64,000 bases of DNA from Dimorphilus gyrociliatus (GCA_904063045.1 CAJFCJ010000012.1:1240001-1304000), one strand, 5' to 3'; positions 1-64,000 are shown, numbered from the stretch's first letter. Program-made: numbers and translations. The notes: generated by a model from the sequence alone, not told the origin.

Positions 1-528
1 TTTATGTTGAATTCTATAGAATGCAAATTGTTTTGTATTTTTAACGTATAAATTCCATAAAGTCGATTATCAAGTTGAAATGCAAACTTTATTAGTATAG
101 AGATCTAACGTGAAGTATGTAAACTTTCTTTTTGCGGCAGCAGCATCTAAAGAAAAACAATAATTTTTTTCCATCGCCTTTTTTCATATTATTGTTGGAA
201 AAAAAACTTCCAAAACTACGACTTTTTATTAAGAGAACTGGTGAGAATACAACCGTTAAATCCTGGGGGAGCGATAAAAGCGGCCAGTAATACAACGGAA
301 TAAATCGCCGTGTCATACTAACTGCATTTGGTAACCATGGACTTTAAAAGATCTTTTAAATTTTAGATAATATAATCGGAAGTTTCCTGGTTTAAGTTTT
401 TATTATACAATTTTTATTAAACGTTAAACCAACTATTTTTTTGTATATACAAATACAAAATGCACCATTTTAATAACTAGCAAGGAAAACGTGTATCACA
501 GAAAAATACGTTATAAATTTAATTCTTC

Positions 529-3500
529 TTAAACGTTGCTGTCCAAATCTTCAGATTGTTCTCTTATAGCTAATTGAGGTGATACTGGGACAGCTGATGC
601 GGGACTTGTAAAAAATGCCATTCGTTCTCTGAAGAATAATATTAATTACTTGATAACTATTGAAATTTTGTATATTCATCAATATTACTTAAATAATGCA
701 GCGTTAGGTTCCTTTTGAGCTCTTCTTAACTTATTTATTTCGTGGGTTGCCTTTTTTAATTTCTTTTCGGCCAGATCTTCTACTTTCGAATCTTTGGTAC
801 AAGATTTTTCTCTCTCATTCTAATGATTTAATTAAGAGAATCGTTAGTAAAATTTTACAAATATTTATGATCATACCAATTTTTCTGCTCTATTTAGAAT
901 TGATTGGCATCCATCATCTCTCATCCATTCAGGTAATTCACCTTCTTTACCCCGTTTAATCTTTTCTAACTCCTCTTTGACTAGAGTTAATCGAAGAATA
1001 TCTTCTTCTTCCTGCTCAACTCTCTGTTTGGAAGCCTGAAGCGCCAATTCCAAATCCAAAGAGGTAGGGGCCTGAGTTGTTGATTTTGCCTTCTTAACGT
1101 TCACAATTGGGGCTTTAGATAGTCGAATACTTCTTCTTTCAGATGCATAGCGTTGAAAAGGTGATTTTCTTTGATATTTTGGGAGAGTTGAATCGCTATC
1201 ACTTCTGTTTAACTGAAAAAAAATTATCCAATGTATATGCGGCGCCATCTATGTATTTAATAGGATACTAACTCTGTATATATTATGATCGTCGAAGTTC
1301 AAATCGGAATGAGCAGGAGAAAATGTTTTTGATCGTCGTATGAGTTTAGCATCTTCGGAAGCTGTTACCATCAATTTAGATGGAGGATTGCAAACGGCTG
1401 CTTCAGTATTGGTTTCAGCGTCTCGTTTCACTAGTCTTACAGTATCACATGGCGATAATTCTTCTTCAATCGCATATGTTTCCTCCTCAATCTCCAAAGG
1501 TGAACTCTCTCGAGTATCGACAAGATTTTGAACAGAACTTGGATCAAGATTCCTCGACAGTGTAGAAGGCTGAGAGGCAATAATTGTTGATTCGTCACTA
1601 CTCTCTTCACAAACACTTGATCCTCGAGTAAGTTCACGTGCTCTATGAGAATATTGATAAGTTTTAAAGAATAAAAAAACCTGAAATGAAACCCTTTACA
1701 AGAGGGTATTCATCAACGAGTATAGGAACTATTTTAGGAATGGTGCCACATACAATACTCAAATTCTAAAGGCCTATTATAAAGTTTATTGACATAGGGC
1801 GTCTTTATAATGTGAATTTGAATATTAGGATATAAAACCATTTTAGTATTAAAAAATATGACTCACTTTGAATTTCGTGGAGATTCAATTCGTAATCTGT
1901 GATCTGATGTGTCGAGTAGTTCTTTAACTTTATCGGCTCCTTCCTACAATTAGAAATTATTTTCAGAATGTTTTCACAAATTCAAGTACTCAATTTTTTA
2001 AATGTTTAATTAAATACATAGGTTTCTTAAAGATCATTGAGTTAGGGATAAAAAACAACCTCTGTTTGAATTAGGTTTTCTCCTTAACCCCGTCTTTTTT
2101 CTGTCGTAAACCCTTTAACCTTATAAACTGAATCAATTAACTTAGCGCTTTCAAAAACATTCTTATCCACGAATAGGTAATGCACTGTTTTTAGCACTTC
2201 AACGCAAGGTATTCATCTTTGAATTTTATGACAAAGGTAAGAATCTACTGCCTATTCTCCATAAAGTTTATATCATGGATTAAACAAAGCACTAGCTTAG
2301 TATGTTACCTACTATTCACGTCACAAAGAGAGTGTATGACGTCATGAGGATTCAAGCGCTCGGCAAAATGCCAAAACCTGTCATCTCAGCCTTATAATTA
2401 AAAAAACTTCTGGCAGAGGTAATTACACTAACAAAAGTGAACCGAGTGTTAAAGCCTCATTGTAAGTTGAAAGGAATTACGTAAGTTAAAAATAAGCATA
2501 TAAACTGTTCGTACGTGGGCGAGAAATGTAATCGATTTTGGAAAGTAAACCAAAAAGTGCCAAAGCGGCACTAAGCAGATACATGCCCTCGACGGACTCG
2601 TTAAATCTAGTTCAAGGACTTTTCAGTACAAATGCGTATGTTCAATCACAGATGAAGTTATTTAAAGCACTTTTTAAGTCAATAGAATAACGCGACAAAA
2701 TTGAACATCTGCGGAAGTACGCAAACAAAGCATTTTGCTAAAGTAAATACTAACCAACGGTTGAGCGACGGGCAAAACTTCGGATAGTATATTATACCAG
2801 CAGGTAGTAGGCCTGTCATAAGTATTTAGAGTAACTTCTGTAACACCCACAGATTCTAAATTGTCCCCTCGAATAGAACACAAATGAACTTGAAGTGATG
2901 TAGTTTGAAGACTGTTTTTACCAAGTGAAGTTTTCCATATATCTCCTAGCTTTGAGCAGGAGGACGAGAATGGACAACTGGTGAAAGTATTGGTTTCAGG
3001 TATAAGACGAGCAACTAAACAAAGCGAACACTGAAAATTTCTAAGATATCGAACTTGATCGAAGTTAACTTGTAAGCAGTTTTCTTCCTTCAAATATGTT
3101 AGGGTCAGTTGAAGTTGAGCTAAATTATCTGAGTTTTGGGAAAATGATTCAAAGACACCGCTATCGGACGTCACACCGCCGTCACTAGGGGAAGAACCAG
3201 TGTAGCTGCGGGTTGGGCCTGAGGCACCTACCCCTGAACTGCTTTCAGATATAGGTGATAACGGTGGAACCTCTGTAGCGGTTTCAGCCTTTTTTGCTGA
3301 TAAATGCATTTCTTGCACCCGGCATGCTAAAGAAGGTGCACTGCTTCCCCTTTGTAACTTCCCCATATGTTGAGCGTAGGTGGGCGGAGGACCAAGGTCA
3401 TACGGTTCAACTGGTTGAATTTGAGCAAGGCCTGGACAGCTGAAAGCTCCACTAACAACTTCCGAGTAGCCACCAACTGCACCAATACAGTCTTGACTTC

Positions 3501-6500
3501 TGAGAGGCGGTAGATTAGCATAGGCACTCTCTTCAGCACCTCGAAATATTCCTTCAACCTTTCCATGCAAATCCTGACCGTAACTTGTATTGGAAAGGGG
3601 TGTATAGGAAAATACATCACTGAGTGAAAAATGAGAACCGGCTAGAGAGCCCAGTGAACCCCTGCTTGAGCCGGATGACATGCTCAGGGTGCTCTGAGAC
3701 AGACTTTTTATTTGCTGCTCCAGTTGGGCTGATAATCTAGTAACCTCTTGCAACTGTTCCATTAATCTCTGTTTATTTTCATCCAGTTGAAGCCGTTCAT
3801 TAATTTGTTTCTGATTCATTTGAGTTGCCTCTCTTAAATCATTTTGTAAACGCGCCATCTTTTGTCGGTTTGATATTTCGTCCTTTCCTCCTTTGCGGAC
3901 CAGGGGCTTCAATTCTCGCAGCAGCTGTTCTTTTTCTTGTATTAACAACAACAAATCCTTATCACTTCGACATTGCCCAGGATTTATCCGACTTTCAACG
4001 TCCACGAGTTGTTTTTGAAGATTTGCAACAGTACGTCGGGTTTCTGAATATCTAATTATTTGAGAGAAACATAATTGAAAATGGCAATAGAATAGTTAAT
4101 GTTGTTTGTGATTATACCTTAACCTCAATCGAACTAGCTGTCTTATGAATTCTTCCCTTTGCATTTGATCGTTATCTCCGCTTAAATCCGTCTGTGATTC
4201 ACTATCTACTAGACGATTAATTGAAAACGTCGACACGTCTGGCGATGTGCTTTTCCTAGTTCGTTCTACATCTTCTTTTAATCTTGCTAAATCCTGTAAT
4301 GCAGTCTGTATAATATGCCAATTCCATTACATGTTATATGCTATCTTACCAGAAGCAAACTATGCTTCTTCTTCTGCCTTGCGTCGATCATATGATAATT
4401 CGCCTTAATCTTTTCGTAGATGGTTGTCGCCTCAGATAAAGTATAAGGTGTTTCTTGCAAATCCATTTTATGCTGAACTCTGCATAAACAAAAGAAATTC
4501 CCAGTAGTGCGAATTTTATAAACCAAATTCAATCACGTTCGTCCATTATATATCGGATAAAAGCTTTAGTAATACCGGACTCGAGCGGTTAGCGATAAGT
4601 CATGGTAAATGTTTGTTCGTGCGCTTATCCTTAAATCAGTTCTTTTCTGTAATGCCTGTAAAATACCCAGGCACCATTCCAAAACTTAACCGCGGAAAAA
4701 TGTCGGAAAATATAGCATAATCTCCCATTAGTTAGAGCATGTAAAATTTGTCCACTTTTTCAAAGTCCTATATCTAATATGTTTGTTGTTGAGTAACTCG
4801 TATCACTTTTGCATGAAGAATTAACTATATGTAATTATATAAACAAGATGTCTATTCGTTCTATATATCTATATATAAATATACCTATACCGGTATATAT
4901 ACAGTATAAAAGAAAAAGTGAGAAGAGCGCGAACGAAAACAGCGATGGAATGCCGCATTTGCAAGCATTTCCCGCATATTTACGCGTTGATATCCAGGCA
5001 GGAATTCTGTTTTAAAGAATTTATAGAAAAGAGGAAAAAAGAGAAGAAATAAAATGAGTGTGAGAGAAAGTGCGCGAGATGCGTGGAATGGGATGCAGAG
5101 TGCTGGAGTGAAACTTACTCATAGAGAGCCTGAACTCCTTTTTCACGTTTACTTAATTCCATTCGAATTTGATTCAATTCCAGGGCTAGTCGTGTTACTC
5201 TTTTCTTGCTTAATTCTATTTCATCTCTAACAATATCAGGATCATATCGAGTCGAGGCCGAAGAAGCAACTATAAAAAGAAATAGTGTATTTAAAAAATT
5301 TACTATATAAACACAATAAAGGAAAATGTAAGAAGTATAAAGGGCATATAGAAAAATTGATAGATTTGTTCATTGATTCGACACTAGTGTATGTCTCATT
5401 CGATTTTTTTCTAAAAATTTTCTTACGCTTCTCTGCGCAGAATCGAAAGAATCGCAAACATTCGAAGCACGCCCCGTTCCAAATGGGCGTGGCTTAATGC
5501 GACCATAGGTAAAAATTATTTAGATACTTGGTAGTACGATAAACGATTATAATTATGACACGCGCTGAAAATTTTAACAATAACGTCAAAAACGATAAGA
5601 ATCGCGTAAAGCTTTTAATATAAACGAATAGTTCGCCATAAATCATTGTTAGAGTTATTAGGGAAAAAATTTATTCTGTCACAATTTTCTTTTATATTTA
5701 AATAGCTGGTGAAGAATTACAGAAGAAAATACCAAATAACTTCAGCTGTTGCGCATGCCCCCCCCCCCCTTGCCTTCTCGAAAGACCCTCCGCCTTTGCC
5801 GACCCCCTCTACTCCCGCTGAGTTGGTTCGCTTTTAAATAAAGGATTATTAAGGGGATTAGAAGATCGATAGCTTTGACGTATCATTTCTCAATAGGAAA
5901 TAAGGTGGAAATTTAGTTTTACGGCAGAATGGAATGTTAGGAATGTAGTGTTTTGTCAAAGACTGGACTGGAGAAGGAAAACACAAAAACGCGAACGTAT
6001 GCACTCTGACATTACGAGTACAAAAATCAAGGCTGAAAAAACAAGAGAAACCGCGCATTAACCACACTACAAAATGCTAACCAAACATAAAACTAGAAGC
6101 TTGGTTTTTTAGTTTCTTGCACCACAAAAACAACTATATACTAGACCTCCTACAGCAATACGAAATAGACGCTTATGAAAACAAACTTACGACTAGTTTT
6201 AGACGCCTTAAAATTGGCTAAAAAATTTCTCAAATTATCTCCTTCATTCTGCGCAATTCTTAAACGTTCTTCTTTAACGTTCAACATTTCCCTGGTCGTC
6301 TCTAAATCCGACTGGGCTTTGTCCAAATATTGACTTAGCATCTCTTTCTGCTCCTTCTTCCATAACTCCCTAGGATCTTCTATTTGATTATGACCTGAAG
6401 ATTATTTAATTTTCGTTCTAAAATTAATCTTTATTATCAGTGCACGTCCATAAATACCTTTTAAGTGATTAATATAGTAAATTCCAATGTTTTGATCATA

Positions 6501-7405
6501 GGCCTTTTCCCAGCCGTACGGCAGTTCACCTTCTTTACAGTCGCTTATATCCTTTGGCTTACTATCCCTTAAAAAAATTGAAAAATGAATTTAGAATAAC
6601 TTTCAATTCAATTCTACGTAGGCTTTTACCCAGAGAATCGATATAAAATATTTGCATATAAATTGTTCGACAATATACAGCTGTTACTCGGCGTTTGGGC
6701 TTATTGGTCAACAGAGAAGGAAATTTATCGTGTTTAACGACGTTTTTAAAGATCATCAATGAAAAAATAAGCAATGAGAGAATTTATGACGAATCGTGAT
6801 AAGAAAGGAATGCTAACTATCTTATCTTAACTTTAACGCGTATATAATCTCTGGTTATGTTTCTTTTTCGGTCAATACAGGATTGTGGGTGAAAAAAGAC
6901 ATGGTAGCGTGTACTAACTTGTGGTTTTGCAAAATTTAGCTTCGAACAATTACAAACATTCTTAACATTCCGACTGGCGCAATCTACTCGGGCAGATAGC
7001 CAATTTTCAAGTATTCAATACAGACTCTTCAATACGTCGCCTTGTTGTACACTTTATTTACAAAATATTTTTCATTGGTCATTCATTGACTAAGAAAAGG
7101 ACAGAAAACTTTCCATCCTGTTTCTTAAAGGGATTAACACTACATTGTATAGTAAAATAACTCAAGACCCTGCTCCTCCCCCTTTGTTAAAATTAAGCCT
7201 GAGTGTATTCTAATAACTAAAAGTAACTTTTTTTGGCTACCATCACTCTCAGAGGGTTGATTTCTTACCTATCTCTTGGATCGACCCAACTCGTCGTCCT
7301 GGTATTGTGGTCAATAAAAAATATTTTTCCATCAATATCCGCTTGCCTTTCCCATCCAGGTGGTAAAGGTTTTTCTTCACTCTCTTCTATTATAGAACTA
7401 GGCAT
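529..7405 (-). CDS. WWC1: KIBRA / WWC family Hippo-pathway scaffold (2 WW, coiled coils, C2, aPKC-binding region, PDZ-binding C-terminus); 12 exons, about 1074 aa
   Basis: Phase-consistent exons: 7269-7405, 6458-6567, 6191-6394, 5119-5269, 4350-4479, 4124-4305, 2755-4051, 1867-1943, 1273-1642, 877-1212, 689-819, 529-628 (sum 3225 nt). WW1 is [33 protein letters not shown] and WW2 is [26 protein letters not shown]-type motifs: [62 protein letters not shown]. Ends in DSNV*. Confidence 0.93.
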
Positions 7406-7748
7406 ATCGAGAGCTTATCCTTATTTAGCATATTATTGATTTTTATTCCACTATGTACATTTCAGCGTTCTATTGCAGTCTGAATGGAATACCTTGTATG
7501 CGGCTTCCATTATTAGTCACGTGATTGAAAAAAGAACTGGTGATGTCTAAAGCGACACCTTAAGTCTAAGACAAGAATTAAAAATTATGTTTCAAGCCAT
7601 CTACAGTGTATTTGAATTAAGAATAATCATTACGTTACATGTAATGTTATTTAATATAAGAACGAATCATCAAGATAAAAAGAACAGCTTAAAATTATTA
7701 ACAAGGTATTATTGCTTTTAAAAAGAATACGCGTATTTTTTCTGTAAT

Positions 7749-10700
7749 TTAGACAGTATTTTCTTTATAGCCTTGTTGATTATCAGGAAAATCTAATAAT
7801 TTTTTTTGGTGATCTTTTAATATCGGCTTTGTCAATTCAGCGACTCGCTATATTGTAAAAAAGTAAGAAAATTAAATCATATACAAACATAATATAAGTA
7901 ATATAAAATTTGTCTTGCTTATATAAAAGAGAAATTATATATATATATATATATATCAGTTCGGTATCTATCTTATGAATGACATCATATAAACTCTCTC
8001 TCCATCTTTTTATTAAATACCTTCATTAAACTTCCTTCGCTTGAAATAATCTTTACAATAGCAACAATAGGAATCATTATGACTGATAGAGCTGCCAGAG
8101 ACCAACCAATTGCAATTGCCCATTTTGGATATGTATAGGTTTTATTATACGTCAACTCGGAGTAAGTAACGCAAGCAAGGATGAAAATAGTCTAAAACGT
8201 AAAAGGAATAATATGTAAAGTCGGTTATTTGAAACAATAGGATTAATTTCTCTTTGCTTGTACACTTAAAGCCGAAAAAAGTACTTACAAGATCTAATAT
8301 CGGAGTCACGCTAAACCAAAACCATTTCAATAAGGGTTGAATTCTCCTACCCATCATATATTCAAGATTCATCCAATATCTATTAACACCGTAGACATGG
8401 GCGATGGCTACGCATTCGAAAACAGCCACTAGAACGACTATTCTACCTCCAGAATAATAATCGAACAGCTGGAATACGTACATGCCGCCCTATTTGAAAG
8501 ATATTAGCAAAAAAACTCTCATTTGACATTCTATATCATAGGCTGAAAGTTTTGAATTGTGTTTTAAAGTTAAAATTAAAATAATTACCCGAGTTACCAT
8601 AGATAAACCAATGAAAAATGATATTATGCATATAACTGCAATAAATATCTCTTTTCTTTTCCCGACTCTTAATTTCTCAGGATATTGATCAACTACAGCT
8701 GTTACGAACCCCTCGACCCCGACGAATTGGCTGTCAAGTCCCAGTAGGATAAGCATAATAAAGAAAAAGATACTCCAAACGACGGATCCTGGCATTTCTC
8801 CAATTGCTTTCGGATATGCGATAAAGGCTAGTCCTTGAAAAAATTCAACAAATTTTAAAAAATAACTCGAAAATTTATCAAATTCAATTAGCACCAGGTC
8901 CGCTTTCGGCAACGTGTTCAATCGGTATCCCATGGGTATGTGACATGAAACCCAGCACTGAAAATATAACGAAGCCTCCTAAGAAAGATGTTCCAGAATT
9001 CGTAAGCGCAAAAAGACAACTATCTTTCAGGACATTGTGATGGAAGTCGTTGTAAGAGCCCAAAGCAGTCAAGGTTCCAAGGGATATCGAATAGGAGAAG
9101 AATATTTGCGTTCCGGCATCAACCCAAACCTGAATTTCTTTCAGTTTTGACCAGTCTGGTACTATGTAAAACTTTACGCCTTCAAGCGATCCGGGTAATG
9201 TAGCACCTCTTATTAATAAGATGAACATAAACAGATAAGGTGCCGGTGCTGTGATATACATAACTTTTCCTGAAGATTTGATACCTTTGCAAATGCAAAG
9301 GTAAACAACAATCCAAGCCAACAACAAACATAAGGCTAAATCCCATTTAATTGCTCCCGGTTCATCTATCCCTGATGATATGTTTAAGACTTTTCTCCTG
9401 CAAAGTAAATATGGAAAGTAGTCAAATAAGTCTCATTATTCTAGGCAAAAGTCGAAAAGCCAAGGCAAACAACACGCAAAAAAGACTTAGTGCACTCTGA
9501 TTAGAAGATAGAATACTTATTTACTTCTTAAAAAATTTAGTTAATATAATTACTTTACAATTATCTTTTTGCTTTAATTAATTTATAAAGAGAAAACTAA
9601 TTTAGTATGCTTATTTAGTGAAAATAAAACTCTATTGATATTCAATAGATGGCCCTAGTGAAACACAGGCAACAGAAACTGATATATATATATATATATA
9701 TATATAATTTTAGTGATAGATTGCATGTCCTCTTTAACTCATAAAAGGATAAAAAAAATATTTTTTTTGGGCAAATAATAATATAATTGTAAAAAAAATT
9801 GATTTTTCAAGATAATCTTTTAATATTTACATGCTAGTTGTTCGATGAACTTTTTATCCTTTTTTCCGAATTGTTTTGTAGGCACGTTTCGTACTTAAAC
9901 TTAATATCTTTCAATTTTCTATTTTATGCTGATGACGTAACCAAAAGAATTAATTCATTCTCAAGATTATTATCAAGTACCTGACTTCCTTTACGTACAT
10001 GTTTTCCTTTTTAAACCAGATTAAGTTCGTTGCAATTAATTAACGAGCTGACAGAACGAACGCTTTTTGTTAATCAATATATACAATGCTTTCTATGCAT
10101 TAGGACGATTTCTCATAGAATTATTCTTTTTTTGTAAAGGAAGCGACACTTTGAAGTAAAAGGATTATAGAACAAAAGTAGCTGCTGACAGAGTTTGGAA
10201 TAGAAGGAATAACCAATTTGATTTTCGAAAAGATAGCAAGGTTCTTTAATACACTTAGTTCCAAGGATCTCTAAGACAAGATCAACAAGTCATTAGAAGT
10301 GCTCCTAGGAAATTTTTTTCTCCTTCTCATTCCATCTTACTTTCTCGATTATTCACTTAGTTAAGCGGGAAACGCTAGTCTTTGAAATATTAAAAAAGAC
10401 AAGTCTAATTTTCGGCCTAATAGCGACTAATTATCCTAGAAATCAATCAAAATTTCTGTAAGTTCTTATATCTCATAAATAAGCTTAACTTGGAAGGAAG
10501 AATACTAGTTAATAAGAAACTTTTGCTTCAATCTAAAAATAGAAAGGAGAGGTGTCGATTGTAACTAAAATAATCTTACTCCCAAAATTCAGTGACAGGA
10601 TCTACCGAAACTTGGGATCCATTAATTGTGCTATTCGTGCCGTTCTTATAAACACTACAATTGTCTGTGTTCCAATCATTATCGCAGTGAGTCCAAGGTA

Positions 10701-11258
10701 ATCGGCTCGTAAAAGAAGCGAACAGGTAATAAAATGCCCAACAGAGAATTACGTTGTAATAGATGTTTAAAAGAGCCACTATAATCATAGTAGCCACTCC
10801 AATACCTGTAATTATGTTATTGTAAAGAGCGGTGACAGAAAAATCAATAATTCAGATACCTTGAAGCAAAGGGCAAATATTCCAACATTTTAGACCTCCT
10901 ACTCCCATAAATTGACCTAAAGATGCCTCTAGGAAGAACATCGGTATGGCGGCAAAAAATACGCATATGAAATATGGAATTAAAAAGGCGCCTCCACCAT
11001 TTTTATAACATAAGTATGGAAATCTAAATGGAAAGATCAAAATCGATATCTAAGAAAAGTATGGATTAAATATCAATTAATTTGTATAGCCTTTAAAGCT
11101 AGATAATTAATACAGAAATATATATTAATGTATAGGTGAATTGACCTCCAAATATTGCCCAAACCTACGGAAAAACCAATACAAGCAAATAGAAAGTCTA
11201 TTTTTCGTGTCCATTTCTCTCTTTTCTGAATTTTTTCCTCTGGTAGATTCTCGCTCAT
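7749..11258 (-). CDS. Na+/Cl- dependent neurotransmitter transporter, SLC6 family, GABA/taurine/creatine group; 8 exons, about 573 aa
   Basis: Exons 11146-11258, 10860-11023, 10580-10805, 8895-9397, 8589-8833, 8289-8489, 8021-8191, 7749-7847 (1722 nt), all GT-AG and in phase. Signatures: [38 protein letters not shown]2 [63 protein letters not shown]. Confidence 0.93.
7936..7956. repeat. (TA)n microsatellite in the last SLC6 intron
   Basis: Directly visible. Confidence 0.9.
9682..9706. repeat. (TA)n microsatellite in the long SLC6 intron
   Basis: Directly visible. Confidence 0.9.
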
Positions 11259-12640
11259 TGTTTATCTGTTTTTGTGAAGGAGAAAATCGATTAGATAAGG
11301 GTAATTTGGATGTAAAAAACTGTTGTAAATATGTTGAAGCATTTGAGGAAATTTCCCATATTAAGATATTCTTTCAATATTAATATATTTTAATATAACT
11401 GTTATAAAAGAGTTACATTTAGTACAAAGTCCATTTATAAAAGTATAAAAGAAACATCTTTGAATTTCCTATTTTATTTAAATTTTGTTTGCCAGATTTT
11501 TTTAGAGAGCAAAACCTAACCCTTTTGGTGTGGATCAAGTTTTTTTTTATTTTTTTTGCCAATATCTCTTTTCCCTAGTTTTATTTTTTAAGATAATAAA
11601 ATTTTAGAAAGTTAAATAAAATCTGTCATGTTTAAGTTTTTCCTGTCATAAAAACTTAAACCTAAATATTAGCAAGTAAGCTTTAAAAGACTTTCATGTA
11701 AATTAGGAATGAAGGATATTTAAGTAATTTTTTTCTCTACAAGTACAAGTCTATATATAAATAAAAGACTATAAATCTTACTCTTCATATCGCTCAAAAC
11801 GGTGTAGTTAGAAAGATGAAATGAAGACGGAAAATTTGCCAATTCCACGATACTAATCATTGATTAATTAAGCAACAGATTAGCTTCTTTTGATCTAGAA
11901 ACCAATCTTTCCGATACGGCCATAGGCATAGCGAGGAAAGAGCGTTAACGTTGGAAAAATAATATAAATAAGAGAACGAGAAGATAGAGAGGGCAAGAAA
12001 AAGGGCTAGGGCAAGCTACAGTGAAAGAGAGGTAGAACGAGAGTGAGAGTGATGGAAAATAAGCGATACACAGATCCACACAACAAGGGAGAGCGAGAGT
12101 AAGAGCGAGGGACAGTAAATTTTTCGTATAAAAACGATATAGTGCTATAGCTTTGACATATGACCTAATTTCATCAATTATTCATTTCTAGAAAGACCAA
12201 CATATTTAAATCTACAAAGAGATATTAGGCGAATAAACGGTTGAGTAATCTATATAAATGAAAGACAGAGAGATTTAGATATATTATGAATATGTATAAG
12301 GCTGACTTGTATCTTTTCGCTCAAAGAATATTAAAATTGGCATTTAGAAATAATGTCTACGTTATTAAGCTGATTCATTTAAAGAAAATTATTTCTTTAC
12401 GTTCCATTTATGTGAACACTATTTCCCTATTTGTTTATTACAGATCCGAATAAGACTAAGCAATACTAGAAACTAGGTGATCAATTTACGAAGGAAGGCA
12501 AGAAAGTACCTTGGAAATCACTGGAAAAGGTTGGAATAAATGATGTAGCGGCTGATCGTCGAGTCGTGTCGAAGAACTGGCTATAGAAATAGATGGTGCT
12601 GCTTGCATTAAAGAGGATATATTACTTGCAAGCTATCTTT

Positions 12641-12659
12641 CGACAGGCGCCATCTGTCG
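12641..12659 (-). promoter_or_regulatory. CTCF/YY1-like motif inside a short inverted repeat, between the SLC6 and GPCR genes
   Basis: Plus strand cgacag-gcgccat-ctgtcg; minus strand CGACAGATGGCGCC. Confidence 0.35.
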
Positions 12660-14554
12660 TCATTATTAATGAGTAGAATTTCCTATTGACCAATGGTGGA
12701 AAATAAGTTTCATATCACTATAGTATTTCCATTTGACATGATTTTTAATTCTTAAAAAAACGACCTGTTTTTAAAGTGGCTTTTAATTTATCATTATATA
12801 GAAAATGAAGACTGGCTGCAAAATTTTTACATTTATGTTTCTTGTTTTAACGTAACGAACATAATTGCATAATAGCCTTATATACTCTATTATTAGTAAT
12901 ATTGTAAAAGAGTAATGAAGATGGTAAAAGCATATCTCCATCTTATTTAGAAATCAGTATACCAAGCTATAAAAAACATTGACGAACAGAATATCGTTGA
13001 TTTTGTTTCCATCCGGAACGAGCAATGATGTAAAGAGATACCCTGTCTTATCGATAATTAAGCAGTCTATAAAATAATTTTAGAGTTATAACAACTAGAC
13101 TTAATAATAAACATTACGTGTTGATAGTAAGTAAAAACAAAATATTAACATTCAAGATTGAACCACAAAGCGGATATGTTGGCACGAAACTGCAGTGATA
13201 GGACTAATCCGGCAAAAACAGATCGCTTTCCAATTATTTTTTAATTACGATATGGTCCATAATAAATTTTTGCTTTCTACATGCCTGAAATTTTAAGGTA
13301 TGCTAAACCAATTGTCGGAACCTTATTGATAAACAATAAAGAAACAATATAGAAAAAAACATTGATCGACGCTTTCTGCGCAGAAAGAGAAATCCGGTGA
13401 CGATCTTTTCAGCCTAGTATGTCAAGTAATTTATACCTTTTCTTATATTTCTTTGTATATACACATATATATATATATATTTCTTTATGCTTTTATAGAA
13501 AGCTTATGTACATGTAGTTTGTGTATATGTATATACAGTATATATGAGTATTCAATGTTTTTTTTTAAATGTAAAATAGAATGTATAGTTGTTATTTAGT
13601 TGCAGATTTATATGTGTACGCATGACAGAGATATGTGCTGTGTAAAGAAGAGTAGAATTAATGGGTAATTTTTATAGATATAATTGGTATATTGTTTTAT
13701 AAATGACTTTTTATACAATCTCCATTGAGAGAAATGTTACAGAAACATTATCGATAAAAAAAGAACCATACATATTATAATTTATTTGTCAGGTGTAAAA
13801 CAATAAGGAAAATTTTTGTTAAACAAAGGAAAAAAACATTACTTGTTAATGAAAGAAGCAGATTTCATATGTACAAAAGATATGCATAAACTTATTTAAG
13901 AAAGGTACACAGATTAAACATGTTGAGATGTTTATGTTATATTGTATACTGTATATCATATTTTATACATATATATATATATACAATAACATACAATGTA
14001 ACTTAATATATCATACAATATCATTTTTATCATATCTTTACTTTTAGATGCAAATAATCAGTCCCAAACCATGTAACCAAGATTATTTCTCAAATATACA
14101 AAATACGTAACTATATGCAAAGATGATTGGCTTTGATGTGCTTAACAAAAAGAAAGAGAAATCGCAATTGGTATAAAAAGAAGAAAAATCACGAATATAA
14201 TAATGCACGTCTAACCTGACAAGTACATATGAACATACATACATTTACATAAGGAAAATATGCAGACAATTATTTGTAAATAACATATAGTTAAGAATAT
14301 TTATCTTTATATATCGTAGAATGAATAGAATTTTCTCTTTTTTACTATTAATAACATTACGCCAAGTCTTTTAAGGCTTTTATAAGGAAAAGCAATTAAC
14401 AATAAAAATAATATTATTCCCCCTTTTTTTTCAAATACAATTTTTTCAATGGCATAAATTATCAACGTTCTAAAAATCTCTTTCTTGTATCTCTTTCACG
14501 GATAAACTATTCTACACCACCTTTTTACACTCTTTTGAAATAACCTAAGGATTT

Positions 14555-15514
14555 TTATGTATTAGTTATAGTCCTATTCCCGTTATATATCACGTCCGAC
14601 TGCTGCAAACAACTCTCTACTTCTTCCGCTTGTTCTTCGATTCCGTGATCAACCGAATCGTTTGGTGCTTTACAGCACAAACGTTTCCGGGCGTCCCTAA
14701 GGCTAAGAATCGTTAGCGCGGCATTACCGATACCGTGACAATTCGCAAACGTTTGAAGGACTGTACTTATGAGCAAAAAATGCTTGTCCTCCTCATCCTT
14801 AATATAGAATGCATAAGTTAAGTATATATCATTGGGTAGCTGCATGGCAAAATGAAGAGCAGTTAAACAAATAGACAATTTCCACCTTGAATACTTCTCT
14901 TGAGCTGGTGAGTTAGCCGGAGAATGCTTTCGCAAATATAACACAGTAATTACCACAAATGGAACAACATAAATAACGAGAAGATCAGTGACGGAGAAAA
15001 TATCTTTGACAAATTTTATGGTATATACTTCAAAACATATTAAACTAGTTTGGTTCCTTTCGTAATCTCCCGGAATCTGAACTAAGTACAATGTATTTAG
15101 TACTACTTGCCATACAGCATACGAAGCTCCGAAGAACCATATGAACGAGAGCAGGAACATCGCCCTTCCGCTAATGGTAACAACTGATGAATGGAAAGCC
15201 AACAAGAGTACTGTGTGGATAGCTCCCACAACTGTTAACTTTTGAGAGAATTTATAAAGTTTACATGCCATCAAAGTTCCCATGGTAGCTTTTATGGAAT
15301 ATCTTGCAACTAATCCACTTGGAACTGTCACACCCGCCAAGAGAACATGAGCCAAGGAGACTGCACATATTAGAACGCTGTATGTAGATCGAGATTTGCA
15401 TATTGCTTGAATGATAAGCGAGTTGAAAAAGAATGATACAATGCAGATGACTGAATTGATAATTATAGGCAACTTAGGAGCATAGTGGATAGGATCCGAT
15501 TCGTTCGCTGACAT
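14555..15514 (-). CDS. Intronless orphan rhodopsin-like (class A) 7TM receptor with degenerate activation motifs, 319 aa
   Basis: Single ORF with seven hydrophobic segments, N-terminal sequon NES, TM1 Asn (FFFNSLII), TM3 Cys (MACKLYKF), ECL2 Cys (LICF) and TM5 YVVPFVVITVLY. DRY is replaced by AFH and NPxxY by NAALT. Confidence 0.75.
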   Translation of the reverse strand: MSANESDPIHYAPKLPIIINSVICIVSFFFNSLIIQAICKSRSTYSVLICAVSLAHVLLAGVTVPSGLVARYSIKATMGTLMACKLYKFSQKLTVVGAIHTVLLLAFHSSVVTISGRAMFLLSFIWFFGASYAVWQVVLNTLYLVQIPGDYERNQTSLICFEVYTIKFVKDIFSVTDLLVIYVVPFVVITVLYLRKHSPANSPAQEKYSRWKLSICLTALHFAMQLPNDIYLTYAFYIKDEEDKHFLLISTVLQTFANCHGIGNAALTILSLRDARKRLCCKAPNDSVDHGIEEQAEEVESCLQQSDVIYNGNRTITNT

Positions 15515-18136
15515 TTCTCCAAGTCGAATGATCGGAAGCGTCGTCTACCGTTAGAGGACGCTCAGAACAGTAGCATCTAAACTGTCTAGTTTCTGCTCTC
15601 TTGCTACGCAGTCAAATTATAAATAAATTAAATTGTCTTTTTTTCTTCCGCTTTTTGCGTGGAAGAAAACTTTAATTTCTCTCGGCTTTTTGCTTTTCAA
15701 ATAAATACCTGAATTACGAAGCTATAAAAAAAATAAACTACAATATATAAACATGCTTCTCTTTCCTTTCCATTTTGTCCTATTACACTTTATAACAATC
15801 ATTTTCTCAGTATGAGTCTGTTTGCCTTCCCCTCACTCTTTCTTTCTCTACTTCCCTTTCTTTATCTATCTCTATCTAGCCATCTACCTCCCTATCTATC
15901 TATCTATCTTAAGACAAATGTAATCCATATTAGTACTGAGATATTTGCCAATAACATTGACTATAAATCCCAATTTCTTCGTGAAATCTTGAAAATCCCT
16001 CTCCGGAAAATAACTGTCTAGCTGACGAGTTTTAATGAAAAAAGAAACAAAATAACGGATTCTTCTATGAACTAGTCTTAAATTGAAAAAAAGAATTATT
16101 CATATCATTTCGTTTGAAGTTCATGAAACCTTTTAAAAGAGGATACTTTTATAAGGAAACAATTTCATTTTCGTTCATTTTTCTTTTCTCGTTGCTTATT
16201 ACAAGAAAGGGGAAAATGCATATGTTTATAATACACATAAGCTTAAAAAGTCATGTATTGTTGTCATATATTAAAGTTTCCTACAAAAATACTAGGAGAT
16301 AAACTAATTGATAATGAAAAGAGATCTCCTTCAAATAGCTGCTCTTAACTTATTGTTCCTGTTTTTTCGTAATTTTTGTAACTACTTCATTTCCGCTTTT
16401 TTTAATTACTTTAATGTAGGGGATCAAATATTATTTTACCTTTTATCTAAACCTTTACTTTTTTCTGCTTTCCCGCACCGTCGAGCAGGTGTGCAATAGG
16501 GAGGAAGGATAGAGATAAACAAAATTTTTCTTCTATCTAATAAATCTTAATCCTTTTTCCCTTTCTTGACATTTAATTTATAAAATGATCAAACATTTTT
16601 AATAAATATATTATTTTCTTTAAAGCAAAAGCTAAAAATACATAATAAACCTACAGTTTATATAAAATACCTATAAATAACAGTGTGCTGGTAACGGTAT
16701 ATCAATTTACTTTTGTGTACTTTTTTTTCCTTTTTGTTTCTAAACCCCGCTGATTGTCAGCAAGTTGAAGTGCTTAAACTCTGAATTATTTATGTCCAAT
16801 TTTATAGGGGCTGTTGCTGAAAATATGCTCAATTCCTTCTCAATTAACCATGTAATCATTCATGTGCAAATAAAAGAATCGTCTTTTTTTTTTACCTATA
16901 TTCGATAACTGTGGCGATAACAAGTATGTTATACTTACTTTGATCAATCTTTTGATCCCATATTTATTCATAAATGTTCGATTTGAACTTGATTTTGCTA
17001 CGGAATCGGAGAGAAGGTAAATTTTATAATGAAAAAGAAAATTTTTCGATAATTAATATTAATTACTAACCGGGCAAAGAGAATAGTAACATTAAAATTA
17101 ATCATATTGATTAGAATACAATTTGGTGTATCGAAATAGCTCGTATCGATATGCCGTTGCTATGGACTCAAGTAATTTTCCAATATTAGTATAAACAGTA
17201 AAATCAAACGTCTTTCGCAAGGCAAAGTTTATATCACGTCTCATTTTACACCTTGATCCTCCACAAAACTGTGTATTATTTTGCTGAGCGACTTCCCGCA
17301 TATAACAATATAAAGAGAAAAGAAACGAATTTTTAGAACGGAAGAGAAAGAGAAAGAAAACAAAAGCGAATCTTTACGGCTCACTACGAAAATATTCTGT
17401 CATTAATTGCAGTTGGAGTTAAACGTCTTTGGTAAGTATATCTATCTTCTCTGGTTTCCCTCATATGCTAAGTACTTTTCACATTACCAAAAAGAAAAAT
17501 TAAAGCAGGCAAGTGAGGGAAATATGGAGGAGGACAAGATATTTTGAAAATAGAGTATTTGAAGGCAGTAAATTTGAATTATATATTAAATTATTCAACT
17601 ATTATGTTGTATTTACATATAAACAATATTTAAGTTCCAATTTTACAAAAGGTCAATCACTTTGGAACACAACGTCTATTTGTACAAGAAATATATATTT
17701 CTAAAGAGAGAGATTGTAATATCAATTGAACACGTTACAGTACATGCTTTTCCTATTCGTGCTTAGTACTGAATTGGTAATAGAGGATGAAAGCATTGCT
17801 CTTTTACCAGCCTCACAAGACAACGTCCTGTCATAAGTGAACTCTATATCACATAAGATTCTATTAAACTAACTCTTAATGTTATTTATACGTAATTTTG
17901 TAAGCTTTTATGGGATTGTAAGAAATCTTTTTCATAATGGACTACTCCTTCTGCTTGATTATAGTTAAATATCAATTGTGGGCCTTTTCTATTTCGCCGT
18001 TATTTACAAACCTTTCACTGCTCACTTTATAAAATTTTACAAGTCGATACGAGTTTTACGCGTACAGAATTTAAACCGGTATAGAAGTTTTAATCAATTA
18101 TTACTCTTTTTAACAAACTCAGTACATTTACAGGAA

Positions 18137-18577
18137 ATGTCTCTTGGAAAACTAAATAAAACAATGATTGGAATACGACCATTGATCGATTCTACACCGC
18201 TAATATACTGTAAGAGCTGTTATCATTTGTTTGATAGTCGGATCAAGGAACGTTGCCATCCATGCCTATTTTGTCCCGATTGTCTCAGTTCAACAACGGC
18301 GTCAATCTCTACAAACTCAGATGGAAAACCGATTTCTGTTGACGTCAGCGAAGAAGACGACGAGGTTAAGAGGCTTGTTCGGTCGTTCGAAAATCGAGTT
18401 ACGGCAACTCGATGTGGATTTTGCGCCACTAACGCAAAAAGGTGTCGATTGGTTAAGTTTTGCTACCATTGTAAAAAGTGTTTGTGCTCTAAATGTTCTG
18501 ATTTGCATGATAACAGTAGTCATTATAGACATCACGCCTCCACTTCTCTTCAGGACAAACGAGGTCTTGTAATGTGA
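18137..18577 (+). CDS. Small zinc-finger protein: degenerate RING-like Cys cluster plus a type 1 B-box (TRIM-like fragment), 146 aa
   Basis: B-box1 pattern CGFC-x12-CYHC-x4-CSKC-x3-H-x8-H and N-terminal CKSC-x11-CHPCLFCPDC. ATG at 18137 follows an acceptor (tttacag). The ORF-track extension to 17978 starts at GTG and is probably intronic. A donor GTAAGT at about 17432 may end a 5' UTR exon. Confidence 0.72.
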   Translation: MSLGKLNKTMIGIRPLIDSTPLIYCKSCYHLFDSRIKERCHPCLFCPDCLSSTTASISTNSDGKPISVDVSEEDDEVKRLVRSFENRVTATRCGFCATNAKRCRLVKFCYHCKKCLCSKCSDLHDNSSHYRHHASTSLQDKRGLVM

Positions 18578-18680
18578 TTATAAAATGTTTATAATTTACT
18601 TGTTCAATAGATGGAGCAGGCTGCGTCTACTTGCTATATATTTACGCGTTTTTTTAGTAGTTTTGATAAAACTTAGGTAT

Positions 18681-18693
18681 CGCCATCTAGTGG
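18681..18693 (-). promoter_or_regulatory. CTCF-consensus-like site between the convergent B-box and protocadherin genes
   Basis: Minus strand reads CCACTAGATGGCG, matching the CCASYAGRKGGCR core. Confidence 0.5.
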
Positions 18694-19528
18694 ACAACAT
18701 TCCGATTTAATGTCCTGATTATAAGATTTCAATATGGGGTCTACAAGACTATTTATGAAAGGGTAAATTACCAAAGAAGAAGGATGAAAAATGAAACAAA
18801 ACATTGAAACTGATGCAACAATCCATTTACAGCATAGCAGGTGGAAAGTGAAAGATGTGCGTGACAATACGCCTTCAAAGCTGAAATCTAACGACGCTAG
18901 ACGTCTCATAACGGCGTCCTGCTGGTCGAATTATACACGTCCATTGTCATACGAATGAGATGCTCGTTGATATGGCTAATTAACTATCAGGAGGATCTCT
19001 GGCACCCCTTTCCGTCGACCTTAACGATAAAATGAGCTGGAAGAAAAGCAACATTGGCGATTGTTCTCAGTGGTTAAAATCTCCGTATAAACTGTCCGGG
19101 GATTACTCCCTTTTCAAACGGATGCATGCATGTAAATAATAGGTCGAGTAAATCGTGATTCCCTTTTGAACACTAAAGCCTTTGAACTAGAAGAATCGAA
19201 GAAATGGAAGGTTTGAATAATTCAGTATATTGTTCGAACAGCGAACGCTTTGTTCCATCAGCATCTGCCCTCAATATTCTCGTTAAGGTGAATCCCTATA
19301 TGCAGGTGCATTCTTCTTACATAGTATACATATACATATATATATTTATATACTGTATATATACAGTATAAACAAGTCTTTTATAATTATAGATATTTTT
19401 TATTGCCTTCTTTGAGATCGACAGAGCGTATAAAGTAAACATTTCTATATTACTATGTACATAATGACAAACAAAAACAGAATATATACAGTCATTCTAT
19501 TCAAATTGTTTTTATCTTCTTTCTATAT

Positions 19529-22500
19529 TCACACGTTCACTTCATGAACGCTGGGGAAATGTAATACCGATCCTCCAACTTCTTTCACGTCATTCATATC
19601 AACCGTATAACTTCCGGAAGTGGTTGTTGCAGCATCGTCGTCCTCGTCCACACTATTTAATGAAGTATTGTGTAATCTTGAGACGTTTTCTTTTGACAAA
19701 CGACAAATAGAAGCATTTTTTGCCTCGCAGACAGTCATTTGTTTGTCAATCTGCCTTTGAAGCGATCTTCTAGCGAACGATACAGATTTTTGTTTTGTCG
19801 GTGAATCTGTCAGATAAAAAAAGATAATTTTTATACAAATCTCAAACAATTTTCGCCTTGTTAAAAAAAAGGGTGACAATACAGGAAAGAAGTGAGAATT
19901 GAGGTAAAAAAAAACTCGCTTTATACACTTTTTCCCTTGTCTAAATACTTACAATTGAAGCTTTGTTCACCCTCTTCACTCGGGCCTCTTCCGCTATCTC
20001 CGCTATCGGCATTAGAAAGATTAGCAGAAGACAAGCTGTTATTATCCTCCACACCTTGCTTTACCTAATAAATGGGAAAAAAACAAAGTTGAATTAGAAA
20101 AAATTATAGCCCATGAAATTAGCTTTGGATCAAATAGCATGAATAGTTGAAATGATTGTAAGTGATGTATGACTGACATTCTACCTTTGTAGCTGTTGAA
20201 ACCGAAGAGTTTCAACTTTTGTGTTTACGAAAGACTGACTCCTTTAAGAACCTAGATCAGTCAAAAAATTGTATAATAACCTAAAGGGTCATTAATAATA
20301 CATTTATCAGATGGACATAAGAAGAAGAATAGAAATAAACTACTTTCAAGCTTCGTCTAACATTGGTAATAATTTATAGTACAATATATTCATTATATAT
20401 ACTTTTATAATTATATTTACAAATAAATTTATTAAAGTGGATTAATCCCGCCTGCATGATAACAAACGCCATTCCATTATGAATGATGCGCCAACAGATT
20501 TATACTGTTTTTATTATTCATCTTTTTTTCCCCTTTATAATATTTTAATTAATTTTTAGTTAGCTTTACAGAATATAATCATGTTTCTGTTTTCAAGTAG
20601 GACGATCTCAAAGTGAACAAAACTTTGTATTCAACACAGCTGTTCAACGTTGCCATTATCCCATTAAAACGCTATAATAACCAGTTCTTTATAACCCTTC
20701 TTGTAAACGAAAAGGTGTCCGATCGTCCCCCTCTTTCTATAGGAAAGCCTACATGAAAGTACTTTGCCGTAAAAGTGTCAGATAGATTGATAATGGCCTA
20801 TCATATCTAGCCGGAGGCGAATTTTTCCCCCTCTGAGTCTGATACCCCATTCCTTGAATGGAACCGTTCAAATAGAAATATAATAGACGGAATGACAAAC
20901 GATCGTTTGTCGTAATGGAGTTTGGTAAAGAAGATTGTCAATTTTGTATAGGTTGTTAAATAAATTGCAAATTTCTTATTAACTAAGCTTTATGCTATCT
21001 TTACATAAAGTGTGCTTTGCTCAGCAAACGTATGTTCTATCAACAGATGAACTAGAGAATATGAAAGGGGTTATTGAAAGCGTACAACAATGAGGAGTTG
21101 ACGTTAGCACTTGAAATCCAATTTCGTACGCGATTCTCGAGAGTCGGACAAAACGATGCGCACAAAGGGGGCGGCGGACGTTCTTTGCTGTTTAATGGAC
21201 CTTTTAGAATAACGACGGCCATTAGTCATTCAAATTTCATCTGTTCTCTCACCGGTACTGTTTAAGTCTACATGATCTAATGAATCAAAAGCATAAATTT
21301 CTAAGATGATAGGATTCGTGCAAACTAGACAATTTGAAATCGATTTTTTTTTAATATACAAAAAAAACCAGAGCTTAAATATTCACGTCGATTCAAACTC
21401 TTTTTTATTTATCACACATGCTTCGCTCCTCAACAATTCTCATTCTATAAAAAAGTCTATAATAAAAAGTAAACCACAGAAATACTCCTACATTGGCAAG
21501 CCAATTAAAATTACTATAATTATAAGAGAAATATATGAAGTGTAAAAACGTCGGTCTTTACAAAGATGACCCTATTATTATACGTTCAGCATGACGTCGC
21601 TCTGCAAAGTGTTGACCAACATTTGAAATTTTTCGCACCGACAACTTCTCTTTTCTAGATATAACAACGAATTTACTCAGCGACGTTATATGAATGAGTT
21701 GGTAGCCTCTGGCTATATGCTCGTATACACATTATAAAAAAAGAAACTGTGTAGAGTTGAACAGAATAGACGTTTTTAGCTATAAAATATTACTCCTCCT
21801 TTTATTTGCTTATTATTTATATACCATATATTTTCCTTTTTATATTCATTTCATTTACAGACAGTTATTACTTGTTATAAGGAATTTAATAAAGAAATTA
21901 GTTAAAGAAATTGAAAAGCCTTATATATTGGGTTTCGACTTTCTCTTTAAATAAATTGACACCTGAATGAATGATACAAGGGCCATTTAGAACGTAAATT
22001 TGCTCAGCCTTCTAATAACATTCTCTGCGGATAATTTGCAGTTAAATAGCGTCGAAAGTTCTTCTCAGTTTGATATTTCTCTGGGGCAAAGGCACTTCAA
22101 GTGAAAGTATTCCGTTTTAAATTATTCTTCAACCGTTTTGTAAATTAAAAAATAAACTTTGTAATAGCTTATAAGAATATAAATAGTAGGGAATGTAAAA
22201 AGTTTACTTTCAGAGATTAATAGCCTCAGTTTTTAATTCCACCCTTTTATAACCTTATTGACCCTTTTTTTTACTTAAATGAAATGGAAAACACATTCTT
22301 CATTGCTAGAAGCGTTCCCTTTGATTTAAATAGCCGCAAAAGACGGCTCATTAAAAATATTTTTTTCTTCCTTGCCCGCCTCCCTACCCTAAAGAACACG
22401 GGAAAGAATCCCTTAAAAACACCTGTTTTCTATTTTTAAAGTTTTCCATCTAAGAGAAAGAAAAAGGGAATTTTTCTTCTGAATAGGCGGAAAGGTAACA

Positions 22501-25500
22501 GAAAAGGAGAGAATGAGAGAGATTTTTCTCCTTTTCTCCTTTAAAATTTCCAATAGATTAGCCTAAATGCAATCCCGGCGGCCTTGTCAATCGTTAGAAA
22601 GGATCCTATTCAAAATTTATCATGCGTCCGACATACCACCGCCTTGACTAACGACCTTCGTCATATGACCTTCAGACCCTCCACGACCGCGTGCAATCGA
22701 TATTCAAAGAAAAAGAGAGGAGGCTACTGATCCGGAGAGGGTGGGAGAAAACTCGTGTGAGTTTGGATAGTGATATAAACATTAGGAAAAGGTGATAGCG
22801 AGAGAAAGAGAGGAGGCAAATAAATAATAAAAAACGCTTCTTGAATAGTAAAATAATTCTGTAGGCGTATGCACGCGGTAAAACTTTTATCCCAGATTAA
22901 CTCTACAAGAACAGTGCAACACTCGATCGATTCAAGCGCGTCCTTATAACCGGAACAAATCGGTTCAATTTTCAGCTTACGCTTTTCCTATAATATTATA
23001 ATTAGAAGCTTGGAAATAAACGCCCTTCTCTCGCTCTAAACGCGTGTTGTGGTAAACATTCAAGCTTTTGTATTTATGCTATAACTAATACAAAATTTTC
23101 ACCTATACTCGTGCACTTGTTTATGAACCCGCTTCATTCATATAGGCCTAAGCGCCAAATATAAAAGAAAAAGGGAGAAGAGAAAAACTGATAAATAGAT
23201 ATAAAAGATAGGTGAAGATATAGTGAAGAAAAAAGCTCGTAATTAAAAAAAGAGAAGTAGCTACCGTTGAGCTCACGCAATTTTCAAATATAAATTTTTT
23301 GCTTGTTGAACGATTAAATATAGGCCTAATTGTTTTCTTTAGGTAAATAATTTAACAGAACGTAATAGTGAGAATAATAATAAAAGGAACTTACCTCTTT
23401 ACAATGACGTAACTGATGATAATAGGAAGATGAGGCATTTCTATTATCGGTTTTCGCATTGTTGATGAAATATTGATGACCATTGGTTAAATGACTAGGA
23501 TTTAATAGGTTAGACGTTTTCTTCCATTCCGTTTTACCATATGAGTTAGAAGATGACGAGTCGCTTTGAGAAATGGACGTTGTAACATTTTCCTGAACTT
23601 CTGGATCATATGTTGCAATGGAGATTTCAGGCGAAGGTGGTTTATTCGATCTTTTCCTCGTCATTATTATAGCACTAATTAAGACTGTAATTAGCAGAAC
23701 AGAGCATACAACAACTGCAATAATAACGCTAAGATTTTGTCCTTTTAAAAGATCGTTCGATTTAGCAAAGTTTTCGAATGGAATGGATTTGTTGACGATC
23801 ACGTAAAGGCTCGTTATCTTAGACGTTAATGGAATAATCCCGGAATCTTTCGCTTGAATACGAATTTCAAATACCTCGTATTGAATATCGTCTAATTCTT
23901 TGTTCGTTGAAATGCTACCTGTTTCTGAATTAATATCAAAAGGTGCATTTGTCGCCGACTTCAAAAGATGATAGGTTAGATTCGAGTTTCTACCTAAGTC
24001 CATGTCGATAGCTTTGACGGACGTTATTTTATGCCCAATTGGAATTTTATTTGATATGCTAACCGAATTGTTAGCTTTCGACGGGAAGAGAAAATGAGGG
24101 AAGTTGTCATTAGCGTCTAATACGTCAATTTTAACGTTGACTGAACTCTTATGAGTCGGCATATCTTGCTCCCTGGCAACAACAGTTAATTGATATGCAG
24201 CAATTGTTTCTCTGTCCAGATTACCCTTTGTCCATATTCTCCCCGTCAAAGGGTCAATACCAAACTTGTCAGAACGCTCTCTAAACTCGTAAAATATCAG
24301 AGATTTTACTTGTGCGTCCTTGTCTTCAGCACTAACAAAACCAATTTCTTTACCAGCTTGAATGTCTTCATCTACCTTGAAATAATAGATTGATTTCGTA
24401 AACGCAGGTATTTCGTCATTAACGTCATCCAAGATTATTTCAACCTTACACGAAGATGACAGAACTAGGTCATCATCTTTGTCGCTAGCAATAACAATTA
24501 TTCTATAAACGTCCTGTCGTTCTCTGTCCAACGGCTTACGTAAGTGCAACATTCCCGTGGTACCATCCATTACGAAATAACTGCTCGGCATTTGCAGCCC
24601 ATAGGAAACGTTTGAATTACTATCGGCGTCAGTAGCGTGAACTCTCAAAAGGTTCTCTTTTACGATATTTTCTTTTACATGAACAGAATAAATTGGCCTA
24701 TCGAATACTGGACTATTATCATTCTTGTCTTTGATTCTAACTGTTAAAGATTTTGAAGCCCTTAAGGGGGGTTTCCCGCCGTCCTGACATTCGATTCGTA
24801 TGTTGTACAGTTCCGTTTCCTCTCTATCCAGAACTTTAGTCGTAATGATTTTATATTGATTACGGACTAAAAAATCCAGAGCGAATGGAGCGGCGTCCGG
24901 CTGAAGAGAACACGAAACGCTTCCTTCAGCCCCTTTATCCCCATCCGCAACGGAAATATGAGCTACGAATTCTCCTGTCGTAGTATTTTCAAACACCTGC
25001 CCAACTCCGTCATCGGTCATTGCATTTACCGTTATCTTAGGGCTATGGGCGTTCGTGTCTAGCACATTAACTTTGACCACAGCTTGACCGCTTAATCCTG
25101 AATCTTTGGCTAATATAGTTAGAGAGTAATAACTTCTCTCCTCAAAGTTCAGACGCCTCTTCAAATATAATTCTCCTTTCTGGCCATTAACTCCAAAGGT
25201 GCTAGCGTGCTTATTTGATACAGTACTCAGAGAATAGGTTATCTTTCCATTATCTCCTACGTCCTTATCACTCGCCCTAACGGTTAAGAAGGGCTCATTA
25301 ATTTCGCTATTTTCTGAGAGGTACACCTGGTAGGTTGAATTATCAAAGACGGGAGGGTGGTCGTTAGCGTCGTCAATGATAATTTCTAGAATTGCCTTTC
25401 CGGGATTATTGTTAGTGGCTGCGTCGTAGGCAATTAACTCAAGGGTATATTTATCCCTTTTTTCTCTGTCCAGCTCTCGATTAACTTTCAATTGAAGAAC

Positions 25501-26067
25501 ATCGGCGGTTCTATATAGTTCAAAAGCATTATTAGGCGATCGCAAATCATAGCGGCCAACCCCGTATTGAGGGCTATCCGGATCGTTGGCGGGCGTTAAA
25601 TCGATAGCTTTCATGGTATGTTCCAAAACATTTAATCTATAAACGACAGCGTCGAAAGACGGCCTATTGTCATTCAAGTCTTTGATGAGAATGTACAGCT
25701 GAACAACTCGAAATATGCTTTTCGGCTGGATACCAACGTCAACTTCGATCGAACAGGATACAGCACCTGGACAAATTTCATCTCGGTCAATTCTACTCCG
25801 CACTCTAACAATACCATTTGAACTAATTGAAAATAAGTGCGAATAATCTCTTTGAGATTTAGGTAAGAATTCAAACCACAGTGTTTTTAACTGTTCATTC
25901 GTAAAGGTTGAGCCAACTTGAGCATCTTGAAAGACGTTACAGATAGTTTTATTAATTGCAATTTCTTCGAGAATTTCATAATTGAGTTTTGAATTCAACG
26001 ACGCAGAGACGCTGGTATATAGAGTAGAGAGAAGAAGGAAACGAACACAATACATGATCGAACGCAT
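19529..26067 (-). CDS. Protocadherin with 7 cadherin repeats, TM and cytoplasmic tail; 3 coding exons
   Basis: Exon 23395-26067 encodes signal peptide, EC1-EC7 (linkers DLNDNRP, DANDHPP, DTNAHSP, DKNDNSP, DVNDEIP, DANDNFP) and the TM. EC1 has the Cys-X5-Cys motif (CPGAVSC). It splices in phase to 19953-20064 (DSGDSGRGPSEE) and 19529-19806 (DDDAATTTSGSYTVD). First ATG is 26067 (alternative 26055); the track start at 26127 is a GTG. Confidence 0.92.
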
Positions 26068-26156
26068 CAGAGAATCGAAGACGGAATATCCTCTCGTAGA
26101 ACGCTTATGTAATTTCAAGAGCGTCACCGGTCCTTTTCCAACATTGACACCTTTCT

Positions 26157-26185
26157 CCTGAAAGTTGTAGAGTTAGTTTAAGTTT
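26157..26185 (-). other. Splice acceptor of a 5' UTR intron of the protocadherin
   Basis: Minus strand reads cttaaaCTAACtctacaactttCAG|GAGAAAG: branch-point-like CTAAC plus pyrimidine tract, about 90 nt upstream of the ATG. This implies one or more non-coding first exons further upstream. Confidence 0.6.
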
Positions 26186-29100
26186 GTTTTAATTGTACAC
26201 CTAAGCATATAATCTAATTATTTATCGCATACATTTATTAACAAGAAAAGAAAGGAAAGAGTTTACGCGCTAATAGAATCATGGAGTGAACGGGACGGGA
26301 GCAATTAATGTCTCTGCTAAAGACAATAGGATCAATTAGTACAAAACAAGCTTATGGGAGCAAGGCTGGAAATTTTTCTACTTTGGTGACAATAGCTTGA
26401 GGGCCGAAATTGGAGATCGATGAATAAACAATATCTATCAATAGAAGAGCATGCAGCTAACACGTTTCGCATTGAACGTCAAACTGACCGCAAAATCTGC
26501 AATTATCTCAACTTACAAAAAAGAAAGAAAAAACAGTCTCGTGCCAAAATTATCTGTGGAAAATATAGAAAGAGTTCGCATCCTTTTGCTAAAAAGGGTC
26601 ATTAATTTTAAATAAACTGAACTTTTAACAACCCCTAAACGTTTTTTGTTATACAATTTCTGAAAGTTTGCCAAGCTTAGGTGGGTTATAAACGTTCAAA
26701 TTTTATGGACGTTCGGACAGTAAAAGGTGTGAGAAATTGCGCTACGAATTGTTCACGGGTCCCTAACTCAATGTCCTTTGAAGTTACAAAACTCCCCTTT
26801 ACTCTCTTCTCTTAATCGGCACGTTCCTACATCGATCTACTAAACATTTTTAATATATTGTAAATGTACAAGCAGAGACGCGTTCATATTCAAAACTGTA
26901 AGGGATTTTGTATTGTTTTTAAAACGCCTCCATTCCCACGTGTGTCGTTTCTTCCGTCAGCCAAATGTATAATTAAAATAAACACTTTCAAATGTGCTAG
27001 CCCGTGTATATGCACGTGTTGAGAATATGAAATGTAATTTTATGTTGGAAGTATACTATATGACAAATATTGAGCATTGTATATATGCATGGCTAACCAT
27101 TCATGGAAAAAGGTTCTATCTCGTTTATCATGAGTATGATAAATGTCTTTAGAGAAAGTTGGCGTCGAAACTAGATCATACATTAAAAAGGAAATTTTAT
27201 ATTTAAGATATTTAAGTAGAGGCGGCAGACGAATCCGTTAGACAAAAAATGCATATCCGCGAAGCAAACGAAATATATAGTTACATAATCTAATTCTTAA
27301 GCAAACTTACCAGTCGATTGAAATTTCAATTCCTCGATTATTTAGAAAATATTCCCTCTTTGTAGGCTGGAAATATTTCAAATATAAGTTGCAGATAAAT
27401 GCTCTGGGTAAATGTAGTTGTTGAAAAATTAGTCTTCTCGAAATAGAACACAAATAGTGCAATTAAATAAAATGCCAAAAATGATTTTTCAGAAAATGCG
27501 TATGCCTTCTCCAACTTTTCAATACAGAATGGCTGTTTCGCTTACAGCGTTTGAACGTTTGGTAAAATTGTGAAAGCTGATTCGTTGAGCAGTTGACTAA
27601 TGACTGAGCCTCTAGGGTGTCACGTGACAGATATGAGAAGGAGGAGGGGGGGTTCCAAGTAACAAAGCTTTTTCAGTGGGGTGGGTAAGAGGGACATTTG
27701 ACCACTGCTCCTGTCGTCTACTATTCCTGTGAAGTTCGTCAGTTTGGTCAGTGTCGTTAAAAGTCAAAGACAATAGATGACTTTAACAATTATGAACAAT
27801 CGTATGAGCGTTGACAGCCACTACCCTCTACAGGGGGTTCTTTTCGTAGCCCGCCCTCCCGCCGTAGGCGACCGCTCGTTTTTTTAAACAGATTGCCAAC
27901 TTCATTACTTGACAGGTTATGACGTAACAGATCGATCGTAACGTAAAACATATACGTTAGTTGGCCTCATATTGTTATGTATTTGATTAATGTCCTGTCG
28001 TTTTTCTATACTGGAAGCTCGTTTATTTGCCATCAACAGTCAGCTGTGTATTTAGGGCAGACGACGAATAATTAACTGCTTTCAATAAATTATCGAAATC
28101 GATTAGGCATTTGTCATTTTAAAAAGCGAAACCTCTTGAAAGAGAAAGCCGAGACGGAGAGTTTCAGGTATTAGTAAGAAATAAATAAAGAAAAGAAGTA
28201 AGGTGCGACTGTTTTTATTCAAAGCAGCCGCTCATTCACTACGGCGAAAACGTTCCATTTCAGCTGTAACAATATTTAGAATGTTTTTGCCAAATCGCGT
28301 CCATAAAAGTAAGCTCGCTTGAGGTTAAAGGTTGGAGGCGGCCGGGATGGACGTTCGATATATGATGGATCAATTAGGGTTAGGGGAATGTTTATAAAAA
28401 TAACAAAGTATCGCACATAGAAGGTCTGCAACTCTGGACACACATATGCACGTATAAAATATACATAAATACATCACGTGCATGTGCCATAAGAGGAATA
28501 AATTTGCAATAAAAATTCGTTCTACTCTATCGACCCTCAATACACTTTCTCATCTCTGTGAATTCAACCAACTGAACATAAAGTTTAGTAATAAAACGGA
28601 ATTACAAACGTCCCTTGCGGACTAAAGGTCTATAGTTTTAAGTCACGTGGTAGTAGCTTACATAATCAAGAAATCGTTCCATCTGTCTACGGTAAGTTAT
28701 CCTGACACGGTGTCTGATTTCGAGTCAATTGCAATAAGGCTAATGAGCGCTTAGTATTAAGAGAGACGCTAAGACCGTATATTTTGACTAATTATTTCGA
28801 ATTAACACACCTGGACGAATTTAACACCCGTTTAAAATCTATCAAACTTTAAGCATTGATGGTCACCTCGATAAGGTTTCAAATTTCTCATAAGCCTTTA
28901 AACCGATATTAGGTCGTTTTCAACGCTAAGAATTTGATCTCTACTCTGCAACTAATTTGCATATAATCTCTTGATAACTTTAATCCGCTAATGCGACAAA
29001 ACAAACGAACAACAATCGAAAAATGCAGCAACAAACAGCTACTGCACCGCTGTAAAGCGACGCAAAGGATTAGATTGTTTACAAGAGCTTCCAACTGTCA

Positions 29101-32100
29101 CAAGGCAACAGGACCCCGCTCCCGAACGCGTTCCTTCCATATGTATATACACGCGCGTAAGAGTTATACACGAAGTAGACAAAGACGAGACAGAACCTCT
29201 TTATTCTACGCCTCCCAGTTCTCACACAGCTTGCCTTGAGTAAACGAATTCGGTTAGATGATCGGTCGATAAGGGGCGCATCTGTTCTGTCTTATAAACT
29301 CTTAAGCGTCGATCCTCATTCCCATCGGTGGCCACTTGTCGAAAGAACGATGACTTCACCCCCGACCTCTTCAATAGTTTACGCTTACCTGTCATATACG
29401 GTCGTTTGACTATTTGATTAATAGTTTACCTTTAGCCTCTGTCATAATTCCCATCTCGATAATCTAATCAGAGCTATTTGAACACCTCTACAAAATAAGT
29501 ACAGGTAATCAAGGGACGAAAGGGATTCAACAGCCTCACAGTTGGATGTCCGATAACGATCCAGAGGCGCCAACGGCATTTCTCTTTCCTAACACCCTAA
29601 ATATAAAAATGCATTAAAAAGTATAAAAGAGAGGAGGAATAATAGGAAGGTACGAAAGATAAGAGGAAGAAATTTAAAGTTCATTCTTCCGCTTTCTCCT
29701 AGTGGACGGTAAAATGAAAAGATCACAAAAAACTAAACAGAAGCCTGTTACATCATAAAAGAAAAACAAAAGCGATAAGAAAAAGGACAGACTTTTAATT
29801 AACTACACGAGCGGTGAAATCGTAATTTCACCTTATAACCGTTACTCCATACTAAGAATTTCCTCTTTTTTTAATACTGTATACTATATATGAGATTAAT
29901 TTCAATCATATATAATAGTCTATGCAATTTATAACTAAATTCCCGTCGCTCAAACCTTTTTTTCACAACAATTTCCAAAATAGAACGTACACAGGTTAAG
30001 AGGCGAGTAAATTAAAGCGTAGACGAACAGCAAACAAGACGAGTGTTTGATAGAGACGGTGGCCCCCTTCCCCTTCTAAAGGGCTCAGTAACTCGAGTGT
30101 ATGTGTACGGAGAGTATTCGGTCCTATTCGGTTCTTTGATCTACTCGTCGCAGCTGTGGCGGACGCTACGTTCACCGTCCTACTATTATGCAACATACCA
30201 AAGAGTGAACCGCAAATTAATTTTGCTTAAAAACGTGCCGACTCAACTCGAAGTCGCGCGTGCGTGAAAATGCCTCTCTTTAATATAATGGGAAGATTTA
30301 CATATTATGCCATTCTCCTCCCTCCGCCTATTCTATTTTTAAGAAAGGAACTCGTTCCGCATTCGATTTTTTTCAACCGTTAAAAATTTCAAATGAATCC
30401 TCATTTCCGTCACGACAAACGGTTGTTTGTCCATATGAGGCAAAAGTGTGTATGGAACGAATTTAAATAAAAAAAACCAGTAAAAAAACCGATTTAGCTT
30501 ATCAGAAAGGATAAGGTAAATGTTTACGCGTAAGGCATTTGATGTGACTTTTCCTTGCCTCCGGCTATTGAAAAAATTCACCACTGGTCACGTCTAAGGT
30601 CGAGCTGCGTGTAATAAATCACCGTTGTAAAATTTCCCATGACTAGAAGAGCATATAACGGCAATAACGGCACGAGCCGTCGTTTGTTTTTAAATCGATT
30701 TGCTACGCTTTCGCTAGTATGTTGTATACAGTATACATACTAATTAATATGCATGAGTGAACTGGTAATTCACCTTTGCGCTCGTATAAGCGTTTGTATT
30801 TATTCCTCTTACCTTTTACCATATAGTAATCGTATCGCTTTCGGCATCACTTTCACTAATTTGCATGCTTATCGTTCTAGTCAAAAGTTTTGAATCTAAA
30901 AAGCGTTCAATTTGGCGATATCACGTTGCGCTTTTTGGTAAAAAAAATTCTTAAGAGTTTTCAAGATTTAACTATGGTCTTTTCTTGTTTTTTTCCCTAT
31001 TCAAGCCCTATACGATATCTATCTTCAATCAGAAGGAAAAACTCGTTCAAATGCTTACATATGGCGGGGCATTTTTCCTTTTTATTACCGCATTCTTTGA
31101 ATCGGTCTTTCTTCCCATTCTCCTCCCCTTTAATAATTGATTTCCTCTACAATCGGTCGCGAGCAATTTTCGAAAGTGTCACAGATAACAAAAGTCGGAG
31201 ATCGAGATCCGAATAAATACTAACCGCCCCACTTTTCACTGTCCAATGCCGCTTTGTAATTATTCGTAGGCAAAAAGCAATTAAAATACGCGGGACCGCC
31301 GTCCTAACATTCCCCAATCTATTTGCACCTAAGCGACCTTTGGTAAACGTGAAGAGATGTCAGTAATGTTGAATAGTACTTAGATAATAATTGATTTAAT
31401 TGCTATACAATTTATTGCTTAATTTAGTCCTGAAAGAATCTCTAGAGGGTAGTCAGTCCCAAATATATTATCTAGGTGAAATCTTATAAAAATAATGAAA
31501 GAATTAACAATACCGTGTGGACGAAGTAACTATGCATCTATATATAATAGCGTTTATACAATTTGACATAAAAAAAACAGGAAAGAAAAATATCGTATCA
31601 CGCGAAGAAGTAGGCTGAAGTAAGTTTATTCCTATAATCATCTCGGCAGATGTTTGCGGCTATACAATAAAATATTAGAATTATCTCTGTTAGACGCGTT
31701 TAATTACCTTCACTTCGAATCGGAGGTAGGTCGGAACCTTTTCGCTCCGATAAATCTCACCTTTAACGATATTACAAACGTATCGTATAACGGTAACGGC
31801 TGCAAAAAGTGTTATAATAAAGTCATTCGGTATCGATTGCCAAATCAATTGAAAATACCGAAATATTATATCTAAACCGTTTTTTGTGTATTATTCTCCT
31901 ATTTGCAATTGTTACTCAAAGAAAAGAGGGGAGGAGTTTGTAATGAATACAATATGAACTCTTAAAAGATTACTTTGAGAGGGTAACGGAAAAAAATACC
32001 TATTAAACGTTAACGGAACTTTACAACCCTGTCCTAATCGTTCAAGCCATCTGCTTTTTATAGAATGGGTAGTGACCCTGTCGCTTTCGGCTATTAGCTT

Positions 32101-33762
32101 TTTCCGGTTGGCCGTAATGATCCCTTAATTAGAGTACTCAGTCAAAAATTATCTCAATCCACCAAAACAACATTCGAGAAATAGAGCGTACTTGTTAATA
32201 GCCGTCTACATATTGTTTGCTAATCGTACTAGTCAGTTTTATTATCATGCTATTAGCCTCAACCGGATATTTATCAAAGAAGGGCAAGGTAAAAATTGTG
32301 ATAGGGAAAATTTTTATATACAGCAGATACATATTTATAATAAGGTCTTTGTTACTTAGTATTTGTAAGAGTTCTTTAATTAAAAAGATGGGTTTGAAAA
32401 GGTGAAAGGAGCTTCATCTGGTAAATTACTATAACAACGTCCCAGCGTTGAAAGAAGGGTGATTGAATTTCTTGACCAGCTTTTATAATGTTAGCGTGGG
32501 ATATGGCCCTAATTTCATGTCTGCACGGGTAAAGCTGTATAATCTCCAAAATAGAGTACTTTCTTACCCTTTCATTTTCGAAATTATACTCCACGAAACC
32601 AAACTTTCCTTCACTTTTGTTGGCGTAAAGTTCAAGCATTCAGATGAGTAATCGTTGAGGGAACAAATAAAGATTCCGCTTTAATTAAACCCATCCGGTC
32701 TAGAATACGGTAATTGAATAGTTAGCATGTAATGAAGGCTTGAGTCCACTTTACCGTAAGGATTCCAAGGCGTTGCTCGGTTAGCCGACATCCGGAAGCA
32801 GCCTATAAGACATCCTGTTTTGGGGGAGGGTTGGCGTGACCAACCCTAAACCCACATGAAATATGGTGCGGGTGACGTTTCCAAGTAGGAAAGCCATCAG
32901 AAAAAGTGCATATGTTTGCCCTTCAAAATTACATCCGCTTTAGCGGCTCTCATTGTCTTCTTTTAATAAACTCCTAATTACTTGCAAAACGGATAAAGAA
33001 CTGCCTACTCGGACACTTAGTTATGCGTTGAGTTGCGCAATTAAACGAAAGATTGTTGAAACAATGGATAATGAGCGGCGCCCCTTTAATTAAGTGTAAA
33101 GTAGGCCAGTAGAATGGAATGTTTACATATCATTACACGCAAGTGTTTAGAAAGGAGCGAAGCTTTGCCATTTTATGCAATTCTACCTTCATATATTGAC
33201 GAAACTGCTATCATTTTCTAACCTTATTGAATTTTTTTGTTGACAATGAAAATTATACGTAAAGTGTTTGAACACTTCTGTCTAATCTTTTTCGCTCCAT
33301 TTAACCTCTATAACAAGTTTTATTATTATTATTATTCAACAGAAGGAGAAGATAAAAAAATGAAAAGATTTTTTTTTAGGAATAAGCCAATAAATTCTCT
33401 TGTTCAAATGTATTCAAATATTTCAAATTTATAAAGTTTAACGAATCATATGACGCGTCGTTGACATCGGTATAGTAAATTGTATACTAAAGAATAATCC
33501 GTTGACTAAATATCTAGTTTGTTCGCTAATTTGTTTACCTGTCGAAACGTAAGACGAAATGTTTTCGAAACAATTAACGATCTCTACCTTGTTGTATACA
33601 CATCGTATGTATATTTCAGGCTACTGACAGATGGATTTAGATAACCATTGTTCAATTCAATTTCTACGTGCCTGAAACGAATGTACGGTTTGTACGTGTA
33701 CGTACACGAAAGGCCACCTATCGTTCATAGAGACTTCTATCATCGGAAATATTTTTAGAACA

Positions 33763-33772
33763 TAGATGGCGC
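33763..33772 (+). promoter_or_regulatory. CTCF/YY1-like motif between the protocadherin upstream region and GABA-B-R3
   Basis: TAGATGGCGC. Confidence 0.35.
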
Positions 33773-34916
33773 TCTACAACGAATATTACATTATAATTTA
33801 GATAAAAGGTTTGTTGTATAAGGTATCATATCTAACTACTATTTCATTTACTACTATGCTTATTAAAGTCTAAAAATATGAAATTTGCTGATTGAGTATT
33901 TTCCGCATGGAATTGAAAGGAAGATTAACTGAACGTACATATATCCACACAGTCATTGTTTAATTGAATCACTATCTAAATTTTGAACGATGTTCGATTT
34001 AAAAAGATCATATGATTTAATATTCTAAATGTAATTAAAAAAGTAGTGAAACTTTCAACTATTGAGATTTATAAGAAAAGGAAGAGCAAACAACAACTGT
34101 TCTAAGTTGTTTTTGGCTGCCTATCCCTTTCCCTAAAGCTCGTTTTTATTTTAAATTGTTAAGATAAATATAAATAGAACGTAGTGAAGGAATGGAAAAC
34201 TAGATGGAGCGTAAGAAACTTAGAAGCTATGACATGTAAAAGAAGAAGAAAGTCTCTGTAGAATATTAAAAGAATCCGTTACGATTATTATACTATGTCA
34301 ATACATATATTTCTTACGTATATACGAATACGACAACGCACGTGCTTAATGGGTTGTACCTTCTTCAAAAAAATAATTATGAAATTTCTTTTGCTTTTAC
34401 AAACAGTCTTTCTTCGTTTACTGTATATAAACAATGGGAGGCTGTTGTTGGTATTGTGCTTTTACCATTATTACATGCGTAGAATTTATTCAATTGACAG
34501 AGTTGGATCATGCGATTTAACACAACTTATTTTTCTCTGACGCTTCTTTAATCTTATTTAATATTTAAGTTGGTTAGGACTAATTTGAAAGATATATTTC
34601 AACACCACCTACTTTCATTTAGAGTCGCTTTTCATTGACTCTTTATTTATTTATTTCTCTCTTCCTCCGTTGTCCATTCCCACTCTATTCCCTATTCCTT
34701 TCCTTTTTTTCCATTTCTCTTTTCTGCTTGTTATTGTGCCAACTGGTGTGCGTGTCTGTCTGTCTGTCTCTCTCGCTCTCTTTCCCCTCCCTCCCTCTAT
34801 CTATATATCGCCGTTTCGCTCTCACGTTCCACACAGCGCCGCCTCAATAGTCGTACTCATTTTCGAACGCTGCTATCGACGGTCAGGATTTTACCTTGGT
34901 TTGAAAAAAGAAAGGA

Positions 34917-37900
34917 ATGTTTGCTTATAGATTATTGATAGGTCATCAATATGCTCTGTTCTTCCTCTGTTTCGGACCATTCAGCTGTGTTGGAAAAGCA
35001 TCTGATTGTTGTTCAAACTCAAATGTGTCTGAAAGGACTCGAAATGGTTTATTAAAAGTGAATATAGGGGGATTATTTGAACTTGAAAATTCAACATCTA
35101 AACCAGAGTTTATAGCTGCAAATCTAGCAATCGATCATGTGAATAAAGGAGGATTCGTACCTGGGATTCGATTATCCTTATTCGAGAATGATACGAAGGT
35201 ATAGAGAAGAGGGAATTGTGTTTACTTTGACGCACAGTCGCTTTGAATATTTTATGAAATAACTATATACATCAATATCCATCGATATCTAATAACGAAT
35301 TTCAGTGTTGTATTACAAAACAAAGCATTCTTAAATCGCTTTGAATATATAGGATTATTAAGTATATTTAAAATATGAACAAAAAACCATTTATCTCTTC
35401 AAATGCATATTTCTCCTCTATATTGTATATATAATTTATTTAATTGCATAATTTCGTATTCTTAATTAACAGTGTGACCCCGGACGAGGAGCTGATGCCT
35501 TCTACGATTTTATGTACAAAAAACCAAAATTGTTCTTTCTAGTTGGAACAAAGTGTTCGGAGGTTGCTAAAGCTCTTGCTGAAATTGTACCCTACTGGAA
35601 TTTGCTATTTGTACATATAAGTCTTTGATCTAAAAATAAATTAAATTTATTAATAAAAAATATATAGAAATACATGTAACTAACTTCTAAAATAGTTAAA
35701 TGTCAAGGTTTTCTTGGCCTTTTGCAGATTTCCTACGGAGCGGTTTCACCAGCTTTAAGTGACCGGGAAAAATACCCAACATTCTTCCGTACAGCAGCAG
35801 CAGACTCTTCTCATAATGATGCTAGAATTCAATTTTTTAGAAATTTTAATTGGAGTACATTTGCAACAATTCATCAAGACCAAGAAATTTTCTCTCTGGT
35901 AAGATTTTACTCATTGGTATCTAGTTAAAGTTTATTATTTATCTTTATTTATGTCTTCATACTGTTTCCTCATTAGTTTATCTTTGTCATCAACTATTTT
36001 TTATTCCTACAATTTCTTTCTTTCATATCCACCCATTCAATTATCCACTTCTCTTTTACTCTCTTTGTCATTGTCGTCTCTGTCTTACTTTGTCGGCGTC
36101 TCTTTCTTTCTCTCTCTCTCTCTTTCGTTCTCTATCTCAAACGCACTCTTGCTGTTTATTAGCATACGAAACTAATTTACATTAACGACTTCACTTTATT
36201 ACCCCTCTTCCTTAATTTCATCTTCTTAGGGGAGTGATTTTTTCAATATCTATTTACATACTATGATTTTTCTTATAATATATATTAGGCAATTAATGAT
36301 CTTACGAGAGCTTTAGAAAAAGCGAATATGACTATTGAAATGGCAACTACTTTCCGGGGAACAGGATCAGATGTCAGTGTCAAAATGAACATGTTGAAGG
36401 TTTTATAAATAATGTATTAGATTTAACAAAAATTACGCAATTATATTGTTTCATTATTAGGAGGCCGATGCGAGAATTATCATAGGATCTTTTCAGGAGG
36501 ATGCTGCAAGACAAGTATTCTGTGAGGTTTGTAGCTTTCCCCTATCTACTTAAGTCCAAACTTAAATTAAAAAAAGATTATCTTTTTGATTAGGCTTATA
36601 AACTTGGATTACATAGTCCACGCTATATTTGGGTTTTACATGGTTGGTATTCTCCTTCATGGTGGAAAGACCCAAAGGGAACTACTTGTAAAAGTGAAGA
36701 ACTTTTAATAGCTGTAGATGGTTATATCAGCGTCGACAGCGTCTCAGTTTTTCGGGATGCGCAAACTTCTGACAAGGGAATTTCTGGATTAACTGCAGAC
36801 GAATTTGCCACATTACTAGCTAAGGAAACAAATCAAATTCCATCAATACACGCTCCACTAGCTTATGATGCCATATGGGCTTTAGCCTATGTTTTACGAA
36901 AATATCAATTAAATAGATATATACCAAAATTGAGCGATTTTAACTATTCAACTAAAAATGGCTCTGAAATTGTCGCACTCCTTTCAAATCTCCTGTCAAA
37001 CCTTGAATTTACTGGAGTATCGGTTAGTTTTCGTAGCTTGATACTTAATGTCTTAGTTTCATTTTCGTAAGAGCTTAATTTTTTTTTACGACGGCTTAAA
37101 GTATATAAGTTAATAAAAATTCAAATTAAGTAGAAAGATTTAATTGAGCTATTGACGAGAAATGGGATTACCAATATATTCTCGTTATTTTTAGGGCCCA
37201 GTTTCCTTTCATGGATCAGATAGGCAGGGCGTAAGCGTTTTGGAGCAAAATCAACGAGGTATGAAGAGAATAGTTGCTTTATTCTATCCAGAAAAGAATA
37301 GTCTTGATTTTAATTGTAAATCCTGTAAACAGATTTACTGGAAGAATGGAAAGGTTAAAGTGTAGAATAAATCTTGTCGTGCGTTTTAATTAACCTTTGA
37401 CATAATCAGGTTCCAAAAGATAAGAAAATGGTAATTACGCAAGCTCAACGAATTGATGAGGATACCTTCATAGCCGTCTGCGTTATATCTATATTTGGAA
37501 TTACGGTTGCTATATCATTTCTCATCTTTAATTTATATTACAGGAAATTAAAGTAAATAAAATCTATTATTAGTTTCAATAGCTAAGATGCTACTTATAA
37601 ATATTCTACTAGTTTTCATTGTCTTATTAAACAGATACATAAAATTATCTAGCCCTAAGTTGAACGATATGGCACTGATTGGTTGTATTCTGGTTTATAC
37701 GTCTGTAATACTATTTGGCCTAGATGATGGTAACGTTAAGGAGGAACATTTTGCGGTAATTTGTTCGGTAAGTCCAATCATTTGTGTTTAAGGCAAGAAG
37801 ATGAAGGAAACGCTCTTTTGTATTTGTATTTCTTGTTTTCTTTTTCTTTACAGTCTAGAGCATTTTTGCTTGCAGCCGGTTTCTCGGCAGCATTTGGCGC

Positions 37901-39709
37901 AATGTTTACGAAAACTTACAGAGTTCACGAGATTTTTACGAGAGCTCACAGTGGCATTATTAGAAGCAAGGTAATTAATCATTAGCCTACTTTTAATTAT
38001 TTCCTATTGAATTTTGCTGTAAATAAAGAAAGCTGAGATATAATTTACAGTTTATTTAAATATTCCTATATTATTCATTCTTCATTAATGTAAATACCAT
38101 TTCGTTTGTCTTCTTTTATCCTTTTCTTCTGTTTTACTGATCTCTAAAATAAAAGAAATTATTATTTACAGTTGCTCAAAGATAAACAGCTATTGACTAT
38201 AATCAGCGCTTTGCTGTTCATCGATTGCGCAATTATATTATTATGGGTGGCTGTCGATCCAATGAAACGGAGAACAAATAATTTCACAAAAGAGGTAGTA
38301 TTATGTAAAATCGGTAGTTTTCTTTTGATTTGTTTATTGATTCTATTTTTAAGAAAGTTTGCTATTTTAAAATATTTCTTCCATTTTTTAATCAAAATAG
38401 TCTGATGACGGTGATGTGACCTATATATACAAGATTTCGCATTGTGACAGTGAACATTCAGATACTTGGCTAGGGGCTCTTTATGCATACAAAGGCGCCT
38501 TATTAATATTTGGAGTCTATATGGCTTGGGAGACGAGACACGTAAAGATTCCTGCTCTCAATGATTCTCATTATATAGGTATGAACGTCTACAACGTCGT
38601 TCTCACTAGTGCAATAGTCGTGGCTCTTTCTAGTATTTTGGCCGATAGGTAAGTACTCTTTATGTACAGCCTTCCGCTGATGAAGAGAATTTTAATTAAG
38701 ATATGGACATTTTTTCACTAACATAAATTGCCGCAGGCCTACTCTTTGTTATGCCGTAGTTAGCGGACTAATTGTTGTATCTACTACCTCTTCTCTTGCT
38801 CTTCTCTTCTTACCGAAGGTTAGTTTGCCTTTTTGCAGTTGTATTATATCTATTCTATTGGAAGAGAACCAGTAAAATTTATCTTTACAATGATAAGGCT
38901 TATTAAGAATGAGAAATAGTAATTGTATACTGCAAAGTAAATAATATCAATTAAAGTAAATGTCAAATATTTTACTTATGTTATAAATGAGTAAAATTCT
39001 GGAAACTATTGAAAATTCCTTGTAAATGCCTTTACAGATCTATGCAATAGTTAAACACAACGGAAATCCAGTTATCGTATCGACTGGAATAACGGTTGAG
39101 GCAAACACCAGGCGTTTCGTAGTAGAAGACAAACGGGAAGTTTATTACCGAGCTCAAGTACAAAATCGCGTTTATAAACGCCAATTAGCCGAGGTTTTAT
39201 ATATTTTTCTTTTATTTTACTTTCTTCCATACTTACAAATTTCCTTTATGCCTGCCCATTAGCAATATTATTTTAATATACCCTTTTAGCTGGATCAAGA
39301 AATAATACATCTACAAGATCTGCTCTCCATTTCTGTTCCACCTGTGGGTCCTCTATCTGAAGATTTACTAGCTCTTTTGCCTATTGGGGAAGGCGAAAGC
39401 AGGGATGAGAATCAGTGCATGATAAGAGATTATGAACTAGAAAGAATCGAAAAGCGGGGAGAGACTAGTAAATTTTTGCGCAAATTTTCTGTAGCAACTC
39501 TTTTAGATAAGAACAATTGGTTATCTAATCAAGGAACTTGCAGTTTAGACGAGAATCGACGAAAATCAGAATGTTTTTATTCAAGTAACGTAGAAGATTT
39601 CCTAAAAGAGTGCCAAGATATCATAAAAAATAGGGATTACCGCGAAAATACACCAACGAGCTCAGTCAGAGGGATTTCTGAATCAAAAGAAGACGAAAGT
39701 TCTCTATGA
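34917..39709 (+). CDS. GABA-B-R3: Metabotropic GABA-B receptor, GABA-B-R3-like subtype (signal peptide, Venus flytrap domain, 7TM, coiled coil)
   Basis: Multi-exon GT-AG model: ENDTK|CDPGRG, GTKCSEVAKALAEIVPYWNL, ISYGAVSPALSDREKYPTFFRT, LSSPKLND, FGAMFTKTYRVHEIF, YAYKGALLIFGVYMAWETRHVKIPALNDSHYIG. The tail NTRRFVVEDKREVYYRAQVQNRVYKRQLAELDQEI closely matches my recollection of the invertebrate R3 subtype. Ends in ESSL*. Confidence 0.88.
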
Positions 39710-39830
39710 CTAATCTACATTCTCTGTATTTTCTCTGTATCAGTCTATTGACTTACATTTTTTGTTTCTTTTCTTAATATTTCTTTTTTTTTTCTTTTTT
39801 TTTTTTTACAAAAAACATACACTAAAAAGT

Positions 39831-42800
39831 TTATATTTGTAAAGCGTGCATAGAGTAGTGATTAGGAGCAGTCTTCTCCTCGATATATCGAAAAGGAGAT
39901 CTACCCGCAATAGGTTTTTGAACGATTGGTCTAAGAATCGGTTGTTCCGGTGATCGAATTGACTTTTTTATAAAAACGGGCCCTTGCTCGAATGATAAAT
40001 CTCTTTTCGGATTTGTTAATGAACTCTGTTGGAATTTAACAAAATCCGAGTGTAAATCTACCCAATCCTTCACTAAATTTGCTTCTTTTTCGATCGCTTC
40101 TACATCGATTGGTCCTTTTTCATAAGTAGGCCTATCATTCATCTCCTTTCGGCCCATTTCCGTGCTTGTCGAACTGGGTGATATATTGTCGAAAGCACTA
40201 TCCCGATTCGGTGATATATCTTTGCCTTTAAAATCATTCTTGGAATTGTCATTAATTTCTCTTTTACTTTGAGTATTTCGTGAATTATTTCGATTAAAGG
40301 TAACACGGCTATAATCGTTGGCATTCGTTTCAGCGGTAGGTGGCGCTTTCGATCGCCTTTGGCGAGACTTTCCTAAGTATTGGTGGAAATATAATCGGTC
40401 AGTGAGATCCCGGATAGTGGCATCTTTCTGAAAAATAAGATTATATATATTCTTGTTCTATGCTAATTACCCTTCAAGAAGATTAACTAGTATTTTGCAA
40501 CTACCTGTTTAATGGTTCTATTTAAATTCTCTATTTCTTGGCTGAGCATCTCTTCAGCATACATGTCCATATTATTTCCACTGCCTGAGCAACACATGAA
40601 CCAGGGTTTATCATTGGCCTGAGTCCTACGTAATGATTCAGTAAATAACAATCTGTTCGCATCGCTCGCTGTTCCTTGTGATCTTTGCTTTCGTGTTAAG
40701 TAAAGCTAAAAGTATAAAAGTTTTCAATTATATATTTCTTATTTATTTTCCCTTTCTATATTTTGTTTGGAAAAAAATCAAACCTTAGGAATGAAAGCTA
40801 AAGATAATGTAGAAACGCAACCGGACCAAGCTATTAAGCTTCCGATTGCGTACTTTATTGATGAACCAACACTGTCAGCTAACATTAATGGAACAGCAAT
40901 TATACCCAGGATAACAACAGCGATGATTAGAGCAAAAATTTCTTTAGCATCTTTTAAAGTTGGCAATGTAACGTGACGAGTTTTCCAAGTTGCCATTGAT
41001 CCGATTATTAATTGAATTAATTTGTATGCATAGATTAGACATATCCATAAAATTTGTAATGATGATCTACAATCTACAATCTGACGAATTTCATCCAAGA
41101 AATTTTCCGTCTATAAAGAAAATTCCTTGTATTATATATTTTTTTAAACATTAGCACGTGTGTTTACCTTGTAGCTCTTTCCCAGCAACTTTGCCTCACA
41201 TTTAATAGGATCAGCAAGAATCCAAGGTAACAAAATAATCAAATCGATAACTAAAAATGCGCAAACGGAAATCACGAGATGTTCGTCACGCGCCGTCTAT
41301 AATCAATTATAGGTAAACGACGTTAAGCATCAATAATTTTTTTACAACTAAAAAAGAGAACATTACCTTTCCATTGAAATTTATATTCTTAAATATTAAG
41401 TAAACACGCCAAGCCTTGGAGAATAAAGAGCAATAGACGATTGTAAATGAGCATGATAATAGAAATATTCCTGAAAAATGCTTGCTTATACTTTTTGGGA
41501 TAACGTTAGAAAATTTTAATAAGCCTATTGACATTTTAAAAATAGAGCTTTACCTGTACTAATACATTTTTCCATTACATGGAAACTAACTAATTTAGTA
41601 TCAATTCCAAATAGAACAAATGATATATTAGCTATAATTACCCCAATACAAATTATCACATTTATATTGGGACTTGTCATCTTGATCATTCTAGATAGGT
41701 GGATAAAGGAAATAAATTACTATACAATTGCTAACTCCATCTAGTGGTTACACAATATATATATGCAAATATATATATATATATATAAAGTATACATAAT
41801 CTAAATTAATGGCTTACTTGTCATTTCGCCACATAAGAATAAAAGTTATTATAACTATGGCGTAAAGAATGCAAATGAACATCAAAGCTGTCATAATGAT
41901 AAAAAGTGCTAAAGGTATGCCGTCAATTACTATTTTCTTTTCGGTGGTTGCTGGCTCCTTTAATAAGCCTGTTAAAAAAATTAGAATATAAAAAAACCTT
42001 AAATAGAATAGGAAATTTTTTCATCCTTTTATACCAGAATGCGCTATTAATTTTAAATTGTGTTCATATTTTCCAACAATCCTTATCCCTTCTTCGGTAA
42101 TTTCGTATATTGATGAATTAATTATTCTTTTATTATCGTTTCCAAATTCCAATCGACCAGTTAGACCTTCCATAGTATTTGTTTGAATAATCAATGAAAA
42201 ATTTGATAAGAATTGCTTTCTCGGCAGAGAATTATCCAGGGTCTGCATTCTAATTAGAGCATTTCCAGTAACAAGAGCAGCGTCGAAGGCGTAAAAGGCA
42301 TCTCTTTCGATGATGTTAGTTAGTTTATCATTAAACTTTTTCATTAAGCTTCTTTTAAGCTTTTCAGCCGACTATATGAAAAAGAAAGTGCAAAAAGAAT
42401 GGCACAACGGGCTCTTGAATATTTAAATTAAAAATAGCGTTGACAGATGGGAAACTTACGTTGTTGCTCTTAAAGTTCTCCTTTGCTACTACTAATATGC
42501 TATTTGTGACCTTTTTACCTTCACAAAGGAATAAATTAACTCTTTTTTCTAAATTAACTACTACGCTCGGAATAATCCATATATTTCTTCTAGGTATAAG
42601 GTCACGCTTTATTGTACAAGCTAAGTTCGAGAGTAAATGATCCCTTACGAAAACAAGAATAGGCCTAGTATTTGTATCCTGTTAAAGAAAAAAAAAAGTT
42701 TATAATTGGTATTAAGCTGATATTATTGTTATTGTTTGATTTAGTAATAATTACATGAATTGCTTGAATAGTGGAGTTTACGTTCCAAAAAACAGATACT

Positions 42801-43421
42801 TGTACAAGAAGCCCATTTTTTATGAGATAATCCTTTATTTGGTAGATAAATTTTAAATGAAAATCGTCATACAATAGCCAAACAGAATTCCATTGATTTT
42901 CTGCGAGAAGAGCCGTTACAGAGTTTAAAATATTCAAAACGTTTATTCCAGTAGAGAAGAGGTTTTTATGCCCTCTGGTAATCGTTGAATGAATCGTGAT
43001 TTGGGGTAGTATATTTTGAAAAAATCCTATATTAGGGTCATGACCCTGACAAAAATCCCCTAAAAGAATCTTTTGACCTGAAGAGGAAGAAGAAGAAGAA
43101 GAAGAGGGCGTAGAATAGTAGGACAGGGCTGATTCTTGTAATTTAATTAATTCCTCTTGAGTATTGAAACACTGTAGAATACGAACTTATTTAGCAGATA
43201 GTTATCGATTGATTTATTGATTGATTTTCATTCAATTTAAAAGAAGGAAAATAAAAAAAGAATCAAGCATAATTAACGTTAGAGCGTGGGAGTTTATCTT
43301 TATTTTGATTTTAATTTAGTTGATATATTATGAGAGAATATACGGTTTACAGTATATTATACAATTTAATGCATATTTACACTATAATTGTGTATATATC
43401 TATAAGGAGACCTCAAAAAGG

Positions 43422-43454
<33 letters not shown>

Positions 43455-43781
43455 TGTATATATAAAGATTCTTATAATAAAAATATGTGAATATAAAATA
43501 AATATAAAAATGAAAAGGTTGAAGAAATGATAATAAAAGTATATAAATAAAGAAATAAATCTTACTCGGGTATCAATAAAGTTCCAAACGATGCCGCCAT
43601 AACTTGAATTTAATAAACCCAAGTATTCGAATGCGTGAAGAATACCCTCCCTTTGAGCCTCTCCATTGATTCCCTTCTCCCCGGACAACGGTAGGAGAAT
43701 AGTGATATTAGAATTTATAGTCACCGATAAATTGGCACTATAGGTGGCGAGTAATAAACTGAGAAGTATTCTGTTCGCCAT
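39831..43781 (-). CDS. Highly divergent GABA-B-like class C GPCR (degenerate flytrap domain, intact 7TM, C-terminal coiled coil)
   Basis: Exon 1 (43566-43781) has a signal peptide and ILLPLSG...FIDTR, splicing in phase to 43171 (CFN..., the DTxC motif). Further motifs: AFYAFDAALV, EGLTGRLEFGND, MIKMTSPNIN, LFSKAWRVYLIF, IDLIILLPWILADP, LIYAYK...TWKTRHVTLPTLKDAKEI, SLAFIPK, coiled coil MLSQEIENLNRTIKQKDATIRDLTDRL. Confidence 0.82.
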
Positions 43782-44494
43782 CGCGTTGTATCCTAGACTG
43801 TCTGAAGGTGGAACATTGACTCTTTTATTTTTAAATGTTAAAAATAAATAAATAAATTGAATTGTAATGAATAAGAATAGTCGTGAGAAACTCTTACAAC
43901 GCCCGATACGTGTTTATTTACCTGGTGACCAGACGCAAGCAACTATAAATGTAATCAATATTCGTTCCACTACTTTATAATAGCGCCCTAGCTGCCATTT
44001 TAGGATATATTTAAACATACAATTAAGGTGTATAATTAGGGCTTATCGTATTTGTTTTTCATTAAACGTGCTACGGAATTTCATGTAGGCTCAAAATTTC
44101 CAATAAGAATGCTCTTGACAATCGTTTATATATACAACTTTTATACAGGGGATTTCTTTTTTTAATTAAAAGCGCTTTGTACGAAAGGCAAAATCCGACA
44201 AAATATTTGCCTTAATGTTAATTATTCAAGTGTCTGCTTAACAAAAATTATCAAAGGCTCCGTCGTTTCAAGTTAGGTGTATTGATCCTTTAAGTCATTT
44301 ACATTTAGCGCTTCCATAGAGTTTTTTTTTTCTTTTTTCCCTCTATTCTCATGTGACTAATCTATTTGTGTAATTAGACAGGTTCTAAATGGATTTTTAA
44401 CCTTCCTTCATCAATCTCTATCTGTCTTTTCTCCGCAGTTTTTCATCTCTCTTCCTGACTAGTTCCGCTATTGCTCTTAACCTGTCGCAATCTT

Positions 44495-44495
<1 letters not shown>

Positions 44496-44536
<41 letters not shown>
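44496..44536. repeat. Compound (CTGT)n(CT)n microsatellite
   Basis: Directly visible. Confidence 0.9.
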
Positions 44537-45141
44537 ATTCTAGTTCACAAGAATACAAATTATTTAATTACTTTGAAAGGATACTACAGAATGTAAATTG
44601 ACAATAATTTTCATTCTTAATCATTCAACAACTAACGTTAATACACTGCTAAAGCACTTACCTTTCTTTATCTTTCTTCTTCCTTCCCTTTGTCTAATCG
44701 AAGGGGATTTTTTTTGACTAATCTACAATTTCCATTGATTTTTTTTGTTTTTTTGTGCCGGTTTTATCGCTTATTTAAATTGTGATTTTTCCTTCACCTA
44801 CAAAAAATCTTTCTATATATCTGTTCTATAAATCTTTCTCCTCTTATCAAAACTTTCTATCTTTCTATTTTCATTCAGTTATTCAGTTATTTGAATATCT
44901 TCTGATTTCTCATTAGCCTTGTCGATCGGCTTCTGAATCCAGGTTAAGACAGGCACGAACAGTATCTTTCTCACACTTAATTACAACGATTGACTTTCTG
45001 TTTGTTTGTTCAGGCGAAAGCTTGAACAGTATCGAAGTTGCTTATCGCGCAAGTTGCAACTTGATTGAATAATCATATTCCTAACTGGCCGATAGGAGGC
45101 GGAAAAAAAGGCTAAAGAAGTTTTTTTTATATTTTTGACAA

Positions 45142-45151
45142 CCAGATGGCG
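45142..45151 (+). promoter_or_regulatory. CTCF-like motif between the divergently transcribed class C GPCR and Cys-loop channel
   Basis: CCAGATGGCG. Confidence 0.35.
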
Positions 45152-45875
45152 ATAGTATCAAGTACTTTTGCTGATTGAGCTATAGATGAACATAGTCCCA
45201 TAAAAACTACAAACTGTATTGTGCATCTCAGCTGTTGCAGAAATTATAGCTTTAGTAATAAATTTAATGGAAGCTACCAGGAAAAAAAATTGATGAAAAT
45301 ACTATTAGAATTATTGCATTTATATAGAAAATGCTATAAAACAAGTAAAATTTCAACAAGAAAGAACTGTAAGTAAGTAGAAGCTGAGAATTTTCATTAG
45401 TAGGGAGTATTATTAGAATATAATAAAACTAAAATCACTTAATCAATGAATATAATGATTTCGCAGAAAAGAATTTTCTTCATGTTCAGCTTTCGAACAA
45501 CTTTGTCTCTACTTATAGCCTATGTATTGCTTGTAAATAATCTTGGAGAGTTTAATGGCTGTTTTAAGGATACCCTATTCACTAGGCAGCAAATAGCTGA
45601 GAGGAAGTGAGTTTTTTCCAATTATCAATAGAAATACTACATGCAACCTGATTTATCAACTATAATAGAATATGAACATTACATATAGTGTACATGTAGT
45701 TGTGCACATTTATAAACATATTTCTATGTATAAAAGCACCAGTAACAAAGAAAGAAACAATGATAAGAGAAAAATCGTAAAAAATAATAACAACCATGCA
45801 CATGGTGTAGTCATTTATTTAACTATAATTGATTTCTATTCAGCTCATTTCTTTATTTATCAATAAGTTTTTTTT

Positions 45876-46622
45876 ATGTTGCTGAATATATATTGGAGGT
45901 TTCGTTTCTTTCTATCTTTATTTTCATTCCTTCCAACTTTCTTCTACCAGTTAATTATCTATTATAAATAATATTTATACTTGTTTACTGTTTATACCAA
46001 CATTAATATTAATAATCATCATCAAGGCTTTAATACTTAATAATATTTAGTGAATTATAAATATTTTATAAATTGTTTAGCAAACTTTTCTTCCTTAACT
46101 TAAGATAGTAAAATCTTTATCTTGTAAACTTTTCCAAAGATTACTGCTTTTAGCAGATGATACAATCCTAAAATGTTCGATTGAGAGAGAAAGATTTACA
46201 GTTTACTTAGGTTTCATCTACTATTAAAGTTTTCGAATGTTACAGCAAATATCTAGGTAAAAATATTTCAACAGAGGCGTATAACTATCAATGGCCTGTC
46301 TAAGTGTAGCCTTTTCAAAAAGAGAAAACAATTTTAGGATTAAATTGAGCAATTGATAAAAAGCTTAAAAAACACGAAAATCTTATTATTTCAATTTATT
46401 AGACTCTCAATTGAATCTTATCTTTTTTTTATCCTACTATAGTGACTCGGTAAAAATAATTTTGGATAAAGCCAATCCATATATAAGACCTATGACAAAT
46501 GGTAAAGTATATAATTAAAGTATATCATGAAACTGTATATTCTGTGTGTATTGTATGAATTTTTCATTTCCAATCCTTTCTTAATTATCTTTAAACTTCT
46601 TATTAAAACTGTCTCTCCATCA

Positions 46623-46655
<33 letters not shown>

Positions 46656-48894
46656 ATCTAATGTCAGCCACGCTTTCACCACACAGGAACACCGACAAGA
46701 GTAATTTGCGATATCTACGTGAATAGTTTCGATTCTATCTCGGTTGATAACATGGCAAGTTATTTTTCATTTCTTGATATCCTTATCTGTGTAAAGAAAG
46801 AGAGTTATTAATTTCAAATATTTATACATCAAGATAAATTCAAAGTAACTGGCTTCTTTTTCCTTTTTTCTCTCTACATACTGCTCAATTATTCTTTCTT
46901 TCTCAAAGTTAATTCACTGTTTGCTCTGTAAGGTTTTAAATAATTGATGAATAAAAACTGAACAAAGGACCATTTATCAGCATTTTTTATCAGGGAAATG
47001 GTTAATGATGGTGAATAGTATAAAAATAACTCTAACAAAGAAGTTAAAGTACCAATTATATATAAATATTGAAATTCTGAGTATACTACATTATATATTA
47101 AGAGCAGTGCAAGCAAATTAATACTGGTTCCATATCAACTCTGTCGATATTTTGTTATATTATACAGCATATAGTGTATAAAAAAGTATCCTTATAAGTT
47201 ACAGTTACAAACTAACATGTCAGTAATGATAAAAGGTAATAGGAAACAAAAAAAGAGAGAAAGTTAAATTAAATATTACTCAAATATCTTTCAATATTTC
47301 TTATTTTATATTTTACTTTAGGATTTCATTGTTAATGTTCATCTGAGACAAAGTTGGGAAGATCCACGATTGAAGTTTTCATCCAGGGGTTTAAATGTTA
47401 CAAAAATGTCTTTAAATAGTCATTTATTGGGTAATATTTGGGTACCAGATCTTTTTTTCCCGAACGAAAAGGAAAGTAATTCACACTGCGTAACTGTTCC
47501 TAATCGACTTATAAGAATCTATGAGAACGGAACTGTTTTATACGCTTCAAGGTTTGAGAGGTCAACAAGGTTGAAATTCCTTCAAACTTTTAACATCTTT
47601 ATCTCTTCCAATAGGTTTACTTTAAAAAATTCTTGTCATATGGATTTACAATACTTCCCATTCGATAATCAAAAGTGCTATTTAAAGTTGGAAAGCTGTA
47701 AGTACATATATGTTTACAGATAGGCCTATTGGAATGTTAAATAATTGCAGAAGCCTGTAAACTATTTTAGCTAAAGTAAAACTCTTCTTTAGATAAATAC
47801 AGCCTATCTAGAGTATAGAAACTATATATATTTATATTATTTAACAATATATAATCCTTTCTATTTTTATTCATTAGTTGGATATTCTTCTGAAGAACTT
47901 CAATTCCATTGGCGAGATTCTAATCCGGTACAGATGAACACAGATCTAGAATTACCTCAATTTGACTTAATTAGCTATTCTACCGATGAATGCCACAAGT
48001 CTTATATAACGGGTAAAGAGATTTTATTTATTAATATCTTTATATCAAAAAACTGTGATATAGACAAAGGCAACGTAAATATTAACAATTTAACATTTAC
48101 CAGGTGATTTCACTTGCTTACGAGTAAAATTTAATCTAAGACGTCATTTTGGATACTATTTGATACAAAACTTCATTCCATCTTGTCTTATTGTTGTCCT
48201 CTCGTGGGTATCATTTTGGATTAATATCGATGCTGTTCCTGCCAGAATTTCAGTTGGAGTATTGACTGTTTTAACAATGACAGTAGATATATTTTTTTAA
48301 ATAATATAACAGTATATTTAATTTAATTCTAATAAGATTGATACGGAAAGAGGATTATTTATCTTCTCTTATTTTAATTTATTTTATTTTTTCATTAAAT
48401 CTAGACACAGAGCGTTGGAGTTTGGATGTCTCTTCCAAGAGTATCCTATGTCAAAGCTATTGATATTTGGATGTCTACCTGCGTTATGTTTGTCTTTATG
48501 GCTATGCTAGAATTTGCAGTTGTCAATACACTGGCAAGAAAGGAAATAAGAAAACTAAGCAAAAGAGCGTATGATACCTACAAAAGAGAAAATATTCCTA
48601 ACGACTTGGTATGTTTTAGCGTAAAATATATCTAGGTTATGAATATAAAAAAATTAATGCTTGTTTATATAAAAGAGCTCTGTCTATATGATTTATGGAA
48701 TTATATAGTTTACGTTTCTCCTTTTACTGGTGTAGATCAAAAGATTATTGGACGAGTATGCTTATGGTACTACTAAAAAGGACAAAAATAGCCGACAGAT
48801 GGCGCGAACCGTCGATAAACTTTCTAGGAGACTGTTTCCGTTCTTATTTGTGGCTTTTAATGTCGTTTACTGGTGCGTGTTCCTTTTGACTTGA
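45876..48894 (+). CDS. Cys-loop ligand-gated chloride channel, glycine receptor / GluCl-like
   Basis: Exons include 46443-46501 (NPYIRP), the 68-nt exon 46687-46754 and 47322 onward. Motifs: [12 protein letters not shown], Cys loop [15 protein letters not shown], second loop [12 protein letters not shown], anion-selective [40 protein letters not shown]. Exon 1 (45876-45949, hydrophobic leader, phase 2 matches) is tentative. Confidence 0.88.
46623..46655. repeat. (CT)n microsatellite in a Cys-loop channel intron
   Basis: Directly visible, just upstream of the 46686 acceptor. Confidence 0.9.
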
Positions 48895-48968
48895 AAGTGT
48901 CTTTTTTTTTATTATCATAAAGGAAATAACAGCTGTTTAATAGTTATGCAAAAAATTACACCTTATTT

Positions 48969-49006
48969 GAGATAAGACTACTATATAAACTCGACTGCCT
49001 AATAAA
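48969..49006 (+). promoter_or_regulatory. Candidate GATA + TATA promoter of the serine protease, overlapping an AATAAA that may terminate the upstream channel gene
   Basis: AGATAAG at about 48970, TATATAAA at 48982-48989 (about 75 nt before the ATG), AATAAA at 49001-49006. Confidence 0.4.
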
Positions 49007-49063
49007 ATATTTTGCGTTTAACGTCTTTCGTCAAGTTATAGTAGTAGTAGAGAATTCTACACA

Positions 49064-50299
49064 ATGCAAATATACCTTTTGATCACCGTTTTTTCATTAG
49101 CAGGTATAAGTCTATGCGTCTACTTTTTTAATTAAAACTCTTCTTTCCTGTCTTTTCACTGTCTTCGCATTTATTTTGTTTTGTTTTACAAATACAAATT
49201 AGAACGGGAAGTTATAATTATTAATAAAAAAAAAATATTACAGCCGCTTCTCAACAACGTATTATCAATGGTGACATATCAGCTAAGGGTAGGCATCCTT
49301 GGCAAGTATCTTTACAAAGGAGAAACGACGAAGGAGAATTTAGGCATTCTTGTGGAGCGTCTGTAATAACGAACCGATGGATTTTAACTGCAGCTCATTG
49401 TGTCATGCTTAACGAACATCCTGGAAACTATTCTGTGAAGATAGGAATGTTTAACAGAACCGCTAATGATTTTGAGCAGTGGCTTGCTGTAGAAAAAATA
49501 ATTGAGGTAAGTCTCGTCTTATTATTATTCTTTTCGAATGACACCGTCCTTTCTCTTTATCTTTTTTTTTTTGTTCCTCGCAATATTAGCGTTGTTTATT
49601 TTACAGCACGAAAACTTTACTTTAACCTTCCTTACTGGCTTACCAGACGATATTGCTCTAATTAAAACGACTGAAGATATTGATCTCGGAAACGAATTCA
49701 TATCTTCAATTCAACTAGCCGAACCAGGAAGTTCCTGGGTTAACAACAGTAATTGTTATATATCAGGCTGGGGAAGAGATGGTAAGTAATTCTAAAAATA
49801 CCATTCGAAAGTTAATATTAAGAAATGTAAAGTATCAGCTTCTTCCGTTTTATACACCTATTGTATTCATTTCTTTTCTCTTCGCCCACGGCAGACAGAG
49901 AGACGTATATACCAGCTCCAGTACTTCGAGAGAAAAACATTCCAGTATTATCTAATAAAGAGTGTTCCAGAAGATACGATGAATCTATAATTGGACAGGT
50001 AATTCCAATTTTACCAGCACACGTTTGCATGGGAGGTGACGACTTAGATCCGGATGTCCACGCTTGTCACGTAGGTAGCATATATATTTCCTGTATCATT
50101 TTTTAAGCTTGTCTTTTTTTTTTATTTTATTCAACAGGGTGACTCTGGAGGTCCTCTTTCCTGCGAAAGAAACGGTGAATGGTTTCTAGTTGGTGTTGCT
50201 AGCCGTACGGGTTCCCCTGATTGTTCCGATTTGCCTTCCGTTTACATCAGAGTTCCCCACCATTACAAATGGATTTTAGAAACAATGGCAGAGAATTAA
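49064..50299 (+). CDS. Secreted S1A (chymotrypsin-fold) serine protease with intact catalytic triad
   Basis: Signal exon 49064-49103 (MQIYLLITVFSLA), activation site QQR|IINGD, HPWQVSLQ, HSCG, WILTAAHC, DIALIK, CYISGWG, HACHGDSGGPL, stop at 50297-50299. All introns GT-AG. Confidence 0.92.
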
Positions 50300-51329
50300 A
50301 TAAGGAAATAACTATGCATTATACATAATAAATATACTAGTTATATTAAATAGAATTATATAGTGTATAGATAAATAAATACAAATAAACAATGTCTCTA
50401 ATATAAAAAGAAAGCAATCTTTTCCAATATTAAGAGAGAATATATGCTCTAGAGGTAAAATATAGAAATATATATACACTATCTAAGGTATATGGCATAT
50501 ATATTGTATATAGTGTATAGATTATATCGTAGCATCTTGGCTTATATCTATTCCAGCTGTAAATGTATTTGTTTGTGTATTTGTATGACATTACTTACAG
50601 TTATATTTCTAGTTTAAAAGAAAATGTATTTATAAATCATATAATAAGCGTATGGTATAATTATATTCAAGTGTTTATAAATATATCGTATACTATACTT
50701 ATACATTTACAGTATATATATACATATATATATATATATATACAATATAACAATATATAATATTATAATTATATTACATACACAGTATATATAGATATAC
50801 ATGTTTACTTATATTTCACTTATTAGAAGTCGAGTTTGAATAGTGTAATAAACGACAACGGTTCTGTGTAATTAAGAATTGATTGTCGTTCTAACTGCTT
50901 ATGTACTTTTAACTAGTGAACGTAATTCTTCCGTGAATAAAGGTCAAAGGAAAATAACACCTGCATGTCAGTTTAGAAGAGGATGTTCCTGGATTATTTG
51001 ATGAGAAACGACAACTTAAGGTCAATTTGACTATTTTTGCTTCAGGCATTATTCTCGTCTTTGTTTTTACTTGGATAAACTGCTTCCATAATACGGGAAA
51101 CGATAGAGGCTTGTTCTAACGTCGCTCACGGACGTTAATTTGCATTTTCATATAGACAATCGAATCGAGTGTCGACTAGCTCATAGTAGTAGAGATTTTT
51201 TTTTTTAATTTTATAGTAGTCGCTAATTTATTAATTAGTATTCAGTGGTTTCTTTAAAAGCATATCGTAGAAGGAAATTTGCCCGACAGCGAAAGACTAT
51301 TTGGTGGCGTTAAATTGCCTCCTGAACTA

Positions 51330-51420
51330 TAGGTGGCGCTGATTTGGAAACGGGCTCCATATAAAAACCCAGAGTGCGCAAAATAAATGGTCACATGTGC
51401 TTACGAATCTGTTCTGTAAG
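51330..51420 (+). promoter_or_regulatory. CTCF-like motif, TATA-like box and splice donor; possible non-coding first exon of the 52675 gene
   Basis: TAGGTGGCGC at 51330-51339, ATATAAAAA at about 51359-51367, T|GTAAGT donor at 51416; octamer ATTTGCAT upstream at 51138-51145. Confidence 0.3.
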
Positions 51421-51639
51421 TCTCATCATGGATAGTACGCTTGTTTGACTAAGTATAACAACTGCCCTCAAATTTTTCGTTACGTATATGAAGGATATAA
51501 ATCAATAGCTATATTATTTAATTTATGTTATAATCTCCTAAATCGAAAGTTAAAAGGTGTACAACAGTGTCTGTGATACCAATAAACATATTGTTCGTGT
51601 ACTTGTTTCAACTATCTATTCACGTTTATATTTCATAAA

Positions 51640-52110
51640 CCTGTGCATATACATATATATACATATATATATATATATATATTTATATATAATTATACTT
51701 TCTACATATGTTAGACATTTAAACATGTCTAAATTTCGAATGAAAGAAGAAATATAATAAATACTGATATATGTATATATATATGTATATACATTTATAT
51801 TTATTATTCTAAATTGAAAGTCTAATACGTGCATATAAAGATATAAATCTCTTTAATTACTTAGAAGTATACATATATATATATATATATAATATATATA
51901 TATAAACACGTACAGTTAATCGCTAAAAAAAGATTTATAACTTTATACGTAGTCTATGTCTTCATTTATATATGTGTGAAAATCTTGCAGCACGTTTTAA
52001 TTGTTTCTCAAAACCATAGAAATGTAAATTTATATGAATTGATCTATATACATTTATATAAATATATATATATATATATTTATATATACTATATACTATA
52101 TACTATATAC

Positions 52111-52146
<36 letters not shown>

Positions 52147-52419
52147 ATATATATATATGGTATATATTCTAATACATACATATATGTATATGCATGTATG
52201 TATTTATACAAATACATATATGACAAAATCTTTATATATATACACTTAGGTAGATAGATAGAAAGACATAGACATACCTATGCTATATATATATATAAAT
52301 ATAATACACATAATATAGGTGTAAAAGTTTATATCTTGCTATCCTGATTCATCTCTTCAAGTATATATATTGACATATATACATATACATAGATATACAT
52401 AGATATATAAATATATATG

Positions 52420-52466
<47 letters not shown>

Positions 52467-52560
52467 TTTTATATATGTATATATATATATGTATGTATAT
52501 ATATATATAAATATATATATTTATATACATTCATATACCTATACACGTATAAAGTCATTG
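51640..52560. repeat. Degenerate (TA)n / (TATG)n low-complexity block
   Basis: About 0.9 kb dominated by interrupted TA dinucleotide runs. Confidence 0.85.
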
Positions 52561-52674
52561 ACAATCTTTGGTGGCGCTCCATTCGGATACTCTAACTCAG
52601 CGACTTTTTTCGTGATGATTAGCACCAGAGTATAAAATAATAATAACATAATAAGAACGGATAATAAATATAAG

Positions 52675-53124
52675 ATGTTCGTAAGGCGAGGAACAGTCGT
52701 ACGAAAAAACAGAGGTAGAGGTAGAGGAGCAGCTCATCCCAGCTTGAGAAGAACTCAAATTAATAGAACAAGTTCTAAATCGACGTTATCTACAAGGAAT
52801 AGTAATCTGCAGGCTGAAGATAGTGATGAAGACGAGGAGAATGACCTACAAAGGCGTGCAACTCATGTATTTTCTACTCAAAACGTAAGCAGAGTGGAAT
52901 TTAATTTAGAGGAGTCTCCGTCCAGTTCCCAACCTCTGCAAACTCAAAATAATCCTAGACGCGCTCAGCGAAGGCAGTCTTCCTTCTCCAGCGCTGCAAG
53001 TCAAATTTTGCAGTCTATTGGCTCTGTGAAAGCCTCTCCACATTCTGGTCATCACTCAACAATACGATATACTTCGAATGGAACGTCTCAGGCTGCGCTT
53101 TATTATAGTCTGAAAAAGTTACAG
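52675..53124 (+). CDS. First coding exon of an orphan basic/Ser-rich, likely disordered protein; downstream exons unresolved
   Basis: 150 codons from an ATG to a consensus donor CAG|GTAAGC (phase 0). Protein-like composition (RG-rich N-terminus, acidic EDSDEDEE, RRQSSF), GC higher than flanks. The rest of the ORF-track ORF is probably intron. Confidence 0.6.
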
Positions 53125-56014
53125 GTAAGCCTACACCAATTAGCCTTTTCAGACCTCCTTAAGAAAGCAACTTTCTTCCTAATTTCCAAAAGAAATCCTA
53201 TTTTCGACCCATAGATAATATGTTGTATGTAATTTTATTTGAAGTCAGGCCAACTATACACTGTAAGACGTATACGTATTTAGAATACGCTGTATAACGT
53301 AAAAACAATCGATAGACGGCGTAAAAATATATGAAATTGCGCGTCAACGCGAGACGTTTCTCGCACCTAGTCGAGCGTATTCTTTGCAGGATTTTAGTGA
53401 AGGAAGCCATCAAAACGGTGAACGTTTGGACGTTAAGAAGCCAGAGATAGGCGTCGCCGTCGCTTCGTACGTCTTGACCCAGAGTCTATTTAGACCGGAA
53501 GTTAAGCATACGCAAAATTTTTTTTCTTCTCCTACCTTTATTCGCGCTAATGGGCGAGCGCGTGCTTCGTCACTAATTACTTATCAAACGATCGACTTTC
53601 ATCTTCGAGGCGGAAAAATCATGTTACTCTGTAAACTTTAACACCTTAGCCTTGGTTGAAAAGAAATATTAATATTTACTTTTATGGTCTTTAAGGGGAA
53701 CTAAGAACGGTGAAGATGCTTTTCCTTTACATCGTACTGTAGCACAATACCGTTTTCCTATTACTTAATTATATTAAAGTTTCTTATATACGCAATATCA
53801 TCTACTTATTCCATTTATTTATTTAATATAAGGCAACACGTAGTGACTGGCGTCGAAATTGATTGTTCAAAGCGTCACCAACACAATTGACAGGTGCTTC
53901 CTAATCATCTAGTCAATGTATCACTATAATGATGTCGGTAACGACCACTGCAGTAATCACTCGACCGTTAGTCTTCCTCGCGTCGTTGGCTTTTATACAT
54001 TCGACAGCGAAGATCAAAAAAAAAACGACCAGCGGACATAAAGCCAGAGGATTAGATCGGCTAAAGTTTTTTTAGACTTTTATATGAAGGCGTTTTAACG
54101 CCTTACTTAACATACTCTAGGAAACTATACGCGATCTATAGAACGTCAAAACTAGCTTGCATAAACGCAAACAATGTTCTTGTTTGTCGGTTTATGCGTA
54201 TAACGCTAACTGAAGCCGCTTTGTTACTAAAAAAAACTAATTCCTCTTTCAAAGTCTAAATACTACGTTGACTGTTATACATTTATATGTATGCATATGA
54301 TATATACATTTATTACAAACACACTGAAAGTGTGCAAAGTATAGAATTTATATAAAAGATTCTATCCATGTCGCAACTTGTATAAATTATAGTCTTACCG
54401 GAACTAGGTAACCCTAACCATGACCTTATATAAATGGCTGTAAAGGCATAAAGAAAGTAAAGTATTTAGTATTTTCTCATTTCCAACATGGATCTTTTAC
54501 TAACTAAATATGTAATATATAATGCAGTACTAAATATACTTAATACAAAAGAATGTACAGCAGGGGCTGTAACGACGAGTAATTATAGATGGCCTTTCTA
54601 GAAACAAAGTTTCCTCCTTTCTCTTTACATAAAACAGGGGCTTTTACCTGCGCTCCAAATTCTTCCATCACTTTTCTTTCATCAAAATAATTCTAATTAT
54701 GTAGGTGGAGGATAATTAATACCGGATCGCGAAACCTTATAGTAGCGCGTGCGCTTTCTTTCTATCTTGCTAGATATGATCCTTCAGAGGTACAAATAAT
54801 TAATTTTTCAACAGTCTTTTAAAAGAACTTCCGACCGATGTATATAGTCTTACCTTTTTCTTATTCTATATATATATTAATATATATATATAAATATATA
54901 CAGCATATATATGTATTAAGTCTTTTATTCCATCAAGGATGAGAAAGTTATAGAAATGGATTTAGATTAAGATTTCTCTTTTCATCTAAAATTGCTTAAA
55001 TTGTTAAAGGAACCATTCTTTCTCATATATATAAACCTGGCCCGTCATAGTCGAAATGGTCCCTTTGATATTGCACCCAAACAGCTTAATAAAATTAAGT
55101 GTTAATAAACCTATTGAGACGTTTCACGGAGCATCTGCTCAGCTTTTCCATGATGACTCCGTGTATGATTTGGATAAGAGTCGTTAATCTGTTTTTTCTT
55201 CTTGCTTTTCATCTTTTATCCTCATATTTCATAGTCCTATGAAAGGCGCCTCTTATCTCGTATCGTTGCGCCATCTATCGTCTATAATAATTGCCACTGT
55301 ACTGTCCCCACAACATTTAAGGCTTTGTACCAATCATCGATATTTATGCGAAATGATGATTCAACAAAAAAAACATCTCTAAAAAACTGACAAATGTCGA
55401 TTATAGTTAATTATAGATAAATCTTACAAATTATTCTGAAGTCAATGGATATCAGAAGTATGCGAGAGAGAATAGGCGGTTTTATATATCTAGAATTGTC
55501 ATCGTGTAGTAATGGTCGATCTGCCTTCGTGTTTGGGTCAAATGGGGAAAGTGATAGCAAAAAAGTTTAGTAAATGCGGGGACGACGTGGTCTGACTCGA
55601 GCAGTTTTACCTGTCGATTTTCATAAGCGTCTAACAGAGAGAAAATTAAGTGAGTTTAACGAAGCGGACTGTTCTTAATCTAACTGAGCAAAATGGATTT
55701 GCACTGTAAAATTGAGTGAAAATTCCAACCGGGTCGAATAACCTCTATTAAGGAATAAAAATAAAAGAGTGATGAAAAAAGAATCATAGTATGAAATATC
55801 CCACACATTTTTTGTTCATTGATCGGATTCTACGGCGTTTGTAAAATAGTAGCTAACTAGATTACAAGTCAATCGTTAAAAGGGGGAACGAAAAAAAAAC
55901 TTCAAAAGAACAGACCGTTATAACAGTAACGCCCGCACACCAGTGACGCCAATTGGATCAATGCCGCCGCCAGGTCATTTCTAGTCGAACGCTTGGAAGG
56001 AGAGCATTGAAGTT

Positions 56015-59000
56015 ATGCACAATCCTGCTTATGAATTTGATGGAGAGGAAAACATGGAAAAAAAGGAAAAGAAAGTATCAAAACCAACGGAGGCTACTCC
56101 AATAGTTAAAAGACAACCACCTCCGCGTGAGCAGAGTCGAGATGCAGGCATGATGTTATATAACCTCTCAGGATGGGTTAAAGAAAACAAGGAACGAGTC
56201 TTAAAGGAGCAACGCCGTAAGCAAATGTTAAGATCTAAGAGTGTTAAGGTTCGTATACCAAGACAAAAAAAAAAGAGAATTCGAGGATGAAAAGCAATCA
56301 ACAAATTACTTAAAGGTGGATTAAAGCACCTGAACATGAAAAATGTTACGCCAGGGACTATGGAGCTTATTGCTAATTGCTGTTTTGTCAGTAAATGCAA
56401 TAAAGCCAGTCTATTATTATAAAACCTTTCAGCAGGTCGATCGTATATACGGCCGGATTGATACTGATGAAATTCAGCGGAAGTTAATAAAATAATAATA
56501 AAAAAAATAACTGAAATAACCGACATAACATGATTTAGACTGACAGAAATAGTAGCGAGAGATAGGAGCTAAAACAAGACGCAACTAAATAGTCAGTTAA
56601 ATAAGGAAGACACAGAAAAGGCATATAGCAGGGAAACGATAGAAGAGAGACACACAGAAACAGAGAGAGAGAGAGAAAACGACAGAAGGGGAGATGGAGA
56701 GAGAGAGAGAGAAAGAGGGAAAAAAAGATAATTTAAATCCAGATACGTTTCCTCGGCTTGGCCTTAGTTTTCCTTTCTCTATTTTTTTGATCTTACCAGC
56801 TGCCAGTTCAAATTTTTTTTCGCTATATATTTTTATTCTTACATTAGACCCGTTTTCGTGAGCCTTTTATTATTAATGAATAATGATGAAGGAAATTATT
56901 TGTAGGATCAATTACAAGTTGTATTAGACATTCTTTTCCCCTCTTTAGTCCGTAAAGAAAAAATGATTACATAATCAGCAAAAGAAATATCTGTGAAAAA
57001 AAAATACATCAGTGCAAATCCCGTACTCTTTTCTCCACTTATAGATCGATAAGGACATCTTGATTGGCCGACCAATTATCCGACTTAATTGGATACAATT
57101 TTTACCTTTTACAGAAAAAATCAAGGGAAAGCAGAGAAGTCATCCGTTCGATATTCGTTCATTACACATTTTCTCGCTCCCCTATGACTTTCTGTCACGT
57201 ATTAAAATATATAGACTTGAAACTCATATATCGTATAATGTATGTTATAAGTAGGTAAAGAGGGATAGGATTAGATGTTGTATGACGCTTCCCAAACATG
57301 TAATATATTTATCTATATATTCTTATTTCATACGTGTAAGAAACATATATACTAATATATATATATGTGTGTGTGCGTGTATATATATGTATATATGTTA
57401 TAAACGATAGATGCACAGTTCAACTTATATCTAAGACTACAACACTTAAGACGTACATGTAGATACACGCCTTCATTTTATAGTTATCTATACTGCATTG
57501 CACTGTACTTTATACAAAAAGGGTTTGGCGTGTTTAAATAAATTTATCGACCATTGAGCGTTAAGATAGCATATTTTCGATCAATTTTACTTTATAGACA
57601 AACTGTTGGAGGTCATATTTCTCCTCCCCAAAAAAATAATATATAGAAAAGAATAAAGTGAATAAGAAAAATACTGGCACCCAAACGCGTTTATTACTTT
57701 TTCATAGGCAAATTATTAGCGTTATGGGACTGAAATATATTAGGATTGGGAATGATGATAAATCGTTTTATAAAAAGAAAAATAAACCTTATAACTCGCT
57801 TCAACAGACACACGACGACGAAAAATCGCTTTGTACTAGTGAATGGTCCGGCGATATAAGTTTAGATCAGCCTTCTTACGGTTCAATTGTACTGCAAATA
57901 CGAGAAGCGAATGCCGAATCTTCGTCCGTTTGCGACTTTGTTTGTAAAGCCTTGGAAATATTGGAAAATACCGGTATCATTCTTTTCTTATTTCTCGTTT
58001 AAACAGTTTCAAACACAAAAGATAGTTTAGGAGAAAAGGCGTTATTAGGCGTTAGATATTACGCTTTCGGCGGAAGTCGACAGATTAAAAACCCTTTTCC
58101 ACTTAGAATCATTGAAATGAAAGACGAAAATTCTATGGCTATTCTTTTACATACTTTTTTCCTCCCTCTCCCTCTCCTCTTCTTTCTGTTCTTCTTACTC
58201 TCCCTCACCTTTCTCTCTCCATCCTTCCGTCCTTTCCTGTTCCTGTTCCTGTTCCTCCTCGCCCTATCTATCCTTCTCCATTCGCTTTTTAAGTGGAGAG
58301 TTTATGCTTCTCTTGCCACCTATTATAGCCTTATCCCCTCTTTCAACATTATTCACAGCTTCTTGACCGAAATAACAGCCTATAAACGACTGACTGAACT
58401 CCTTTTCCCGTTAAATTATGCTTTTTCTCCCTACCCGACATTATTATAAAGCGCTTTACAATATAACTTGGCGCGCATTAGCCAGGAAGGGAAATTGATG
58501 TTTGTACAAACTCATAGTCCCAAGAAGATGTAAAGAAAGGGAAAGAAACGGTTTTTTTGGCGCTCCATCTGCCGTGTTTACTTGCAAAGTCGAAAATTGG
58601 GGATGGAAATCGGAAAATCTGTACGATTTATTAAACGCCATCAAACATTTTCCCTAACTGAATCATGGCCCTTTGCTTGCCAATTCAGTTTATTGGTCAG
58701 TTCTGCTCTAGACGGTGGTCAATGATGCTGAGAAGAAGCGAATTCGAAATAGATAACTCAGGGAACGACCCTAATAATCGTAGACTACCTATAGGTCTTT
58801 AAATATTCATTATCGTAACTTTTTAGGAGGATTATTTTAGTTATTCCACAATAAGAAACATTTCTTATATTGTTTCTTTCTATGCAGTGTTCGTTACTGT
58901 GCTTCTTGGATTACTCATGGCCGTACCAGTAGCCATGATAACGGTCGGAGTAAAATTCCTGCATGAATGCCCTATCGAACCCAAGGTGCCTATTTACTTA

Positions 59001-59387
59001 CTCGTAGCCGGTTGTTTTGGACTACTGAAACTTCTTTCCCTACTCTGGAGGCAAGTTCGGTCAAGACGGTACGAGCAACTGGACGAAATGGCCACTCCAG
59101 GTAACGGTGATGGTATGATTATGTCAAAATCATCGAAATTCTCCGAGGCCGTACTCAGTATTTTTTTACTTATTTGGTTTGGTTTTGGTAATTATTGGAT
59201 TTTCCGAGTATGGAAGCCAAACTTTATACAAGCTTTACATCGTCCAAGCGATTGGTGTCATCCGACAGTGTACATGTTCGCTTTCGGTACGATATGCGGT
59301 GTCTACGCATTGACAGCAATTGTTTTGCTTATTGCTTGTATGCTAGCTTTATGCTATAGGCTTTGTAATACCTGTTCATCTGAATAG
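56015..59387 (+). CDS. TMEM272-like multi-pass membrane protein with a long cytosolic N-terminus; 3 exons
   Basis: Exons 56015-56248 (phase 0), 57808-57973 (phase 0 to 1) and 58888-59387 join in frame. Family-type motifs: QPSYGSIVLQIREA, VPVAMITVG..ECPIEPKVPIYLLVAG, FLLIWFGFGNYW, WCHPTVYMFAF. An in-frame acceptor at 55983 allows further upstream exons. Confidence 0.8.
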
Positions 59388-59787
59388 CGACAGATGAAGG
59401 AAAAAAAGCAAACAAGTAAAAAATAACTGAATATATTAATACTTTTGTTCTCAAAAAGTTGAGTTTATACTGGTTGTCCTCGTTTATTATTCAAAAAATG
59501 GTGTTCTATTGATATATATGTCTATATACAGTATGTGCAATATATGTATACAATATATACAATGTATATTTATATTGTATACTGCATATGTAGTATTCGT
59601 ACTTGTATATGTATACTTACCTATATATGTATGTACTTTTAAAAGGTATATACATTGGATATGACCTAGTTACTCATATAAAAGAAAGCGAATATTTACA
59701 AAATACATATGTATTATGTTATATCAAGACCTTACTCAATTGAGTAACACTCCTCTTGGACAGTCTATAAAAAAGTACTGATTAAAA

Positions 59788-60388
59788 ATGAATGGGAATA
59801 GCCCACAGCAATACATCATTGGCTTGATTTTGGCGGTAATCTTCCTTATTATCCTTATCGCTATCGTCTACATAATTTATAGACTTATTCGAATATGTGT
59901 ACTAATGGTAAGAGTCATTTTTATTATATTCGTATATTTATCTCAATTGAACAAGAATTAGGAAAACATTTCCGTCTTTGTTATTTTAATTGTTTTATGC
60001 AAATTTGCGTCTATTTCGATAAATCTTTACTTGTTTTTGCTGAATAATTAGTTTTTCTTTTAAATATTAATAGAGAAAGGAAAAAAATCTGAGGGTATCA
60101 AGTCGTCAGGATCGTGCTAATTCGGAAGATTGTCAAATGAACTTATCGCCGCCACCGGCCTATCGTAATTCCTGGTTGGATGAATTTAGTAGAAGATTTT
60201 GGAAAAAACCTTCCGCACCTCCGACAGATGACAGTTTAAACATTCGCTACGACCAAGCAAATTGTAGTCGGATCTCAATGAACGTAACAACCAATACTTT
60301 ATTCAGATCGGAAGCAGGAAATTTACACGGCGAAGGACTTTGCAGTACGCCAATAAAGGATAAGAATATCGTCGAAGTTGACGTATAA
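59788..60388 (+). CDS. Small single-pass membrane protein (144 aa) with PPxY and PSAP motifs
   Basis: Exon 59788-59907 (MNGNSPQQYIIGLILAVIFLIILIAIVYIIYRLIRICVLM|GTAAGA) splices in phase to 60074-60388, which contains SPPPAY and KPSAPP. No signal peptide. Confidence 0.75.
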
Positions 60389-60915
60389 TTAATTCTATGG
60401 ACAAGTTAATCAATCTAAATATTATATTACAAGTTTATACTATCATTGATGATTACAAAAGGGCTATTAAATAAACTATTCTTTAATCATAACACCTATT
60501 TGCGATACTTCACAACTATACAAGATGGCGCAATTTTTCGTGTCTATTTTATTCTCTTTTCTATATTAAATTATTAACTCTTCAAGCGTGTTTACAGAAA
60601 TTAGATAAGATATTCATGCTATTACTTAAGATAAATCAAAAAGAAATTATCATCATAAAAGTCTTTTAGGCGTTCTTAAGCGAATTGTTAAGGAGGAGTG
60701 CAATGATTTTTTTTTTATATTCCTTCTAATTTGAGTGTCTTGGATCCCTTGAGGCGAAGAATATTAGGCATAGAAAACGAGTTGGGGCATATGAGTACAT
60801 AGAGTGCAAAAGGAAGTATTTTTTCCACCCCTCTTAATTAATACCTTTCGAAATCTATTGTATAAATAAAGACAGATTTTAAACTAAACTCAATTTTAGT
60901 CCAAATGCATAAATT

Positions 60916-62241
60916 TTATAGCATAGAATTTGAAATAGAGCCTTTTCCATTGCCTACTTCGATTGTATAAACGGAACAGCTGACAAAACTCGTTGATCTA
61001 CTTTCTCCTGCGTCAGCTTTCAAGGTTTCAGCTAAGTCGACATCCTCCTTTTGTTTGAAATAAAAAAAAAATCTTTATTCCAATATTTTTTCCCTTTTAT
61101 TAACGCACACACGTGTAATATTCAGCTAATTAACGATCCGTATAAAATAAACAATACATACTAGTAAAAAAAAGAAATTATAATGTTAATCGTTACCCTC
61201 ACTCTTAAATAGTTACCTACAATCAAAACAGACATTTTTTTTTAACCTTGAACCAAAGTCAAGTTAGTATTGAATTCGGAAACTTGCTAAATAAATGGGT
61301 AAATAAGGAATCGAATGTGGTATTTATTGTTGGAACAACTAAAGGAAATTACTTAAAATAACTGCTTACTCGGGTCAACGCATGCTAATTTTCATAGTAA
61401 ATTCATCGGTTTCTTTTGCAAAAAAAAGTATTACGTAATATTAGCTTTAATCAGTTTTGTTGAGTTTAGAGAAAGAGTATAATTTAGTTTTGATGGCTGA
61501 TTGTTGTTTTAAAAAAAATAAAAAGTCCACAAGGATTTGTTATATTGGAATTAGATCCAGTCACCAAGACTTAGTTATTAAGGGATTAAGAAGGGAACAA
61601 AAGGAATGTTACGAATTCCTCGTAAAAAAAATTGATGAATAAGTCTGCATTTTCAATTACTAAATCTAGTTTATTTGTTGCGTGAACGAGAGAATGACTA
61701 TAAGGATACTATTCTGTTCTGATGGGACTATATAAAATCCTTTACCTTACCAATAGCCAGAGATCACAATCAATTTATTGTTGGAGGTTATGCTTACCAA
61801 TCAAATCACGAACTGTTCTACACATATAGAAAATTAAGAAGGACGAATGGGATTTGGATGAAGTTGTCTGGTTTTTATTCCATTCCTATGTACTCATTTC
61901 CAACCCAGTTCTTTCAAATTTTTATGCTCCTTTCTATTTTTTCCTATTAAATCTCTCAAAGAGATTTTATTTTTAAAATTAATATTTACAGAACACAAAA
62001 TAATCTTATAATGAATTCCTATTTAAAAACAAGACTTTTCCATTCCTTTTAACTTCCCTTTTCACTTTATTCTTTTCCTCCTCTTTCATTACCCGCCCCT
62101 TTTAGCCTCCCTCTCGCCTAATATTTACACAGTCTTTCCTACTTTTAATCAGAATTAACCTCTAATAAATTATAAGATAAAAAATACCATTTCTTACCTG
62201 GGAAATATTATTGTAAATAGTTAATGAATTAACAGGAATTG
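60916..62241 (-). CDS. Candidate micro-exon gene of unknown function, 5' part unresolved
   Basis: Phase-compatible GT-AG chain: 62198-62241 (44 nt), 61990-62018 (29), 61798-61817 (20), 61613-61665 (53), 61370-61384 (15), 61247-61286 (40), 61197-61216 (20), 60916-61047 (132, ends in stop). Caveats: one intron would be only 30 nt, and such chains can arise by chance in AT-rich DNA. Confidence 0.42.
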
Positions 62242-64000
62242 CTTTAAAATATAAAATTGATCAAAATATTTTTTATTATTAGATCAAATGAAACAGAAAG
62301 GAACAAAAAAAATTTTTATTCTTTTTCTTTTTATAAGTACTACCTTTTGATGAATCATTTAAGTAAATATATGTTCAAATCAAATAAACTTCCAATTAAA
62401 ATTCTATATGGATTCTAATCAATATATATATATATATATATTAGTATATATAAATATATATACAATATATAGTCATTTTTTTTACCTTTATTTATATAAA
62501 TGACAAATAGGATTTATAAATCAATAGAAAATTCCCTATTTTCGGTTGTGCCTTTGTTTTACAGTTTTTGTTTTATAGGTAATTTGATTATTTATTTTTA
62601 TGTTATTGTCGTTTGACTTGATTAGCCTTTATTAAAATATTTATCTTCTAGTTAGTAAGGTAATGTAAAAGTCTAAATAGGATGATATAGATACATTTTA
62701 ATACAAATTAATTAGTCTAAGTATCTTATATCACTTTGTATTAATCATTGATTTTTTTTCTTCCCCTTTTTATCTTCCTTTCCTCTCTTATTCACCATCT
62801 ATCTATCTATCTATCTACTTCATTTTCTCACTTTCTCCTCATCTTCTCGACACTATCTTTTCTTTTTTCCTATTACAGCTTCAACCTTCCCGTCTACATA
62901 TTATCGCTTTTCAGAATGTAGATATGTCAAGAAATTACTTTGAATTAATTAATCATATCTCTATTAAGAATAAAGTAGAATAATCATCAAATATCTCATC
63001 CACTTGTATGGTTGATATAATAAAATATACTTTAAAGCTATCAAACTATCATCTTATCAAATATGACGATTTAGTAAAACATAAAAAATGAAATAGTGTC
63101 AATTAGCAAATATCAAACAATGTTGAATGTAAATACATAAAGATAGAATAAAAAAAAAGAGACGTTACAAACATAAATAAAGCAATAAAATAGTATGATC
63201 ATAAATAAATAAAAATACTAATTAGAAATGTTATAAGCATAACGAAAGATTTCAGTCTAGTTTACATTTAGTCGTGATTATCTTAGAAATAGAAAATATT
63301 TCCATATTATAAGAATAATCAATTAGATTTATGGTTTTTTTCTTTTATCAATAAATGTTAAATTTATATTTTTATATAAACAAAAAACTTGTAGAATAAT
63401 AATTTTTTTCATGAAAAAAAAACAAACTGTCACTATTATCCTATTCAGAATCAATAAATGTTATATTGACGCTTCAATTTGTTGAATTTTACATATAGAT
63501 CTATAAACAGTATATACAGTATAAATAGACGGTTAATATTTGCTATTACTATTCTTACTATTATTATTGTTATTGTTATTATTATTGTTATTACAATTGG
63601 TAATTGAAAAATTAGTAATATGCTTATTTTTTACTGTTAGATTGAAAATGTAACTTTTATCTGCAAAAAAATTCCTTAAATTATGATAAAATTTCAAAAG
63701 ATAAGTGCTATTTTAAAAGTAGTTTAATGTCAAATTAAAAAATTATATCTTTAACCTTTAAGAGTTCAGAAATAGAATCCAATGCTAATAAGATAAATAT
63801 ATTTAATATACAGTATATTCTATATCATATATTGAATATATGATCTATATTACATCTCTTCCGCTTTTTTGCATGTAAAAACATAAAGTTTTTGCAGTCG
63901 ATTAAAAAAATTGCTAATCATTTACAGATTAGTTAAAGTGTAAATATTGTATATAGCAAAAAATGGAGATGAGGAAAGGTAAAATTTTAGTTACAAATGA

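Follow-up and report, generated by a model that had tools for sequence, protein, structure and literature searches.

In the small marine worm Dimorphilus gyrociliatus, two related receptor genes of brain type, both class C GPCR genes that are intact and spliced, meet tail to tail within the stretch of 64,000 nucleotides that was analysed (GCA_904063045.1 CAJFCJ010000012.1:1240001-1304000; the window). The locus would hold two paralogues of the GABA-B family, an ancient pair transcribed towards each other, in which the minus-strand gene acts as a GPR156-type dimer of its own and not as the obligate partner of its neighbour; this reading is given a probability of about 0.5. Judged by sequence, the plus-strand gene is a true annelid orthologue of GABA-B-R3 (R3), and the minus-strand gene belongs to a previously undescribed spiralian group that is probably sister to the GPR156-like receptors. 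A sequence-only reading of the same DNA had reported two convergent GABA-B-family genes with stop codons 121 bp apart, which the gene models and the spacer sequence bear out, and had suggested that the neighbour could be a subunit dedicated to R3, a suggestion that fares less well. Table 1 gives the features of both genes.

Table 1. Features of the R3 gene, the spacer and the minus-strand gene (positions counted from the first letter of the window).
Feature	Position	Strand	Basis or remark
GABA-B-R3 orthologue gene, 15 exons, 925 aa	34917-39709	+	open frame, GT..AG at every intron
R3 exons 1-5	34917-35198, 35473-35610, 35728-35898, 36289-36399, 36461-36526	+	
R3 exons 6-10	36594-37022, 37195-37353, 37410-37552, 37635-37767, 37854-37970	+	
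R3 exons 11-15	38172-38294, 38401-38648, 38737-38818, 39038-39193, 39290-39709	+	
R3 flytrap lobe-1 motifs: TKCSEV 35548-35565, YGAVSPAL 35734-35757	35548-35757	+	kept throughout R3 clade
R3 seven-helix domain with K3.50, R3.53, D6.35, F3.44, S6.50	37458-38818	+	
R3 coil, residues 759-798, interrupted by intron 39194-39289	39110-39325	+	heptad scan, PDB match
R3 stop codon	39707-39709	+	
Spacer between the two stop codons, 121 bp, T-rich tract	39710-39830	.	sequence read
Flytrap-bearing GPR156-related receptor gene, 11 exons, 944 aa	43781-39831	-	open frame, GT..AG at every intron
Minus-gene exons 1-4 (high to low)	43781-43566, 43171-42755, 42678-42460, 42371-42035	-	
Minus-gene exons 5-8	41968-41818, 41690-41554, 41470-41367, 41296-41168	-	
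Minus-gene exons 9-11	41110-40784, 40705-40505, 40427-39831	-	
Minus-gene flytrap lobe-1 segment: GDFCQGHD 43060-43037, ITIHSTIT 43000-42977	42977-43060	-	alignment
Minus-gene seven-helix domain with K3.50, R3.53, D6.35, Y3.44, G6.50	40784-41918	-	
Membrane-proximal block F-(S/T)-E-S-x-(R/K)-(R/K)-T, then Cys cluster	40586-40651	-	conserved, clade alignment
Minus-gene coil, residues 727-759, interrupted by intron 40428-40504	40389-40564	-	heptad scan score 0.88
RQRR, R-x-R-type motif, 9 residues past coil	40364-40353	-	sequence read
Minus-gene stop codon	39833-39831	-	

The plus-strand gene had already been taken for R3, and its position in the seven-helix tree agrees: it falls inside the R3 clade, apart from GABA-B2-type and other family sequences, with a support of 100/100, among sequences of Sarcophaga, Iphiclides, Ranatra, Penaeus, Bulinus, Pinctada and Lingula, in a tree whose R3 sample is without deuterostomes and which includes no true GABA-B1 reference. 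Its last five splice junctions, together with the junction 37767/37854, can be read from spliced RNA-type contigs of the same organism. Against Pfam 7tm_3 (cut-off 33.5) its exon 12 scores 55.5 bits, and the listed differences between this exon and its relatives (20/20) all lie at third codon positions. The flytrap lobe-1 exon scores 56.7 bits against Pfam ANF_receptor, and in translation a short stalk without a Cys-rich module joins the flytrap to the helices. The best solved relatives of the protein are GABA-B2 and then GABA-B1. The residue that follows Gly-Ala in the R3 motif is Val, at a position where GABA-B1 presumably carries a ligand-contacting Ser. The best heptad window starts 39 residues past TM7, and the coil exon gives a match at E 1.5e-7 to PDB 5gwm_B, the solved coil of Drosophila R3; the coil motif is kept across the R3 clade, arthropods and molluscs included, and was not found in GABA-B2 tails. 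With Drosophila dGB3 the annelid protein shares its clade, the lobe-1 motif and the coil motif R-R-F-V-V-x-D-x-R-E ... V-Q-N-R-V-Y-K; it differs in having a conserved tail-to-tail neighbour, of whose clade no named arthropod member was found. R3, reportedly known since 2001, occurs across the protostomes; its lobe-1 motif resembles that of GABA-B1, its coil is its own and deeply conserved, and the D. gyrociliatus locus shows that it is not insect-specific. In 2025 a paper from a GABA-B structure laboratory still called the function of Drosophila dGB3 unknown (PMC12499500), in agreement with the earlier remark that invertebrate R3 is not known to have an established obligate partner.

The junctions of the minus-strand gene agree with spliced contigs of close relatives (~90-93% identical), most of them exactly and the first weakly. 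Exon 9 scores 49.4 bits against Pfam 7tm_3 (cut-off 33.5), and K3.50 and D6.35, which form the ionic lock of class C, do not vary within the clade to which the gene belongs. The protein has a signal peptide and a flytrap of ~390 residues, followed by a short stalk without a Cys-rich module. Against ANF_receptor this flytrap reaches only 17.9 bits, on one exon, and a search of the PDB with the lobe-1 exon gave nothing at E up to 10; the Lingula and Tubulanus orthologues carry ANF_receptor, and the flytrap is constrained, with 24% identity to Lingula across 361 aligned residues. In alignment, the amino-acid-site motif of the S-Y-G-x-x-S-P-A-L-S type is replaced by a deletion in all flytrap-bearing members of the clade. 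The contrast drawn earlier between this flytrap, devoid of ligand-site motifs, and that of R3, which keeps TKCSEV and YGAVSPAL, holds both at these coordinates and clade-wide.

The best relatives of the minus-strand gene are sequences of Lingula, Capitella, Tubulanus and Watersipora and one metagenome sequence. The resulting clade is spiralian (annelids, a brachiopod, a nemertean and a bryozoan; support 100/99), and its members are annotated only as hypothetical or mis-named proteins; given this clade of orthologues, a lineage-specific receptor was rejected. The sequence-only reading had rightly seen a divergent class C receptor with a motif-less flytrap, a trait found throughout the clade. 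Its label of ‘GABA-B-family’ stands in that the gene is a class C receptor of the GABA-B branch, but the gene is more precisely GPR156-related. In the seven-helix tree, which took in invertebrate GPR156-like proteins and left out vertebrate GPR156, the clade joins the invertebrate GPR156-like receptors at 99/97. This join links two long branches, and the AU test does not reject a placement of the clade beside R3 (p = 0.108), both of which count against a GPR156-type paralogue. Membership of GABA-B2 was rejected, the gene lying outside that clade (98* in one tree; 91/87 in the seven-helix tree). The best solved relatives of its seven-helix domain are GABA-B2 and then GABA-B1, and human GPR156 comes below GABA-B2 in pairwise score; in a language-model look-alike search, chordate GPR156 comes first (0.92). 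Y3.44 within F-T-(L/I)-V-Y-G, and V-T-L-P before TM6, are common to the minus-strand clade and the GPR156-like clade. Tubulanus carries a gene of each kind, and the two clades are therefore paralogues, not orthologues. In arthropods and molluscs, which hold R3, no named member of the minus-strand clade was found.

Hearing requires GPR156, an orphan receptor for which, to our knowledge, there is no explanation of how a class C receptor without a flytrap arose. In the seven-helix tree the minus-strand clade is nearest to the invertebrate GPR156-like relatives of this receptor, with the two blocks just described and a coil motif past TM7 in common, and the members from D. gyrociliatus, Lingula and Tubulanus have G6.50, as GPR156 does (PMC11621567). 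Unlike GPR156, which is without a flytrap, the clade has kept both signal peptide and flytrap, and unlike human GPR156, in which the ionic lock is lost (S6.35), it has kept D6.35 (PMC11621567). Human GPR156 forms a homodimer that is constitutively active (PMC11621567). By analogy, the minus-strand protein may couple to G proteins as a dimer that its own coil holds together; constitutive behaviour, though, cannot be assumed for the clade, since D6.35 and the flytrap are kept. The locus defines a probable spiralian sister group of the GPR156-like receptors that still has its flytrap, and by implication GPR156 would descend from a flytrap-bearing, GABA-B-like ancestor.

A coil past TM7 had been claimed for both genes, and the heptad scan finds one in each, that of R3 being corroborated by the match to 5gwm_B. 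In the minus-strand gene the best heptad window starts 54 residues past TM7, with hydrophobic residues at 7/8 core positions, and the coil residues E, I, L, K, K, I, R, L, D, R and L are invariant across five orthologue sequences (four species and the metagenome sequence). This coil is homologous to that of echinoderm and hemichordate GPR156-like proteins, the motif E-K-(D/E)-x-(T/S)-I-(R/K)-x-L being common to the two clades, and has no match among solved GABA-B coils at E up to 10. An invariant Lys occupies a core d position, which would be unusual for a stable homodimer and speaks against a dimer of the GPR156 type.

At the 3' side, the R3 contig extends to 39771 and the minus-gene contigs of relatives extend down to 39700-39725; the 3' UTRs of the two genes probably overlap in the spacer. 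Both genes are present in the same RNA-type runs of relatives. The tail-to-tail pair is kept in Lingula (two scaffolds) and in the invertebrate assembly L014, and no other flanking genes are common to the genomes with the pair. Conserved linkage, the lack of which the sequence-only reading had set against its own proposal, is thus found in these two, but synteny is partial: within 10 kb the linkage is absent from Capitella, Tubulanus, Watersipora, Bulinus and two other contigs (five lineages). The adjacency would go back to the ancestor that annelids and brachiopods share, could be what is left of a local duplication in inverted orientation, and might have been maintained by shared regulation or overlapping 3' ends. 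Simple ancestry would not call for such close linkage in three genomes that have no further neighbours in common, and in that respect the linkage fits poorly with an independently acting paralogue. The recurrence of the gene pair in a brachiopod makes a working link worth testing and is no demonstration of protein pairing.

The main alternative, which seems unlikely, is a dedicated spiralian heterodimer: R3 would bind the ligand, and its non-binding neighbour would be held in the ER by an R-x-R motif until the two coils pair. That spiralians have in these two a third GABA-B-type heterodimer, obligate and not yet described, the neighbour coupling to the G protein and coil and basic motif serving quality control, is likewise doubtful. 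The two flytraps suit the GABA-B pattern in which one subunit binds the ligand and the other does not, the coils of both genes are deeply conserved, and both the exclusive linkage in three genomes and the presence in the same RNA-type runs would suit a pair of partners, as would a dGB3 whose function is still sought (PMC12499500). RQRR was indeed found just distal to the minus-strand coil, in a geometry like that of the GABA-B1 signal, and Lingula and the metagenome member likewise have R-x-R past their coils. The resemblance to the GABA-B1 RSRR system, in which the GABA-B1/GABA-B2 coil masks the retention signal, namely an R-x-R-R motif directly past a coil in the cytoplasmic tail (PMC12499500), goes no further: the basic motif is conserved among orthologues neither in position nor in sequence, its carrier, unlike GABA-B1, has a flytrap without the binding motif, and in the alignment R-x-R is absent past the coil of Capitella, Tubulanus and Watersipora. 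With R-x-R in three of the six clade members, the proposed retention signal of GABA-B1 type loses ground. The Drosophila retention signal is found in dGB2, within ICL2 (PMC12499500), and for this reason the location of such signals is evolutionarily labile. The phyletic distribution further weakens a role dedicated to R3: the coil type of the neighbour is common to deuterostome GPR156-like proteins and the R3 sample is without deuterostomes, while the R3 coil is kept in arthropods and molluscs, with no named member of the neighbour clade found there. The second chain of the solved coil entry 5GWM differs from R3 and is not R2-like, which makes some other partner probable for R3 in flies. The heptad registers, compared by eye, display no obvious core or charge complementarity, and the lineages without the linkage also weigh against obligate partners. 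The conserved gene pair nevertheless offers a concrete and cheap pairing hypothesis: were the heterodimer true, R3 would gain a partner and a function, and either outcome bears on how the family distributed subunit roles and quality control.

Less likely again, the neighbour could pair with a GABA-B1- or GABA-B2-type subunit encoded elsewhere in this genome, as an alternative non-binding or modulatory subunit whose adjacency to R3 is incidental. The ranking of GABA-B2 and GABA-B1 as its best solved seven-helix relatives agrees with such a role, as does a flytrap predicted to be of the non-binding type; like GABA-B2, the protein is without the amino-acid-site motif and has a coil past TM7. It differs from GABA-B2, however, in lying outside that clade and in having a coil dissimilar to the solved GABA-B2 coils, with none of the solved GABA-B coils matching it even at the permissive threshold given above.

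That the minus-strand gene is a decaying, functionless duplicate lying beside R3 by chance is highly improbable: a lobe-1 exon without a detectable solved relative, a long terminal branch in the tree and one same-organism run with no contig covering the gene would be in keeping with decay, but the frame is unbroken over 944 codons, its splice sites are canonical, close relatives yield spliced transcripts, orthologues in four phyla hold the coil and seven-helix residues invariant, and the same pairing recurs in three genomes.

As the sequence-only reading had observed, two receptor genes converge here, with stop codons 121 bp apart. Both are complete and lie between 34917 and 43781; the surrounding invertebrate DNA is AT-rich, and its introns are very short (56-394 bp across both genes). 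The plus gene is firmly identified as an orthologue of GABA-B-R3 (R3), and its neighbour, the minus gene, as a member of an undescribed flytrap-bearing clade, probably the sister group of the GPR156-like receptors, the flytrap being the ANF_receptor domain. Splice junctions were taken from public contigs where present and otherwise from frame and splice consensus; database searches were made with single exons or orthologue proteins, and joined translations were used for local alignment, trees and tblastn against the fetched loci. The reading favoured here, with a probability of roughly one half, is that the neighbour would act as an independent receptor dimerizing through its own coil, and that its linkage to R3 is inherited and possibly co-regulated.

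Features of the convergent receptor pair, in positions of the window
Feature	Position	Strand	Details
Plus gene (R3 orthologue)	34917-39709	+	15 exons, 925 residues; GT..AG at all introns
Minus gene (GPR156-related)	43781-39831	-	11 exons, 944 residues; GT..AG at all introns
Spacer between stop codons, with long T-rich tract	39710-39830		
RQRR motif of minus gene	40353-40364	-	R-x-R type, 9 residues past coil
Nine-serine run	43067-43100	-	minus-gene exon 2, inserted in flytrap lobe 1
AT/TA microsatellite	43330-43530		much of minus-gene intron 1 (longest, 394 bp)
Spliced plus-gene contig, same-organism run X4	37853-39771	+	five junctions exact
Lower ends of relatives' minus-gene contigs	39700-39725	-	
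Region of probable 3' UTR overlap	39700-39830		

Exons of the plus gene match ANF_receptor and 7tm_3 in Pfam, and also GABA-B2 and GABA-B1 structures, and both trees place the gene, with full support, in one clade with sequences of fly, butterfly, bug, shrimp, snail, oyster, octopod and Lingula. Members of this clade share a conserved tail motif (G-N-P-V ... R-R-F-V-V-x-D-x-R-E ... V-Q-N-R-V-Y-K-R), which was not found in GABA-B2 tails, and retain C-S-(E/D)-V and (S/F)-(Y/F/H)-(G/A)-x-x-S-P-A-L-S-D-R. Exon matches, placement and tail motif together uphold the R3 identity first proposed for this gene; on clade membership and conserved motifs, R3 is a long-established gene of protostomes rather than an insect novelty. 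The public model of P0145, an R3-like protein of Sarcophaga, omits most of the conserved R3 tail from TM7 to N-R-V-Y-K, probably through an annotation gap.

A lineage-specific placement, which the sequence-only reading had named as telling against a partnership with R3, does not apply to the minus gene. When its TM5-7 exon was searched exhaustively without a profile, 21 representatives fell below 1e-10, scoring well above most of the GABA-B family, and its clade (support 100/99 in the seven-helix tree) includes two Lingula proteins (one automatically named ‘GABA-B subunit 2’, the other ‘uncharacterized’), a hypothetical protein of Capitella, uncharacterized proteins of Tubulanus and Watersipora, and a metagenome sequence. 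Against the minus gene these members reach about double their scores against R3. Word-index searches returned at least three proteins with the clade alignment and at least four with the region, counts that, under word and length limits, are no gauge of the spread of the clade; the searched literature holds no mention of it. Identity within the clade is 34-45% in the seven-helix domain and 35-46% over the first 80 tail residues, and falls near zero in the distal tail; the minus-gene flytrap is 24% identical to that of Lingula over 361 aligned residues and 29% to that of the truncated Tubulanus model over 208 alignable residues. Invariant throughout are K3.50, R3.53, D6.35, a membrane-proximal F-(S/T)-E-S block and a Cys cluster. 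In the coil, which comprises four heptads, the residues E, I, L, K, K, I, R, L, D, R and L do not vary, and one such Lys occupies a core d position. The lack of a ligand-site motif in the minus-gene flytrap was borne out and proved clade-wide: flytrap landmarks are kept, and the segment carrying the amino-acid-site motif in R3 and its relatives is deleted in every member. The nine-serine run of the minus gene is not present in the Lingula and Tubulanus orthologues.

In the seven-helix tree, built under LG+C20 PMSF and containing neither vertebrate GPR156 nor true GABA-B1, the minus clade groups with a GPR156-like clade at 99/97, both clades being long-branched. This GPR156-like clade (99/96) holds Saccoglossus, Ptychodera, Amphiura, Asterias, Tubulanus, Pinctada and Littorina sequences. 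It shares with the minus clade Y3.44 in F-T-(L/I)-V-Y-G and V-T-L-P-S-(L/M)-x-D before TM6, whereas R3 and GABA-B2 carry A-F-G and V-(S/K)-I-P-A-L-N-D instead; the coil motif L-K-x-x-L-x-E-K-(D/E)-x-(T/S)-I-(R/K)-x-L is likewise common to the two. In a language-model look-alike search with a Lingula minus-clade member, chordate GPR156 came top (0.92), and the Asterias GPR156-like protein can be aligned with human GPR156 for 76 residues beyond TM7. Pairwise scores rank GABA-B2 above GPR156 for the minus gene, and an alternative tree in which the minus clade groups with R3 was 12.7 log-likelihood units worse but not rejected (AU p = 0.108). Since Tubulanus holds one gene of each kind, the minus and GPR156-like clades are, on gene content, paralogous. 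Human GPR156 acts as a homodimer with constitutive activity (PMC11621567); D6.35 and the flytrap domain, both kept in the minus clade, set that clade apart from it. Orthology of the minus gene to GABA-B1, prompted by its RSRR-like tail, was rejected because the flytrap motif is missing, the best solved matches are to GABA-B2 before GABA-B1, and the gene sits beside GPR156-like receptors in a tree that held no true GABA-B1 reference. Flytrap-less GPR156-like genes, with the coil motif of the echinoderm and hemichordate ones, occur in Tubulanus (P0199), Pinctada (P0200) and Littorina (P0201), so that GPR156-type receptors are not confined to deuterostomes.

Absence of conserved linkage, also named beforehand as adverse, was not encountered. 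On Lingula scaffold 257 a convergent R3-like gene (split in two by annotation) lies 678 bp beyond a minus-clade gene, and on scaffold 57 a convergent minus-clade gene lies about 2 kb beyond R3, the two scaffolds being about 90% identical copies and counted as one lineage. In L014, a locus from an invertebrate assembly, a convergent R3 coil exon, 70% identical to that of the window, comes after a minus-clade gene. When the window flanks were compared by tblastx with every fetched locus, no further common flanking gene was found, so that conservation is limited to the pair itself. The two genes are non-adjacent within 10-kb flanks in Capitella, Tubulanus, Watersipora, Bulinus and two further contigs. 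From this distribution we infer that the tail-to-tail arrangement was in place before annelids and brachiopods diverged and was repeatedly lost afterwards. The public Lingula annotation lists the minus-clade gene as ‘GABA-B receptor subunit 2’, and splits one scaffold's R3-like gene and the other's minus-clade gene into two models each (L002, 26333-32658; L008, 34377-42376).

Spliced contigs for both genes were found in three runs from close relatives (~90-93% identical), showing ten minus-gene junctions; contig support is weak for the first, that of the microsatellite-bearing intron 1. In plus-gene exon 12 all 20 of the 20 listed differences from the relatives fall at third codon positions, which, at the sequence level, indicates purifying selection. 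No minus-gene contig was found for 37801-43800 in X4, the one same-organism run examined and a small data set, in which such a gap proves nothing. The 3' UTRs of the two genes probably overlap, because the plus contig runs to 39771 and the relatives' minus contigs extend down to 39700-39725; canonical AATAAA was found on neither strand of the spacer.

That the neighbour and R3 form a heterodimer, as the sequence-only reading proposed, is possible but unlikely. The contrast of a binding and a non-binding flytrap suits the rule of the GABA-B family, coils are conserved in both genes, the linkage is conserved, RQRR is placed like the GABA-B1 signal described in PMC12499500, and the function of Drosophila R3 (dGB3) is still called unknown there. 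Against such pairing, just three of the six minus-clade members have an R-x-R motif behind the coil. Heptad registers read by eye, evidence neither way, reveal no clear complementarity of the two coils. Moreover, the neighbour's coil type is that of deuterostome GPR156-like proteins, whereas the R3 sample includes no deuterostome, and R3 of arthropods and molluscs retains its own coil in these groups, where no named minus-clade member was found. In PDB entry 5GWM the Drosophila R3 coil is paired with another chain, distinct from R3 and unlike R2: a GABA-B2 tail matches the separate R2 coil entry 5x9x_B but not this chain, whose identity bears directly on the partner of R3. No paper citing 5GWM was found in the searchable literature. 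PDB searches with exon 10 of the minus gene and with the Lingula tail matched no GABA-B or GPR156 coil, and Pfam gave only sub-threshold generic coil families for the tails, GBR2_CC being uninformative as it missed even the Anopheles GABA-B2 control. Pairing of the neighbour with another GABA-B subunit is less probable still, and a dead minus gene is highly improbable, pseudogene status being rejected on the intact frame, the spliced transcripts and the conserved orthologues.
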